A stretch of 64,000 nucleotides of DNA from Anaeromyxobacter sp. (GTDB lineage Bacteria > Myxococcota > Myxococcia > Myxococcales > Anaeromyxobacteraceae), in contig JASGJN010000021.1 in NCBI GenBank assembly GCA_049840735.1, positions 224,001-288,000 of the forward strand, in the 5' to 3' direction. Of this stretch, positions 1 to 64,000 are shown in pieces; the first letter of the stretch is position 1, and each line of letters opens with the position of its first letter. The position numbers and the translations under genes were made by a program. Under the pieces are notes generated by a model. The model ran no database searches. It worked only from the letters and a program-made list of their open reading frames with translations, and had not been told where the DNA came from.

Positions 1-414
1 CTCGCCGGGATCGGGCGGGGCCAGCTGGAGGTGCTGGACGACCGCGTCGCCCAGCGGCGCGCGGTGGCCTTCCGCTACCGGGACGCCTTCGCAGACGTGC
101 CCGGCCTGGGCTTCATGCCCCAGGCCCCCTACGGCCTCCACACCAACTGGCTCTCCTGCTTCCTGGTCGACGAGGCCAGGTTCGGCGCTTCGCGCGACGA
201 CATCATCGCGGCGCTGAGCGCCCGCAACATCGAGTCCCGCCCGCTCTGGAAGCCCATGCACCTGCAGCCGCTCTATGCGGCGGCAGAGCGGTTCGGCGGC
301 GACGTCGCGGCCGACCTCTTCCGGCGCGGGCTCTGTCTCCCGAGCTCCAGCAGCCTCTCGGACGAGGAGCAGCAGCTCGTCATCTCCATCGTGCGTGGGT
401 GCGCCGCGCGCTGA
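1..414 (+). CDS. DegT/DnrJ/EryC1/StrS family sugar aminotransferase, C-terminal part (5'-truncated by window edge)
   Basis: Open frame from position 1; typical C-terminal motifs IESRPLWKPMHLQP and GLCLPSSS. Confidence 0.85.
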   Translation, partial: LAGIGRGQLEVLDDRVAQRRAVAFRYRDAFADVPGLGFMPQAPYGLHTNWLSCFLVDEARFGASRDDIIAALSARNIESRPLWKPMHLQPLYAAAERFGGDVAADLFRRGLCLPSSSSLSDEEQQLVISIVRGCAAR

Positions 415-420
415 GGACGC

Positions 421-1524
421 ATGAAGATCATCCACGTGGTCGGCGCCCGGCCGAACTTCATGAAGATCGCGCCGGTGATGAAGGCCATCGCCGCGGCCGG
501 CTTCGCCGAGCAGAAGCTCGTGCACACCGGGCAGCACTACGACGTCGCCATGTCGGACGTCTTCTTCACCGACCTGGGCATGCCGGTCCCAGACCTCCAC
601 CTCGGGGTCGGGTCCGGCTCGCACGCGGAGCAGACGGCCAAGGTGATGGTTGGGTTCGAGCGGATCTGCCTCGACGAGCGGCCGGACCTGGTGGTGGTGG
701 CCGGGGACGTCAACTCGACCCTGGCCTGCGCCATCGACTGCGCCAAGCTGCGGATCCCCTGCGCGCACGTCGAGGCCGGCCTGCGGTCGTTCGATCCCGA
801 CATGCCGGAGGAGGTGAACCGCATCGTCACCGACCGGCTCTGCGAGATCCTGCTCACGCCCTCCTCCGACGGCGACGAGAACCTGCGCCGCGAGGGGACG
901 CAGGAGGACCGCATCTTCCGGGTCGGGAACGTGATGATCGACACGCTCCTCGCGCACCTGCCGCGGGCGCGCGCCACGCAGAGCCCCACAAGGCTCGGCC
1001 TCTCTCCTGGCGAGTACGCCGTCCTGACCCTCCACCGTCCGTCCAACGTGGACTCGCCCGCGACGCTGGCGGGCCTGCTCGGCGCCATCGAGCGCATCCA
1101 GGCCGAGCTCCCGGTCGTGTTCCCGGTGCATCCCAGGACCCGCAAGCGCATGTCGGAGTCCGGGCTCGACGGCCGCCTGGAGGCGATGAAGGCGCTCCGG
1201 CTGTGCGAGCCGCTCGGCTACCTCGAGTTCCTGGGGCTCACCTCCCAGGCCAAGCTGGTGCTGACCGACTCCGGTGGACTGCAGGAGGAGACCACCGCGC
1301 TCGGGATCCCGTGTCTCACCATCCGCGAGAACACGGAGCGGCCCGTCACCATCACCGAGGGCACCAACACACTCGTAGGGGTGGACCCGGGGCGGATCGT
1401 GGCCGAGGCGCAGGCGGTGCTGTCCGGCGGCGGCAAGGCAGGCCGCGTTCCAGCGCTCTGGGATGGACGGGCCAGCGAGCGGATCGCGACCGTCCTGCGG
1501 ACGTGGCTCGAGGCGAGACATTGA
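421..1524 (+). CDS. wecB: UDP-N-acetylglucosamine 2-epimerase (non-hydrolysing)
   Basis: VGARPNFMK, HTGQHYD, HVEAGLRS, MPEEVNR, TDSGGLQEE and TERP motifs. Confidence 0.92.
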   Translation: MKIIHVVGARPNFMKIAPVMKAIAAAGFAEQKLVHTGQHYDVAMSDVFFTDLGMPVPDLHLGVGSGSHAEQTAKVMVGFERICLDERPDLVVVAGDVNSTLACAIDCAKLRIPCAHVEAGLRSFDPDMPEEVNRIVTDRLCEILLTPSSDGDENLRREGTQEDRIFRVGNVMIDTLLAHLPRARATQSPTRLGLSPGEYAVLTLHRPSNVDSPATLAGLLGAIERIQAELPVVFPVHPRTRKRMSESGLDGRLEAMKALRLCEPLGYLEFLGLTSQAKLVLTDSGGLQEETTALGIPCLTIRENTERPVTITEGTNTLVGVDPGRIVAEAQAVLSGGGKAGRVPALWDGRASERIATVLRTWLEARH

Positions 1525-1618
1525 TCCCCGGCAAGTGGCCGGGGCATTCCTGGGCAACCTGGGTATGGTGGAACCCTCACTTCTGTAAGTGAAGGGTCTC
1601 TGGTACTGATCGCGCCTC

Positions 1619-3526
<1,908 letters not shown>

Positions 3527-3562
3527 CCTGACCAGCCTCGAGCGGAACGCGATCGGGGCTGG

Positions 3563-3674
3563 GCTTCGACTCCGCGAGCGCTGCGGGCTCGCTACGCCCT
3601 CGCTACGCCCAGCCCGAACGGAAGCCCGTTCGCCCTGAGCGTAGCCCCGGTGTGAGCCGCGGCGGAGTCGAAGC
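3563..3674. repeat. Palindromic repeat element, inverted two-arm (REPIN-like) copy 1
   Basis: CTTCGACTCCGC-hairpin-GCTACGCCCAGCCCGAACGG, short spacer, then CCGTTCGCCCTGAGCGTAGC...GCGGAGTCGAAG; small internal CGCTACGCCC duplication. Confidence 0.9.
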
Positions 3675-3996
3675 GCGGCGGAAGGCAGCCTGGAGCGTGA
3701 GCATGGGTCGCACTCCGGTGTGGAGGAGTGCGCGTGATCGTTTGCGCGGGTGCGGCAAAGGTTCACGCCGGGTTTCTCCCGATGGACCTCCGCGGGGCTA
3801 TGCGCTACGACGTGCCCCGGGGAAGCACCAATAGAACCTGTTGGGTGCGACAAACCGGTGGGCCAGGGGCCCTTCCGAGTTGGCGCCCCCGCTGTGTCGA
3901 ATCGATCGCCGGCGATGCCGCCGGCCCGAACCTGCCCGGGGGGGACAGGATGAGCCTCATGGTGGAAGTGCGGTGCGACGCGCGGCGGGAGACGCC

Positions 3997-5472
3997 GTGA
4001 GCGCCTCCTTGATTGCCTTCATCTCCGCGGCGGCCATCGGTACGGCCCTGACGCCCGCGATCCGCGATCTCGCCCATCGCTGCGGCTGGCTCGACCACGC
4101 CCTGACGTCGCGGAAGATCCACGGCAAGCCGATCCCGCGCCTGGGCGGCGTGGGGATCGTCCTCGCGTTCTTCATGTCCCTCGGCGCCATGCTGGTCTTC
4201 GACGCCGACGTGGCCGGCCGGTTCTTCGCCCAGCCGGGCAAGGCGTTTGGCCTCTTCGCGGGTGGTCTCGGGATCGCCGCCCTGGGGATCGTGGACGACG
4301 TCCGCGGCGTTCGCGCGCGCCACAAGTTCCTGGTCCAGCTCGCCATGGCGGCGCTGGTGTACGCCCTGGGCTACCGGATCGACCAGATCGCCAATCCGTT
4401 CGGCCCGCCCATCCCGCTGGGCCTGCTGGGCCTCCCCTTCACCGTCTTCTGGATCACCGGCGTCATCAACGCCCTCAACCTGATCGACGGCCTCGATGGA
4501 CTGGCCGGTGGTGTGGCCCTGATGGCCGTCGGGACCATCTTCGCCGTGGCCACCGGGGCCGGTGAGCCGCTGATGATGCTGTTCGCCGCGGCCCTCGGCG
4601 GCGCGGTGCTCGGCTTCCTGTTCTTCAACTTCAACCCCGCGTCCATCTTCATGGGCGACACCGGCAGCATGTTCCTGGGGTTCATCCTGGCCACCACCAG
4701 CATCGCGACCAACACCAAGTCCGCGACCGGTGGCATCGCCCTGGTGATCCCCATCGTGGCGCTCGGGCTGCCGATCGGCGACACGCTGCTGGCCATGGGC
4801 CGGCGCGCTGTCCGGGGCGTCCCGGTGTTCACGCCGGACCGGGGTCACATCCACCATCGGCTGCTCGACCGCGGCCTCTCGCACCGCCAGGCGGTCCTGA
4901 CCCTGTATGCCGTCTCCCTCACGCTCGGCCTCGGCTCGGTGTCGCTCGCCTGGCTGCCTGGCCGCGTCGCGCCGGTGATCCTGGCCGCGCTCGGTCTCGC
5001 CGGCTTCGCCTTCCTGCGCTGGCTCGGGTTCTTCGATCACCGCGCAACCAAGGCGCTGCTCGAGCAGCGGCGCCGCAACCTGGAGCTCCGGGCCGCGCTG
5101 CGCGAGATCGCGGAGTCGCTGGAGTACGCCGAGACGCCCGGCGAGGTCTGGGGCGAGCTGCAGCGCGCCGCCAAGCCGCTGGGCGCATCCGCCATCGCCC
5201 TGCGCCTGGAGGACATGGACGGAGAGGGCAGCGAGTTCTCCGTCGGATTCGAGAACGGGCACGCGGGGCTCCTGCACGCCCGCTTCGGACTCAACGTGGA
5301 GCGGCCCGGAAGCCGGCGCATCGAGCTGGGCTGGACGGATGGGCGCCGGAGCCTCGATCGCGATACGGAGAGCGCGATCGAGCAGCTGTCGGATGACGTG
5401 GCGGGCGCGATCGAGCGGATCGAGAAGGCGCAGGACGAGCGGCGTCGCTTCTCCCTGCGCCTCGTCGGCTGA
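3997..5472 (+). CDS. MraY/WecA family undecaprenyl-phosphate GlcNAc-1-phosphate transferase with C-terminal soluble extension
   Basis: KIHGKPIPRLGG, GIVDD, NALNLIDGLDGL, NFNPASIFMGDTGS, HIHHRL; GTG start after GGAG. Confidence 0.88.
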   Translation: MSASLIAFISAAAIGTALTPAIRDLAHRCGWLDHALTSRKIHGKPIPRLGGVGIVLAFFMSLGAMLVFDADVAGRFFAQPGKAFGLFAGGLGIAALGIVDDVRGVRARHKFLVQLAMAALVYALGYRIDQIANPFGPPIPLGLLGLPFTVFWITGVINALNLIDGLDGLAGGVALMAVGTIFAVATGAGEPLMMLFAAALGGAVLGFLFFNFNPASIFMGDTGSMFLGFILATTSIATNTKSATGGIALVIPIVALGLPIGDTLLAMGRRAVRGVPVFTPDRGHIHHRLLDRGLSHRQAVLTLYAVSLTLGLGSVSLAWLPGRVAPVILAALGLAGFAFLRWLGFFDHRATKALLEQRRRNLELRAALREIAESLEYAETPGEVWGELQRAAKPLGASAIALRLEDMDGEGSEFSVGFENGHAGLLHARFGLNVERPGSRRIELGWTDGRRSLDRDTESAIEQLSDDVAGAIERIEKAQDERRRFSLRLVG

Positions 5473-5623
5473 CGGCCAACGGCGTCGAAGGGTCCGTCCT
5501 CCTTCACTGTTCCGCGTTGGCGAGTACCACGCGTCATGTGGTACACAGCACGTGCGTCCGGGAGACCTCGGTGGGACCCCTCTCGTTCGGAGGGCCGACG
5601 CGACCTCGCCAGGAGTAGCCCCC

Positions 5624-7201
5624 ATGCGGATCACGGTGTCTTCGCGTGCGCTCGCGCTGTTCATGAGCGTGCAGCCCATCTGGTGGATGCCGGCTGCTGC
5701 GTTCGCTCAGACGATCGGCGAGGGCACTGCCCGCGAGTCCGCGGACAGGGCACCATTCAGTGGGAGATCCACAGGCGAACAGGGCCTCCCCCCCGACGAG
5801 TTCTCCCGTGATGAGCTGAGCCCGCCTGCGCAAAGCTCGGCGCTGCCGGAGCAGAGCGCGCCGGTCGCGATCGACGAGCCCCTGGACCCGAACAAGTACG
5901 TTCTAGGCCATGGCGATGTCCTGGAGTTGAACTTCTGGGGCGTCCAGAACGTCACCTTGCGTGCCGTGGTGGATCTCGAAGGTCGGCTCTTCATTCCGAA
6001 GGTCGGCTATTTCAAGGTGGGCGGGCGCACCCTGACGGCCGCGAGGACCCAGCTCACATCCGCGGTCGCGCGCTACTACCGCCTCACGTTCGACATGTCG
6101 GTGGCCCAGCCGAGAGCCTTTCTCGTGCAGGTGGTCGGCGCGGTGCGCCACCCGGGGGCCTACTCCGCCAGGGCGGTCGAGCGCGTCTCGGTGGCACTTC
6201 GGAAGGCCGGTGGACTCGGAGAGCGGGCCTCCTCGCGGCGGATCGAGATCCAGCACCGCGATGGCTCGCTCGGCACGGCTGATTTGCAGTTGTTCCAGCA
6301 GTCCGGTGACGTGAAGTACGACCCCTACTTGCTGGACGGGGACGTGGTCCGGGTTCCGTTCGAGGACCTCGTCGTCGAGGTGTCGGGCGCGGTGAACAGG
6401 CCGGGCCGGTACGAACTGGTGGGATCGCGTGACATGAAGGAGCTCACCGACCTCGCCGGCGGGGTCTCCTCGGGTGCAACGGAAGCACTGCCCGTGCAGC
6501 TCATCCGTCGCGGACCAGACGACCGCCAAAACCTCACCTCGGTCTACATGAAGGATGGTTGGGCATCCACCCCGCTGGAGCGTGAGGACCGCGTGAAGGT
6601 TCCCAGCTTCCAGGACGTCCAGCAATCCGTCCTCGTGGTTGGAGCCATCGGGAACGCAGCCACGATCGAGGACGCCGCGGCGAGCCGACGGCTCTCCTTC
6701 GTCCAGGGAGACACGGTGGGTTCCCTGATCGAGCGCGCGGGAGGTGCCGGTCCGCAGGCCGACCTCGCCACCGCTTACGTGATCAGGGGCTCCCGCGTGG
6801 TCCCCGTGAACCTGTTCGCCCTGATCCTGGAGGGGAACCGGTCCGCGGACCAGCAGGTCGAGCTCGGAGACACCGTCGTCGTCCCCTTCCGGCGTCGCGG
6901 CGTCCTCGTCGAGGGCGCGGTGTTCGCGCCCGGGACCTATCCGTACAACCCGAGCTTCAAGGTGCCCGAGTATCTCGCCCTCGCGGGTGGGCCGAACCGG
7001 TTTGCCCAGGACCTCGAGTCGGTGAGGTTGGTGTCGCCGACCGGCGAGATGAAGCCCTACAGCCCCGGTTTGACGGTCGAGCCGGGATCGGCCCTGGTGG
7101 TCCCGGAGCGAAACTTCTCCCGTGCGGAGATCGTGCAGATCGGTCTCAGCGTCGCGGGAATCCTGCTCAGCGGTGTTGCGGTTGTACTCGCGGTGAGATG
7201 A
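5624..7201 (+). CDS. Polysaccharide export protein with multiple SLBB domains (Wza/KpsD-like)
   Basis: Signal peptide; YVLGHGDVLEL Poly_export motif; repeated V-x-GAV-x-x-PG-x-Y SLBB motifs; C-terminal hydrophobic helix; AGGAG before ATG. Confidence 0.85.
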   Translation: MRITVSSRALALFMSVQPIWWMPAAAFAQTIGEGTARESADRAPFSGRSTGEQGLPPDEFSRDELSPPAQSSALPEQSAPVAIDEPLDPNKYVLGHGDVLELNFWGVQNVTLRAVVDLEGRLFIPKVGYFKVGGRTLTAARTQLTSAVARYYRLTFDMSVAQPRAFLVQVVGAVRHPGAYSARAVERVSVALRKAGGLGERASSRRIEIQHRDGSLGTADLQLFQQSGDVKYDPYLLDGDVVRVPFEDLVVEVSGAVNRPGRYELVGSRDMKELTDLAGGVSSGATEALPVQLIRRGPDDRQNLTSVYMKDGWASTPLEREDRVKVPSFQDVQQSVLVVGAIGNAATIEDAAASRRLSFVQGDTVGSLIERAGGAGPQADLATAYVIRGSRVVPVNLFALILEGNRSADQQVELGDTVVVPFRRRGVLVEGAVFAPGTYPYNPSFKVPEYLALAGGPNRFAQDLESVRLVSPTGEMKPYSPGLTVEPGSALVVPERNFSRAEIVQIGLSVAGILLSGVAVVLAVR

Positions 7202-7688
7202 GCAGCCTGGCGCGGTAGTGGTCCGCGGTGGATCCCGGCGCGCGCGGGTTCTTCCTTCCTGCGTGCACTCGCCGGCAGCTTGGACTGTGCACCGTGTCAC
7301 GGGCGGTCGCCCATCCAGCGGGGGTGTTGAGCCCGAGTCGAAGCGGCCAAGGCCGACCGGGACGCATCGGGTGTTGATCGGCGCCGCCGTCCTGACCCTC
7401 TTCCTGGTTTCGCCCATAGTGAAGCTGCCCGTCACGGTATGCGGGGCGGTGCCGTACTGCAAGCTGGAGGCTGGCCGCGGCGAACAGGGTCGGGGGCGCT
7501 CGGGCCCGCCACCGCGAACGCAGTCCCGAAGCCCCGTGCCGAAGGGCTCGCGAGGTGCGCTCCCGGAGGACGCGAATGGGCGTACGGGCCTTGACGATCC
7601 GTGGCGGGGCTCCGATGCCACCCAGCCGGCGAGCCAGCTGCCTGACGACGGCTGGGCGCTGCAGGGGACCTTCGCCGTCAAGGGGGTG

Positions 7689-9252
7689 GTGAGCCACTCC
7701 ATCCCCAGGGTCCAGTTCGTCCCGGTTGCGCGGGTGGGTGGCGACTCCACCCCGGACGCGCTGGATGCGTCCACGGGTGAGCTCGCGCGGCCCATCGGGA
7801 GCGGCATCGACGTCCGCTCACTCGGTGCCCGGGGAAATGGCGAGGCAGACGACACCTCGCCCATCCAGGAAGCCATCAACGCGGCCTCGTTCTCCCCGAC
7901 AAAGATCGTCTACATCCCAGCTGGAACCTACAGGTACGAGCGCCTGTACCTCTTCCACGATCCCGAGCTGAACCCGGGCTTCAACCAGGAGCGATCGGGA
8001 GAGATCACGCTCCAAGGCGAGGGGATCTCGCCGGAGAACGGCGGGACGGGCGGAACGGTCCTGCGCACGAGGGTTCGATCCGGAAGCGGCCTCATCGTGA
8101 GCCCGCAGCGCGCTGATGCCACTCCGTATGCCGCGCGCGACTTCACCGCACGTGGAATCAGCTTCGAGGGGGCGACGGACGGCTTCCTGGTCGAGGCGGC
8201 TGGCGTGCCGAGCGCACGATTCGTGGAGTGCCAGTTCGTGCAGGAGAACGCTGCGGGCTCCGCGCTCTACCTGTCCACCGCCTACTTCGGTGCGCTGGAG
8301 CACTGTCGATTCCGCAACACGGCGACCGGAGTGAAGACCGGGGCCGCTGTCCAGTTCGGCACTTCCGCGTTCGCTGGGCTCTTCCGGATCGCGGACTCCA
8401 ACATCGCCGGCTACGCTTACGGACTGCGTCACACGACCGGTGGCTGGCAGAACATGACCATCCGGTCGTCCGAGGTCGTCGGCTCGCGCTACGGCGTGTT
8501 CGTCGAGGCAAACGCCTCCATCGATCTCCTCACGCTGGATGACGTCTACTTCGAGGGCGAGGCCACCTCCTTCGTCGCGGAGGCGCCAGGGGCGCAGCGG
8601 ATCAGGAACCTGATCGTCAACGGGCTCTGGGCGCTTGGCGCGAGCCTCACGGGCCCGGCCATCGCGCTGAACGCGCCCAACTCGAATCGTGCTCCAGGGC
8701 ATCAACGCCCAGGATCAGGACACGCCCTTTCTCCACATCGGCGCAGTTCCGGAGGGCGGGCGGGCCGGGTACATGGTGTCCAGCGCGAACTTCCCGAGGA
8801 CGCGCGGAGCGGAGGCGCCCGTCGTCCTCTTCACGGGCATCATCCCGGTCATCAACGGCGTGGACTACGCGAGCGCCGATCCCCGCGTTGCGCTCTACGG
8901 GCCGAGCGCGCGGCCCATCGAGTTCCAGTCGAGCTTCGCAGGAAGCTCGCAGATCACCACCGGGCGCCTGAACCTCTCACACCTGGCGACCTTCCCTGAC
9001 GCGAGCGGCGTCATCCGACACGCTTCGGCAGGTTACCCGGGCGCGGTCGTCATCACCGCCAAGGGACCGGTCACCTTCCTGCTCCCGGACGCAGGGGTGC
9101 CGCAGGGCTTTGGCGTGTACGTCAAGAGCGGGTTGCAGGGTTCGGCCACAGTCGAGGTCAGGAACCAGGGCGACGAACTCCCGCTTGCCCTGCTGCGGCC
9201 GGGGGAGGCGCAGTGGTTCTTCTTCGACGGTGAACGAGGCTCCTGGATGTAG
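7689..9252 (+). CDS. Pectate-lyase-like right-handed beta-helix protein (frameshift near 8686; start uncertain)
   Basis: DVRSLGARGNGEADDTSPIQEAIN...VYIPAGTY is the Pectate_lyase_3-type cap; protein-like sequence continues in ORF 8689-9252 if GAATC at 8684 is read as GATC. Confidence 0.7.
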
Positions 9253-9409
9253 CAGGGGTACCCCCAGGCACTCCTGGAGTGCGGCTACGCGCCTCCTCGA
9301 CGCAGCGCCATCCGCCGGGATAGACTCGGAAATTGCTGCGGTAACTCCGGGTGGGACGCACGGGAAGGGGTTCCGCGGCCAGCCGCCACGTACCAGCGCG
9401 GGAACAGCC

Positions 9410-10507
9410 TTGAAGAAGAATCAGATCGTCATCGCGGGCTCCGCAGGTGTCCCCGCGAGGTACGGCGGGTTCGAGACGCTCGCCGCTTGCCTCTGCGAGC
9501 GCCTCGGTCCCGTCGCGCCCAGCACGCGATTCGCAGTCTACTGCAGCAGCGGACTCTACCCTGAGCGCTCGCGCGACTACTTCGGTGCGGAGCTGCGCTA
9601 CATGCCGCTCCGGCCAACGGGCTGGCAGAGCATGCTGTACGACGCTGTCTCCATGATCCACGCGCTGATGCGGCGCGCGGACACCATCCTCCTGCTCGGG
9701 GTGTCTGGCGCCTTCATTCTGCCCCTGATCCGCCTCGTCTCGAACGTCCGCATCGTGACGAACGTGGACGGTCTCGAGTCGCGCCGGAAGAAGTGGGGTC
9801 CAGTCGCGCGCTGGCTCCTGCGTGCGCTGGAGTGGTGCGCCGTTCGCTTCTCGCATGTCGTGATCGCCGACAACGAGGGGATCCGGGAGCACCTGGCCGC
9901 GACGTACGGAGCCAGTGGAGCCCTCGTGATCGCCTACGGTGGCGACCACCTGGCTGCAGAGCACGCGGCGGCGGATGCGCCGCTCGAGGCGCCATACGCG
10001 CTGGTCCTTGCCCGGATCGAGCCCGAGAACAACATCCACCAGATCCTCGAGGCCTTCGAGGATCAGGCGCTCCAGGATCGGATGACGCTCGTCGCGATCG
10101 GGAACTGGGATGCGAGCGACTACGGGAGGAACCTCCGCCAGCGCTACGGGTGCCGGAGGGGGTACGCGCTGCTCGACCCCGTCTACGATCGCGACAAGGT
10201 GCGCGCGTACCGGTCACATGCCCGCTGCTACATCCACGGTCACTCTGCTGGCGGGACGAATCCGTCACTCGTGGAGGCCATGTTCTTCCCGGTTCCGATC
10301 GTGGCGTACGAGTGCACGTTCAATCGGCACACGATGGAAGGCCAGGGGGCCTACTTCGCGGACGCGACGGCGCTGAACGCGTGGCTGCGGAGGCTCGCGA
10401 TGGACGGAGGAAGCGCCGAGACGTCCGGGGTCATGAAGCTCGCAGCCGAGCGTTACACCTGGAGCCGGATCGCGGCCGAGTACGCGCGCGTGCTCGCGGC
10501 GAGGTGA
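9410..10507 (+). CDS. GT4 glycosyltransferase with DUF1972 N-terminus (rhamnosyltransferase-like)
   Basis: GVPARYGGFET, NVDGLE..R.KW, RIEPENN, HGHSAGGTNPSLVEAM; TTG start. Confidence 0.85.
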   Translation: MKKNQIVIAGSAGVPARYGGFETLAACLCERLGPVAPSTRFAVYCSSGLYPERSRDYFGAELRYMPLRPTGWQSMLYDAVSMIHALMRRADTILLLGVSGAFILPLIRLVSNVRIVTNVDGLESRRKKWGPVARWLLRALEWCAVRFSHVVIADNEGIREHLAATYGASGALVIAYGGDHLAAEHAAADAPLEAPYALVLARIEPENNIHQILEAFEDQALQDRMTLVAIGNWDASDYGRNLRQRYGCRRGYALLDPVYDRDKVRAYRSHARCYIHGHSAGGTNPSLVEAMFFPVPIVAYECTFNRHTMEGQGAYFADATALNAWLRRLAMDGGSAETSGVMKLAAERYTWSRIAAEYARVLAAR

Positions 10508-10515
10508 GCACGAAC

Positions 10516-11643
10516 ATGAAGCCACGCATCATTTGCATCATCGGCACGCGGCCCGAGGCAATCAAGATGGCCCCCGTCGTGCTCGCGCTGCGCCGCGCGG
10601 GCTTCGACGCGCCGATCCTGGCCACCGCCCAGCACCGGGACCTGCTCGACCAGATGCTCGCGGTGTTCCGGCTGAAGCCGGAGTGGGACCTGGACGCGAT
10701 GACTCCGCGGCAGGGGCTGTCCGAGCTGCTTGCGCGAATCCTGCCACGGCTCGATCAGCTCATCCGTTCCAGCGGCGCAGCCGCGGTGCTCGGGCAGGGC
10801 GACACGACCACGGTGCTGGGGGCCGCGATCGCTGCCTTCCACGCTGGGGTGCCCTTCGGGCACGTGGAAGCTGGGCTGCGGAGCGGGTCGCTCGCCGCAC
10901 CGTTCCCGGAAGAGGGAAACCGGCGCCTCGCGAGTGTCCTGACGGAGTGGCACTTCGCGCCGACCGAAACGGCTGGCGCTGCCCTTCGTGCGGAGGGTGT
11001 CGCTCACGACAAGGTGCACGTGGTGGGGAACTCGGTCATCGACGCGCTGCTCGGGATGGCCGACCGTCCGGATCTTCCCTGGCCGGCGAGCGTCCCCGCC
11101 CTCTCTCCGACGCAAAGGCTCGTGCTGGTGACGCTGCACCGCCGCGAGAACTTCGGCGCGCCTATCCAGGCGATCCTCGGCGCGCTACGCGAGTTCGCGA
11201 GCCGGCACGAGGATGCCGTGTTCGTCTACCCGGTGCACCCGAACCCCAACGTCTTCGGGCCGGCCCGCGATGCGCTCGGCGGTTTGCCGAACGTGCACCT
11301 CATCGAACCGGTCGAGTACCCGACGATGGTCAACCTCCTCCGGCGCTCCTACCTGGTCTTGACCGACAGCGGTGGTCTGCAGGAAGAGGGGCCGGCGCTG
11401 GGCAAGCCCGTGCTGGTGTTCCGTGAGGTGACGGAGCGCCCCGAGGCCGTGGCGGCTGGTGGCGTGAGGCTCGTGGGAGCCGATCCGGCGAAGTTCCTCG
11501 CCGAGGCAGAGGCGCTCTGGACCTCGAGCGCCGCCTACGGCGTGATGGCCAAGCCCCGATTTCCCTACGGCGAGGGGCGCACGGCGGAGCGGATCGTGGA
11601 CATCTTGGGCCGCCGCTTTCACGGGCCGACGGCGGACGAGTGA
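10516..11643 (+). CDS. wecB: UDP-N-acetylglucosamine 2-epimerase (second, divergent paralog)
   Basis: GTRPEAIKMAP, QGDTTT, HVEAGLRSG, PFPEE.NR, HRREN, TDSGGLQEE, TERPE. Confidence 0.92.
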   Translation: MKPRIICIIGTRPEAIKMAPVVLALRRAGFDAPILATAQHRDLLDQMLAVFRLKPEWDLDAMTPRQGLSELLARILPRLDQLIRSSGAAAVLGQGDTTTVLGAAIAAFHAGVPFGHVEAGLRSGSLAAPFPEEGNRRLASVLTEWHFAPTETAGAALRAEGVAHDKVHVVGNSVIDALLGMADRPDLPWPASVPALSPTQRLVLVTLHRRENFGAPIQAILGALREFASRHEDAVFVYPVHPNPNVFGPARDALGGLPNVHLIEPVEYPTMVNLLRRSYLVLTDSGGLQEEGPALGKPVLVFREVTERPEAVAAGGVRLVGADPAKFLAEAEALWTSSAAYGVMAKPRFPYGEGRTAERIVDILGRRFHGPTADE

Positions 11644-13025
11644 GCGCGGCACCGCTGGCATGGCCACATGTGTTGACGGCCCGCCTGAGGAGTCTGCTCG
11701 CGTCTCCGCTCGGGAGGCGCGTCGGCGGGGGTGTCCTGTGGTCGCTCGTCGGCGGGTTCTTAGGGCGCGGGGCCGTGGTCCTGTCCGGGATCGTCACCGC
11801 CCGGATCCTGGGGAAGGCGGACTTCGGCGCGCTCGGGGTCATCCAGAACACCATCCTGATGTTCGGGGTCTTCGCCGGCTTCGGCATGGGGCTCACGGCG
11901 ACCAAGTTCGTGGCGGAGCATCGGCAGGTCGACCCGCGGCTGGCGGGGCAGTGCCTCACGCTCACCGCGATCGTCGCGATGGTCACCGGCGTGGTCGCCA
12001 CCGGCGCGCTGTGGGGCGTGGGCCCCTGGCTGGCGGACAGCATGCTGTCCGCCCCACACCTCGCGCCCGCGCTGCGGGTGAGCTCGCTGGTGTTCCTCTT
12101 CACCGCGGTCCAGGGCGCCTTGACCGGAGCGCTCGCCGGGTTCGAGGCATTCAAGGTCACGGCCTGGGTGAACGTGTGGACGGGCCTGGTGGGACTTGTG
12201 GTGAACACAGCGCTCGTCTTGTGGGCAGGATTCGACGGCGCTGTGTGGGGGCTCGTCCTGGCTTCCCTGGTGGGCTGCGTGGCCACCGCCGCAGCGGTGT
12301 GGAGGGAAGCGCGGAGGGCGTCCGTCCCGCTCGGCCTCTCGCGAGCCGCGGCGCCCTGGCGGATCCTGCTCGGCTACAGCGTGCCGGCCGTGCTCTCGCA
12401 GGCGCTGGTCGGCCCCGTGCGCTGGATGTGCAGCGTGATGCTCGTGAACACGGCCAGCGGGTTCGCAGAGATGGGGGTCTTCAACGCTGCGAACCAGTGG
12501 AGCCAGGTCGTGCTGTTCCTGTCCGCCACGGTCTCCAACGTCACCATCCCCAGTCTCGCGGAGCGGCTCGGGCGTCGGGACCACGGCTCCTCGCTGCGCG
12601 TGCTCAAAGGTACGGTTGCGGCGACCGCGCTCGTGGTCCTGCCCATCGTGATCGTTGCGTCGCTGGCGAGCCCGCTCGTCATGCGCGCCTACGGACCCGG
12701 GTTCGCCCAGGGTTGGCCGACGATGGTGGTGGCGTTCGCGACGGCCGGCCTCCTGGCGGTGCAGTCCCCGATCGGCAACGTCATCCAGGCCTCGGGCCGC
12801 ATGTGGCCGGGCATGGTCATGAACCTGTGCTGGGGCGCTGCCTACGTCGCGTTCACCTGGCTGTGCTTGCCGCTTGGCGCTCTTGGGCTGGCGCTGGCTG
12901 GCCTGGCCGCGTATGCGCTCCACGGCGTCTGGACGACGCTGTACGCGCGCAGGATCTTCGCCGAGTATTCGGCGTTGGCCGGATCGTCCCCAGCTCCATC
13001 GAGCGCAGGCGTGATCCCCAGGTGA
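11640..13025 (+). CDS. wzx: Oligosaccharide flippase (Wzx family)
   Basis: About 12 TM segments; ARILGKADFG motif; located in polysaccharide locus. Confidence 0.82.
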   Translation: MSAAPLAWPHVLTARLRSLLASPLGRRVGGGVLWSLVGGFLGRGAVVLSGIVTARILGKADFGALGVIQNTILMFGVFAGFGMGLTATKFVAEHRQVDPRLAGQCLTLTAIVAMVTGVVATGALWGVGPWLADSMLSAPHLAPALRVSSLVFLFTAVQGALTGALAGFEAFKVTAWVNVWTGLVGLVVNTALVLWAGFDGAVWGLVLASLVGCVATAAAVWREARRASVPLGLSRAAAPWRILLGYSVPAVLSQALVGPVRWMCSVMLVNTASGFAEMGVFNAANQWSQVVLFLSATVSNVTIPSLAERLGRRDHGSSLRVLKGTVAATALVVLPIVIVASLASPLVMRAYGPGFAQGWPTMVVAFATAGLLAVQSPIGNVIQASGRMWPGMVMNLCWGAAYVAFTWLCLPLGALGLALAGLAAYALHGVWTTLYARRIFAEYSALAGSSPAPSSAGVIPR

Positions 13026-13128
13026 ACGCCGGGCGCGAGGCCCTCACGGCCCCGGGAACGCTTGTTCACTGGGGGCACGTGATCTAGACAGTCGGCGGCC
13101 GGGCTCTCCTTCGGAGCCGCGGCACGAG

Positions 13129-14382
13129 GTGAAGATGACAGAGCCGGTCGAGAGCCGCTCCCCCGCGCCCGCGCACTTCCGCGAGCAGCAACCCGTGGGC
13201 TTTCGTATGAGCCTCATCGAAGTGGCCATGCTCCTCGGCCGACACCGTCGGGTGCTCTTGCTGGCGCCCATCGCCGCCGCGATCATCGCCGCCGTCGTGA
13301 CGGCGTTCGTGCCGAGGACCTACCTTGGGGTGGCGCGGATCCTCCCGCCCCAGCAGAACCAGCCCAGCGCGGCGGCGCTGCTGGGCCAGGCCGCCGGTGG
13401 TCTCGCGGGGTTGGCTGGTGGCGCGCTCGGGATGAAGAGCCCGAGCGACCTCTACATCGGCATCCTCAAGAGCGACACGGTCGCGAACGCGATGATCGAT
13501 CGTTTCGGGCTGATGGAGCGCTACGAGGAGAAGCTGCGTGAGGACGCCCGGCGGACGCTGGCGGCGAACGCGCGGTTCTCCGCCGACAAGACCGGGATCA
13601 TCACGGTGGAGGTAGAAGCTCGGGATCCGCAGCTGGCGGCCGACCTCGCCAACGGCTTCGTCGAGGAGCTGAACACCGTCACCAACAAGCTGGCGATCAC
13701 GGAGGCTTCGCAGCGGCGGGTGTTCTTCGAGCGACAGCTCGTGCAGACCAAGGAGAAGCTGTCGGAGGCGGAGGTGGCCCTCCGGCGCGCCATCGATGCT
13801 GGCGGGATCGTCAGCGTCGACGCCCAGAGCCGCTCCACGCTGGAGACGGTCGCCAGGCTTCGCGCGCAGGTCAGCGCCAAGCTCGTCCAGATCGGGGGCA
13901 TCCGTGCATACGCTGCCGAGGGCAATCCGGATCTGCTTCGAGCCGAGCGCGAGCTCGCGGCCCTGAAGGCCGAGCTCGCGCGGCTGGAGTCCGGCGCCAC
14001 CGTAGCCGACCCGGCGCTCTCCGCCGCGGATGCCACCCCAGGGCACGGCGTCGAGACGATCAGGCTCCTCAGGGAGGTGAAGTACCACGAGGTCCTCCTC
14101 GAGCTGGTGGCGAAGCAGTACGAGCTGGCGAGGGCGGAGGAGAGCAGGGACTCGCCCACCGTCCAGCTCCTGGACAAGGCTGCGCCGCCGGAGCGTCGCT
14201 TCAAGCCGAAGCGCACCCTCCTGGTGGCGGGTGCGGCCCTGGCTGCACTCCTCGTGGCCGCCGTGGCGATCATCTGCCGTGGGGCGTGGTCGGCCCAGTT
14301 CTCGGACCCGTCGGCGCGCACGCGGCTGGAGGGCCTTCGGGAGGCGTGGGGGTTGTCTCGCCGGGCCGGACGGGGCGACTGA
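13129..14382 (+). CDS. Polysaccharide co-polymerase / chain-length determinant (Wzz/GNVR type)
   Basis: Two terminal TM segments flanking a coiled-coil periplasmic region; C-terminal LDKAAPPE..KPKR motif. Confidence 0.82.
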   Translation: MKMTEPVESRSPAPAHFREQQPVGFRMSLIEVAMLLGRHRRVLLLAPIAAAIIAAVVTAFVPRTYLGVARILPPQQNQPSAAALLGQAAGGLAGLAGGALGMKSPSDLYIGILKSDTVANAMIDRFGLMERYEEKLREDARRTLAANARFSADKTGIITVEVEARDPQLAADLANGFVEELNTVTNKLAITEASQRRVFFERQLVQTKEKLSEAEVALRRAIDAGGIVSVDAQSRSTLETVARLRAQVSAKLVQIGGIRAYAAEGNPDLLRAERELAALKAELARLESGATVADPALSAADATPGHGVETIRLLREVKYHEVLLELVAKQYELARAEESRDSPTVQLLDKAAPPERRFKPKRTLLVAGAALAALLVAAVAIICRGAWSAQFSDPSARTRLEGLREAWGLSRRAGRGD

Positions 14383-14383
14383 A

Positions 14384-15445
14384 ATGGAAGCCACGCGGAC
14401 GCTTGGCTCAGCGCAGGCTGCCGAGGTCGACGGCCGGTCGGCCTTCGTACTGTGCCATCCCCGGGATCGAAATGACGCCACGTTCAGGTATCTGCGCGTG
14501 GTCGAACGGGCGCTCGCGATGGCTGGGTACCGTTGCCGCGGCATCGTCGAGTCACTCGAGTCGGTCCGGGACGGAGACCTGGTCTTCACCATCAGCTGCA
14601 TTTACGCCCTCAAGGTGCTGCTCAGCCGGAAGCGGGTGAAGCTGGTGCACTGGTTCCAGGGCGTGGAGCCGGAGGAGCGCCGCTTCCTGCACGGGGGGGT
14701 GAAGGGCGTCCTGCAGGGGTGGCTCTGGTCCCTGCTGGAGCGCTGGACGCTGCGGAGGGCCACCTTGCCCTTGTTCGTGTCCCAGGAGATGGCCGAGCAC
14801 TACGGCTGCAAGTACGGCTTCCGCGGCGAGCACTTCGTGATGCCCTGCTACAACGCCGATCTCGACCCACAGGCGTTCGAGGACAAGTACGGCGCGCTCC
14901 GGCTCGTCTACGCAGGGTCGATGCATCCCTGGCAGCGTGTGGGCGATGTGGTCGAGGTCTATCGCGAGCTGAAGCGCTCCGTCCCGGATGTCACGCTCAC
15001 GATCCTGACACGGGAGCTGGAACAGGCCCGCGCCCTGTGCGCTCGCCGCGGGGTCCCCGAGGTCCAGGTTCGCTCCGTGCCGGCCGACCGCGTCGCGGCC
15101 GAGCTCCGGCCCTTTTCCTTTGGCTTCATCCTGCGCGGCGAGATGGCGATTAACCGAGTGAGCACGCCGACGAAGCTGAGCTCGTACATGGCTGCTGGCG
15201 TCATTCCGGTCCTGACGAGCGCCACGCCGGCGCTGGTGAGGGCCGTCCAGTCCACCACGTTCCGGATCGCCGTCGGCGCTGACGCGCCCACGGCGGAGAC
15301 CGCGGACGAGATACGAAAGCTCTACTGGACCGGCATCCGGCCGGAGCAGGTTCTTCGCGACTACCGGGCCGTCTTCGGTGACCTGTTCGATGACGAGACG
15401 AACGCCGTGACGCTCTGTGGGCTCCTCCGGCGCCTATGCTCCTGA
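14384..15445 (+). CDS. Putative GT-B glycosyltransferase
   Basis: VYAGSMHPWQ and NRVSTPTKLSSYMAAG motifs; locus context. Confidence 0.7.
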   Translation: MEATRTLGSAQAAEVDGRSAFVLCHPRDRNDATFRYLRVVERALAMAGYRCRGIVESLESVRDGDLVFTISCIYALKVLLSRKRVKLVHWFQGVEPEERRFLHGGVKGVLQGWLWSLLERWTLRRATLPLFVSQEMAEHYGCKYGFRGEHFVMPCYNADLDPQAFEDKYGALRLVYAGSMHPWQRVGDVVEVYRELKRSVPDVTLTILTRELEQARALCARRGVPEVQVRSVPADRVAAELRPFSFGFILRGEMAINRVSTPTKLSSYMAAGVIPVLTSATPALVRAVQSTTFRIAVGADAPTAETADEIRKLYWTGIRPEQVLRDYRAVFGDLFDDETNAVTLCGLLRRLCS

Positions 15446-16737
15446 GCCTGCGGATCTACCTGTACGGAGCCTGTCTCTGGGGGCTCCTCTGCCTGCCCGG
15501 AGCAGGGCTGGGTCCGGCTGCACCGGCGATCCTGGCGGTCATCGATGCGATGCCGCTGCTGCTCCTCGCGGTGAGCCTCGCGTCGTGGCGGGCATGGGAG
15601 CGAACGAGGCTGAGCCTCCTGCAGCTTCTCGGTATCGCACTGCTGGCAGGGCTGGCCGTGGCGAACGTGGCCGTGACCGCGCTGTCGAGCGGATCCGTGC
15701 TGGATGGGGTCAAGTATCTGGCAGCGCTGGCTCGACCGCTGACGCTCCTCGCCGCGCTCGGGCTGCACCGCGCGGCCTCGGACGCCAGCGGCGAGGATCG
15801 CGCCGTATATCGGTCGGTGCTCCTGCGCGACCTGCGCGTCATCGTGGTCGTCCACTTTGCGGCAGCAGCGGTCCAGCGCGTGTTCCCAGGCGTGGGAGAG
15901 CGGCTGATCCCGTTGGTGTCCGAGACGCAGTCCGGGCTGGCTGCGCTGGCCGAACACGACGTCAGCGGCTTCTTCCCGAACTCGATCGACTTCTCATATC
16001 TGACGGTGGCTGCATACCTTGTGCTCCATGCCGAACGCATGTTCGTCGAGCGCCGCCGCCCGCCGCTGTGGTCGACGGTCGTCTTCGGTGCCTTCGCCGC
16101 CGCCTCCGGGAGTGACGCGTCCGTGGTCTGCTTCGCCATGGTCGTGGCGGCCGGATGGCTCGCGCCCTTGCCCACGGCGAAGCGCCGGCGGATGGCTGGG
16201 GGGGCAGCGGTGTTAGGCGCGCTCGTCGCGGCAGCCACGGCGGGCATCTGGCAAGGCGCGCTCCTGCTCAAGATCGACAACATGATGCTGAGCAGGTTCG
16301 GGCTGTTGTTCGTCAGCACGCCACTCATGATCGCAGAGCATCCAGGCGTGCTCCTGACCGGGCTCGGCGGTGACTTCCACGTGATCGAGGCCGCCATCAA
16401 GGCGCTGCCCCAGGTGCCGCTCGTCTTCACCTACGATGACGTGACGCAGGTCATCAACGACGTCTTCTGGGTCGGGCTCATGCTCTCGCTCGGCGCGCCG
16501 CTCGCCCTCGCCTACGTCCTCTCCTGGCGCTCCCTGTTCAATGGTGCCTGCTCGCTGCCGACGGCGTCACGCGCGATCTCGCCCGCGAGCGTCGTGCTCG
16601 CGATCGTCATCTTCGCGGGCTTCTTCAACCAGATCCTGCTGGTTCGCTCGTTCTATTCGGCGCTCTGCGTCGGGCTCTTCGCCCTGCGCTATGCGCCGCG
16701 GCCGTGCGGCGACCAGGTGGCGGAGGTCACGTCATGA
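15436..16737 (+). CDS. Polytopic membrane protein, probable Wzy polymerase
   Basis: About 10-11 hydrophobic segments with periplasmic loops; lies between glycosyltransferase genes. Confidence 0.55.
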   Translation: MLLSLRIYLYGACLWGLLCLPGAGLGPAAPAILAVIDAMPLLLLAVSLASWRAWERTRLSLLQLLGIALLAGLAVANVAVTALSSGSVLDGVKYLAALARPLTLLAALGLHRAASDASGEDRAVYRSVLLRDLRVIVVVHFAAAAVQRVFPGVGERLIPLVSETQSGLAALAEHDVSGFFPNSIDFSYLTVAAYLVLHAERMFVERRRPPLWSTVVFGAFAAASGSDASVVCFAMVVAAGWLAPLPTAKRRRMAGGAAVLGALVAAATAGIWQGALLLKIDNMMLSRFGLLFVSTPLMIAEHPGVLLTGLGGDFHVIEAAIKALPQVPLVFTYDDVTQVINDVFWVGLMLSLGAPLALAYVLSWRSLFNGACSLPTASRAISPASVVLAIVIFAGFFNQILLVRSFYSALCVGLFALRYAPRPCGDQVAEVTS

Positions 16738-18071
16738 ACCCCGGCGAGCGCTCATCCTTGCCACGGAACGTCGAGGCACCGCGCAGGTGGATCCTCGTCT
16801 CCGCGCATCACTGTGCTCCGGAGATGGGAAGCGAGCATGCGGTCGGGTGGAACTACGTGAAGCGCCTCGCTCGGGTTCACGACCTGCTGCTCATCACGCA
16901 GGACAACGAGTTCAGGCCCGCGATCGAGCAGGCGCTGGCCGGTTTGGACACCGCCGGCCACAGGGTGGAACCGCACTTCGTCCGGCACGGCGCCCGGAGC
17001 GACGGCCGGAAGAACAACCTTCGCGTCTTCTATTACCTGACCTACATCCTCTACCAGTGGCGCGTGCTCCGCCTGGCGCAGGCGCTCTGCGGTCGGCGCG
17101 ATGTCCGAGCGATCCATCACCTCACCATCGTCGGCTTCAGGGAACCGGGATTCCTCTGGCTCCTCCAGAAGCCCTTCGTTTGGGGGCCGGTCGGCGGGCT
17201 GGTGTTCACCCCGCCGGGCCTCTTCGACCTGCTCTCGCCAAAGATGCGCGCGTTCCAGGTCATCCGGAACCTGATCACGGCTGCGCAGTTCCACTGCAGC
17301 CTCCGCGTCAGGCTCGCCTTCCGGAAGGCCACCCGCAACGGCCGCTTCATCGCAGCCACGGAGGACATCGGGCGCAGGTTCACCGCGGCCCTGGGTGGGG
17401 ACTACGTCCGGATACCGGAGACGGGGGCTGAGCCCTCCGCGTCGCAGCTTGGGCTCGACCGCCAGGCCATGGAGCGCCCCCTGCGCTTGCTGTGGGTGGG
17501 TGCGCTCATCGACATCAAGCCCATGGAGCCATTGCTCGAGGCAATCGCCTCGATCGAGGGGCACAGGGCCCGGATCCAGCTGGATGTCGTGGGCGACGGC
17601 GACTCCGCCGAGCGCTACCGCGAGTGCGCCACGCGGCTCCGTGTGAATGCGGTCTTCCACGGGTGGAAGCCGCACGCGGAGGTCCAGCGCATGTACGGAG
17701 GCGCCGATCTCTTCGTGCTCTTCAGCCTCAAGGACCTGACCACGAACGTGGTCTTCGAGGCGCTCGGGCAAGGCGTGCCGGTGCTGTGCCTGGATCATCA
17801 CGGCTACTCGGAGATCGTCGACGCCGGTTGCGGGTACAAGCTGCCGATCACCGGTCGCGACGGGGTCGTCCTCGCAGCGGCCACGGTGCTGCGGCAGGCG
17901 CTGGCCGAGCCGCAGCAGCTCGAATCGCTGCGCGCAGGAGCATTGGCCCGCGCGCGGGAGTTCTCCTGGGATCGGAATGTGGCACAGGTGAGCGCGATCT
18001 ACGCCGAGCTCGCGGGAGGTGGCGAACCCAGGCCCGCTGCCGCCGGTGAGCCAGGGGGAGCACGACCGTGA
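16734..18071 (+). CDS. GT4 glycosyltransferase
   Basis: GSEHAVGW, WGPVGG, LLWVG, FEALGQGVPV motifs; ATGA overlap with upstream gene. Confidence 0.82.
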   Translation: MNPGERSSLPRNVEAPRRWILVSAHHCAPEMGSEHAVGWNYVKRLARVHDLLLITQDNEFRPAIEQALAGLDTAGHRVEPHFVRHGARSDGRKNNLRVFYYLTYILYQWRVLRLAQALCGRRDVRAIHHLTIVGFREPGFLWLLQKPFVWGPVGGLVFTPPGLFDLLSPKMRAFQVIRNLITAAQFHCSLRVRLAFRKATRNGRFIAATEDIGRRFTAALGGDYVRIPETGAEPSASQLGLDRQAMERPLRLLWVGALIDIKPMEPLLEAIASIEGHRARIQLDVVGDGDSAERYRECATRLRVNAVFHGWKPHAEVQRMYGGADLFVLFSLKDLTTNVVFEALGQGVPVLCLDHHGYSEIVDAGCGYKLPITGRDGVVLAAATVLRQALAEPQQLESLRAGALARAREFSWDRNVAQVSAIYAELAGGGEPRPAAAGEPGGARP

Positions 18072-19315
18072 AGGTGTTGCAGATCAACAACAGCGAGGCG
18101 CTCGTCGGTGGCTCGGAGCGCGTCTACCACCTCACGTCCGAGTTGCTGGCCAGGAGCGGGCACCAGGTCTGCAGTCTCTCGTGTGGCGAGGCGCCAGCCG
18201 GCACCCAGAAGCGGGCGTACCTCCTGCGCAGGAACGGTTACTACGGTCGCTCCCCCATTGACGCTGTGCGAAATGCCGTGCAGTTCCTCCACCGTCGGGA
18301 GGCAGCCACGCTGCTCGAGGAGGTGCTGCGCGTCGAGCAGCCGGACGTGGCGCACCTGCACATCTTCTACGGGCAGCTGACCTCCGCGATCCTGCCGGTG
18401 CTCCGGCGGCACCGGATCCCGACGGTGATGAGCGTGCACGAGTACCGGCTCGTCTGTCCGGTCTCAAGCATGTTCAGGCCGGGGCACGGAGTCTGCGAGG
18501 AGTGCAGCGGCGGACGCTACTGGAGTGCCGTTCGCCACGCCTGCAACCGCGGGAGCAGGGCTGCCAGCCTCCTGTCGGCGGCCGAGTGCTACTGGCGGGA
18601 CAGGCGGATTCCGTACCCGGCACACATCGATCACTTCGTGATGGTGTCGGAGTTCTGCCGCCGGAAGCACGTCGAGCACCTGCCGGAGCTCGAATCGAGA
18701 TCATCGACCATCTACAACTTCGTGGACGAGGCCGCCATCGTGGCCCCCGTATCGCCAGCGGAGCCCCGATACGTGCTCTACGCAGGTCGGCTCGCGCCCG
18801 AGAAGGGCGTCGAGGTCCTGCTCGAAGCAGCCTCGCGCATCGGAGGACTCGAGGTCCGGATTGCGGGGACCGGCCCGTTGCTGGTCGAGCTGCAGGAACG
18901 CTGGCGGGGCGTGGCGAACATCCGCTTCCTAGGTCACCTCGGAGGCTCCGACCTGCGCGAACAGCTCTCGAGAGCGGCCTTCGTCGTCGTGCCGTCGATC
19001 TGGTTCGAGAACAACCCGATGTCAGTGCTCGAGAGCTTCGCGGCCGGGACACCCGTCATCGGCAGCGACATCGGCGGGATTCCAGAGCTGGTCGTCGACG
19101 ACGACACGGGCATTCTCGTGAAGCCAGGGGACGCCAGCTCGCTCGAAGCAGGGCTGCGTCGAGCGCTCGCGCTCGAGGGCGGCCAGCTCTGGGACATGAA
19201 GCGGCGCTGCCAGGCGCTCGTGCGCGCCAGGCACAGCCCGGCCTCACACCTCAGCGCACTGCTGGCCGTGTACCGCACTGCGGCCGAGGCGAAAGGTGTG
19301 ACGTTGGCGTGCTGA
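18068..19315 (+). CDS. GT4 glycosyltransferase
   Basis: GGSE, YAGRLAPEKG, PSIWFENNPMSVLES..AGTPVIGSDIGGIPE. Confidence 0.88.
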   Translation: MKVLQINNSEALVGGSERVYHLTSELLARSGHQVCSLSCGEAPAGTQKRAYLLRRNGYYGRSPIDAVRNAVQFLHRREAATLLEEVLRVEQPDVAHLHIFYGQLTSAILPVLRRHRIPTVMSVHEYRLVCPVSSMFRPGHGVCEECSGGRYWSAVRHACNRGSRAASLLSAAECYWRDRRIPYPAHIDHFVMVSEFCRRKHVEHLPELESRSSTIYNFVDEAAIVAPVSPAEPRYVLYAGRLAPEKGVEVLLEAASRIGGLEVRIAGTGPLLVELQERWRGVANIRFLGHLGGSDLREQLSRAAFVVVPSIWFENNPMSVLESFAAGTPVIGSDIGGIPELVVDDDTGILVKPGDASSLEAGLRRALALEGGQLWDMKRRCQALVRARHSPASHLSALLAVYRTAAEAKGVTLAC

Positions 19316-19449
19316 CCTGCCCGCGCTGAGCAGGAGACTGGCCAAGGCCAGAGCCCCACAGGCGTCCATGCCTGGTAGCCGAGTGGGAGCCCATGCTAAC
19401 CGTAAGCCCCGTCCCGGACGGCGCTGACCCGCAGGATGGCACCACGGCC

Positions 19450-20337
19450 ATGACGACCAACCGCAAAGGCATCATTCTCGCTGGCGGTGCCGGCACCCGG
19501 CTCCACCCTGCGACGCTGTCGCTCTCCAAGCAGCTCCTGCCGGTCTACGACAAGCCGATGGTCTACTACCCGCTCAGCGCGCTGATGCTGGCGGGCATCC
19601 GGGAGGTGCTTGTCATCTCGACCCCGCGGGACACGGCCTCGTTCCAGGACCTGCTCGGGGACGGTAGCCGCTGGGGCATGCGCTTCGAGTACAAGGTCCA
19701 GCCCAGCCCGGACGGTCTGGCGCAGGCCTTCATCCTGGGCGCCGACTTCGTACGCGGCGGTCCCTCGGCGCTGGTGCTCGGCGACAACATCTTCTTCGGC
19801 CACGAGTTCCACAGCCTGCTCGAGGCGGCCGACGAGCGGCGCCACGGCGCCTCGGTCTTCGCGTACCTGGTGAACGATCCCGAACGCTACGGCGTGGTCG
19901 AGTTCGATGCGAAGCGGCGCGCGATCTCCATCGAGGAGAAGCCGAAGCAGCCCAAGTCCCGCTACGCGGTGACGGGCCTCTACTTCTACGACGAGCAGGT
20001 GGCCGAGCTGGCGAAGCAGGTCAAGCCCTCGGCGCGGGGCGAGCTGGAGATCACCGATCTCAACCGCATGTATCTCGAGCAGGGCAGCCTGTCCGTCGAG
20101 ATCATGGGCCGAGGCTACGCCTGGCTGGACACCGGCACGCACGATTCGCTGCTGGAGGCGGGGCAGTTCATCGCCACGCTGGAGAAGCGGCAGGGCTTGA
20201 AGGTGTCCTGCCCGGAGGAGATCGCCTGGCGGAATGGGTGGATCGACGACACCGCGCTCGAGAACCTGGCGGCGGCGCTGGGCAAGTCAGGTTACGGGGC
20301 TTACCTGCGCTCGCTTCTCGGGACGCAGGTGTTCTGA
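19450..20337 (+). CDS. rmlA: Glucose-1-phosphate thymidylyltransferase
   Basis: [52 protein letters not shown]. Confidence 0.96.
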
Positions 20338-20885
20338 TGAAGATCACGCCGACGGCCATCCCCGACGTGCTCGTGGTCGAGCCGCGGGTCTTCGGCGACG
20401 CGCGCGGGTTCTTCTACGAGAGCTTCAACCGGAGGATCCTGGAGGAGGCCATCGGCCGCTCCCTGGACTTCGTGCAGGACAACCACAGCCGCTCCGCCCG
20501 TGGCGTGCTGCGAGGTCTGCATTACCAGCAGCCTCATCCGCAGGGAAAGCTGGTGCGCGTGGTCCAGGGCGAGGTCTTCGACGTCGCCGTGGATCTGCGC
20601 CGCAGCTCACCGACCTTCGGGGGCTGGGTGGGCGAGCGCCTCTCGGCCGAGGACAAGAAGCAGCTCTGGATCCCGGAGGGCTTCGCACACGGCTTCGTCG
20701 TGCTCTCGGAGTCCGCCGAGTTCCTCTACAAGACCACCGACTACTGGCACCCGGAGTCGGAGCGCTGCATCCGCTGGGACGATCAGCGCCTCGCGATCGA
20801 GTGGCCGGTCGCCGGCCTCACTCCGATGGTTTCGTCAAAGGACGCGGCGGGCCTGGCCTTCGACGCGGCCCCGCATTTCGACTGA
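20337..20885 (+). CDS. rmlC: dTDP-4-dehydrorhamnose 3,5-epimerase
   Basis: FGDARGFFYESF, QDNHSRS, LRGLHYQ, DVAVDLR, GFAHGF, YKTT. Confidence 0.96.
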   Translation: MKITPTAIPDVLVVEPRVFGDARGFFYESFNRRILEEAIGRSLDFVQDNHSRSARGVLRGLHYQQPHPQGKLVRVVQGEVFDVAVDLRRSSPTFGGWVGERLSAEDKKQLWIPEGFAHGFVVLSESAEFLYKTTDYWHPESERCIRWDDQRLAIEWPVAGLTPMVSSKDAAGLAFDAAPHFD

Positions 20886-20898
20886 GGGGGCTCCGAGC

Positions 20899-20946
20899 AT
20901 GTAGGTGGTGCTGACCGGAGGCCCTGCCTTCATCGGCTTGAACCTC
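20899..20946 (+). pseudogene. Relic of an NAD-dependent epimerase/dehydratase N-terminus (rmlB-like)
   Basis: After a GAGGGG RBS, ATG TAG GTG GTG CTG ACC GGA GGC CCT GCC TTC ATC GGC TTG AAC CTC reads M*VVLTGGPAFIGLNL, compare MKILVTGGAGFIGSN. Confidence 0.55.
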
Positions 20947-21132
20947 GGTTCTGGAGGAACGACGCCCCGCCGATTTGAAGGTGGGCGGCCTGGGTGCGAA
21001 ACCCGGGTCTCGTGGACCGCACCGAATCCCACCCTGGATTTTCGAGCAAGACGCCGCCGGACCTCATAGTTTCCTCTCGGGGGGGAGCTCGGGGAGGTCC
21101 GCTTGGCGCTTCGCGGCCGCCGTGCTGAGGCG

Positions 21133-21351
21133 ATGTTGGCCGTGGTGCTCCTGGGAGCGCTCGGCTGCAGCTTGGTTTGCGCCTGGGCCGGCGCACTGAT
21201 CGGTCCGGGGCTGGGCACCTTCGGCGCCGCTGCGGGCCTTTGCCTGCCGGGTGTGGCGCTGGGGCTGAGGTCCTGGCGTCGGAGGAGGAGGTCGCGGCCC
21301 TCCGTCTCCGCCTCCCTTCGCCCTTCTCTTGGCGCCGCGAACAAACGGTAA
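21133..21351 (+). CDS. Hypothetical small membrane protein
   Basis: Two hydrophobic segments followed by an Arg-rich tail; no homology recognised. Confidence 0.3.
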   Translation: MLAVVLLGALGCSLVCAWAGALIGPGLGTFGAAAGLCLPGVALGLRSWRRRRRSRPSVSASLRPSLGAANKR

Positions 21352-21457
21352 CGCGGCGCGCACGGCCGTCCCACGATTCCGGTCCAGCATGGACTTTGTG
21401 ACGTAGGGACCCTTCGGGGTATTCGCGCCTGCGACAGAACGTGCCTAACTGGACTCA

Positions 21458-21673
21458 ATGCGAGCTCACGACCCGCAGCATGCATGGCTTCTTCGCGAGT
21501 GCTGGCGCTGCCTGGGGCTGATGGTGGCCGGCGCGTGGCTCGCTGCGGCCATGAACCCTGAGCTGGGGCAGCCGGGTGTCGTGCTGGGGCTCGCTATTGC
21601 GCTGGTGACTCACGCACCAATCCCGCGGACGGCGATCGCCCGCTCGCGGCCCCACCTGCACGTCGTACGGTGA
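21458..21673 (+). CDS. Hypothetical small membrane protein
   Basis: 71 aa, two hydrophobic segments, GGA before ATG; no homology recognised. Confidence 0.35.
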   Translation: MRAHDPQHAWLLRECWRCLGLMVAGAWLAAAMNPELGQPGVVLGLAIALVTHAPIPRTAIARSRPHLHVVR

Positions 21674-21759
21674 CCACCGCTCCGGCGCGCGGGCTTCACG
21701 GCCGTACGTTCCCGCGGCGAGGCTGCTGCGCAGGTAACTGTCAGTGAAGCCGCCGCGAG

Positions 21760-21816
21760 CTCGTGCTTCGACTCCGCGAGCCGGCTGTGCCGGCTCGCTA
21801 CGCTCAGCACGAACGG
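21760..21816 (+). repeat. Single arm of the palindromic repeat family
   Basis: CTCGTGCTTCGACTCCGCGAGCCGGCTGTGCCGGCTCGCTACGCTCAGCACGAACGG. Confidence 0.88.
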
Positions 21817-22064
21817 GGGCTGGGCTCCGGGGAGTGACTCCCGCCTACGCCGTTGGCCTGCGGCGGTCGGCTTCGGCCCACCTCCCAGCCCCCGCGACAC
21901 GTTGCCCACCCGCCGGCTAGGCCGGCGCCGCGCGCGCGCACAACCTGCGTCGCTTCTACGTGCTTCACCCGATCGGAAGCCAAGTTTGCGCTTCCGGCGC
22001 CTGGTCGCGGGGTGAACATCGCGACAAGGTTTCGATCGCCGGATTCCAGCGTTCGGACGCCACG

Positions 22065-22093
22065 TTGACACCTCGTGTTGGCTCGCAGACGAT
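22065..22093 (+). promoter_or_regulatory. Possible sigma70 promoter of the hydrogenase operon
   Basis: Perfect TTGACA, 17-nt spacer and a weak -10 (GACGAT), about 55 nt upstream of the ATG. Confidence 0.3.
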
Positions 22094-22146
22094 CCGCGCG
22101 CGCCGCCATCCGGGCGGTCGTTTCGCCAGCCAGAACGGACGCACGA

Positions 22147-25100
22147 ATGTTCACGCCCGTCCTCCCCGAGTCGAAGAAGGTCAAGGTCACGGTCAACGGT
22201 CGCGAGCTCCTGCTCGCCCCGGGCCTGACGCTCCTGCGCGCGCTGCTGCAGGAGGGCATCCACGTCCCGCACCTCTGCTTCGACACGCGCCTGGAGCGGT
22301 CGATCGGCAACTGCGGCCTGTGCGTGGTCGAGCTGCGCAACGAGGCGCGCGACGTGAAGGCCTGCCAGACGCCGGTCAAGGCGGGCATGGAGGTCGTCAC
22401 CGACACGCCCAAGCTCCAGGCCTACCGCCGCATCCGCCTGGAGCAGCTGCTGGGGCAGCACGACGCCGACTGCGTCGCGCCCTGCGTCCAGACCTGCCCG
22501 GCCCACATCGACATCCAGACCTACCTGCACCAGGTCTCCAGCGGGAACATCGAGGCCGCCCTCCGCGTCATCAAGGAGCGAAACCCGTTCCCCTCGGCCT
22601 GCGGCCGCGTCTGCCCGCACACCTGCGAGGCGCAGTGCCGGCGCAACCTGGTGGACGCCCCGGTGGCCATCAACCACGTGAAGCGCTTCGTGGCCGACTG
22701 GGACATGGCCCGCGAGACGCCCTTCATCCCGCAGGCCTCGGCCCCCTCGGGCCGGAAGATCGCCATCCTGGGCGCGGGCCCCTCCGGCCTCTCCGCCGCC
22801 TACTACGCGGCCATCCACGGCCACGAGGTCACGGTCTTCGAGCGCCTGCCGGAGCCGGGCGGGATGATGCGCTACGGCATCCCGGAGTACCGGCTGCCGA
22901 AGAAGGTCCTGGACGCCGAGATCGACGTGATCCGCGCCCTGGGCGTGAAGATCCTCACCGGCAAGTCGCTGGGCACGCACCTCCGCCTGGAGGAGCTGCA
23001 GAAGACCTACGACGCGGTCTACCTGGCCATCGGCTCCTGGCGCGCCACGCCCATGCAGATCGAGGGCGAGACCACCGAGGGCGTGTGGCTGGGCATCCAG
23101 TACCTGGAGGCCGTCACCAAGGGTGACAGGGTGCCGCGCGCCGACCGCGTGGTGGTGATCGGCGGCGGCAACACCGCCATCGACTGCGCCCGCACGGCGC
23201 TGCGCCGCGGCGCCAAGAGCGTGCAGCTGGTCTACCGCCGCACCCGCGACGAGATGCCGGCCGCGCCCTACGAGGTGGAGGAGGCGCTCCACGAGGGCGT
23301 GGAGATGCTCTTCCTGGCCGCGCCCAGCAAGATCGAGAAGACCAACGGCCACCTGACGCTGCACTGCATCCGCATGGCGCTGGGCGAGCCCGACCGCTCC
23401 GGCCGCCGCCGGCCGGTGCCGGTGGACGGCAGCGAGTTCCAGCTGGAGGCCGACCAGATCGTCGGCGCCATCGGCCAGAGCACCAACACCCAGTTCCTCT
23501 ACAACGACCTGCCGGTCCAGCTGAACAAGTGGGGCGACATCCAGGTCAGCGGCAAGACCATGCAGTCGTCGGTGGAGAAGGTCTTCGCCGGCGGGGACTG
23601 CGTGACCGGCCCGGCTACCGTGATCCAGGCGGTGGCGGCGGGGCGCGCCGCGGCCGAGTCGATGCACGAGCTGCTCTCCAAGGGGTTCGTCTCCGAGCGC
23701 TCCGACAGCTACGCCTGCAGCCGCGGCCGGCTGGAGGACCTGCCCCGCTACGAGTTCGAGGAGCTGCCCAGGTCGAGCCGCGCGCCCATGCCGGCGCTGG
23801 TCCCGACCGAGCGCATCCGCTCCTTCGTCGAGGTGGAGACGGGCATCAGCGAGGCCGAGGCGCGCGCCGAGTCCTCGCGCTGCCTGGAGTGCGGCTGCTC
23901 CGAGCGCGTCAGCTGCGAGCTGCGCAGCGAGGCCACCGCCCACGGCATCGAGCACAAGCCGCCGGTGGCCCGCCTCGAGCACTTCGCCATCGTGAAGGAC
24001 CACCCCTTCATCCTCCGCGACCACAACAAGTGCATCTCCTGCGGGCGGTGCGTGGCGGCCTGCGCCGACATCATCGGGCCGGACGTGCTCAACCTGTACG
24101 TGAAGCGCGGCCGGATGCTGGTGGGCACCAAGAGCGGTCTGCCGCTCAACGACACCGACTGCGTCTCCTGCGGCCAGTGCGTGAACAGCTGCCCCTGCGG
24201 CGCGCTGGAGTACCGGCGCGAGCGCGACCAGGTGTTCCGCGCCCTCAACGACAAGAAGAAGCTGGTGATGGGCTTCGTGGCGCCGGCGGTCCGCTCGGTG
24301 ATCTCGACCCACTTCGGCGTGCCCTTCAACGAGGTGGGCGGCTTCATGGCGGGCCTGCTGCGCAAGCTGGGCTTCGCCAAGGTCTTCGACTTCGTCTTCG
24401 CGGCCGACCTCACCATCGTGGAGGAGACCACCGAGTTCCTGAACCGGGCCGACGAGGGCGGGAAGTTCCCGCAGTTCACCTCCTGCTGCCCGGGCTGGGT
24501 CAACTTCGTGGAGCGCCGCTACCCGGGGCTGATCGAGCACTTCTCCACCTGCAAGTCGCCGCAGCAGATGATGGGCTCGACGGTGAAGGCCCACTATCCG
24601 AAGTGGGCCGGCCAGGACCTGAAGCGCGACGAGATGTTCCTGGTCTCGGTGGTCCCCTGCCTGGCCAAGAAGGTCGAGGCGGCGCGGCCGGAGTTCGCGC
24701 CGGACGGCGTCCGCGACGTGGACGCGGTGCTGACCACCTCCGAGCTGATCGAGATGATCACGCTGGCCGGCATCGACCCGCGGGAGGTCCAGCCGGGCGA
24801 GTTCGACGAGCCCTACAAGCAGGTCTCCGGCGCGGGCATGCTCTTCGGCTCCACCGGCGGCGTGGCCGAGGCGGCGCTGCGCATGGCGGCCGAGAAGGCC
24901 ACCGGGAAGGTGCTGGAGAAGCTGGACTTCGAGGAGGTCCGCGGCCTGACCGGCTTCAAGGAGGCCACGGTCCAGCTGGGCGAGGCCAAGGTCCGCCTGG
25001 CGGTCATCTCCGGCCTCAAGAACGCCATCCCGGTGCTGGAGCAGATCAAGGCCGGCAAGGACGTGGGCTACGACCTCATCGAGGTCATGACCTGCCCCGG

Positions 25101-25596
25101 CGGCTGCATCGGCGGCGCAGGCCACCCGGTCCCGGTGGCGGTGGGCGAGATGAAGGCCCGCCAGGACGTGCTCATCGACATCGACCGCACCTCCAAGCTG
25201 CGCAAGAGCCAGGAGAACCCGGACATCCTCCGCCTCTACGAGGAGTTCTACGGCGAGCCCAACTCGCACCTGGCCCACCGGCTGCTGCACACGCATTACA
25301 CGCCGCGCGGCGGCGACGCCAGGGCGCACAAGGCGGTCGTGAACCCGTCCGACTCGGCCTTCCGCACGCACGAGCTGCAGATCTGCTTCTGCGACGTCTG
25401 CGCGGGGAAGGGCTCTGCCCAGCTCTTCGACACGCTGACGGAGAAGGTCCGCGACGGCGGCCTGGAGCCGATGGTCGAGGTGAAGCCGGTCCGGCTCTCC
25501 GAGAAGCACGCCACCAAGGAGGTCTACGTCACGCTGGACGGGCAGCAGACGGGCGTGGAGCAGCTGCAGGCCATTCACCGGCTGGTGAGGGCGTAG
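22147..25596 (+). CDS. hydA: Multidomain [FeFe]-hydrogenase: [2Fe-2S], GltD/NfnB-like FAD/NAD(P)H module, 2x[4Fe-4S], H-cluster domain, C-terminal thioredoxin-like domain
   Basis: HLC...CGLC...ACQT; CPAH, CGRVCPHTCE..C, GAGPSG, GGGNTAID; CISCGRCVAAC and CVSCGQCVNSCP; APAVR, ADLTIVEE, FTSCCPGW, VPCLAKKVE, EVMTCPGGCIGGAG, LLHTHY. Confidence 0.93.
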   Translation: MFTPVLPESKKVKVTVNGRELLLAPGLTLLRALLQEGIHVPHLCFDTRLERSIGNCGLCVVELRNEARDVKACQTPVKAGMEVVTDTPKLQAYRRIRLEQLLGQHDADCVAPCVQTCPAHIDIQTYLHQVSSGNIEAALRVIKERNPFPSACGRVCPHTCEAQCRRNLVDAPVAINHVKRFVADWDMARETPFIPQASAPSGRKIAILGAGPSGLSAAYYAAIHGHEVTVFERLPEPGGMMRYGIPEYRLPKKVLDAEIDVIRALGVKILTGKSLGTHLRLEELQKTYDAVYLAIGSWRATPMQIEGETTEGVWLGIQYLEAVTKGDRVPRADRVVVIGGGNTAIDCARTALRRGAKSVQLVYRRTRDEMPAAPYEVEEALHEGVEMLFLAAPSKIEKTNGHLTLHCIRMALGEPDRSGRRRPVPVDGSEFQLEADQIVGAIGQSTNTQFLYNDLPVQLNKWGDIQVSGKTMQSSVEKVFAGGDCVTGPATVIQAVAAGRAAAESMHELLSKGFVSERSDSYACSRGRLEDLPRYEFEELPRSSRAPMPALVPTERIRSFVEVETGISEAEARAESSRCLECGCSERVSCELRSEATAHGIEHKPPVARLEHFAIVKDHPFILRDHNKCISCGRCVAACADIIGPDVLNLYVKRGRMLVGTKSGLPLNDTDCVSCGQCVNSCPCGALEYRRERDQVFRALNDKKKLVMGFVAPAVRSVISTHFGVPFNEVGGFMAGLLRKLGFAKVFDFVFAADLTIVEETTEFLNRADEGGKFPQFTSCCPGWVNFVERRYPGLIEHFSTCKSPQQMMGSTVKAHYPKWAGQDLKRDEMFLVSVVPCLAKKVEAARPEFAPDGVRDVDAVLTTSELIEMITLAGIDPREVQPGEFDEPYKQVSGAGMLFGSTGGVAEAALRMAAEKATGKVLEKLDFEEVRGLTGFKEATVQLGEAKVRLAVISGLKNAIPVLEQIKAGKDVGYDLIEVMTCPGGCIGGAGHPVPVAVGEMKARQDVLIDIDRTSKLRKSQENPDILRLYEEFYGEPNSHLAHRLLHTHYTPRGGDARAHKAVVNPSDSAFRTHELQICFCDVCAGKGSAQLFDTLTEKVRDGGLEPMVEVKPVRLSEKHATKEVYVTLDGQQTGVEQLQAIHRLVRA

Positions 25597-25605
25597 GATC
25601 CCTGG

Positions 25606-26109
25606 CCTTCGACTCCGCTGCCGCCTGCGGCGGCAGCTACGCTCAGGCCGAACGGGGCCGGGCGGAAGTGGCTCAGGCCGAACGGGGCCGGGCGGAGTCG
25701 GGCGGGAGCAGGGTCAGGCCGAGCGGGGCCGGGCGCAGGTCGGGCGGGTGGCGGTTCAGGCCGAACGGGGCCGGGCGGAGGTCGGGCGGGAGCAGGGTCA
25801 GGCCGAACGGGGTCGGGCGGGAGCGGGCTCAGGCCGAACGGGGCCGGGCGGAGGTCGGGCGGGAGCAGGGTCAGGCCGAGCGGGGCCGGGCGCAGGTCGG
25901 GCGGGAGCAGGGTCAGGCCGAGCGGGGCCGGGCGGAGGTCGGGCGGGAGCAGGGTCAGGCCGAACGGGGCCGGGCTCAGGTCGGGCGGGTGGCGGTTCAG
26001 GCCGAACGAGGCCGGGCGCAGGCGGGGCAGAAATGGCTCAGGCCGAACGGACACGGCAACCCCGTTCGCCCTGAGCGTAGCGAGCCCGCAGGGCTCGCGG
26101 AGTCGAAGG
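25606..26109. repeat. Two-arm palindromic element with internal tandem array (11 copies of the CAGGCCGA(A/G)CG core, mostly 42-bp period)
   Basis: Left arm starts at 25606, right arm 26062-26109; units at 25644, 25674, 25715, 25757, 25799, 25830, 25872, 25914, 25956, 25998, 26039. Confidence 0.92.
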
Positions 26110-26170
26110 GCAGGGAAGAGAAGTCGGCGGGTGCTGAGGGGCGCGCCGCCGGGGAACGGGAACGAAGGGC

Positions 26171-27544
26171 ATGGACGTCGTGATCGACGAGGGCCGGATC
26201 GAGGCCCAGCTGGCTGCGCCCCCGCCGGACGCTGCGCAGGTGGCCGCGATCCTGGCTCGCGCCCGCGAGCTGAAGGGGCTGGGGCCGGAGGACGTCGCCG
26301 CGCTGACGCGCCTCGAGGCGCCGGAGGCGCTGGAGCAGCTCTTCGCCGCCGCCGCCCACGTCAAGGAGACCATCTACGGGCCGCGCGTGGTGCTCTTCGC
26401 GCCGCTCTACGTCTCCAACGTCTGCGCCAACGAGTGCAGCTACTGCGCCTTCCGGCTCAGCCACGACCTGCCGCGCCGCGGCCTCTCCACCGACGAGGTC
26501 ACCCGCGAGGTCGAGGCGCTGGTGCGCCAGGGCCACAAGCGGCTCCTGATCGTCTCCGGCGAGGCGCTCTCCAACCGCTACTTCGACGAGCTGCTGGAGG
26601 CCATCCGGGCCGCCTACGCGGTCAAGCTGGGCAACGGCGAGATCCGGCGCATCAACGTCAACGTGGCGCCGCTGGACGTGGCCCGCTTCAAGCGGCTCAA
26701 GGAAGCGGACATCGGCACCTACCAGCTCTTCCAGGAGACCTACCACCTCCCCACCTACCAGACGGTCCACCGCAAGGGGCCGAAGCGCGACTACGCCTAC
26801 CGGCTCGACACCATGGATCGCGCCATGGAGGCGGGGATCGACGACGTGGGGATCGGCGTCCTGCTGGGCCTGCACGACTGGCGCTTCGAGCTCTTGGCCA
26901 TGCTGCAGCACGTGGCCCACCTCGAGCGGCGCTTCGGCGTGGGGCCGCACACCATCAGCGTCCCGCGCCTGGAGCCGGCCGACGGCTCCTCCATCTCCCG
27001 CCTGCCGCCCTGGGCGGTGAGCGACGAGGACTTCCTCAAGCTGGTGGCCATCCTGCGCCTGGCGGTGCCCTACACCGGCATCATCCTCTCCACCCGCGAG
27101 CAGCCGGAGCTGCGCCGCCGCGCGCTGGCGCTGGGCGTCTCGCAGATCTCCGCCGGCAGCCGCACCGACGTGGGCGGCTACAGCGAGCTCTCCACCAGCC
27201 CGGGGCAGTTCCAGCTGGGCGACCACCGCAGCCTGGAGGAGGTGGTCCGGGACCTTGCGGAGATGGGCTACGTGCCCTCCTTCTGCACCGCCTGCTACCG
27301 GCTGGGCCGCACCGGCCAGGACTTCATGGACCTGGCCAAGCCGGGCGCCATCAAGAACCACTGCGACCCCAACGCGCTCTCCACGCTGGTCGAGTACCTC
27401 TGCGATCACGCCTCGCCCGACACGGTCCGCATCGGGCGCGGCCTGGTGGCGGAGCGGCTGGCGCACATGGACGACAAGCGCCGGCGGCTCACCGAGAGGC
27501 TGGTGTCCAAGGTGGAGGCGGGCCAGCGCGACGTGCTGGTGTAG
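26171..27544 (+). CDS. hydG: [FeFe]-hydrogenase H-cluster radical SAM maturase HydG
   Basis: FAPLYVSNVCANECSYC, FQETY, GPHTISVPR, C-terminal CTAC-x22-C auxiliary cluster motif. Confidence 0.96.
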   Translation: MDVVIDEGRIEAQLAAPPPDAAQVAAILARARELKGLGPEDVAALTRLEAPEALEQLFAAAAHVKETIYGPRVVLFAPLYVSNVCANECSYCAFRLSHDLPRRGLSTDEVTREVEALVRQGHKRLLIVSGEALSNRYFDELLEAIRAAYAVKLGNGEIRRINVNVAPLDVARFKRLKEADIGTYQLFQETYHLPTYQTVHRKGPKRDYAYRLDTMDRAMEAGIDDVGIGVLLGLHDWRFELLAMLQHVAHLERRFGVGPHTISVPRLEPADGSSISRLPPWAVSDEDFLKLVAILRLAVPYTGIILSTREQPELRRRALALGVSQISAGSRTDVGGYSELSTSPGQFQLGDHRSLEEVVRDLAEMGYVPSFCTACYRLGRTGQDFMDLAKPGAIKNHCDPNALSTLVEYLCDHASPDTVRIGRGLVAERLAHMDDKRRRLTERLVSKVEAGQRDVLV

Positions 27545-27546
27545 CC

Positions 27547-28950
27547 ATGGTCGCCACGCGGACAGAGTCGGACCTGCTCGGCACGCGCGAGCTGCCGGCG
27601 GACGCGCTGCACGGCATCCACACCGCCCGGGCGCTGGAGAACTTCCCGCTGGCGGGCCGGCCGGTGCACCCGGCCCTGGCCCGCGCCTACGGCGTGGTGA
27701 AGTGGGCCTGCGCCCAGACCAACGAGGCGCTGGGCGTCTGGACCGGCCAGCCGGAGAAGGCCCGCGCCATCCTGGCCGCCTGCCGCGAGCTAGCCGAGGG
27801 GGCGCTGGCGCACGAGATCGTGGTCGACGCGCTGCAGGGCGGCGCGGGCACCAGCACCAACATGAACGTGAACGAGGTGCTGGCCAACCGCGCCTTGATC
27901 CTGCTGGGCCAGGCGCCGGGCCGGTACGACCTCGTCTCCCCCACCGACGATCTCAACCGCCACCAGTCCACCAATGACACCTACCCGACCGCCCTGCGCC
28001 TCGCCGCGATCTGGGGCGTGCGGGCGCTGGAGGCGGAGGTGGTCCGGTTGCAGGAGGCCTTCCAGGCCGCCGAGCGGCGCACCGAGCACGTGGTCAAGAT
28101 CGGCCGCACCGAGGGGATGGACGCGGTGCTGCTCACGCTGGGGCGCGAGCTGGGCGCCTACGCCGAGGCCGTGAACCGCGACCGCTGGCGGCTCTCCAAG
28201 TGCGAGGAGCGGCTGCGGGTGGTGAACCTGGGCGGCACGGCGGTGGGGACGGCGCTGGCGGCGCCGCGCGCCTACGTGTTCCGCGTGGTGGAGGCGCTGC
28301 GCGACCTCTCCGGCGTGGGCTTCGCGCGGGCCGAGAACCTGGTCGAGGCCACGCAGAACGCCGACGTCTTCGTGGAGGTGATGGGGCTCCTGAAGGCCCA
28401 CGCCACCTCGCTCTTCAAGGTCGCGAACGACCTGCGCCTGCTGGCCTCCGGCCCGGAGGCCGGGCTGGGCGAGCTCAAGCTCCCGGCCCAGCAGGCCGGC
28501 TCCTCGATCATGCCGGGCAAGGTGAACCCGGTCATCCCGGAGGCGGTGGCCCAGGCGGCCATGCGCGTCTTCGGCGAGGAGGCGGCGCTCTCGCTGGCCT
28601 GCGCGCAGGGCTCGCTGGAGCTGAACCCGTTCCTGCCGCTGGTAGCGGTGACGCTGCTCGACAGCCTGGACCTGCTGACCCGCACCGACCGCATCTTCCG
28701 CGAGCGCTGCGTGGCCGGGCTGGAGGCGGACGAGGCCCGCTGCCGGGCGCACCTCGAGTCCTCGACCGCCACCGCCACCGCGCTCCTGCCCGCGCTGGGC
28801 TACGAGCGCGCCACCGCGGCGGTGGCCCAGGCCAGGGCGGAGGGGCGGACGCTGCGCGCGGTGGTGGTGGGGAACGGCTGGATGACCGAGGCGGCCTTCG
28901 ACGCCGCCATCGCGCCGGAGGCCGTCAACCGGCTGGGGTTCGGATCATGA
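27547..28950 (+). CDS. aspA: Aspartate ammonia-lyase (fumarase/aspartase superfamily)
   Basis: RTESDLLG, GIHTARALENF, QGGAGTSTNMNVNEV, QSTNDTYPT, GSSIMPGKVNP. Confidence 0.9.
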   Translation: MVATRTESDLLGTRELPADALHGIHTARALENFPLAGRPVHPALARAYGVVKWACAQTNEALGVWTGQPEKARAILAACRELAEGALAHEIVVDALQGGAGTSTNMNVNEVLANRALILLGQAPGRYDLVSPTDDLNRHQSTNDTYPTALRLAAIWGVRALEAEVVRLQEAFQAAERRTEHVVKIGRTEGMDAVLLTLGRELGAYAEAVNRDRWRLSKCEERLRVVNLGGTAVGTALAAPRAYVFRVVEALRDLSGVGFARAENLVEATQNADVFVEVMGLLKAHATSLFKVANDLRLLASGPEAGLGELKLPAQQAGSSIMPGKVNPVIPEAVAQAAMRVFGEEAALSLACAQGSLELNPFLPLVAVTLLDSLDLLTRTDRIFRERCVAGLEADEARCRAHLESSTATATALLPALGYERATAAVAQARAEGRTLRAVVVGNGWMTEAAFDAAIAPEAVNRLGFGS

Positions 28951-30453
28951 ACGTGGTGCAGCAGCCGGCGCCGCCGCCCAAGGGGCAGCGCACGCACATC
29001 GGCCTCTTCGGCCGGCGCAACGTGGGCAAGTCCAGCCTGCTCAACGCGCTGGTCCGGCAGAGCGTCTCCATCGTCTCCGACCAGGCGGGCACCACCACCG
29101 ACCCGGTGGAGAAGCCCTTCGAGCTGCAGCCGCTGGGGCCCGTGCAGTTCATCGACACCGCCGGCATCGACGACGTGGGCGCGCTGGGCGAGCTGCGCGT
29201 CGCGAAGACGCGGCAGGTGATCGACCGGACCGACCTGGCCCTGCTGGTGACCGAGCCGGGCGTCTGGGGCGAGTACGAGCGGTCGCTGTGGGAGGAGCTG
29301 CAGCGGCGGGGCGTCGCCACGATCGTGGTGGTCAACAAGAGCGATCTGGCCCTGGCCTTCGACTCCGCTGCCGGCTTCGCCGGCAGCTACGCTCAGGCCG
29401 AACGGGGAGGCGGCGGCGAGGCGCAGGCCGAACGGGGAGGCGGCGGCGAGGCGCAGGCCGAGCGGGGGGGCGGTGGCGAGGCGCAGGCCGAGCGGGGGGG
29501 CGGTGGCGAGGCTCAGGCCGAACGGGGGGGCGGCTATGCTCAGGCCGAACGGAGCGGTGTCTCCGGTTCGACCAGCCTCAACACCGTTCCCCCTGAGCGT
29601 AGCGAGCCCGCAGGGCTCGCGGAGTCGAAGGGTCGAACGGGATTCGATTGCCGTCTCCGCCCACACCGGCGCCGGCCTCGACGCCCTCCGCGGCGAGCTG
29701 CTGGCCCGCGTGCCCCCCGAGTGCCTCCGCCCGCCCAGCATCCTGGGCGACCTGGTGGGCCCGGGCGAGCTGGCGGTGCTGGTGGTCCCCATCGACAAGG
29801 AGGCCCCCGCCGGCCGGCTGATCCTCCCCCAGGTGCAGTCCATCCGCGACCTGCTCGACAGCGACGCGATGTGCCTGGTGGTGAAGGAGCGCGAGCTGAA
29901 GGTGGCGCTGGAGCGGCTCAACCGGCCGCCGAAGCTGGTGGTCACCGACTCGCAGGCCTTCCTCAAGGTCTCGGCCGACGTGCCGAAGGGCGTGCCGCTC
30001 ACCAGCTTCTCGATCCTCTTCGCCCGCTACCGCGGCGACCTGGTCAAGCAGGTGGAGGGGGCGCTGGCGGTGGACGGGCTCCGCTCCGGCGACCGCGTCC
30101 TGGTGGCCGAGGCCTGCGGCCACCACCCCATCGGCGAGGACATCGGCCGGGTGAAGATCCCGCGCTGGCTGACCCAGTACACCGGCGCCAACCTCGAGTT
30201 CGTCCACACGCAGGGGCACGACTTCCCGGCCGACCTGCCCAGCTACAAGCTGGTGATCCACTGCGGCGCCTGCACGCTCAACCGGCGCGAGGTCACCGGC
30301 CGGCTGCGCCGCTGCGCCGACGCCGGCGTGCCGGTCACCAACTACGGCGTGGTCATCGCCCACAGCCTGGGCATCCTGGACCGCGTGCTGGACCCGTTCC
30401 CGGCCGCGCAGGAGGCGCTGCGGGCGGCGAAGGCGCGGCAGGAGACCGCGTGA
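28947..30453 (+). CDS. hydF: [FeFe]-hydrogenase maturation GTPase HydF carrying a repeat-derived insertion (apparent frameshift near 29643)
   Basis: GRRNVGKSS, GTTTD, DTAG, NKSD, then insertion, then AVSA, PIDKEAPAGRLILPQ, TDSQ, EACGHH, HCGAC, TNYG. Confidence 0.92.
29356..29640. repeat. Two-arm palindromic element inside hydF with 30-bp tandem array (6 units)
   Basis: Arms near-identical to those at 25606 and 26062; units at 29394, 29424, 29454, 29484, 29514, 29541. Confidence 0.92.
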
Positions 30454-31545
30454 TCCCCTGCCCTTCGACTCCGCCGGGGCCGGGGGCCCCGGCTACGCTC
30501 AGGGCGAACGGACTCCTCGAGCGACTCGAGCAGGAGCACGCGCTCGCGCGCGACGAGCTCATCACCCTGCTCGAGACCCCCGGCCTCGACGCCCCGCTGC
30601 TCGCCGCCGCCGACCGCGTCCGGCGCGCCAGCGTGGGCGACGAGGTCCACCTGCGCGGCCTGATCGAGTTCTCCAACCAGTGCGCGCGCAACTGCCTCTA
30701 CTGCGGCCTGCGCAAGGACAACCGCTCGCTCACGCGCTACCGGCTCACGCCGGACCAGGTCCTCGACCTGGCCCGCAAGGCGGTGGGCTACGGCTACCGC
30801 ACCGTGGTGCTCCAGTCCGGCGAGGGGACGCTCTATCGCCACGAGGAGCTGTGCGAGCTCCTGCGGGCCATCCACGGCCTGGGCGTGGCCATCACGCTCT
30901 CCCTCGGCGAGAAGACCCGCGCCCAGTACGAGGCCTACCGGGCCGCCGGGGCGGATCGCTACCTGCTCCGCATCGAGACCACCGACCGCGACCTCTATCA
31001 CCGGCTCGATCCCGGGCATGTCCTTCGACGACCGGGTGCGCTGCCTGCGCGACCTGCGCGAGCTGGGCTACGAGGTGGGCACCGGCTGCCTGGTGGGGCT
31101 GCCCGGCCAGACCCTGGCCTCGCTGGCGGACGACCTGCTCTTCTTCCAGGCCATCGACGCCGACATGATTGGCCTGGGCCCGTTCATCCCCAACCCGCGC
31201 ACGCCGCTGGGGAACGAGCCGGTGGGCAGCCTGGAGCTGGCGCTGCGGGTGATGGCCCTGGCGCGCCTGCTGCGCCCCGACGCCAACATCCCGGCCACCA
31301 CCGCGATGGAGACGCTCGACCCTGGCCGCGGCCGCGTGCGGGCGCTCAAGGGCGGGGCCAACGTGGTGATGCCCAACGTCACCGAGGGTGACGCCCGGCG
31401 GCTCTACGCGCTCTACCCCGGCAAGGCCTGCGCCGGCGAGGACCCGCAGGCCTGCAACGGCTGCCTGGGCAACACCATCGAGGCCATCGGCCGGACCATC
31501 TCGACGGGACAGGGGTTCCGGCGCGGGCGCGCGCCGCAGGCCTGA
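30450..31545 (+). CDS. hydE: [FeFe]-hydrogenase radical SAM maturase HydE (apparent frameshift near 31012)
   Basis: GDEVHLRGLIEFSNQCARNCLYCGLR, VLQSGE, LSLGE, RYLLRIET, GPFIP, PATTAM, GANVVMPN, Y.LYPGK; GTGA overlap with hydF stop. Confidence 0.92.
30462..30511 (+). repeat. Single repeat arm within the 5' end of hydE
   Basis: CCTTCGACTCCGCCGGGGCCGGGGGCCCCGGCTACGCTCAGGGCGAACGG. Confidence 0.88.
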
Positions 31546-31554
31546 GCGCCGCGC

Positions 31555-32007
31555 CTACTTCGCCCCCATCTCCGGCCACGCCTTCACGGCCAGGAAATAG
31601 GCGGCGCCGCCCTTCTCGCCGGTGACCATGTGCAGGAGCCGCTGCCCCTTCTCCACGCTCAGCGTGGACTGGGTGTTGCGGGCCACCAGCGCCACCTCGA
31701 GGGTGACCAGGTTGGGCTTCTCGTCCTGCAGCGTGAGCCCGGCCACGTCGCCGTCGGGCAGGTTCACGAAGACGGTCTTGCCCTTCACCAGCGTGAGCTG
31801 CTCCTCGCGCACCTGCTCCCAGGTCTGGTAGGCCAGCTTGGAGAACTGGCGCTGCAGGTCGTTGAGCTTCGCGTCGATCTTGCCGGGCGTGGCCCGCGAG
31901 CCCTTGATCAGCCGGACGTGCACCGGGACGTCGGCGCGCGCGGCCGCGGGGACGGCGAGGGCCAGGAGGGCGAGGGCGAGGGCGGTGGCGAGGCGGCGGC
32001 GGGTCAT
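31555..32007 (-). CDS. Exported hypothetical protein in the ECF operon
   Basis: Signal peptide MTRRRLATALALALLALAVPAAARA; host-like codon usage. Confidence 0.7.
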   Translation of the reverse strand: MTRRRLATALALALLALAVPAAARADVPVHVRLIKGSRATPGKIDAKLNDLQRQFSKLAYQTWEQVREEQLTLVKGKTVFVNLPDGDVAGLTLQDEKPNLVTLEVALVARNTQSTLSVEKGQRLLHMVTGEKGGAAYFLAVKAWPEMGAK

Positions 32008-32030
32008 GATGGTCTCCGGCCCGCGTGCGC

Positions 32031-32510
32031 TCAGGAGCCGCTGGTGTCGTCGTCGTCGATCAGCACGATCGGACCGTCCACGGTCTGCAGCACGGTGGCG
32101 ATCTGCCCCTCGCTCGACAGCTCGACCAGCGCGAGCTCCTCCGGGCGCTGGGCTTCGTACTGAACGTACAGGAAGAGCGCCAGGGCCGCCAGCGCCGGGA
32201 CGCCCGTGGCCAGCAGCGCCTTCCAGCGCAGCCCCAGCCAGCCCGGCAGGCCGCGGCGCACGGCCGCGGCAGGCGCCGAGCCCGGGTAGACCCGCTCCAT
32301 CACCTGGTCCACGAACGGCGCGAAGTCGCGGGCGTTGGCCCGGGCCAGGAGCGCCTCGGAGAGCAGCCCGTCGGTGGCGGCCAGGTCCGCCGCCAGCGCC
32401 TGGCAGCGCGCGCAGCCAGCCAGGTGGGTGGCCAGGTCCCTGGCCTCCTCCGGCGACAGCTCGCCCTCCCGGGCCCCGATCAGCGGTGCGTAGCGCAGAC
32501 AGGCCGTCAC
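32031..32510 (-). CDS. Zinc-finger (ZAS, zf-HC2) transmembrane anti-sigma factor
   Basis: HLAGCARC (HxxxCxxC), single TM segment, directly downstream of ECF sigma. Confidence 0.85.
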   Translation of the reverse strand: MTACLRYAPLIGAREGELSPEEARDLATHLAGCARCQALAADLAATDGLLSEALLARANARDFAPFVDQVMERVYPGSAPAAAVRRGLPGWLGLRWKALLATGVPALAALALFLYVQYEAQRPEELALVELSSEGQIATVLQTVDGPIVLIDDDDTSGS

Positions 32511-33121
32511 GTTCCTTCACCTTCCCCTTCGTCCCTCGGGTCGAGCCCGGCGTACTCGCGGAGCGCGGCCTGCATCTTCTTCCGGGCGTGGAAGAGCCGG
32601 CTCATCACCGTGCCCTTGTGGATCCCCAGCTGCTCGGCCAGCTCCTCGTAGGAGAGCCCCTCCAGCTCGCGCAGCACCAGGATCGTCCGGTGCTTCTCGG
32701 GCAGGGTGGCCAGCGCCGCCTCCATCTTGGAGGCCAGCTCGCGGCGCAGCGCGTTGGCGCCCGGATCGGCGCCCAGCGCGGTGGAGAGGATGCCCTCGCC
32801 GGCGTCGGTGAGGTCGGCCTCGCGCAGCTCGTCCACGTCGTCCTTCTGCGACTGGCGCTCCTTGCGGATGGCGTCGATGGCCAGGTGCGAGGTGATCCGG
32901 AACAGCCAGGTGGAGAAGGCCGACTCGCCCTTGAAGCTCTCCAGGCTCCGGTGGACCCGCACGAACGCCTCCTGGGAGACGTCCCAGGCCAGGTCGGGGT
33001 CTTTCACGATGCCCAGCGCCACGGCGTAGACCTTCCTCTGGTAGCGGACGACCAGCGCGCGGAAAGCGGCCTGCTCGCCGGACTTCACTCTCGTGATGAG
33101 GGCGAGGTCGTCTGCTTCCAT
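32507..33121 (-). CDS. ECF RNA polymerase sigma factor
   Basis: DVSQEAF, FSTWLFRI, LRELEGLSYEELA, GTVMSRLFHAR. Confidence 0.93.
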   Translation of the reverse strand: MEADDLALITRVKSGEQAAFRALVVRYQRKVYAVALGIVKDPDLAWDVSQEAFVRVHRSLESFKGESAFSTWLFRITSHLAIDAIRKERQSQKDDVDELREADLTDAGEGILSTALGADPGANALRRELASKMEAALATLPEKHRTILVLRELEGLSYEELAEQLGIHKGTVMSRLFHARKKMQAALREYAGLDPRDEGEGEGT

Positions 33122-33314
33122 GGGACGGACGGGGCTCCTGGGGGGAAATTCACCGGGCCGGTGACCCTATCACGGCCTCCCCGGCGCGGCACGCAGTCGC
33201 GCACCGCCGTCGGCGGAACCCCTGTCGTCATCGAGGTCGCCCGCCGGTGCCCCCCGCGTTATCCTTTCCGGACCCTGCCGCCGGGCTCTCGGCGGAGGCT
33301 CTCTCGAAAGGCTC

Positions 33315-36300
33315 ATGGCCGGCGCGTACCAGGATATCGCCCGCGTCCTTCGCGGGGCGCGTCGGCGCCAGGCGGGGGTGGTGATCGGCGCGGAGGTCGC
33401 CGCCGGCCTGGCCGTGGCGCTGCTGTGCCTGCTCCTGGGGGCCTGGGCCATCCGGGCCGGGGCCCGGTTGCCCTTCCGGTGGGTAGCCCTGGGCGGCGCC
33501 GCCGTGGCGCTCCTGCAGGCGGCCTGGCGCGCCTGGCGCGCCCTCCGGCGGGGCGCCTGGGACGACGCCGGCGCGGCCCGGACGGTGGGGGCCGGCCTGC
33601 CGGCGATCCACTCCGACCTGCTCTCGTCGGTGGAGCTCTCGCGCGATCGCGAGGCGCTGGCGGGGAGCGGCGGGTACTCGGCCGCGCTGATCGACGCGCA
33701 CGTGGAGCGGACCGCGGCGCGGGCCCGGGCGCTCGACCTCGCGCAGGTCATCCCTGACCGGCCGGCGCGGCGCGCCGGGGCGGCCCTGCTGGCGGTGGTC
33801 GTGGTCCATGGGGTGGCGCTGCTGTCGGGCGGGGCGCCGCTGGCGCACGCCTACCGGCGCGTGGTGGCGGGCGACCCGCCGGGCGCGCCGCCGCCGCAGC
33901 TCGATCCCATCACCGGCGACATCCAGCTCACCTACCGCTACCCGGCCTACATGCGCCGCGACGCGAAGACCGTGGCCGGCACCGGCGGCGAGATCCGCGC
34001 GCCCAGGGGCACCGAGGTGATCCTCGAGACCCGGGCCGACCGCGAGGTGGCCGCGGCGGAGCTGCTGATGGAGGGGCAGCCGGAGCAGGCGATGCCGGCG
34101 GCGAAGGCGGACGAGAAGCCTGCGGCCGCGCCCGCCGCACCCGCACACGCACCTGCGGTGAAGCGCTGGGCGCTCGCGGTGAAGGACGGCCGCGACCTCT
34201 CCGGCCGGCTGGTGGTGGAGGACGGCGGCAGCTACCGGTTCCGCTTCCTGGATCGCAAGGGGCGCGAGCTGGCGCTGGGCGCGCCGCTGCCCATCGTGGT
34301 CGAGCCGGACGCCTTCCCCACCGCGCAGCTCACCGCGCCGGAGCGCGAGGTGGAGGTGGACGCGGGCGCCACCGTCAACGTGGGCTGGTCGGCGGAGGAC
34401 GACGTCGGCCTGGACGAGGTGGCGCTGGTGCTGACGCTGCCCGGCGGCAAGGAGGACCGGCGCGTGCTGCGCAGCGGCGACCCGGTCCGCCGCGACGGCG
34501 GCGACCTCCCGCTGCCGCTCGGGCCGCTCAAGCTGGCCGAGGGCGAGGAGCTCACCTACCGGCTGGAGGCGCGCGACGGCGACACCGTCTCCGGCCCCAA
34601 GACCGGCAGCTCGGACACCCACGTCATCCGCGTCTACTCCGAGGCCGAGCACCGCCGCCGCATCCTGGAGAAGGCCACCGCGGCCTTCGAGGAGCTGGTG
34701 GCGCTGCTGGGCGACCGGCTGGACCTCTTCGCGCAGGGCTCGGTGGCCACCGCCGACCGGCTGCCGCTGGCCACCGCGCTGGACGGCCGCGCGCGCGGGC
34801 TGCACGAGAAGCTGCGCCAGGCGGCCCAGGAGATCCGCGCCGACCGGGCCGGGCCGCCGGAGGTGGCGGCGGCGCTGCAGAACGTGGCCACCTCGCTGCG
34901 CGTGGCGGAGCAGCGGGTCTCGGCCACGCGCGCGCAGGTGGCGCAGGCCTTCCGCATCCGCGTGCTGCCGGACCGCTCGGTGGTCCGGACCATGGGCTGG
35001 TTCGACGCCCAGCTGGACCGCGAGCTGGAGAAGGGGATCCTCTACCTCGAGCAGCTGCTGGACAAGCGGCGGGCGGAGGACCTGGTGCGGCTGGCCAGGG
35101 ACCTGAACGCCCGGCGCAAGGAGCTGGCGGGCCTGCTGGACCGCTACCGCCAGGCGCCCACCGAGGCCCGCAAGCAGGAGCTGGTGGCGCAGGTGCAGCG
35201 GATGAAGGAGCGGGTCCGCGACCTCTTGCAGCGGATGGCGGAGCTGTCGAAGGGGTTCAACGACGAGCACATGAACCAGGAGGCCCTGGCCGAGCTGGCG
35301 AAGTCGCAGGACCTCATGTCCGGGCTCGACGACATCGAGAAGAAGCTCGCCGCTGGCGACGTGGAGGGGGCCATGAAGGCGCTCGACCAGATGGCGGGCG
35401 CCATGGACCAGATGATGGCCGGCCTGCAGCGCACCGCCGGGCGCCCGGACGAGAAGGCCCAGGCGCTGCGCCAGGAGCTGATGGCGTTCCAGGAGGCGCT
35501 GGAGCGGGTCCAGAAGGACCAGGCCGCCACCGCCGCCGAGACCGGGAAGATCCGCGCCGCCTACCGCAAGCGCGCCGCCGAGCAGATGAAGAACCTGGAG
35601 GCGGACCTCAAGAAGCTCTCCCAGCTGGCCACCGAGGCGCGCAAGGACGTGGAGGCCACCGCGCCGGCGGTGACCCCGCGCACGCAGCCGGAGTACGAGG
35701 GCTCGCGCGACGCGCTGCAGGACGTGGAGAAGGCGCTCTCCATGCGCGAGCTGGAGGGCGCGCGCGAGGCGGTCGAGAAGGCGGACCCGCCGGTGCGGGG
35801 GCTGACCCTGCAGCTCGACCAGGACGCGCTGATGGGCTCGCGCTCGCTGGGCGGGCCGGGCGAGGAGGTGGCCGGCGAGGCCGCCCGGCGGGCCCACGGC
35901 GCGAGCGGCAAGGTGGCGGAGCTGAGGAAGAAGCTGGACCAGCTCTTCCCGGATCCGCGCGGCGTGCTCTCCAAGGACGAGCAGAAGCGGCTGGGCGAGC
36001 TGGGCGAGCAGCAGGCCAGGCTGGAGAAGGACGCCGCCAGGCTGCAGGAGCAGCTCGGCAAGCTGGCGCAGGAGGCGCCCATCTTCCCGCCCTCGGCGCA
36101 GGAGCAGCTGGGCCAGGGGCGCGGCCACATGGGCGAGGCGGCGGCGGAGCTGGGCGCGCGCAACCCGCAGCGGGGCCACGGCCACCAGCAGCTGGCCATG
36201 GACGCGCTGGAGCGGGTCAGGAAGGGGCTGGAGGACGCCGCCAGGAAGGGCGGGCAGGGCGGCGGCCAGGGCTTCCCGTTCCCGTTCGCCGAGAGCGGCG

Positions 36301-36479
36301 ACCAGGACGGTCAGGGCGACGGGCTGCAGGCCTCGCGCGAGAAGGTGAAGATCCCGGGCGCCGAGGCGCACAAGGTCCCGGAGGCCTTCCGGAAGGACCT
36401 GATGGAGGCGATGAAGCAGGGCGCGCCGGAGCGGTACCGGCAGGACGTGCAGCGCTACTACGAGGAGCTGGTCAAGTGA
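33315..36479 (+). CDS. DUF4175-like membrane-anchored coiled-coil protein
   Basis: Three N-terminal TM segments, Y.YPAY, AEDDVGL Ig-like region, long coiled coil, C-terminal PERYRQDVQRYYEEL. Confidence 0.75.
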   Translation: MAGAYQDIARVLRGARRRQAGVVIGAEVAAGLAVALLCLLLGAWAIRAGARLPFRWVALGGAAVALLQAAWRAWRALRRGAWDDAGAARTVGAGLPAIHSDLLSSVELSRDREALAGSGGYSAALIDAHVERTAARARALDLAQVIPDRPARRAGAALLAVVVVHGVALLSGGAPLAHAYRRVVAGDPPGAPPPQLDPITGDIQLTYRYPAYMRRDAKTVAGTGGEIRAPRGTEVILETRADREVAAAELLMEGQPEQAMPAAKADEKPAAAPAAPAHAPAVKRWALAVKDGRDLSGRLVVEDGGSYRFRFLDRKGRELALGAPLPIVVEPDAFPTAQLTAPEREVEVDAGATVNVGWSAEDDVGLDEVALVLTLPGGKEDRRVLRSGDPVRRDGGDLPLPLGPLKLAEGEELTYRLEARDGDTVSGPKTGSSDTHVIRVYSEAEHRRRILEKATAAFEELVALLGDRLDLFAQGSVATADRLPLATALDGRARGLHEKLRQAAQEIRADRAGPPEVAAALQNVATSLRVAEQRVSATRAQVAQAFRIRVLPDRSVVRTMGWFDAQLDRELEKGILYLEQLLDKRRAEDLVRLARDLNARRKELAGLLDRYRQAPTEARKQELVAQVQRMKERVRDLLQRMAELSKGFNDEHMNQEALAELAKSQDLMSGLDDIEKKLAAGDVEGAMKALDQMAGAMDQMMAGLQRTAGRPDEKAQALRQELMAFQEALERVQKDQAATAAETGKIRAAYRKRAAEQMKNLEADLKKLSQLATEARKDVEATAPAVTPRTQPEYEGSRDALQDVEKALSMRELEGAREAVEKADPPVRGLTLQLDQDALMGSRSLGGPGEEVAGEAARRAHGASGKVAELRKKLDQLFPDPRGVLSKDEQKRLGELGEQQARLEKDAARLQEQLGKLAQEAPIFPPSAQEQLGQGRGHMGEAAAELGARNPQRGHGHQQLAMDALERVRKGLEDAARKGGQGGGQGFPFPFAESGDQDGQGDGLQASREKVKIPGAEAHKVPEAFRKDLMEAMKQGAPERYRQDVQRYYEELVK

Positions 36480-38064
36480 CGCCGCCTGGCCCTCGAGGCC
36501 GCGCCCGCCCGGCGGCCCTGGCGGTCGCCCTGCTGGTGGCGGCGGTGGCGGTTTGGCCCGCCGCCGCCTTCGCCGCCAGCAAGGCCGAGACCGCCGCGCT
36601 GGCGGCGCTGCGCGCGCTGGCCGACGAGGACGTGGAGGGCGCGCGCCGGGCGCTGCAGCCGTTCGAGCCGCTCGACGCCGGTCCGCCGCCATCCTCTACG
36701 CCGCCGGCGCGCTCCGCTTCCACGAGCAGCGCTACCCCGAGGCGCTCCAGCTGCTGGAGACGTCGGGCGCCGGCAGCGCCGAGTACGTCGCGCTGGCCCG
36801 CGCGGCGCAGGCGGTCACGAAGGACCACGTCCGCGCCGAGGGCGAGCACTTCGTGGTCTCCTGCCCGAAGGGCAAGGACGAGGTGCTGGTCCCCTACCTG
36901 CTCGACGCGCTGGAGCGCCAGCGCGCCGCGCTGGTGAAGGCGCTGGGGCCGGTGCCGCCGGGCAAGGTGACGGTCGAGCTGGTCAACGACGTGAAGCAGC
37001 TGGCGGCGCTCACCACGCTCAGCGAGGCGGAGGTCCGCACCAGCGGCACGGTGGCGGTGTCCAAGTTCAACAAGCTGATGATGCTGTCGCCCAAGGCGCT
37101 GCTGAAGGGCTACGACTGGCTGGACACCGCGGCGCACGAGTACACGCACACGGCGGTGACGGCCCGCACCCGCAACCGCGCGCCCATCTGGCTGCAGGAG
37201 GGGCTGGCCAAGTGGTTCGAGGCGGCCTGGCGCGGCGGCACCGACGCGCTCACGCCCTTCTCGGCGGCGCTGGTGAAGGACGCGGTGGCCTCCAGGTCGC
37301 TGGTCACCTTCCAGGAGATGCACCCCTCGCTGGCCAAGCTCCCCTCGCAGGAGCGGGCGGCGCTGGCCTACGCGCAGGTGGTGCTGGCCATGGAGCACCT
37401 GGTCCAGGCGCGCGGGCCGCAGGCGCTGGGGCGCCTCACCGGCGAGATCGGCGAGGGCAAGCCGGTGGAGACCGCCGTGGCCGACGCGGCCGGCGTCCCC
37501 TTCGACCGCTTCCTCGCCGACTGGAGGAAGCACATGGCCACCCGCCCGCTGCCGCGCGGCGGCGACCACGAGCTGCGCCGGCTGCGCTTCAAGGACGATC
37601 CGAAGCAGGCCGGGGGCGAGTGGTCGGAGATCGGCGACCAGGAGGCGCAGGGCTGGGCGCGGCTGGGTGAGATCTTCCGGGCGCGCGGGCGCTGGGGCGC
37701 GGCGCGGCAGGAGTACGCCAAGGCCTACCAGAAGGTGGGCGCGCGCATCCCCATCCTCTCGGGCCAGTACGCGCTGGCGGCCAGCATGTCCGGCGCCAAG
37801 CCGGAGGCGGAGAAGGTGCTGGGCGAGGCGCTGGCCTGGAACCCGGACTACCCCGCCTTGAACCTCCAGCTGGCCCGGCTGCTGCTGGACCGCGGCCAGC
37901 TGCAGCAGGCCCGCGACCACCTGCTGGCGGCCAACCGCCAGGACCCCTTCGACCCCGAGATCCACGCTGGCCTGTCCAAGGTGCTGGAGGCGCTGGGTGA
38001 CCCCGGAGGCGCCTCGCGGGAGGCCCGCTTCGCGAGGATACTCACCGGCCAGGAGACCCCATGA
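36476..38064 (+). CDS. Exported peptidase MA-like (HExxH) / TPR protein (apparent frameshift near 36685)
   Basis: Signal peptide in the 36476 frame; AHEYTH...PIWLQEGLA and C-terminal TPR-like helices in the 36553 frame. Confidence 0.75.
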
Positions 38065-39089
38065 GCACGCCCACCGCGACCCCCCCGCCGCTGCCCGTCA
38101 ACCCGGAGGCCGACCTGCAGGCCGTGCACGAGCTGCACGACGCCCGGCGCATGATCCTCTCGGAGATCGAGAAGCGGATCGTGGGCCAGAAGGACGTGGT
38201 GGACTCGCTGCTGGTGGCGCTGTTCGCGCGCGGCCACTGCCTGTTCGTGGGCGTGCCCGGGCTGGCCAAGACCCTGCTCATCTCCACGGTGGCGGACGTC
38301 CTCGACCTCTCCTTCAACCGCATCCAGTTCACGCCGGACCTGATGCCCTCCGACATCACCGGCACCGACGTGCTGGAGGAGGACCACACCACCGGCCGCC
38401 GCGCCTTCCGCTTCGTGCGCGGCCCCATCTTCGCGAACCTGCTCCTGGCCGATGAGATCAACCGCACGCCGCCCAAGACGCAGGCGGCGCTGCTGCAGGC
38501 CATGCAGGAGTACCGGGTCACCGCCGGCGGCGAGACCTACCCGCTCGACCTGCCCTTCCTGGTCTTCGCCACCCAGAACCCCATCGAGCAGGAGGGGACC
38601 TACCCGCTCCCCGAGGCGCAGCTGGACCGGTTCATGTTCTACGTGAACGTGAGCTACCCCACCGCGCTGGAGGAGCTGGAGATCGTCCGCTCCACCACCG
38701 TCTCCAGCCGCCCGCCGCTCCACCGCGTCCTCTCCCCGCACAAGATCCGCGAGCTGCAGGACCTGGTGCTGCGCGTCCCCGCCGCCGACCACGTCATCAA
38801 GTACGCCGTCGAGCTGGTGCGCCGCACGCGCCCCGGCGAGCCGGGCGCGCCCGACTTCGTGAAGGACAACGTCTCCTGGGGCGCCGGTCCGCGCGCCAGC
38901 CAGTACCTGGTGCTGGGCGCCAAGAGCCGCGCCATCCTCGACGGCCGCATGGCCGCCAGCGAGGAGGACGTCCGCGCCCTGGCGCGCAACGTCCTCGTCC
39001 ACCGCGTCATCACCAACTTCCGCGCCGAGAGCGAGGGCGTCACCAGCCAGCAGATCGTGGAGCGGCTGGTGGAGAAGGTCAGGGTGTGA
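38061..39089 (+). CDS. moxR: MoxR family AAA+ ATPase
   Basis: GVPGLAKT, RIQFTPDLMPSDITG, DEINR, ATQNPIEQEGTYPLPEAQLDRF. Confidence 0.95.
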   Translation: MSTPTATPPPLPVNPEADLQAVHELHDARRMILSEIEKRIVGQKDVVDSLLVALFARGHCLFVGVPGLAKTLLISTVADVLDLSFNRIQFTPDLMPSDITGTDVLEEDHTTGRRAFRFVRGPIFANLLLADEINRTPPKTQAALLQAMQEYRVTAGGETYPLDLPFLVFATQNPIEQEGTYPLPEAQLDRFMFYVNVSYPTALEELEIVRSTTVSSRPPLHRVLSPHKIRELQDLVLRVPAADHVIKYAVELVRRTRPGEPGAPDFVKDNVSWGAGPRASQYLVLGAKSRAILDGRMAASEEDVRALARNVLVHRVITNFRAESEGVTSQQIVERLVEKVRV

Positions 39090-39140
39090 GGGGCGCAGGT
39101 GGTCGCCTCGGCTCCGCGGCAGGGGCCGGTTCACCCGAAT

Positions 39141-39748
39141 CCGTTCGGGCTGAGTCCTTCGACTTCGCGCCCGCGGGGCGGGCGCTACGCTCAGGACGAG
39201 CGGAGTCGAAGCCCAGGCGCTGTCGGTCCCCGTTCATCCTTCGACTCCGGGCCCGGAGAGTCGGAGGCGGCCGGGACGGAGCCCGGGCCCTACGCTCAGG
39301 ACGAACGGGATGCGAACGGCGCACGGGCCCAGGTGGCAGCTCCGGTCGGGCAGAGCGCAGCGGCAGCGGAGCGGCCGCGGAGTCGAAGCCCAGGTCGGCA
39401 CCGGGACCAGCAGGCTGTCGGTCCCCGTTCATCCTTCGACTCCGGGCCCGGAGAGTCGGAGGCGGCCGGGACCGAGCCCGGGCCCTACGCTCAGGACGAA
39501 CGGGATGCGAACGGCGCACGGGCCCAGGTGGCAGCTCCGGTCGGGCTGAGCGTAGTGGCCTGGCAGGCGAATCCGTTCGGGCTGAGCGTAGCGGCCGCGC
39601 AGCGGCCGCGGAGTCGAAGCCCAGGGATCGGCCAGGGAGCGGAAAAGGGCCGTGATACGGACCTGGGTCCGCGGTACGGACCCCATCCGTTCGCCCTGAG
39701 CGTAGCCGCCGTCCGCCAGGACGGCGGCGAAGTCGAAGGGGCGAACGG
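39141..39748. repeat. BIME-like cluster of 8 repeat arms upstream of the GIY-YIG gene
   Basis: Arms at about 39141 (nested arm at 39156), 39230, 39342, 39425, 39537, 39573, 39687; block duplicated at a 195-bp offset. Confidence 0.9.
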
Positions 39749-39785
39749 GATCCGCCTTCGCACGGTTCTTGAACTGCTCCGAGGC

Positions 39786-40815
39786 ATGAAGCCCTTCTTC
39801 GTCTACATGCTGGAGTGCGCCGACGGCACCTACTACACGGGCCACACCGAGGATCTCGAGGCGCGCCTCGCCGAGCACCAGGCCGGCGAGACGCCGGGGT
39901 ACACGAAGAAGCGCCGCCCGGTCGAGCTGGTGTGGTGCGCCGAGTTCGCCCGGCGGGACGAGGCGCTCGAGCGGGAACTCCAGATCAAGGGCTGGACGCG
40001 GGCCAAGAAGCAGGCGCTCATCGAGGAGGACTGGGGTGAGATCAGGCGGCTCGCGCGAGGGCCTGACCGCAAGCTGCGACCCCGTTCATCCTTCGACTTC
40101 GCTTGCCCTGAGCGTAGCGCCGCCCCGGCGGCGCGGAGCCGAAGGGCTCAGGACGAACGGGATACGAACGGCTCGCGGGCCCCGGGAGCAGATCCGTTCG
40201 GGCTGAGCGTAGCGGCCGCGGAGCGGCCGCGGAGTCGAAGCCCAGGCGCTGTCGGTCCCCGTTCATCCTTCGACTTCGGGCCCGGAGCGTCAGCGGCAGG
40301 CGGGACCAGGCCCGGGCCCTACGCTCAGGACGAACGGGATACGAACGGCTCGCGGGCCCCGGGAGCAGATCCGTTCGGGCTGAGCGTAGCGGCCGCGGAG
40401 CGGCCGCGGAGTCGAAGCCCGGGCGCTGTCGGTCCCCGTTCATCCTTCGACTTCGGGCCCGGAGCGTCAGCGGCAGGTGGGACCGAGCCCGGGCCCTACG
40501 CTCAGGACGAACGGGATACGAACGGCTCGCGGGCCCCGGGAGCAGATCCGTTCGGGCTGAGCGTAGCGGCCGCGGAGCGGCCGCGGAGTCGAAGCCCGGG
40601 CGCTGTCGGTCCCCGTTCATCCTTCGACTTCGGGCCCGGAGCGTCAGCGGCAGGTGGGACCGAGCCCGGGCCCTACGCTCAGGACGAACGGGATACGAAC
40701 GGCTCGCGGGCCCCGGGAGCGGATCCGTTCGGGCTTAGCGTAGCGGCCGCGGAGCGGCCGCGGAGTCGAAGCCCGGGCGCTGACCAGCGTCGAAGCCCAG
40801 GGAGTCACCGGAACC

Positions 40816-40823
<8 letters not shown>
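39786..40823 (+). CDS. GIY-YIG nuclease (UPF0213/YhbQ-like, about 95-aa domain) with repeat-derived C-terminal extension
   Basis: MKPFFVYMLECADGTYYTGHTEDLEARLAEH...YT..RRPVELVW...ALERELQIKGWTRAKKQALI; GAGG just before ATG; no stop until 40821-40823. Confidence 0.9.
40082..40798. repeat. BIME-like tandem array (177-bp period) of alternating repeat arms downstream of the GIY-YIG domain
   Basis: T(G/T)AGCGTAGC recurs at 40204, 40381, 40558, 40735; units nearly identical; 9 arms including one nested. Confidence 0.93.
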
Positions 40824-41719
<896 letters not shown>

Positions 41720-41723
<4 letters not shown>

Positions 41724-43885
41724 ACCTGGGCTTCGTCAACCCGGCGCTCCTCTGGGGCCTGCTGGCCGCGGCCATCCCGCTGGCCATCCACCTGTTCTTC
41801 CGCCGCCGGCCGCGCCCCACGCCCTTCCCGGCCATCGAGTTCATCCTGCGCGCCCGCCGCGAGACCCAGCGCCGGGTCCGGCTGCGCAAGGTGCTCCTCT
41901 TCACCGCCCGCACGCTGCTGCTGGCCGCGGTGGCGGCCGCCATCGCCCGGCCGCGCACCGAGGCCCCGCCGCAGGCGGCCGCCGCGGCGCAGGGGCCGCG
42001 CGCCACCGCCCTGGTGCTCGACGCCTCCGGCTCCATGCAGTACACGCTGGGTGGACGCCGCCTCTTCGACCGCGCCCGCGCCGACCTGCTCGACGCGCTG
42101 GCGGCGCTCTCGCCGGAGGACCCGGTCACGGTGCTGGTCTGCGGGGCGGCCACCCCCAGCGCCGCGCCGCCCGGCTTCGACCGCGCCGCGGCGCGGGCCC
42201 TGCTCGCCCAGGCCGCGGTGGAGGCCGGCCACTCCGACCTGACCGCCTGCGCCAACGCCGCCGTGCGCGCGCTGGCCGCCGAGGCGGCCCAGGCGTCCCT
42301 GCCCAAGCGGCTCATCGTGGCCACCGACCTGGCCGCCACCGCCTGGCGCCTCGACGTGCCGCCCCCGTCGGTGGAGAGCGCCAGGGGGCCCCTCCGCCCC
42401 GAGGTGGAGGTGCTGGACGCCGCCCGCGGCGAGCCGCTCCCCAACCAGGCGGTGACCGGCCTGGAGGTCGAGCCGGATCCGGCCGCCGGCCCGCGCGGCT
42501 ACCGCTTCACCGCCACGCTGGCGCGCCAGGGGCCGGAGAAGGCCAGCGACGTGCCGCTGCAGCTCAAGGTCGGGCGTGGCCCGGAGCAGAAGGTGGCCAT
42601 CCGCGCCTTCACCGAGCTGCCCGCCGGCGGCGCCACCCGCAAGACGCTCCTGCACGGCTTCCCGGCCGGCGGCACCGCCGAGGTGGAGCTGGCGCTGCCG
42701 CCCGACCCGCTGCCGCTCGACGACGCGCGGGCGGTGGTGCTGCAGGTGCCGCGCGACGTGCGCGCGCTGGTGGTGGACGGCGCCCCCTCGCCCGTCAAGC
42801 TGCGCGACGAGGCCTACTTCGTGGAGGCGGCGCTGGCCTCGCCGGCCTCGCCGGTCCGGCCGCGGCTGGTGGACGCCGAGGCCTTCCCGCGCGAGGACCT
42901 GGCCGCCTACGACGTGATCTTCCTGCTCAACGTGCGCAACGCCGGCGCCCGCGCCGCCGACCTGCAGCGCTTCGTGGAGGGCGGCGGCGGGCTCTTCATC
43001 GCGCTGGGCGACCAGGTGGACCCGGAGACGTACTCGCGCGAGCTGGCCACCGTCCTGCCCATGGCGCTGCACGTCGAGAAGAGCACCGGGGCGCCGGGCG
43101 GCGGCGCCAGCGGGACCGCCCACCCGGCCCGCTTCGCCGAGCTGGACTGGAACCATCCGGCGCTCTCGGTCTTCGGCGGCGAGGCGCGCGAGGGGCTCCT
43201 GGGCACGCGCACCTTCCGCTACGTCCTGGCGCGCCCGGGCCGCGGCGGCGCGGAGGGGCCGGCGCCGCGGGTGCTGGCCGCCTTCGACGACGGCGCCCCG
43301 GCGCTGGTGGAGGGGCGGCGCGGCAAGGGGCGGGTGCTGCTGTTCACCTCCAGCGCCGACCGCGACTGGACCGACTGGCCCATCCGCACCTCCTTCCTGC
43401 CCGCCATGCAGCGCTTCGCCGGCTTCCTGGTGGGGGCGCTGGAGGAGCGGCGGGAGGCGCCCACCGTGGTGGGCGAGCGGCGCGCGCTGCGGCTCCCCGA
43501 GGGCGAGGCGCTGGTCGGGCTGGTGGACCCGGACGGCCGCGGCTGGTCCTTGGCCGACCTGCGGCGCACCGGGCTGGAGGAGCACGACGGCCTAAGCTGG
43601 GCCCCGCCCGCGCCCGGGCTGTGGCAGGTACGGGTGAAGGTCCGCGGCGAGGAGCGGATGGACCCGCAGCTCACCTTCGCGGCCTGGCCGGACGCGCGCG
43701 AGTCCGACACCCGCCGCCTGGAGCCCTCCGAGCTGACCGCCTGGTTCGGCGGCGAGGGGCACGCCAGGGTGGACGGCGATGCCCGCACCGCGGCCTCGCG
43801 CGAGCTGCCGCTCTGGTCGATCCTGCTGGTGGCGGGCCTGCTGGCCTTCGTGGGCGAGGGGCTGCTGCTCTCCACCCGCTCCTGA
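41720..43885 (+). CDS. BatA-domain / VWA membrane protein
   Basis: F.NP.LLWGL....IPL.IHL BatA N-terminus, DASGSM MIDAS, GGGL glutamine-amidotransferase-like segment, C-terminal TM segment. Confidence 0.85.
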
Positions 43886-44052
43886 GCGCGCTGCTCCCGG
43901 CGGCGCGTCCGCCTCCCGCACGCGGCTGCCATCCGAAGCCCATCCCCGCGCGAGGCCCACATCCTGGCAGGATGGCCCGTATCCTGCGCCGCACCCCCTG
44001 CGCTCGCCTGCCCGCTACGCAGCGCGGCGCTCTCGGGTAGAGTGCCCGGGTC

Positions 44053-45151
44053 ATGCGGCCCAGCAGCCTCGATCAGGACGTCGCCAGCCTCTTCTGCGTC
44101 GGCTTCCACGGTCAATCCCCGTCCCTCGAGGTCCTGGACCTCATCCGCCGCGGTGTCCACGGCGTCATCCTCTTCGCCCGCAACGTGGGCGAGGCCGAGC
44201 AGGTGGCCGGCCTGGTGGCCGACCTGAAGCGGGCGGCCCGGCGGCCGCTGCTCGTGTCGATCGACCAGGAGGGCGGCCGGGTGGCGCGGCTGCGCGCCCG
44301 CCACGGCTTCACCGAGGTCCCGCCCATGCGCGCCATCGGCCAGACCGGCGACGAGCTGCTGGCGCGGCAGGTGGGCGGGCTGCTCGGGCGCGAGCTGCGC
44401 GCGGTGGGCATCGACCAGGACTATGCGCCCTGCGTGGACGTGGACACCAACCCGCAGAACCCCGTCATCGGCGATCGCTCCTTCTCGCGCGACCCGGGAC
44501 AGGTGGGCTGGCTGGGCGCGGCGCTGGCGCAGGGGCTCCAGGGCGCCGGCGTGGCTGCCTGCGCCAAGCACTTCCCCGGCCACGGCGACACCAGCCAGGA
44601 CTCGCACAAGGACCTGCCGCGCCTCCCGCACACGCTGGAGCGGCTGCGCCGGGTGGAGCTGCCGCCCTTCGAGGCGCTGGCCCGGGCCGGCGTGGCCTCG
44701 ATGATGACCGCGCACGTGGTCTTCGAGGCCATCGAATCCGTCGCGCCCGGCCACCATCTCGCCGCCGGTGATCCGCCTCCTGCGCGAGGAGGTCGGCTTC
44801 GAGGGCTGCTGCATCTCCGACGATCTGGAGATGAAGGCGGTGGCCGAGCACGTGCCGCTGGAGGAGGCCGCCCCCGGCGCGGTGCTGGCTGGCGTCGACG
44901 CGCTCCTGGTATGCCACACCGCCGCCGTGCAGCACCGGGCCATCGACCTGGTGCGCCGCGCCGTGGAGGACGGCCGGATTCCCCGCGAGCGGCTCGCCCA
45001 GGCGAGGGCCCGCGTGGCCAAGCTGCTGACCTGGGCCGGCCCGCCGCCTGATCCCCGTCAAGCGCAGCAGCTGCTGCGCACGCCGGAGCACCTCGCCCTC
45101 GCCGCGCGCATCCCCCCGCTGGCCACCGGCGAGGACCCTACCGCCGCCTAG
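44053..45151 (+). CDS. nagZ: Beta-N-acetylhexosaminidase, GH3 (apparent frameshift near 44736)
   Basis: GVILFARN, IDQEGGRV, KHFPGHG, MTAH, ISDDLEM. Confidence 0.9.
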
Positions 45152-45205
45152 TGCGCTCCACGGCCGCACCTGCGAACGCGGGGCTCGCTCGCTCGCCAAC
45201 GTTTG

Positions 45206-46273
45206 CTAGAGTGCGATCCGTGGCGAGCGGCGCACGCTTCCACGCTCGAACAGCCCAGCGCGCCGCTCGCCATTCTTCATGGGGCGGCGCCTGCCGCTCG
45301 GCCCCGGCCCAGCGTGCCGTCCCCGCTCCAGCCGCTCGAACGCGTCCGCGATGGCCTGCCGGATCGCCTCCCGGTGGAGCAGCACCGCCGAGACGTGGCC
45401 GGCCGGGAGCCAGCGCAGCTCGCAGCCCCAGTGGTCGGCGATCTTGCGCATCTCCGCCGGCGGCACCACGCCGTCCTCCGCGGTGCCCACCACGATGGCC
45501 GCCTCCGGCGCGCGCGGCGGCGGCAGCGCCTTCACGCTGAAGCGCGAGAGGTGCCGGCAGAGCGCGCGCCGCGCCTCCTCCGGCCCGGGCCCCAGCGCGC
45601 TCCAGCGGGCCACCTCGCGCAGCACGCCCTCCTCGAAGACCGACACCGGCGAGCAGCTCGGCGCCACCGGCACCACCGCGAGGGGGAAGCGCGTGGCCTG
45701 CCCCACCATCGCCGCCAGCTGCCCGCCCATGCTGTAGCCGGTCACGCCCAGCAGCGGCGCGGCGCCCGTCTCGCGCAGCCAGCGGAGCAGCGCGCGCGCC
45801 TCCTGCACCGTGGCGGCCGCCATGAGCTGGAGATCGGAGACGCAGCGCACCGCGTAGGTGGGCTGCCCGGGCGGCCGGCGGCTGCCGTAGAACGGGTTCT
45901 CCAGGATCAGCGCGCCGATCCCGCGCGCCAGCAGCGGCGCCGCCAGCAGCTGGCGGAAGCGGAAGCCCTCGTCCCCCGAGGCCGCCAGGTGCACGGCGAT
46001 CCCGCGCGCCTTCCCCGGCGGGACGAGCAGCCGGACGCGGGCCGTCCGCGCGGCGGGGGGCAGGCGCGGCTCGGGGCTCTCGAAGTGCCCCTCCAGCAGC
46101 CGGCCACCCCTCACCCGGCCGATCGGCGTGAGCCGCAGGCCGATCCGCGCCGGCCGGAGCCGGGCCAGCTCGACCGGCGCGTCCGAGGGCAGCACGGCCG
46201 GATCGCCCCAGCCATCCACGAAGAACTTCTCGCGGGGGCTGACGAGGCCGAAGAGGCGGTCGAGGAGGTGCAC
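45206..46273 (-). CDS. Alpha/beta hydrolase (ABHD18/DUF2048-like)
   Basis: KFFVDGWG, ENPFYG.R.P, GYSMGG nucleophile elbow, GHVSA. Confidence 0.82.
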   Translation of the reverse strand: MHLLDRLFGLVSPREKFFVDGWGDPAVLPSDAPVELARLRPARIGLRLTPIGRVRGGRLLEGHFESPEPRLPPAARTARVRLLVPPGKARGIAVHLAASGDEGFRFRQLLAAPLLARGIGALILENPFYGSRRPPGQPTYAVRCVSDLQLMAAATVQEARALLRWLRETGAAPLLGVTGYSMGGQLAAMVGQATRFPLAVVPVAPSCSPVSVFEEGVLREVARWSALGPGPEEARRALCRHLSRFSVKALPPPRAPEAAIVVGTAEDGVVPPAEMRKIADHWGCELRWLPAGHVSAVLLHREAIRQAIADAFERLERGRHAGPGPSGRRRPMKNGERRAGLFERGSVRRSPRIAL

Positions 46274-46370
46274 GCCTGCAATGTACGCACGAAGGGTCCG
46301 TGGCGCAGGGTCGCGATGCGTGCGGCGAGGCGGCCCAGAGGCGTTCGACCGTGAGGCGCTCCTGGCCTGG

Positions 46371-46971
46371 GCTTCGACTCCGCGAGCCCTGCGGGCTCGC
46401 TACGCTCAGCCCGAACGGCGGTGGACCACCCGTTCGCCTGCGCCCAGTCCGAACGGTGGTGGACCACCCGTTCGCCTACGCCCAGTCCGGACAGCGGTGG
46501 ACCACCCGTTCGCCTACGCTCAGGCCGAACGGCGGTGGACCACCCGTTCGCCTACGCTCAGGCCGAACGGCGGTGGACCACCCGTTCGCCTACGCCCAGG
46601 CCGAACGGCGGTGGACCACCCGTTCGCCTACGCCCAGTCCGGACGGCGGTGGACCACCCGTTCGCCTACGCCCAGTCCGAACGGTGGTGGACCATCCGTT
46701 CGCCTACGCTCGGCCCGAACGGCGGTGGACCACCCGTTCGCCTACGCCCAGTCCGGACAGCGGCGGACCACCCGTTCGCCTACGCCCAGTCCGGACAGCG
46801 GTGGACCACCCGTTCGCCTACGCCCAGTCCGGACAGCGGTGGACCACCCGTTCGCCTACGCCCAGTCCGGACAGCGGTGGACCACCCGTTCGCCTGCGCC
46901 CAGTCCGGACAGCGGTGGACCACCCGTTCGCCCTGAGCGTAGCCGCGGCGAAGCCGCGGCGGAGTCGAAGG
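46371..46971. repeat. Two-arm palindromic element with 38-bp tandem array (13 periods)
   Basis: CCGTTCGCC recurs every 38 bp from 46430 to 46924; unit is left-arm tail + CGGTGGACCAC + right-arm head. Confidence 0.95.
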
Positions 46972-46990
46972 GCGCTGCCTGCCTGGCCCT

Positions 46991-48340
46991 TCAGGTCCGA
47001 TCGAGGATCTTGAGCGCCACCAGCCCGTACAGGAAGCCGTAGACGGTGTGCTCCGGCCGCTGGGCCACGTGGATCAGCTCGGCCAGCGTGCGCGTGCCGT
47101 CCACCTTGGGCAGGAGCTCCGCCTCCCAGCGCTCCAACTCCACCTCGTGGAGGCCGAAGGCCGGCTCGGGCGACGGGATGAGCCGCTCCTCCGGCGAGAG
47201 CAGCTTGAAGAGCCGCTCCGGCTTGTACAGCTTCTTCACGCCGCGGGTGATGAGGTGGGCCGGGTGGAGGTCCACCTTGATCGACTCCTTCTCGGCTCGG
47301 TCGGCGAAGTGGAGGCGGTACTCGCCCTCCTCCCAGGCGAAGACCGAGTAGACGATGGCCTTCACCTGCTGTGCGACGTAGTAGAGCTTCTCCGCCTCCT
47401 TGAGGAGGCCCATCTCCACCAGCACGTCGCCGGTGCGCCGGCCGGTCTTGTCGGCCGCGGCCTGGCACAGCTCCAGCTGCGCCTGCGTGATCTTCCCCAC
47501 GCGCACCAGGAACGGGCCGAACCGGTCCGTCACCAGGTTGGAGATGGCGAAGCAGGGGCGGCCCTTCTCGAAGTAGATGGTCTTCTTGACCTTGCCCTTC
47601 TGCAGGGTCAGCTCACCGGTCTGCTGGGCCAGGTGGAAGGCCGTGATCAGCTCGGGGAGGTTCTCCTCCAGCTTCCCCTCGGTGTGCGAGAGGTCATGGC
47701 GCCGGGCCTGCACGTCGGCCGCGCGCGGCGGCTGGGCGGGGACGGGCGGCGGGCGGGCGGGGGTGCCCACCGGGCCGGCGGTGATGGTCTCGCCGCGCAT
47801 CACCGCCGAGACCTTGCCGCCCTCGGTCAGCGTCACGCGCCCGGTCAGCTCCATGGCCTCGACCGGCTCGTCGGTCTCGACCGCGACCTCCACGTCGAAG
47901 TCGTTCAGCTCGGTGACCGGGGGACGCCGGGTGTGGGGGCTGGGGGTGGTGAAGGTGGGGCGGGGCGGCGGCGCGGAGGAGGGCACCAGGCCGCGCAGCG
48001 CCTCCATCAGCTTGCGGGCCTCGAAGGGCTTCTCGAAGTAGCCCGCCGCGCCGTGCTGGGTGCGGGCGTCGGTGGCCGCCCGGCCCCCCTTGAAGACGCC
48101 GGTCATGAAGAGGAAGGGGACCTGCGCGTTCTTGAGGGCGTGGGCGACGTCGTAGCCCATCATGTCGGGCAGGAGCACATCCACCACCGCCGCCACCGGC
48201 TGCTCGGCGACCAGCTTGTCCAGCGCGGTCCGGCCCTTGGCCGCGGTCACCGCGACCCACCCCTCCGCCTCGATCAGCCGGGCGAGCAGCGTCAGCAGCT
48301 CCTGGTTGTCGTCCACCAGCAGGATCTTGTGAGGAGGCAC
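46991..48340 (-). CDS. Response regulator receiver domain plus DUF4388 (PATAN-like) domain protein
   Basis: ILLVDDN, DVLLPDMMG, EKPF; C-terminal TGELTL..G.VKK.IYFEKG...W.EG.Y. Confidence 0.85.
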   Translation of the reverse strand: MPPHKILLVDDNQELLTLLARLIEAEGWVAVTAAKGRTALDKLVAEQPVAAVVDVLLPDMMGYDVAHALKNAQVPFLFMTGVFKGGRAATDARTQHGAAGYFEKPFEARKLMEALRGLVPSSAPPPRPTFTTPSPHTRRPPVTELNDFDVEVAVETDEPVEAMELTGRVTLTEGGKVSAVMRGETITAGPVGTPARPPPVPAQPPRAADVQARRHDLSHTEGKLEENLPELITAFHLAQQTGELTLQKGKVKKTIYFEKGRPCFAISNLVTDRFGPFLVRVGKITQAQLELCQAAADKTGRRTGDVLVEMGLLKEAEKLYYVAQQVKAIVYSVFAWEEGEYRLHFADRAEKESIKVDLHPAHLITRGVKKLYKPERLFKLLSPEERLIPSPEPAFGLHEVELERWEAELLPKVDGTRTLAELIHVAQRPEHTVYGFLYGLVALKILDRT

Positions 48341-48493
48341 GGCGCGACCATACCGGGGGTGTGGTGCCCGATCAACGGCGCGTACCCCGGCCGAGCGACC
48401 GGCGCACCTCCCCGGCGGGTGCCCGGTCGTCAGGCGGGGTGCCTGCCCACCGGGCGGGCCCCGTCCTGCTGCAACCGCCCGTGCAGGCTCGCG

Positions 48494-48523
48494 TTGACAA
48501 GCCGCTCGGTAGGCAAGTAAGCA
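48494..48523 (+). promoter_or_regulatory. Possible sigma70 promoter of the liv operon
   Basis: TTGACA followed by a locally AT-richer TAAGCA at 18 nt; AGGAGG RBS before ATG 48607. Confidence 0.3.
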
Positions 48524-48606
48524 AATCTCCTCTCTTCAGCGACACCCCCATGGCGTCGATCCGCACCGCGGGTCCGCGGCCCTGGGGTGCCCACAGGAGG
48601 TAGGCG

Positions 48607-49744
48607 ATGGCGTACGTGCGCACGGCGGCGCTGGCGGCCCTGGTCCTGGCGGTCGGCTGCACCCGGAAGCAGGCGGCAGACGAGATCCTCATCGGCCACG
48701 TCGCGTCCCTGACCGGCACGGAGGCCACCTTCGGCACCTCCACCGACAACGGCATCAAGCTCGCCCTGGAGGAGGCCAACAAGAAGGGCGGCGTGAAGGG
48801 GAAGAAGCTGGTCCTCAAGACGCTCGACAACCAGGGGCAGGCGCAGGCCTCCGCCCAGGCGGCCAAGCGGCTGGTGGACGACAAGAATCACCGTGCTGCT
48901 GGGCGAGGTGGCCTCCACCCGCTCGCTGGCCATGGCGCCCATCGCCGACGCGGCCCACGTGCCGATGATCTCGCCGTCCTCGACCAACCCCCGCGTGACC
49001 AAGGACGGCGACAACACCCGGCCCTTCGTCTTCCGCGTGTGCTTCATCGACCCGTTCCAGGGGACGGTGATGGCCACCTTCGCGCACGACAACCTGAAGA
49101 TGACCAAGGTGGCCATCCTGCGCGACGTCGGGTCGGACTACTCGGTGGGCCTGGCCAACTACTTCGCGCAGAAGTTCACCGAGCTGGGCGGGCAGGTCGT
49201 GAGCGACCAGAGCTTCAAGGCCGGCGACCCGGACTTCAAGGCCCAGCTCACGCAGATCCGCCAGGCCAACCCCGAGGCCATCTTCGTCCCCGGCTACTAC
49301 ACCGACGTGGGGCTCATCGCCGTGCAGGCGCGCGAGCTGGGCATGAAGCAGCCGCTGCTGGGCGGCGACGGCTGGGACTCCACCAAGCTCTACGAGATCG
49401 CCCAGGGCGCGCTCGACGGCTCCTACTTCTCCAACCACTACTCCCAGGACAACCCGGACCCGGTCATCCAGGAGTTCGTGAAGAAGTACGCCGAGAAGTT
49501 CGGCGAGAAGCCGGACGGCCTGGCCGCCACCGGCTACGACGCCGCGCTGGTGGCCATCGACGCCATGAACCGGGCGCCGGATCTCTCCGGGCCGGCCATC
49601 GCCAAGGCCATCGCCGACATCAAGGCCTTCCGCGGCGTCTCCGGCACCATCAGCATCGACGCCAACCACAACGCCGTGAAGTCGGCGGTGGTGCTCGGCA
49701 TCGAGAACAACGCCGCCACGTTCAAGGCGACCGTCAACCCGTAG
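48607..49744 (+). CDS. livK: Branched-chain amino acid ABC transporter substrate-binding lipoprotein (LivK/LivJ-like; apparent frameshift near 48887)
   Basis: Lipobox AVGC; SLTG..ATFG; SPSSTN; FRVCFIDPFQG; GGDGW; GYDA. Confidence 0.88.
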
Positions 49745-49791
49745 TCCCGGCGCCCGCCCGCCGCTCCCTGGCGGCCGGCGGGCGTTCCCGC

Positions 49792-50712
49792 GTGACCGAG
49801 TTCCTCCAGCACCTCGTCAACGGCCTCTCCGTCGGCACCATCTACGCCCTCGTCGCCCTGGGCTACACGATGGTCTACGGCGTCCTGAAGCTCATCAACT
49901 TCGCCCACGGCGACGTCTACATGGTGGGCGCCTTCTCCGGCTACTACCTGGGGACGGCCGCCATCCTGCGCGACCAGCCCAGCTTCATCCGGGCCTCGCT
50001 GGTGACGCTGGGCGCGATGGTCATCTGCGGCCTGCTGGGCTGGGCCATCGAGCGGTTCGCCTACCGGCCGCTGCGAAGCCGCCCGCGGCTGACCGCGCTC
50101 ATCACCGCCATCGGCGTCTCCTTCCTGCTGGAGTACGGCTTCCAGCTCCACTTCCCCGGGCTCTCGTTCCCGCCCGGCCCCACGCCGCGCCTCTTCCCGC
50201 GCATCATCCCCAAGGAGACCTTCACCGCCCTGGGCGTGAACGTCTCCAGCCATAACGTGATCGGCCTGGCGGTGGCGGTGGCGCTCATGCTCGGGCTGCA
50301 GTGGATCGTCTTCCGGACGCGGTTCGGGATGGCCATGCGCGCGGTCTCCTTCGACCCGCAGGTGGCCTCGCTGATGGGCATCCCGGTGAACCGGATCATC
50401 TCCTGGACCTTCGTGCTCGGCTCGGTGCTGGCCGCCGCCGCCGGGATCATCAGCGCCACCGCCAAGTACCGCATCGACCCGCTCTTCGGGCTCAACTACG
50501 GCCTCAAGGCCTTCGTGGCGGCGGTGCTGGGAGGGATCGGCAGCGTGCCGGGCGCCATGGTGGGCGGGCTGGTGCTGGGGTTGGCCGAGGAGTACGTGGC
50601 GGGGTACACGGCGTCGTCCTGGCGCGACGCCATCGCCTTCACCGTGCTGATCCTGGTGCTGCTGGTCCGGCCCGAGGGGCTGTTCGGACGCGTCACGGTG
50701 GAGAAGGTCTAG
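49792..50712 (+). CDS. livH: Branched-chain amino acid ABC transporter permease LivH
   Basis: [39 protein letters not shown]. Confidence 0.92.
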
Positions 50713-51789
50713 TGGCCACCGCGCCCCCGTCCTCCCGCCGGCTCTCGCCCGTGCTCTGGCTGCTGCGATCCCTGCTGCCGTTCCTGGTCGGCGTCCCCCT
50801 GCTCTACGGCGTGCAGGTCGCGCTGGAGGCGGCCGGGCAGGGCTTCCTGGCCTACCTGCTGCTCCTGGCAGGCGTGAACGTCATCCTGGCGGTCTCGCTC
50901 AACGTGGTGAACGGCTTCACCGGCCAGTTCTCCCTGGGTCACGCCGGCTTCATGGCGGTGGGCGCCTACACCTCCGCCCTGATCACCCTGGCGCTCGGCG
51001 CCGGAGGCTCGCTGGGGCTGCCGCCCGCGCTGGGTAGCGAGCTGGTCTTCGCGGTGGCGCTGGGCGCCGGCATGGCCGCCGCCGCGCTGGCCGGCTTCCT
51101 GGTGGGCATGCCCTCGCTGCGGCTGCGCGGCGACTACCTGGCCATCGTCACGCTCGGCTTCGGCGAGAATCATCCGCAGCACCATCGAGAACATCCCGGC
51201 GCTGGGCCGCGCGGCCGGGCTCTCCGGCCTGCCGCTCCTCACCAACCTGCCCTGGGTGGGCGCGGGGGCCATCGCCACGGTGGTGATGGCCCGCCGCCTG
51301 GCCGTCTCCACCCAGGGGCGCGCGCTCTTCGCCATCCGCGAGGACGAGGTGGCCGCCGAGGCCATGGGCGTGGACACCACCGGCTACAAGGTGCGGGCCT
51401 TCGTCATCTCCGCCGCCTACGCCGGGCTGGCGGGCGGCCTGGTGGCCCACCTGATCCTGTCGATCGCGCCCAAGTCCTTCACGTTCGTGCAGTCCATCGA
51501 GGTGGTGGTGATGGTGGTGCTGGGCGGGCTGGGCTCCATCACCGGCTCGGTCGTGGCGGCGCTGCTGCTCACCTTCGGCCTGGAGTGGCTGCGGGCGTTC
51601 GAGCAGTACCGCATGGTCGTCTACGCGCTGCTCCTGATCGCCCTGATGCTGGTCCGCCCCCAGGGCATCTTCGGCACCCGCGAGCTGTGGGACCTGCCCA
51701 TCTTCCGCCGCCGCGGCCGCGCCCCGGCGCCGGCCGGCGCCCCGCCCACCACCGTGCGCGACGACTCGACCGCGGGAGGCCAGCCGTGA
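50712..51789 (+). CDS. livM: Branched-chain amino acid ABC transporter permease LivM (apparent frameshift near 51169)
   Basis: [40 protein letters not shown]. Confidence 0.9.
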
Positions 51790-52614
51790 GCGCCGGCCCC
51801 TCGCTCCAGGCCGAGCACGTCACCATGCGCTTCGGCGGCCTGCGGGCCCTGTCCGACTTCAACCTCACGCTCCGCCCCGGCGAGCTGGTGGCGCTGATCG
51901 GCCCCAACGGCGCCGGCAAGACCACCGCCTTCAACGCCATCACCGGCGTCTACACGCCCACCGAGGGCGACGTCCGCGTGGGCGGCCAGCGCGTGAACGG
52001 GCTGCGCCCGCACCAGATCTGCGCCCGCGGCGTGGCCCGCACCTTCCAGAACATCAGGCTCTTCCAGGAGCTCTCGGCGCTCGACAACGTGCGGGTGGCC
52101 TGCCACGCCGGCGCGAAGAGCGGCTTCTTCGACGCGCTCTTCCTCACGCCGCACCACCGGGCCGAGGAGGCGCGCATCCTGGCGCGCGCCGAGCAGTTCC
52201 TGGAGGTGATGGGGCTCTCGCACCGGCGCGGCGAGACCGCCAGGAACCTGCCCTACGGCGAGCGGCGCCGGCTGGAGATCGCCCGCGCCCTGGCCACCGG
52301 CCCGCGCGTGCTCTGCCTGGACGAGCCCGCCGCCGGCATGAACGCCTCGGAGAAGGTGGAGCTGATGGCGGCTGATCCGCTCCATCCGCGACCGCTTCGG
52401 CCTGGCGGTCCTCCTCATCGAGCACGACATGCGGCTGGTGATGGGCGTCTCGGAGCGCGTGCTGGTGCTGGACCATGGCGTGACCATCGCCGAGGGGCGG
52501 CCGGAGGCCATCCGGAAGGATCCCAAGGTGATCGAGGCCTACCTGGGCGACGCCTACCTCGAGGAGCAGCGGATGGCCGTGCCGGCCCGGACGGACGGGG
52601 AGGGCGCGCCGTGA
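51786..52614 (+). CDS. livG: Branched-chain amino acid ABC transporter ATPase LivG (apparent frameshift near 52371)
   Basis: [40 protein letters not shown]. Confidence 0.9.
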
Positions 52615-53327
52615 GCGACACCGTGCTCCGCGTCAGCGACCTCCACGTCCACTACGGCGCCATCGAGGCGCTGCGCGGCGTGTCGCTCCAGGTCGCGAAG
52701 GGGCAGGTGGTGGCCCTGATCGGCGCAAACGGCGCGGGCAAGACCACCACGCTCCGCGCCATCTCCCGCATGCTGCGCGCCAGCAGCGGGGCGGTGGAGT
52801 TCGAGGGGCAGGACATCACCCGGGTCCCGCCGCACGCGCTGGTGGCCCGCGGCATGGCCCACGCGCCGGAGGGGCGCGGCATCTTCCTCAACCTGACCGT
52901 CCGCGAGAACCTCGAGCTGGGCGCCTACCTGCGCACCGACAAGGCCGGGATCGTCAAGGACGCCGAGCGCGCCTACCAGCTCTTCCCCATCCTGGCGGAG
53001 CGCAAGGCGCAGGTGTGCGGCACGCTCTCCGGCGGCGAGCAGCAGATGCTGGCCGTGGCCCGCGCGCTGATGAGCCGCCCGCGGCTGCTCCTGCTGGACG
53101 AGCCGTCGCTGGGGCTGGCCCCGCAGATCGTGGAGCGGATCTTCGGCGTGCTGCGCGAGGTGAACCAGGACGGCGTGGCGCTCTTGCTGGTGGAGCAGAA
53201 CGCGCACAAGGCGCTGCAGCTGGCCCACCGCGCCTACGTGCTGGAGACCGGCAGCGTGGTGATGCAGGGCACCGGCCGCGAGCTGCTGGCCTCGCCCGAG
53301 GTGCGCAAGGCGTACCTGGGGGAGTGA
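52611..53327 (+). CDS. livF: Branched-chain amino acid ABC transporter ATPase LivF
   Basis: [36 protein letters not shown]. Confidence 0.95.
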
Positions 53328-53344
53328 GGGCGCTCGTCGCCTGG

Positions 53345-53584
53345 CCTTCGACTCCGGGCTCGCCTGCGGCGAGCCCTACGCTCAGGCCGAACGGGGTCGT
53401 GGCCTGAGGCTGAACGGGGGCGTGGGCACAGGCTGAGCGGGGGCGTGGGCACAGGCTGAGCGGGGGCGTGGCCACAGGCTGAACGGGGACGTGGGCCCAG
53501 TCCGAACGGTCGGGCCCAGGCCGAACGGCCAGTGGACCGTTCGCCCTGAGCGTAGCCGCGGCGACGCCGCGGCGGAGTCGAAGG
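53345..53584. repeat. Two-arm palindromic element with 23-bp tandem array (7 units) between convergent genes
   Basis: Units at 53383, 53406, 53429, 53452, 53475, 53498, 53517; right arm 53537-53584. Confidence 0.92.
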
Positions 53585-53597
53585 GCAGGCCCGGAGC

Positions 53598-54332
53598 TCA
53601 CGCCCTGGGCGGCGGCGGCAGCCCGTGGATCTGGTGATAGGTGAGGCTCTGCGCCACCGCCTGCAGCGTCAGGATCCCCACGCCGGCCGCCTCCACCAGC
53701 AGCTGCAGCGCCGTCACGTCCAGCCCCGGCTCGTCGCCGATGGCGGCCAGCGGGTAGAGCAGGGCGATCCCCAGCGCAGGGACCAGCAGCGCCAGCGGCA
53801 GGAGCCGCCACCAGTGCGGCCGCGTCACCTGCACGCTGCGGACGAGCGCCTCGAAGCCGGTCAGCTCCGGCTCGGAGATCAGGGTGGGCACGGCCAGCCA
53901 GAGCAGGGTGAAGGCCAGCAGGCCGGGCACGATCAGCAGCAGCACGTGGGTGCGGAGGTAGGGCAGCAGCGCCACGCCGTAGGTGCAGAGCGTGACCAGC
54001 ACCAGCGACGGGAGCAGCGACCAGACCTGCCCCACCAGCTGCTTGCCCGAGGGGGTGACCCGGCCCTGCGCCCAGCGCAGCGCCGCGGCGCTGACCGTCC
54101 CCTGCACCACCGCCAGCGTCGGCACGCCCAGCACCAGCCCCACCAGCGCCGCCCAGGGGTCCACGCCGCCGTTGGCGGCCTCGAGCTGGTCCAGCACGCG
54201 CTCGGCGAACAGGTACGGCAGCATCAGGATGAGCGGGAAGAGCCAGCAGACCCGGCCGTTGCGGACCCAGAGCAAAATGCTGCGGCCCAGCACCTGCCCG
54301 ACCTGCGGGGCTGCGCCCGGGGTGGAAGCCAT
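53598..54332 (-). CDS. Hypothetical polytopic membrane protein
   Basis: About 6 TM segments; LISEPEL.GFEALVRS.QVTR.HWWRL segment resembles membrane-anchor-type families. Confidence 0.65.
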   Translation of the reverse strand: MASTPGAAPQVGQVLGRSILLWVRNGRVCWLFPLILMLPYLFAERVLDQLEAANGGVDPWAALVGLVLGVPTLAVVQGTVSAAALRWAQGRVTPSGKQLVGQVWSLLPSLVLVTLCTYGVALLPYLRTHVLLLIVPGLLAFTLLWLAVPTLISEPELTGFEALVRSVQVTRPHWWRLLPLALLVPALGIALLYPLAAIGDEPGLDVTALQLLVEAAGVGILTLQAVAQSLTYHQIHGLPPPPRA

Positions 54333-54468
54333 GTGCGGACCGGTGTCGGACACGCGGGGCGAAGCGTGCCACGCGGGACGCGCAGGGGGCAAGCGCGACC
54401 ACTGGGCCCACCTCACGCGGGCGTGAGGGGCTATGGTGCCCCGGGCCCTACACCCCCGGAGCCGGACC

Positions 54469-56127
54469 ATGCGTCTCGATCGCGCCTTCCCCGCAGCCTT
54501 GCTGGTCTTCGCCCTGGCGGGCTGCGCCGCCCACACCTCCGCGCCCGGGCCCGCCGCCGGCGCCGCCCCGCCCTCGGCAGGGGCTCCGGCCGGCTGGCAG
54601 CTGGACTGGGCCCGGGACGCCGTCTTCTACGAGGTGTTCGTCCGCAGCTTCTCCGACTCGAACGGCGACGGCGTCGGCGACCTCCAGGGGCTCATCGACA
54701 AGCTCGACTACCTGAACGACGGCGACCCCAGGACCACCACCGACCTGGGCGTCACCGCGCTCTGGCTCATGCCCATCTTCAAGTCGCCCAGCTACCACGG
54801 CTACGACGTCACCGACTACGAGACCATCCAGCGGGCCTACGGCACCAACGAGGACTTCGGCCGGCTCTGCCGCGAGGCGCACAGGCGCGGCATCAAGGTG
54901 ATCGTCGACCTGGTGATGAACCACACCTCCTGGCAGCACCCGTGGTTCATGGTCTCGGTGATGGGGCCGGCCACCGGCGACCCCTCGAAGCGCGACTGGT
55001 ACCTGTGGCGCAAGGACGATCCAGGCTGGCTGCGCCCCTGGCTCCCGTCCGCCACCTGGCACCACCTCAAGGGGACCGACGGCTACTACTACGGCCTCTT
55101 CTACGGCGGCATGCCCGACCTCGACTACCGCAACGCCGAGGTGCGGGAGGAGATGCGCTTCGTGAGCAAGCTCTGGCTCGACCGCGGCGTGGACGGGTTC
55201 CGCCTGGACGCCGCCCGTTACCTGATCGAGACGCCGGACGGGCAGGTGCAGGACACCGAGGAGACCCACGCCTACTGGCGCGAGTTCTCCGCCCACGTCC
55301 GCTCGATCAACCCCGGCGCGCTGCTGGTGGGCGAGAACTGGACCGACACCGCCACCATCGCCACCTACTACGGCGACACGGCCAAGGTCCCCGGGGGCGA
55401 CGAGCTCCCCATGAACTTCGACTTCCCCGTCTCCGACGCCATCCGCGGCGCGCTGAAGACCGGGGACGCCGGCGGGCTGGCCGCCCAGCTGCGGGCGAAC
55501 CAGGCCGCCTACCCCGCCGGCGCGATGAACGCGCCGTTCCTCACCAACCACGACCAGATCCGGATCGCCACGCAGCTGGGCGGCGACGCCGGCAAGCTGC
55601 GCACCGCCGCCGCGCTCCTGCTCACGCTCCCCGGCACGCCGTTCCTCTACTACGGCGAGGAGGTCGGGGTCCGCCAGCCCGACGCCGGCGACGACGAGTT
55701 CAAGCGCACCCCCATGCCCTGGGGCCCCACGCCGGTCACGGTGGGCTTCACCACCGGCAAGCCCTGGATGCGCCCGGTGAAGGGGTTCGAGAAGGCCAAC
55801 GTGAAGGTGCAGTCCGCCGACCCGGCCTCGCTGCTCTCCCGCTACCGGACCCTGATCCGCGTGCGCCAAGGCTCGGCCGCGCTCCGTCACGGCACGCTCC
55901 AGCTGCTCCCCTCGAGCGGCGGCCTGCTGGCGTACGTGCGGAAGAGCGGTAGCGAGGAGGTGCTGGTGGTGCACAACGTCGGCACCGCCGCCGCCGGGCT
56001 GGAGCTGCCGGTGAGCGGGAAGCCGGCGCCGCTGCTGGTGGACGCGGGCGTCGCGGCGACCGGCGGCGAGCGGATCCGGGTGGAGCTGCCGGGGCTGAGC
56101 ACAGGGGTGTGGACACTGAAGAGGTAG
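54469..56127 (+). CDS. GH13 alpha-amylase family lipoprotein
   Basis: Lipobox [39 protein letters not shown]. Confidence 0.92.
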
Positions 56128-56142
56128 CGCGCTCGCGCGGAT

Positions 56143-56230
56143 CCCCCGGTCGTGCTTCGACTCCGCGGGCCCTGCGGGCCCGCTACGCTCAGCATGACCG
56201 GGGTGGGGGCGGCAGGCTCAGGGCGAGCGG
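56143..56230 (+). repeat. Single repeat arm plus duplicated arm tail between the two GH13 genes
   Basis: CCGGTCGTGCTTCGACTCCGCGGGCCCTGCGGGCCCGCTACGCTCAGCATGACCGG followed by GCTCAGGGCGAGCGG. Confidence 0.85.
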
Positions 56231-56351
56231 ATTGCGCCGGCTCGAGCTCCCGGCGACCGGAGTGAACTCCCTGCGACCCCGTATCGCCCCTGCGTGAACC
56301 TGGCGCGCGGGCACGGGTGGGCTACCCTGTGCGCTCACCCTGGAGCCGCCC

Positions 56352-57995
56352 ATGCCCCGTCGCCTGGTCTCCCTGCTCGCCCTGCTGCTCGCCGCCGGCT
56401 GCGCCACCACCGGCACGCGCGGGGCCACCGCCTCGGGCCCCGCAAGCGCGGCCGGCGCGCTCGCGCCGAAGCCGGACCGCTGGCAGCACGACGAGGTGCG
56501 GGGGGCGGTCTTCTACCAGATCTTCATCCGCAGCTTCTCCGACTCGGACGGCGACGGCACCGGCGATCTCAAGGGGCTCATCGCCAGGCTCGACTACCTG
56601 AACGACGGCGACCCGAAGACCACCACCGACCTGGGCGTGGACGGGATCTGGCTCACGCCCATCTTCCACTCGTACAGCTACCACGGCTACGACACCGCCA
56701 GTTACGAGCTGATCGCCCGGGACCTGGGGCAGCTGGAGGACTTCGAGCGGCTCTGCGCCGAGGCCCACAAGCGCGGCATCAAGGTGGTGCTCGACTTGGT
56801 GCTCAACCACACCTCGTTCCTGCACCCCTGGTTCCTCGAGGCGCTCATCTCCAAGAACGAGGCGGACTGGCCGCACCACGACTGGTACGTCTGGCGGACC
56901 GACGATCCAGGCTGGGAGCAGCCCTTCGAGCCGCACAAGCGCACCTGGCGCAAGGTCCCGTCCGGCCTCTACTACTACACGCTCTTCTTCGGGATGCCCG
57001 ACCTCAACCTCCGCAACCCGGAGGTGCGCAAGGAGGCCAAGTACATCGCGAAGCTCTGGCTCGACCGCGGCGCCGACGGCTACCGGCTCGACGCCGCCAA
57101 GCACGCCATCGAGGGGCCCGACGGCGAGCAGCAGGACACGCCCGAGACGCACGCCTGGTGGAGGGAGTTCTCCGCCGACATCCGCGCCCACCGGCCCGAC
57201 GCGCTCCTCTTCGGCGAGAACTGGTCCGGCACAGACCAGATCGCGCCGTACTACGGCGACGTGACCAAGGTGGCCGGCGGCGACGAGCTGCCCGCCAGCT
57301 TCGACTTCCCGCTCTCCGAGCGGATCCTGGACGGCCTGCAGACCGGCAGCGCGCAGGGCGTCGCCGCCAAGCTCGACGAGATCGGCCGCGTCTACCCGCC
57401 CGGCGTGCTGGACGCGCCCTTCCTCACGAACCACGACCAGCTGCGCGTGGCCACCCAGCTCAAGGGGGACGCCGGCAAGCTGCGCACCGCCGCGGCCGTG
57501 CTGCTGACGCTGCCCGGCATCCCGTTCATCTACTACGGCGAGGAGCTCGGCCTGCGGCAGGTGCAGAACGGGGACGACGAGTTCAAGCGCACGCCCTTCC
57601 CCTGGGACGGCAGCGAGACCGGCGGCTTCACCACGGGCAAGCCCTGGTTCAAGTTCGCGCCCGGGAAGGACAAGGTGAACGTGGCCGCCGAGACCGGCGA
57701 CCCGGCCTCGCTCCTGTCCCGGTACCGGAACCTGATCCGGCTCCGTCACGGCTCGGACGCGCTCATGCGCGGCGAGCTGGCCGTGCTGCCCCCCAGCGGC
57801 GGCGTGCTGGCGTTCCTGCGTCGCTCCGGGAGGCAGACCGTGCTGGTGGTCCACAACCTGTCGGCCGCGCCCGGGACCGCCCAGGTGCTGTCCGACCGGA
57901 ACCTCACGCCGCTGCTCGTCGATCCGGGCGTCCGGCGCGACGGCGCGGGCGTGTCGCTCCCACCCCACAGCTCCGGTGTCTGGGAGGTCCGGTAG
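56352..57995 (+). CDS. GH13 alpha-amylase family lipoprotein (tandem paralog)
   Basis: Lipobox AAGC; FYQIFIRSFSDSDGDG.GD; DLVLNH; GYRLDA; GE; NHD. Confidence 0.92.
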   Translation: MPRRLVSLLALLLAAGCATTGTRGATASGPASAAGALAPKPDRWQHDEVRGAVFYQIFIRSFSDSDGDGTGDLKGLIARLDYLNDGDPKTTTDLGVDGIWLTPIFHSYSYHGYDTASYELIARDLGQLEDFERLCAEAHKRGIKVVLDLVLNHTSFLHPWFLEALISKNEADWPHHDWYVWRTDDPGWEQPFEPHKRTWRKVPSGLYYYTLFFGMPDLNLRNPEVRKEAKYIAKLWLDRGADGYRLDAAKHAIEGPDGEQQDTPETHAWWREFSADIRAHRPDALLFGENWSGTDQIAPYYGDVTKVAGGDELPASFDFPLSERILDGLQTGSAQGVAAKLDEIGRVYPPGVLDAPFLTNHDQLRVATQLKGDAGKLRTAAAVLLTLPGIPFIYYGEELGLRQVQNGDDEFKRTPFPWDGSETGGFTTGKPWFKFAPGKDKVNVAAETGDPASLLSRYRNLIRLRHGSDALMRGELAVLPPSGGVLAFLRRSGRQTVLVVHNLSAAPGTAQVLSDRNLTPLLVDPGVRRDGAGVSLPPHSSGVWEVR

Positions 57996-58130
57996 CCCAC
58001 CCTGCCGCGGGGGTCGGCCCCGCGGGTTGGCCCCACCCACAGGCGCACCTGGGACCCGGGCCGACCCGGCAGTTTCCGCAGTGGTTCCGGGGAGCCGGCC
58101 CTGGTACGCCCTTCGCTGGCAAGGCCGGCC

Positions 58131-59051
58131 GTGACCTCGCCCGCGCACCGCATGAACCAGGACCTCACGGACTCGCTGCGCTACGCGCTGGCGTCTCCCA
58201 CCTACCGCCCGCCCATGCTGCCCGGGGTGGCGCTGGAGGTGATGCAGCTCTCGCGCTCCACCGACGAGGTGGAGCTGGCGGACGTCGTCAACCTGCTGGA
58301 GCGCGACCCGGTGCTGGCCGCGCGGGTGCTGGGCATCGCGCAGTCCGCCGCCTACACGCGCCGCGGCAGCGTGACCTCGCTGCTCCAGGCGGCGGTGCGC
58401 CTCGGGCTGGAGACGCTGAGCCAGGTGGTGGTCCAGGCGGCGCTGGAGCTGAAGCTCTTCCGCGCCCCCGGCTACGAGAAGTTCGCCGTCCGCCTCAACC
58501 ACCACGCCACCGCCACCGCCCACGTCACCCGCGACGTCTGCAAGCGCGCCGGCCTGCCCGCCGAGCAGGGCTTCATGTGCGGCCTGCTCCACGACATCGG
58601 CTTCGCCGCCAGCCTCACCGTGGCCATCGAGCTGGGGGTCGAGCTGGGGGTGACCGACTTCGAGGACCTGGCCCCCTCGCTGGACGTGGTCCACGCCGAG
58701 GTCTCCGGGCTGCTCGCGCGCCGCTGGAAGCTGCCCGAGCCCATCGTGCAGGTGGTCTCCACGCACCACCACGCCGACGTGAACGGCGAGCCCCGCCCCA
58801 TGAACGCGGCGGTGATCCTGGCCGAGCAGTTCTGCTGGGAGGCCGGCGCCGGGATGCTGCCGCCCCCGGAGAAGGTGGATCTCGGCGCGCCGGGGTGCCC
58901 GCCCCAGCCCATGGACGGCCTGGACGCCAGCTGGCCCAACGTGATCCGCCAGGCGCTGGAGGTGCTGAAGCTGGACGCCGCCGGCGTCAAGGCGGCGCGC
59001 GCGGCGGCGTTCGAGCGGGTGGCCGAGGTGCTGCCCGGCGCGAAGCCCTGA
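58131..59051 (+). CDS. HDOD domain protein
   Basis: PMLPGVALEV, DPVLAARVL..A.S, A.VRLG, GLLHDIG, W.LP. Confidence 0.88.
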   Translation: MTSPAHRMNQDLTDSLRYALASPTYRPPMLPGVALEVMQLSRSTDEVELADVVNLLERDPVLAARVLGIAQSAAYTRRGSVTSLLQAAVRLGLETLSQVVVQAALELKLFRAPGYEKFAVRLNHHATATAHVTRDVCKRAGLPAEQGFMCGLLHDIGFAASLTVAIELGVELGVTDFEDLAPSLDVVHAEVSGLLARRWKLPEPIVQVVSTHHHADVNGEPRPMNAAVILAEQFCWEAGAGMLPPPEKVDLGAPGCPPQPMDGLDASWPNVIRQALEVLKLDAAGVKAARAAAFERVAEVLPGAKP

Positions 59052-59069
59052 CCGGCGCTGCGCGCGGGG

Positions 59070-59723
59070 TCAGGCCAGCTCGCGCCGCGCCTGCGCCGCG
59101 GCGGCGGCGATGGCGAAGGCCAGGGCGGACACCGCGGTGAGCGGCAGGCTCGCGCTGTGGAGGGCCGCCGACGCGAGCAGGACCAGGCCAGCCACCGTCA
59201 GCGCGAGGTCCGCGATCCTGGGGCGATCGGCCGGCAGGAGCAGCGCGCCGGCCGCAGCCACGATCGACAGGTCGCGGCCCATCGCGAGCGGGCCGGGCCG
59301 GGCCGGCGCCGGCAGCCTGGCCCAGGCCTCCGCCAGCACCGGCAGCCCCAGCAGCACCGCGCCTGCCGCGAGGGCGAGGACCGCGCCCGCGGCGGCGTCC
59401 TTCACCAGTCTGGCCTCCGGCCGGCGCTCGCGCGTGTGCAGGTCGACCAGCGCCTCCAGCGCGCTGTTGAGCGCCTCGCCGGCGATCACGAGGGCGACGG
59501 CCAGGATCACCCCCACGCGCCCCCAACCTGGCAACGGCAGCTCGGTGCCGGCCAGCCCCACCGTCACGCCGGCCAGCAGGTGGAGGCGCATGTTGCGCTC
59601 ACGCGCGGCGACGTGCACCAGGCCACGCCAGGCGTGGCCGAAGGAGGCGAGGAGGGGGGTGCGCCGCGCGAGCGAGGAGGCCTGCTCCGGCTCACGCGCC
59701 ATCAGCTGCGGGGGGACGTGCAT
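59070..59723 (-). CDS. Prokaryotic diacylglycerol/undecaprenol kinase family protein with extra TM segments
   Basis: SFGHAWRG..ERNMRLH, EALNSALEALVD, KDAAAGAVL. Confidence 0.8.
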   Translation of the reverse strand: MHVPPQLMAREPEQASSLARRTPLLASFGHAWRGLVHVAARERNMRLHLLAGVTVGLAGTELPLPGWGRVGVILAVALVIAGEALNSALEALVDLHTRERRPEARLVKDAAAGAVLALAAGAVLLGLPVLAEAWARLPAPARPGPLAMGRDLSIVAAAGALLLPADRPRIADLALTVAGLVLLASAALHSASLPLTAVSALAFAIAAAAAQARRELA

Positions 59724-60162
59724 CTGCTCCGTGCTCCTTCGCGCGCCTGGCCCCGTGCAGCCTGGACCGGCGGCCGGGATCAAAGGTCGCACAGACTCAT
59801 CGCGCACTCGGCTCCCACTTGCCATTCGAATACCAATGGGCGAAAAAGCGAGACAGGGGGAACGGCACTCCAGCACAGGCTCCGGGTAGGGCGCTCGCGC
59901 TGCGCCCGGTCGCCTCGTCGGCTGATCGGACTTCTGCGAGGCCACGGGCGGCCCGCGGGTCCGGCCGGTTCGCGAAGCGGGCAGGGCGGCTCGCGTCGGC
60001 GGGGCGTTGCGGGAGGGGACCCCGGGATCTTCAAGGTAGCTCGCGCACGTCGCGTTGCCGGGTGTGGCCGCTTCCCCCCCCCCAGGCCTGCCCGAGACGC
60101 GACGTGCGCGGGCGCTTCACCTCGCCTGGCGCGAGGTGCCTCCGCGCCACGCCGCGCCCGGC

Positions 60163-61179
60163 TCAGCGCAGCCCGTCCAGGAACCCCTTGACCGCCTTCC
60201 CGTAGGCCTCGGGGCAGTCCAGGTTCACGATGTGGCCGCAGCCGGGCAGCCCCACCAGCTGCGAGCCGGCGATGGCGCGGTGGCCGCTCTCGAAGACCGG
60301 GCGCGGGAAGCCGCCGTGCATGAACGGGTTGGGGATGAGGCGGTCCTGCTCGCCGAAGACGATCAGGGTGGGCGCGTTCACCTGCCCCAGGCTCTCGCGC
60401 ACGAAGTCGTTCTGCGACAGCTCCTGGACGCTGCGCACCTGGGCGTAGGCGTAGGGATCGAAGTCGGCCGCCTTGGCCAGCCGCACCCGCTCCTCCACCA
60501 TCCAGTACAGCTCCGGCCGGAAGTGCTGGAAGTTGGCCTGGCCGACCGTGCCCCAGATCCCGGACTCCGGCACGCTCTTCACCAGCGCGGTGGAGTAGAC
60601 CTGCTTGAACCAGGCCTTCTCGCGCGCCGTGAAGGTCTCGAAGCCGGCCGGCGAGGAGAGCACCAGCGCCCGCACCTCGTCCGGATGGCGGATGGCCCAT
60701 GAGAGCGCCGTCTGCCCGCCCATCGAGATCCCCACCACCACCGGCCGCTCGGCGCCCAGCCCGCGGGAGAGCTCGCGCGCCGCGTCGGCCATGGCCTCCA
60801 TGGTGTACGGGAAGGAAGCCGGCTTGTCCGACTTGCCGTAGCCGGGCAGGTCGAGCGCGATGACGTGCCAGCCGTCGGCGGCGAACGGCTCCAGCTGGTA
60901 CCACCAGAACTTGAGGTAGCTGCCCAGCCCGTGGATGAACACCAGCGTGCCCCTGGGCCCGCCACGGTTCAGCTCCACGTAGGCCACCCGGGGCGGCGAG
61001 GCCATGGCGTAGGCGCGGGCCGTCTCGGGCAGCTCGGCGTAGGCCACCGGCCAGGCCTGGCCGGTCGGGCCGACGTAGGGCAGGTCCTGGAACTCCAGCG
61101 GGCCGCGGGTCGAGTAGCGCGGGGCGCAGGCGGCCAGCAGCGCGGCCAGCAGCGTCAGCGTCAGGGTGCGCGTGGTCAT
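60163..61179 (-). CDS. Alpha/beta hydrolase lipoprotein
   Basis: Lipobox LAAC; HGLG; DLPGYGKS; GISMGG; CGH. Confidence 0.88.
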   Translation of the reverse strand: MTTRTLTLTLLAALLAACAPRYSTRGPLEFQDLPYVGPTGQAWPVAYAELPETARAYAMASPPRVAYVELNRGGPRGTLVFIHGLGSYLKFWWYQLEPFAADGWHVIALDLPGYGKSDKPASFPYTMEAMADAARELSRGLGAERPVVVGISMGGQTALSWAIRHPDEVRALVLSSPAGFETFTAREKAWFKQVYSTALVKSVPESGIWGTVGQANFQHFRPELYWMVEERVRLAKAADFDPYAYAQVRSVQELSQNDFVRESLGQVNAPTLIVFGEQDRLIPNPFMHGGFPRPVFESGHRAIAGSQLVGLPGCGHIVNLDCPEAYGKAVKGFLDGLR

Positions 61180-61189
61180 GGTGGGCTCC

Positions 61190-62824
61190 CTAGAACGCGT
61201 ACCAGGTGAAGGTGGTGTAGACCGCCCACGGGTCCTCCGTGACGCGGTCGTTGCCGTCGAACCAGTCGCCCTTGACCAGGTAGCCGCCGTGCAGGCCGAA
61301 GGTCATGAGGTAGCGGTAGGTGTACTTGAGCTCGGCGTTGACCTCGGTGCCCATGGTCTGGCCGCGCGACACGGTGGCGCCGGCCCAGGGCAGCGGCTTC
61401 GCCCAGGTGCGCGCGTAGCCGGCGCCGAGCTTGAGGTTCAGCTTGTTGGGGATGAGGTCGCGCGAGGCCGAGCCGAGCGCCGCCACCAGCCCGTAGCCCT
61501 GGTTGGAGAGATCGGTCACCGCGCCGCTGTAGTTGCCCACGGTGTTGGTGAAGGGCATGAGCAGCAGCATGCGGTGGTTGAAGAAGACCGCTCCCGGCAG
61601 GCCGTAGTAGTTGAGCGTGAAGGGGCCGGTGTACTTGCCGTCGGTCGGGTCGTCGTCGCCGTTGGAGGCCAGCGCCTCCAGCGTCACCACGTCGTTGACC
61701 GAGCGGCCGTAGTTCCAGAGCCCCTCCAGGTCGGCGCCGAAGCCCTGGACGTCCACCTTCTCGTTGAGCGCGGTGCCGGCCTTGTGCGACTCGTACTGGC
61801 CGGCGTTGAACATGAAGAAGCCGCTGGCGGCGAACCGGCCGGTGCGGAAGTCGATGTTGTGCTGGCCGTTCAGGCCGGCCCAGACCACCTGGCCGGTGGG
61901 GCGCTCGATTTGGAAGGGCTGCGTGCCGGTGAAGGCCGACAGGCCGCCCGAGGACGGGCCGGCGCGGACCAGCCCCTCGTAGGCGAAGGCGTCGCCCTTG
62001 GTGTCGTCGCGCAGGTACCAGAGCGAGGCGCCGAGCCAGGTCCCGGGGGCCAGCTCGCGGGCGTGGTCGAGCATGGCGATCCAGGTGAAGGCGATGCGCG
62101 GGTCGTTCTCCGAGGCCTTGTCCGGCTGCGCGCCGTCGAGCGGGTACCAGGCCAGGCGGCTCCGGCCGCCGCGCTGCGTGAAGGCCTCCACGCCGGTGGC
62201 GTCCGAGCCGGCGTAGGCCAGCTTGTAGCCGCTGCGCGTGATCTCGTCGAGCGAGGCGCGGGTGGGGTCGAGGACGTTGTCGTAGATGGCCTGGGTGCCC
62301 ACCAGGATCGTGAGCGCGTCCGGATCCTTCCACGGGTAGAAGGCGACGTTCACGTTCTTGGTCTGGATGTTGACCTGGTCGGCGTTGAGGCCGCCGCCCT
62401 CGTTCGGCTGGACGGTGTTGGCGGCCCGGCCCCAGACGTAGTCCACCTCGACCTGCGCCCGGAACGAGGCCCGGCCGTCCATGAAGTTGGGCGAGTACTC
62501 GACCACCGGGATCCAGCGCTGCTCCACGTAGGCGGCCGGGCCGGTCAGCCCGGCGTACACCATGCTCCCGGCCGGCATGCCGATGGGGCCGAGCGAGACG
62601 CCCTTGAGGCCGGACGGATCACCGATGGTGTTGGTGTAGCTCACCCGCGTGAAGAAGTAGTTGATGAGCCGGAACTGCTGGGGCTCGGCGTCCTTCTCGC
62701 GCGCGTGGCGGTCGTACCAGGTCGGGTAGTAGAGGCCCGGCATGGTCGGGGTCTGGCCGCGCGCCGGGGCGGCGCCGAGCGCGAGCGCGGCGAGGAGGAG
62801 GAGGGCGGGGACGCGGATCGCCAT
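61190..62824 (-). CDS. Putative outer-membrane beta-barrel protein
   Basis: Signal peptide; alternating aromatic beta-strand pattern; C-terminal ...TTFTWYAF. Confidence 0.65.
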   Translation of the reverse strand: MAIRVPALLLLAALALGAAPARGQTPTMPGLYYPTWYDRHAREKDAEPQQFRLINYFFTRVSYTNTIGDPSGLKGVSLGPIGMPAGSMVYAGLTGPAAYVEQRWIPVVEYSPNFMDGRASFRAQVEVDYVWGRAANTVQPNEGGGLNADQVNIQTKNVNVAFYPWKDPDALTILVGTQAIYDNVLDPTRASLDEITRSGYKLAYAGSDATGVEAFTQRGGRSRLAWYPLDGAQPDKASENDPRIAFTWIAMLDHARELAPGTWLGASLWYLRDDTKGDAFAYEGLVRAGPSSGGLSAFTGTQPFQIERPTGQVVWAGLNGQHNIDFRTGRFAASGFFMFNAGQYESHKAGTALNEKVDVQGFGADLEGLWNYGRSVNDVVTLEALASNGDDDPTDGKYTGPFTLNYYGLPGAVFFNHRMLLLMPFTNTVGNYSGAVTDLSNQGYGLVAALGSASRDLIPNKLNLKLGAGYARTWAKPLPWAGATVSRGQTMGTEVNAELKYTYRYLMTFGLHGGYLVKGDWFDGNDRVTEDPWAVYTTFTWYAF

Positions 62825-62890
62825 GGCGGGCCTCCGGCAGCTCAGGGGAGACGGGGTCGGGCGGACGCGCCGCCCGGCCCCGGGAGCAAG

Positions 62891-63501
62891 CTAGTTGGGC
62901 GTGGTGATGCGGTAGGTCTGGACGGCGTTGCCGGTGAAGGCGGCGGCGTTGAGCGTCACGGTCGCCTCACCCACCGCGCCGTCGGCGCAGCGGTGGCCGG
63001 TGGCCTGGCCGGAGAAGAAGAGCTCCAGCTCCAGCGTGTCGCCGTCGTCCAGGAAGCGGCCGCGCCCCTCCTGCGCGAAGCCGGTGTAGGTCACGGTGAC
63101 GTCGAAGCAGGTGGCGTTCCCGGCCACGTTCTCGATCAGCACGTTGGTGGAGGAGAAGGGCAGGGTGGCCACGCCGACGTGATTGCACTCGCCCTCCTCG
63201 CCCAGGCCCGGGGAGCCGAGCAGCGTGCCGATTCCTCGGAGCTGACGTTCCAGGTGGTGCCGCCGACGGTGATGACGGTGGACTCGTAGCACTGCGTGGC
63301 GGCGCCGTAGTTCACGTCCTCGTTGTAGCCGTTGGGATGAGACGGGAGGTCCACCCCGGTCATGGTCAGGACCTTGCCGTCCAGGTAGGTGGTGATCTTG
63401 TCGGCCGTGCCCAGGTCGGGCGCGGTGGGGCCGCTGTCATCGCTCCCGCCACAGGCGTTGAGGAACAGGGCAGAGCAGAGAAGCGCGAGGGTCTTCTTCA
63501 T
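62891..63501 (-). CDS. Hypothetical Cys-containing lipoprotein (apparent frameshift near 63232)
   Basis: Lipobox LNAC; AAAGGAG RBS; protein-like sequence continues in ORF 62891-63292. Confidence 0.7.
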
Positions 63502-64000
63502 GGTCAGCTCCTTTCGAGCGGCTGCGACGGAGCCGGGCCCTGGCCCGGCGGGACTGCGGAGGCGCGCCGCGCAGCCGCGAGCGTCTCCGGTGGAGGGCGG
63601 ACCTGGGCCGGATCACCAGGATGGCCAGCGTCAGGACCGCAGCGCCGGCGACCACGCCGGCGAGGGCGTGCGGCAGGGGGAGGCCGCCCTTCCAGAGGGC
63701 GGCCACCAGCGAGGGGGTGCCGGCGGCCAGCAGCGCGCCGGCGTGGTAGACCACGCCCACGCTGCGGGCGCGGATCTCCGGCGGGAAGAGCGCGGTGAGC
63801 AGGAGCGGGGTGACGCCGGAGATGCCCGCGCCGAAGGCGCCGGCCAGCAGCGCCCCCAGCCAGAGCCAGCCCGGCGCGGCCCCCACGTAGAGCGGCAGCA
63901 CCGGCAGCAGGAGCGCGATGGGGACCGCCAGCGCCACCACCACGCCCAGCCGGCTGGCGGCGAGGCCGCAGGCGATGGCGCCGGCCATCATGCCCAGGTT
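63437..64000 (-). CDS. MFS transporter, C-terminal part (truncated by window; 3' end uncertain)
   Basis: LFPPEIRARSVG..Y..G MFS motif; hydrophobic helices. Confidence 0.75.
   Translation of the reverse strand, partial: NLGMMAGAIACGLAASRLGVVVALAVPIALLLPVLPLYVGAAPGWLWLGALLAGAFGAGISGVTPLLLTALFPPEIRARSVGVVYHAGALLAAGTPSLVAALWKGGLPLPHALAGVVAGAAVLTLAILVIRPRSALHRRRSRLRGAPPQSRRARARLRRSRSKGADHEEDPRASLLCPVPQRLWRER

Follow-up and report, generated by a model that had tools for sequence, protein, structure and literature searches.

Why does a small GIY-YIG nuclease gene sit between inverted palindromic repeats that separate moxR from a DUF58 gene in Anaeromyxobacter sp., and does the encoded protein act on these repeats? 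The locus lies within a 64,000-nt stretch of contig JASGJN010000021.1 (positions 224,001 to 288,000), which we refer to as the window. An earlier note on this DNA had proposed that the nuclease takes the place of the transposase in a REP-like system. The position of the cassette between moxR and DUF58 was borne out by Pfam matches, and the features of the locus are as follows.

38061..39089, + strand: moxR (AAA_3 ATPase), the upstream neighbour; Pfam AAA_3, E 7.5e-61
39117..39625, both strands: upstream hairpin array with several element cores, at 39157-39194 (-), 39239-39299 (-), 39434-39494 (-) and 39546-39619 (+), the last consisting of a full copy preceded by a truncated 5' box
39687..39748, + strand: upstream arm, a full palindromic copy in gene sense (core 39696-39738), ending 38 nt before the ATG
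39786..40082, + strand: GIY-YIG nuclease domain (GIY-A); Pfam GIY-YIG, E 4.7e-19, residues 4-75
40082..40160, - strand: downstream arm, inverted and composite, its centre occupied by a nested + copy (40108-40144)
40146..40782, both strands: downstream array, a 177-nt unit repeated 3.6 times in tandem (TRF, 98% matches, score 1232), with cores starting at 40203, 40268, 40380, 40445, 40557, 40622 and 40734
40816..41723, + strand: DUF58 gene, the downstream neighbour; Pfam DUF58, E 3.4e-43

The ATG at 39786 starts a 99-residue GIY-YIG domain, the sole Pfam domain of the protein, with intact catalytic residues, in agreement with the earlier reading of a stand-alone domain. Y7, Y17, G19, R27, H31 and E64 are all kept; Y7, Y17, R27, H31 and E64 are invariant or almost so among 81 homologues, and the window protein retains all 30 positions at which conservation in these homologues reaches at least 85%. 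According to the ORF list, the reading frame is open over 39099-40823 and its first stop lies at 40823, so the domain formally continues into about 247 repeat-encoded codons. A real repeat-tailed protein at 39099-40823 was considered and rejected, since relatives show no conservation of the tail and, at 73% G+C, frames with few stops are to be expected. In particular, homology covers the catalytic domain only (78 positions) and stops at about residue 95-99, and the open frames of the genus's orthologues, with their unconserved repeat-encoded tails, range from 117 to 627 residues. Among proteins of solved structure, two UPF0213 proteins were the best sequence matches, BH0048 (PDB 1zg2; E 1.6e-15 over residues 4-84) followed by EF2693 (PDB 1ywl; E 2.5e-12). 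The protein thus resembles UPF0213 / SLX1 in these matches, as well as in its size and single domain, but the titles of the structure entries name no repeat partner. The genome of the window also encodes a second GIY-YIG paralogue, GIY-B (C2:199305), which a search of 41 genomes failed to find in 3 (of which two are 70-74% complete) and which lacked flanking arms at all three loci inspected. No NCBIfam model matches either the window nuclease or GIY-B.

The arms belong to one family of directional elements, each a three-part hairpin comprising an outer stem, a conserved asymmetric internal loop and a variable inner stem-loop. In the outer stem, CCGTTCG-NNC pairs with GNN-CGAACGG, the latter being replaced by CAGG in many copies, while the internal loop sets CTGAGCGTAG opposite CG(G/A)AGTCGAAG. 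The inner stem-loop varies and covaries, GTAG precedes the inner stem in the consensus, and the ends of the element are sharp (CCGTTCG at the 5' end, CAGG or CGAACGG at the 3' end). The upstream arm folds as DNA at -28.0 kcal/mol with its outer stem closed. Two inverted arms do bracket the gene, as had been claimed, with the refinement that the downstream one is composite: its nested + copy occupies the inner-hairpin place of the - copy. Genome-wide, 548 copies were counted with one mismatch allowed per box, and the exact pattern was found 392 times compared with 0 for a backwards control. The hairpin structure is under selection. In 15 window copies, 96.8% of cells are paired versus 67.2% in shuffles, and 46 cells are changed on both sides versus 13.9 in shuffles. 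Across the 548 copies, the first and second outer pairs are formed in 97% and 96% (63% and 43% when shuffled), and an inner stem of at least 5 bp is present in 244 of 288 distinct centres versus 5 of 288 shuffled ones. Among the 15 sequencing runs listed, at most 0.06 of the sampled words were present.

Arrays on both sides of the gene were confirmed. Where about 17 arms had been counted, a strict regex identified 13 elements between 39157 and 40771, and a relaxed 5'-box search identified 15 in the surroundings of the gene, up to 2 kb away on each side. The corresponding relaxed 3'-box search was too noisy to be usable, giving 1-6 matches near unrelated genes. Within 100 kb of the cassette, 42 copies were found where 16.4 are expected. 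In arm density, the cassette with its 13 elements ranks only third among the 2-kb stretches of the genome, behind C19:65769-67714 (19 elements) and C20:653843-655298 (14 elements). Each 177-nt unit of the downstream array consists of one short + copy plus one long - copy, and the units are 98-99% identical to one another. Elsewhere, 61 copies have one centre sequence in common. The near-identical units, the shared centre and the clustering near the gene are signs of recent activity. All eight further loci that had been noted in the window are real, and five more were added at 3635, 26071, 29593, 46933 and 53546, yielding the following dispersed copies.

3564..3612, - strand, and 3635..3673, + strand: two copies (strict regex)
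21766..21807, - strand: copy (strict regex)
25607..25646, - strand: copy, 11 nt past a predicted stop
26071..26108, + strand: copy (strict regex)
29357..29396, - strand: copy (strict regex)
29593..29630, + strand: copy with closed outer stem
30463..30502, - strand: copy, 10 nt past a predicted stop
46372..46409, - strand: copy (strict regex)
46933..46970, + strand: copy, 21 nt past the stop of a - strand gene
53346..53385, - strand: copy (strict regex)
53546..53583, + strand: copy, 15 nt past the stop of a - strand gene
56155..56192, - strand: copy, 28 nt past a predicted stop

These copies had been described as lying usually just after stop codons. The description is partly right: 175 of the 548 copies lie within 60 nt after a predicted stop compared with 17 of 548 random places (stop distances resting on rough ORF calls that span 61% of the genome), and in the window 6 of 13 copies fall within 40 nt after one. 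Relative to the gene upstream, antisense copies outnumber sense copies by 138 to 37, and only 46 of 548 copies lie inside called ORFs versus 299 of 548 random places. Such a distribution is what would be expected from elements acting at the RNA level, as 3'-end stabilisers or terminator-like hairpins, in which case their nearness to the nuclease gene would reflect intergenic accumulation only. However, Rfam returned no family at the gathering threshold for the whole window and none at E of 1 or below for 38900-41000, and no T run follows the hairpin on its 3' side in the copies inspected. An RNA-level role would also leave unaccounted for the conserved layout at one gene clade across phyla and the matching of variants described below. 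We consider it very improbable as the explanation of the locus, and it could in any case coexist with a cognate nuclease.

The layout invites comparison with the REP/REPIN and RAYT (TnpA-REP) "REPtrons" and BIME arrays. In the available portions of the sources describing them (PMC2817692, PMC3116915, PMC3337134), inverted extragenic palindromes bracket one enzyme gene, dispersed singlets, doublets and alternating arrays occur, and there is usually one gene per variant, the variants co-diversifying with the enzyme. Here, too, the palindromes are extragenic, form BIME-like arrays and carry a GTAG tag beside the hairpin; the flanked enzyme, in contrast, belongs to the hydrolytic GIY-YIG nucleases, whereas RAYTs are HUH Y1 transposases. 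Could a RAYT/IS200-like Y1 transposase nevertheless move the repeats through their central GTAG-plus-hairpin module, with the GIY-YIG protein as a bystander? An inner GTAG followed by a palindrome, as found here, is the signature of the RAYT-linked GTAG-tagged REP class in the accessible part of Di Nocera et al. 2013 (PMC3733652), and six Y1_Tnp matches were identified in the genome of the window. Around these six genes, no strict element was found up to 3 kb away and no relaxed 5' box up to 2 kb away, so none of them carries the same arms. Moreover, in some lineages elements devoid of the GTAG module (CTGAGCTTGTCGAAGG, CCCGAGCGAAGTCGAGGG) still flank the nuclease gene, and we regard a Y1-driven origin as extremely unlikely. 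The outer boxes that define the present family, CTGAGC and GTCGAAG, are absent from the passages of PMC3733652 at hand, and a text search of that source gave no mention of Anaeromyxobacter, Myxococc- or GIY.

If the nuclease and the hairpin belong together, the association should recur in other genomes. Within the phylum, 26 loci were compared. Upstream of the gene, 15 of them had a regex match (11 had none), and the closest element lies in gene sense at all 15; downstream, 19 had a match, and the closest element is inverted at 13 of these. Outside the phylum, an upstream sense copy was found at 32 of the 80 best homologue loci, a downstream inverted copy at 34 and the two together at 25, compared with 0 and 2 in a reversed-flank control. 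Homologues thus keep flanking arms in many lineages, including Sphingomonadales, Burkholderiales and Dehalococcoidia. The link between nuclease and hairpin is not due to chance. In support of this notion, the repeat variants track the nuclease subclades, and the dispersed variant of each genome matches the one that flanks its own nuclease gene. The variant CCGAGCGTAG..GAGACGAGG brackets the paralogue at loci L009 and L010 and is present in 71 copies in G009 and 101 in G020, versus 0 each in G000, G006 and G014. Similarly, CCCGAGCGRAGTCGAGGG brackets the genes of G217 and G305, with 798 and 387 copies, respectively, and 0 in each of G277, G029 and G000, and CCTGAGGTATCGAAGG brackets the homologue of G315, with 144 copies there and 0 in G000 and G006. 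Several genomes carry 2-3 copies of the nuclease gene, each beside its own hairpin variant; G009 combines two paralogues with two variants (..GAGTCGAAG and ..GAGACGAGG).

Over 301 genomes of the phylum, the window motif was found in 11 of 17 with the nuclease clade (membership at E of 1e-22 or below) versus 7 of 284 without it, the related genomes being non-independent samples in these counts. Contrary to the expectation that genomes without the nuclease lack the repeats, these are present in two complete genomes, G014 (19 copies) and G023 (13 copies), in which the gene is found neither at the junction nor elsewhere. Draft genomes with repeats and without the nuclease comprise G280 (102 copies), G290 (27) and G240 (12). 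G020 contains 44 window-motif copies, and its only gene of the nuclease clade is flanked by another variant; G004 and G007 have the gene and 0 and 2 exact copies, respectively.

The junction itself supplied empty sites. Eight relatives lack the nuclease gene between moxR and DUF58, and six of these have no cassette there at all; moxR directly adjoins DUF58 in G014, G017, G290 and G240. In G020, the junction holds a lone hairpin element, and in G019 a different small cassette of the 23S_rRNA_IVP family (E 1.8e-11). The eight gene-less junctions, with another cassette in G019, suggest a hot spot for invasion, as would be expected of a selfish, homing-type nuclease gene that lands on pre-existing hairpins while the repeats are spread by something else. 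Such a gene would also account for its constant position between copies, and for the window protein sharing more identity with Burkholderiales homologues (68-69%) than with the products of the syntenic genes in its genus (59-66%). Yet the protein is a bare catalytic domain, lacking the separate DNA-binding module of known GIY-YIG homing enzymes such as I-TevI, and the gene is flanked by two entire copies in a constant sense/antisense arrangement, instead of by the halves of a split target. Homing would further leave unexplained why the dispersed variant tracks the enzyme subclade, and we judge it quite improbable. In the DUF58 gene, which is read in two frames (ORFs 40816-41043 and 40950-41723), a by-eye comparison with G014 revealed an apparent 1-nt deletion near 40932.

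The preferred reading is that the flanking hairpins have their partner in the 99-residue GIY-YIG protein, a predicted single-stranded-DNA hairpin cutter that would maintain or multiply the family through repair; we give it somewhat better than even odds (about 0.55). By analogy with the published Ssn nucleases, the protein would bind one strand of the element, folded into a hairpin as single-stranded DNA, and cleave within the hairpin or beside it, with the conserved internal-loop letters as the putative recognition site. Cuts at existing copies may then be mended by host repair from other copies, a process that would likely produce tandem expansions, nested copies and enrichment near the gene and thereby maintain or multiply the hairpin family. 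To our knowledge, GIY-YIG nucleases are hydrolytic, and we know of none that transfers strands or inserts DNA. The earlier note had gone further in naming the protein the cognate enzyme that spreads the hairpins. The pairing was largely supported, by the layout and the matching of variants, whereas spreading by the nuclease, in the place of a transposase, is a step that we only infer.

Comparison of two near relatives bears on this step. G006, which has the gene, contains 55 copies versus 19 in G014, which lacks it, and 33 of the 55 lie within 500 kb of the nuclease gene (the single contig being taken as circular). Seven region pairs were compared, one of which gave no alignment and one of which was ambiguous. 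At two pairs, G006 has extra tandem units, and at two pairs it has array or nested copies opposite 13-33 nt or a decayed copy in G014, a direction that is biased because the surplus copies of G006 were used to choose the loci. No clean new insertion with readable ends was found in the seven pairs, such as would reveal the target-site duplication of a MITE or IS.

The same protein might instead be a cognate hairpin cutter that has been domesticated, the repeats multiplying by replication slippage and recombination alone. The nuclease would then perform a service for the host, for example limiting recombination or incoming hairpin-bearing single-stranded DNA, as proposed for Neisseria SsnA/NTS. 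In 11 genomes of the genus, the gene occurs once, at a syntenic position and in the same direction as the moxR operon, all of which fits domestication, and owing to this synteny the flanking there could be largely inherited and not independent. Repeats also persist in genomes without the nuclease, and in the available sections of the Ssn paper (PMC11893778) an effect on transformation is demonstrated, whereas a role in spread is only hypothesised. Against domestication, more copies tend to accompany the gene, as in G006 relative to G014, and genomes with 2-3 gene copies pair each with its own hairpin variant. Furthermore, homologues up to 69% identical occur across phyla in many genomic contexts, so the gene looks mobile. 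We find domestication fairly unlikely and retain the cutter that maintains or multiplies its hairpins as the preferred reading.

Has such an association been described before? The kind of association has been known since 2025, in the form of the Ssn nucleases; here, both the protein clade and the hairpin are different. As described in the accessible parts of Chenal et al. 2025 (PMC11893778), Ssn proteins are small GIY-YIG nucleases flanked by NTS/SRM hairpins, beside which they cleave single-stranded DNA, but neither double-stranded DNA nor RNA, and the authors liken the arrangement of gene and hairpins to IS200/RAYT-REP. On that account the likeness to Ssn (SsnA, CDD cd10448) is extensive: a single-domain GIY-YIG protein of about 100 residues, a hairpin repeat on both sides of the gene that is also dispersed in hundreds of copies, a directional hairpin with conserved unpaired letters, and many enzyme/hairpin pairs, each with its own specificity. 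In contrast, the published SRM search pattern misses the window hairpin, matching 0 of the 548 copies (its 55 matches in the genome lie elsewhere), and SRM or NTS was found at 1 of 80 homologue loci of the nuclease clade. The hairpin here is three-part, with a large conserved internal loop. In the portion of Supplementary Data 4 at hand, SRM enrichment in four Anaeromyxobacter genomes is only 0.44-0.78 fold (PMC11893778). The window protein is 38% identical over 69 residues to L113, an NTS-flanked protein of the Ssn type that shares genome G315 with a 68%-identical homologue of the window protein, and FastTree, in a tree without support values, put the Ssn-type protein on a long separate branch. 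These comparisons, together with the UPF0213 matches, point indirectly to a position of the window protein outside the core of family cd10448.

The literature searches returned no paper joining GIY-YIG with repetitive extragenic palindromic or REPIN elements, and no such pairing among the matches listed for GIY-YIG with MITEs or intergenic hairpins, RAYT, COG2827, YhbQ or UPF0213. Strings of the element motif matched unrelated papers only, and among the Ssn follow-ups from 2025 on none was about the nuclease clade of the window. In the accessible passages of PMC3733652, CGTC-tagged REPs have no dedicated transposase; since NTS begins with CGTC, these REPs may be partners of Ssn.

If the protein does cut its hairpin, the Ssn principle would reach a second nuclease clade, and a hairpin family missed by the published search motif would join the Ssn-type targets. 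Nature offers tests of specificity in G009, with its two paralogues and two hairpin variants, and in G315, where NTS-like repeats accompany an Ssn-type gene and a gene of the present clade has its own hairpin. A likely partner would thereby be named for a large share of the repeat DNA of high-GC genomes (about 550 copies here), and compact single-stranded-DNA nucleases with new recognition sites would become available. A broader proposal, which we advance only tentatively, is that UPF0213-like GIY-YIG proteins and three-part hairpins constitute a second pan-bacterial class of REP-like replicator, whose members co-diversify, coexist uncrossed with Ssn/NTS and multiply via cut-and-copy repair. 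If true, it would account for the CTGAGC..GTCGAAG repeats that are so common between genes in many phyla, and would provide a new set of programmable single-stranded-DNA cutters.

The repeats also leave their mark on sequence data. They break assemblies, and the nuclease gene is frequently located at contig ends in draft assemblies. They further yield long ORFs that are spurious, among them the open frame of 574 residues in the window.

A stretch of 1.7 kb separates moxR from the DUF58 gene in the window (C21:224001-288000 of genome G000; draft, 6.67 Mb, 26 contigs, 71-76% G+C), and the only protein family recognised in it is GIY-YIG, through the catalytic domain of the small nuclease GIY-A. 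The remainder consists of copies of a single repeat family, 13 of which were recovered with a strict regular expression between 39157 and 40771, and contains a tandem array of 3.6 units of 177 nt at 98% identity. The cassette layout described in the earlier note was thus borne out, with the GIY-YIG domain lying between an upstream copy in its own sense and an inverted downstream copy, in addition to the arrays.

Features of the moxR-DUF58 locus (window positions)
38061-39089: moxR (AAA_3, E 7.5e-61)
39687-39748: upstream full copy of the repeat, in the sense of GIY-A, 38 nt before its ATG
39786-40082 (+): GIY-A, ORF from ATG 39786; GIY-YIG domain at residues 4-75 (E 4.7e-19)
40082-40160: downstream inverted copy, directly after the GIY-A domain, with another copy nested at its centre
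40816-41043 and 40950-41723: DUF58 gene, ORFs in two frames (PF01882, E 3.4e-43)

The GIY-A frame is free of stops until 40823, and since the open frames of its relatives vary from 117 to 627 residues, we treated the tail as a by-product of the stop-poor repeats. A single forward frame is in fact open for 574 codons (39099-40823), taking in the nuclease gene as well as the two repeat arrays; the array preserves the reading frame because its 177-nt unit equals 59 codons, and the stop at 40823 falls just past the DUF58 ATG at 40816. Near 40932 the window is one base short relative to the comparison genome G014 (aagtcccgcac in the window, aagtcgccgcac in G014), and the split DUF58 is due either to a frameshift in the gene or to a mistake in the assembly.

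The repeat follows the consensus CCGTTCG-NN-C.CTGAGCGTAG-[stem of 6-8 bp, loop of 3-4]-CG(G/A)AGTCGAAG.G-NN-CAGG, and in a minority of copies CGAACGG at the 3' end closes a long outer stem. Exact matches numbered 392 in G000, compared with none for the backwards control, and allowing one mismatch per box yielded 548 copies. Across these, the two variable outer pairs were paired in 97% and 96% of copies versus 63% and 43% with shuffled partners, while an uninterrupted inner stem of at least 5 bp was found in 244 of 288 distinct centres versus 5 of 288 after shuffling. The 15 window copies displayed the same behavior: 96.8% of cells were paired versus 67.2% in shuffles, both-sided changes occurred in 46 cells versus 13.9, and offsetting the partner by 1-3 columns left at most 48% paired. 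The repeat had no matching family in Rfam. By rough ORF calls made for this analysis, which cover 61% of the genome, only 46 of the 548 copies lie within ORFs (299 of 548 random places) and 175 lie no more than 60 nt past a stop (17 of 548 random places). Genome-wide, copies after stops are antisense to the preceding gene in 138 cases and sense in 37, the prevailing orientation being that of the copy downstream of GIY-A. Arrays denser than the nuclease locus were also observed, with 19 elements at C19:65769-67714 and 14 at C20:653843-655298 (per 2 kb), and tblastn detected no GIY-YIG remnant in either.

Three PF01541 matches are present in G000, namely GIY-A, a second paralogue (GIY-B, C2:199305) and a protein at C17:615115 that we take to be UvrC; arms were found at GIY-A only. 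The earlier note named a RAYT/IS200-like gene carrying the same arms as a refuting condition, and the pairing withstood this check: none of the six Y1_Tnp matches in G000 was armed (zero strict elements within 3 kb and zero relaxed 5' boxes within 2 kb).

Because synteny alone could reflect simple inheritance, we put weight on GIY-A homologues in other genomic contexts. The set consists of a second paralogue in both G009 and G020, three homologues in G217 and two in G277, plus one each in G032, G039, G109, G148, G237, G259 and G305, and similarly built hairpins flank every one of them. At the 26 loci compared within the phylum, the closest upstream copy shared the gene's sense at 15 of 15 loci with a regex match and the closest downstream copy was inverted at 13 of 19; further hairpin variants were seen by eye at four loci that the regex missed. 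Outside the phylum, the best 80 of 542 confirmed homologue loci (51-69% identity; Sphingomonadales, Burkholderiales, Dehalococcoidia and others) had an upstream sense copy in 32 cases, a downstream inverted copy in 34 and both in 25, whereas the reversed-flank control gave 0 and 2. The core in these 80 loci was mostly CTGAGC(TT/CT/GAA)GTCGAAGG, so the window family is the same element with a central GTAG-plus-hairpin module.

The box letters vary by lineage, and each genome's dispersed copies agree with those beside its own gene. The change from CTGAGC/GTCGAAG to CCGAGC/GTCGAGG altered both partners of one predicted pair, from T-A to C-G.

Lineage variants of the repeat and their copy numbers
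CCGAGCGTAG..GAGACGAGG: flanks the second paralogue in G009 and G020; 71 and 101 copies; zero in G000, G006 and G014
CCCGAGCGRAGTCGAGGG: flanks the gene in G217 and G305; 798 and 387 copies; zero in G277, G029 and G000
CCTGAGGTATCGAAGG: flanks the gene in G315; 144 copies; zero in G000 and G006

On an approximate FastTree tree (about 90 columns, no support values) the variants group with nuclease subclades, and GIY-B falls in a separate, arm-less group. Sequence comparison thereby gives good support to a pairing between the GIY-A clade and this hairpin family.

Of the 301 genomes surveyed in the phylum, 18 contain the exact motif of the window, 17 contain GIY-A (E <= 1e-22) and 11 contain both, figures that describe the sample and do not constitute a test, since the genomes are related to one another. 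The motif occurred without the gene in seven genomes (G014, 19 copies; G023, 13; G240, 12; G290, 27; G294, 1; G027, 4; G280, 102), and in drafts its apparent absence is weak evidence, as the gene is frequently located at the end of a contig. The gene occurred without the window's motif in six: G217 and G305 carry their own variant in hundreds of copies, G277, G109 and G148 showed variant copies beside the gene only, and in the draft G004 a contig end is 233 nt away from the gene. The closed genomes G014 and G023, with repeats and no gene, are real exceptions, as is G020, which has 44 copies of the window's motif and a gene flanked by the other variant.

A search of 40 relatives detected GIY-A orthologues (E <= 1e-30) in 14 genomes, and 11 genomes of the genus have the gene at this same moxR/DUF58 site, identically oriented and mostly with arms. 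Eight relatives have the junction without the gene: moxR and DUF58 adjoin directly in G014 (moxR stop and DUF58 start overlapping as TAGTG), G017, G290 and G240; a spacer of about 165-185 nt is found in G022 and G023; G020 has a lone element in a spacer of about 320 nt; and in G019 another cassette, about 620 nt long, occupies the site (L130:1880-2514). This cassette contains a truncated ORF of the 23S_rRNA_IVP family (PF05635, E 1.8e-11), which is encoded on the opposite strand and enclosed by GACGTG repeats in inverted runs. The site appears to be a hot spot for small cassettes. The window nuclease shares 66-69% identity with Burkholderiales homologues versus 59-66% with its syntenic counterparts within the genus, while the neighboring MoxR retains 88-93% within the genus, a contrast indicating either fast evolution or cassette replacement by transfer.

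Several signs of turnover were observed. The tandem units are 98-99% identical, one centre sequence is common to 61 copies, and 42 copies lie within 100 kb of the cassette (itself left out) versus 16.4 expected. Likewise, 33 of 55 copies in G006 are no more than 500 kb away from its gene (20% of the genome, assuming a circular contig), as are 13 of 31 in G021 (15% of the genome). G006, which has the gene, carries 55 copies versus 19 in its near relative G014, which lacks it; at loci picked from G006's surplus copies, the differences were extra tandem units or nested copies in G006 and one decayed copy in G014, with no clean insertion readable. In two nested cases (window 40082-40160 and locus L123) the inner copy sits between the two boxes, which at most hints that DNA enters at the element's centre.

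This kind of association has already been described by Chenal et al. 2025 (PMC11893778) for Ssn, small single-domain GIY-YIG proteins (cd10448) with hairpins (NTS/SRM) that flank the gene and also occur dispersed by the hundred. According to that paper, four purified homologues cleave single-stranded DNA next to the hairpin of their own system and leave double-stranded DNA and RNA uncut; its authors point out the likeness to IS200/RAYT-REP and offer domestication of the unit leading to repeat expansion as a hypothesis only. As far as could be tested, the GIY-A/hairpin pair lies outside the scope of that work: none of the 548 G000 copies is touched by the SRM search sequence, 1 of the best 80 of 542 homologue loci contains SRM or NTS, and Supplementary Data 4 lists four genomes of Anaeromyxobacter, the putative genus of the window, without SRM enrichment (0.44-0.78 fold). 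The literature searched contained no account of this hairpin, or of the GIY-A clade with repeats. Among solved structures, UPF0213 proteins are the closest relatives of GIY-A.

Given the Ssn precedent and its intact catalytic residues, GIY-A is predicted to bind the folded hairpin in single-stranded DNA, strand-specifically, and cut it. The proposal that GIY-A is the cognate enzyme of these repeats was supported for the pairing itself; its further part, a role in multiplying them, would be plausible, and the exceptions G014, G023 and G020 argue against simple dependence on the nuclease.

Both systems coexist in G315 (Azohydromonas aeria), where a 103-residue GIY-YIG gene adjoins NTS-like hairpins (locus L113; 59 NTS matches at up to two mismatches) and a 68%-identical GIY-A homologue has its own hairpin. 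GIY-A and the L113 protein share 38% identity over 69 residues. Both hairpin families in G315 form mostly inverted doublets with fixed spacings of about 124 nt (NTS-like) and about 137 nt (CCTGAGGTATCGAAGG), for example at C2:113757-113908 and C2:35336-35488, and resemble REPIN doublets in this respect. The CTGAGC..GTCGAAG and NTS-like families can also stand side by side, as in a Dehalococcoidia MAG (L095:1040-1560) in which a nuclease homologue is followed by a long CTGAGC..GTCGAAG copy and then by four NTS-like hairpins in an array.
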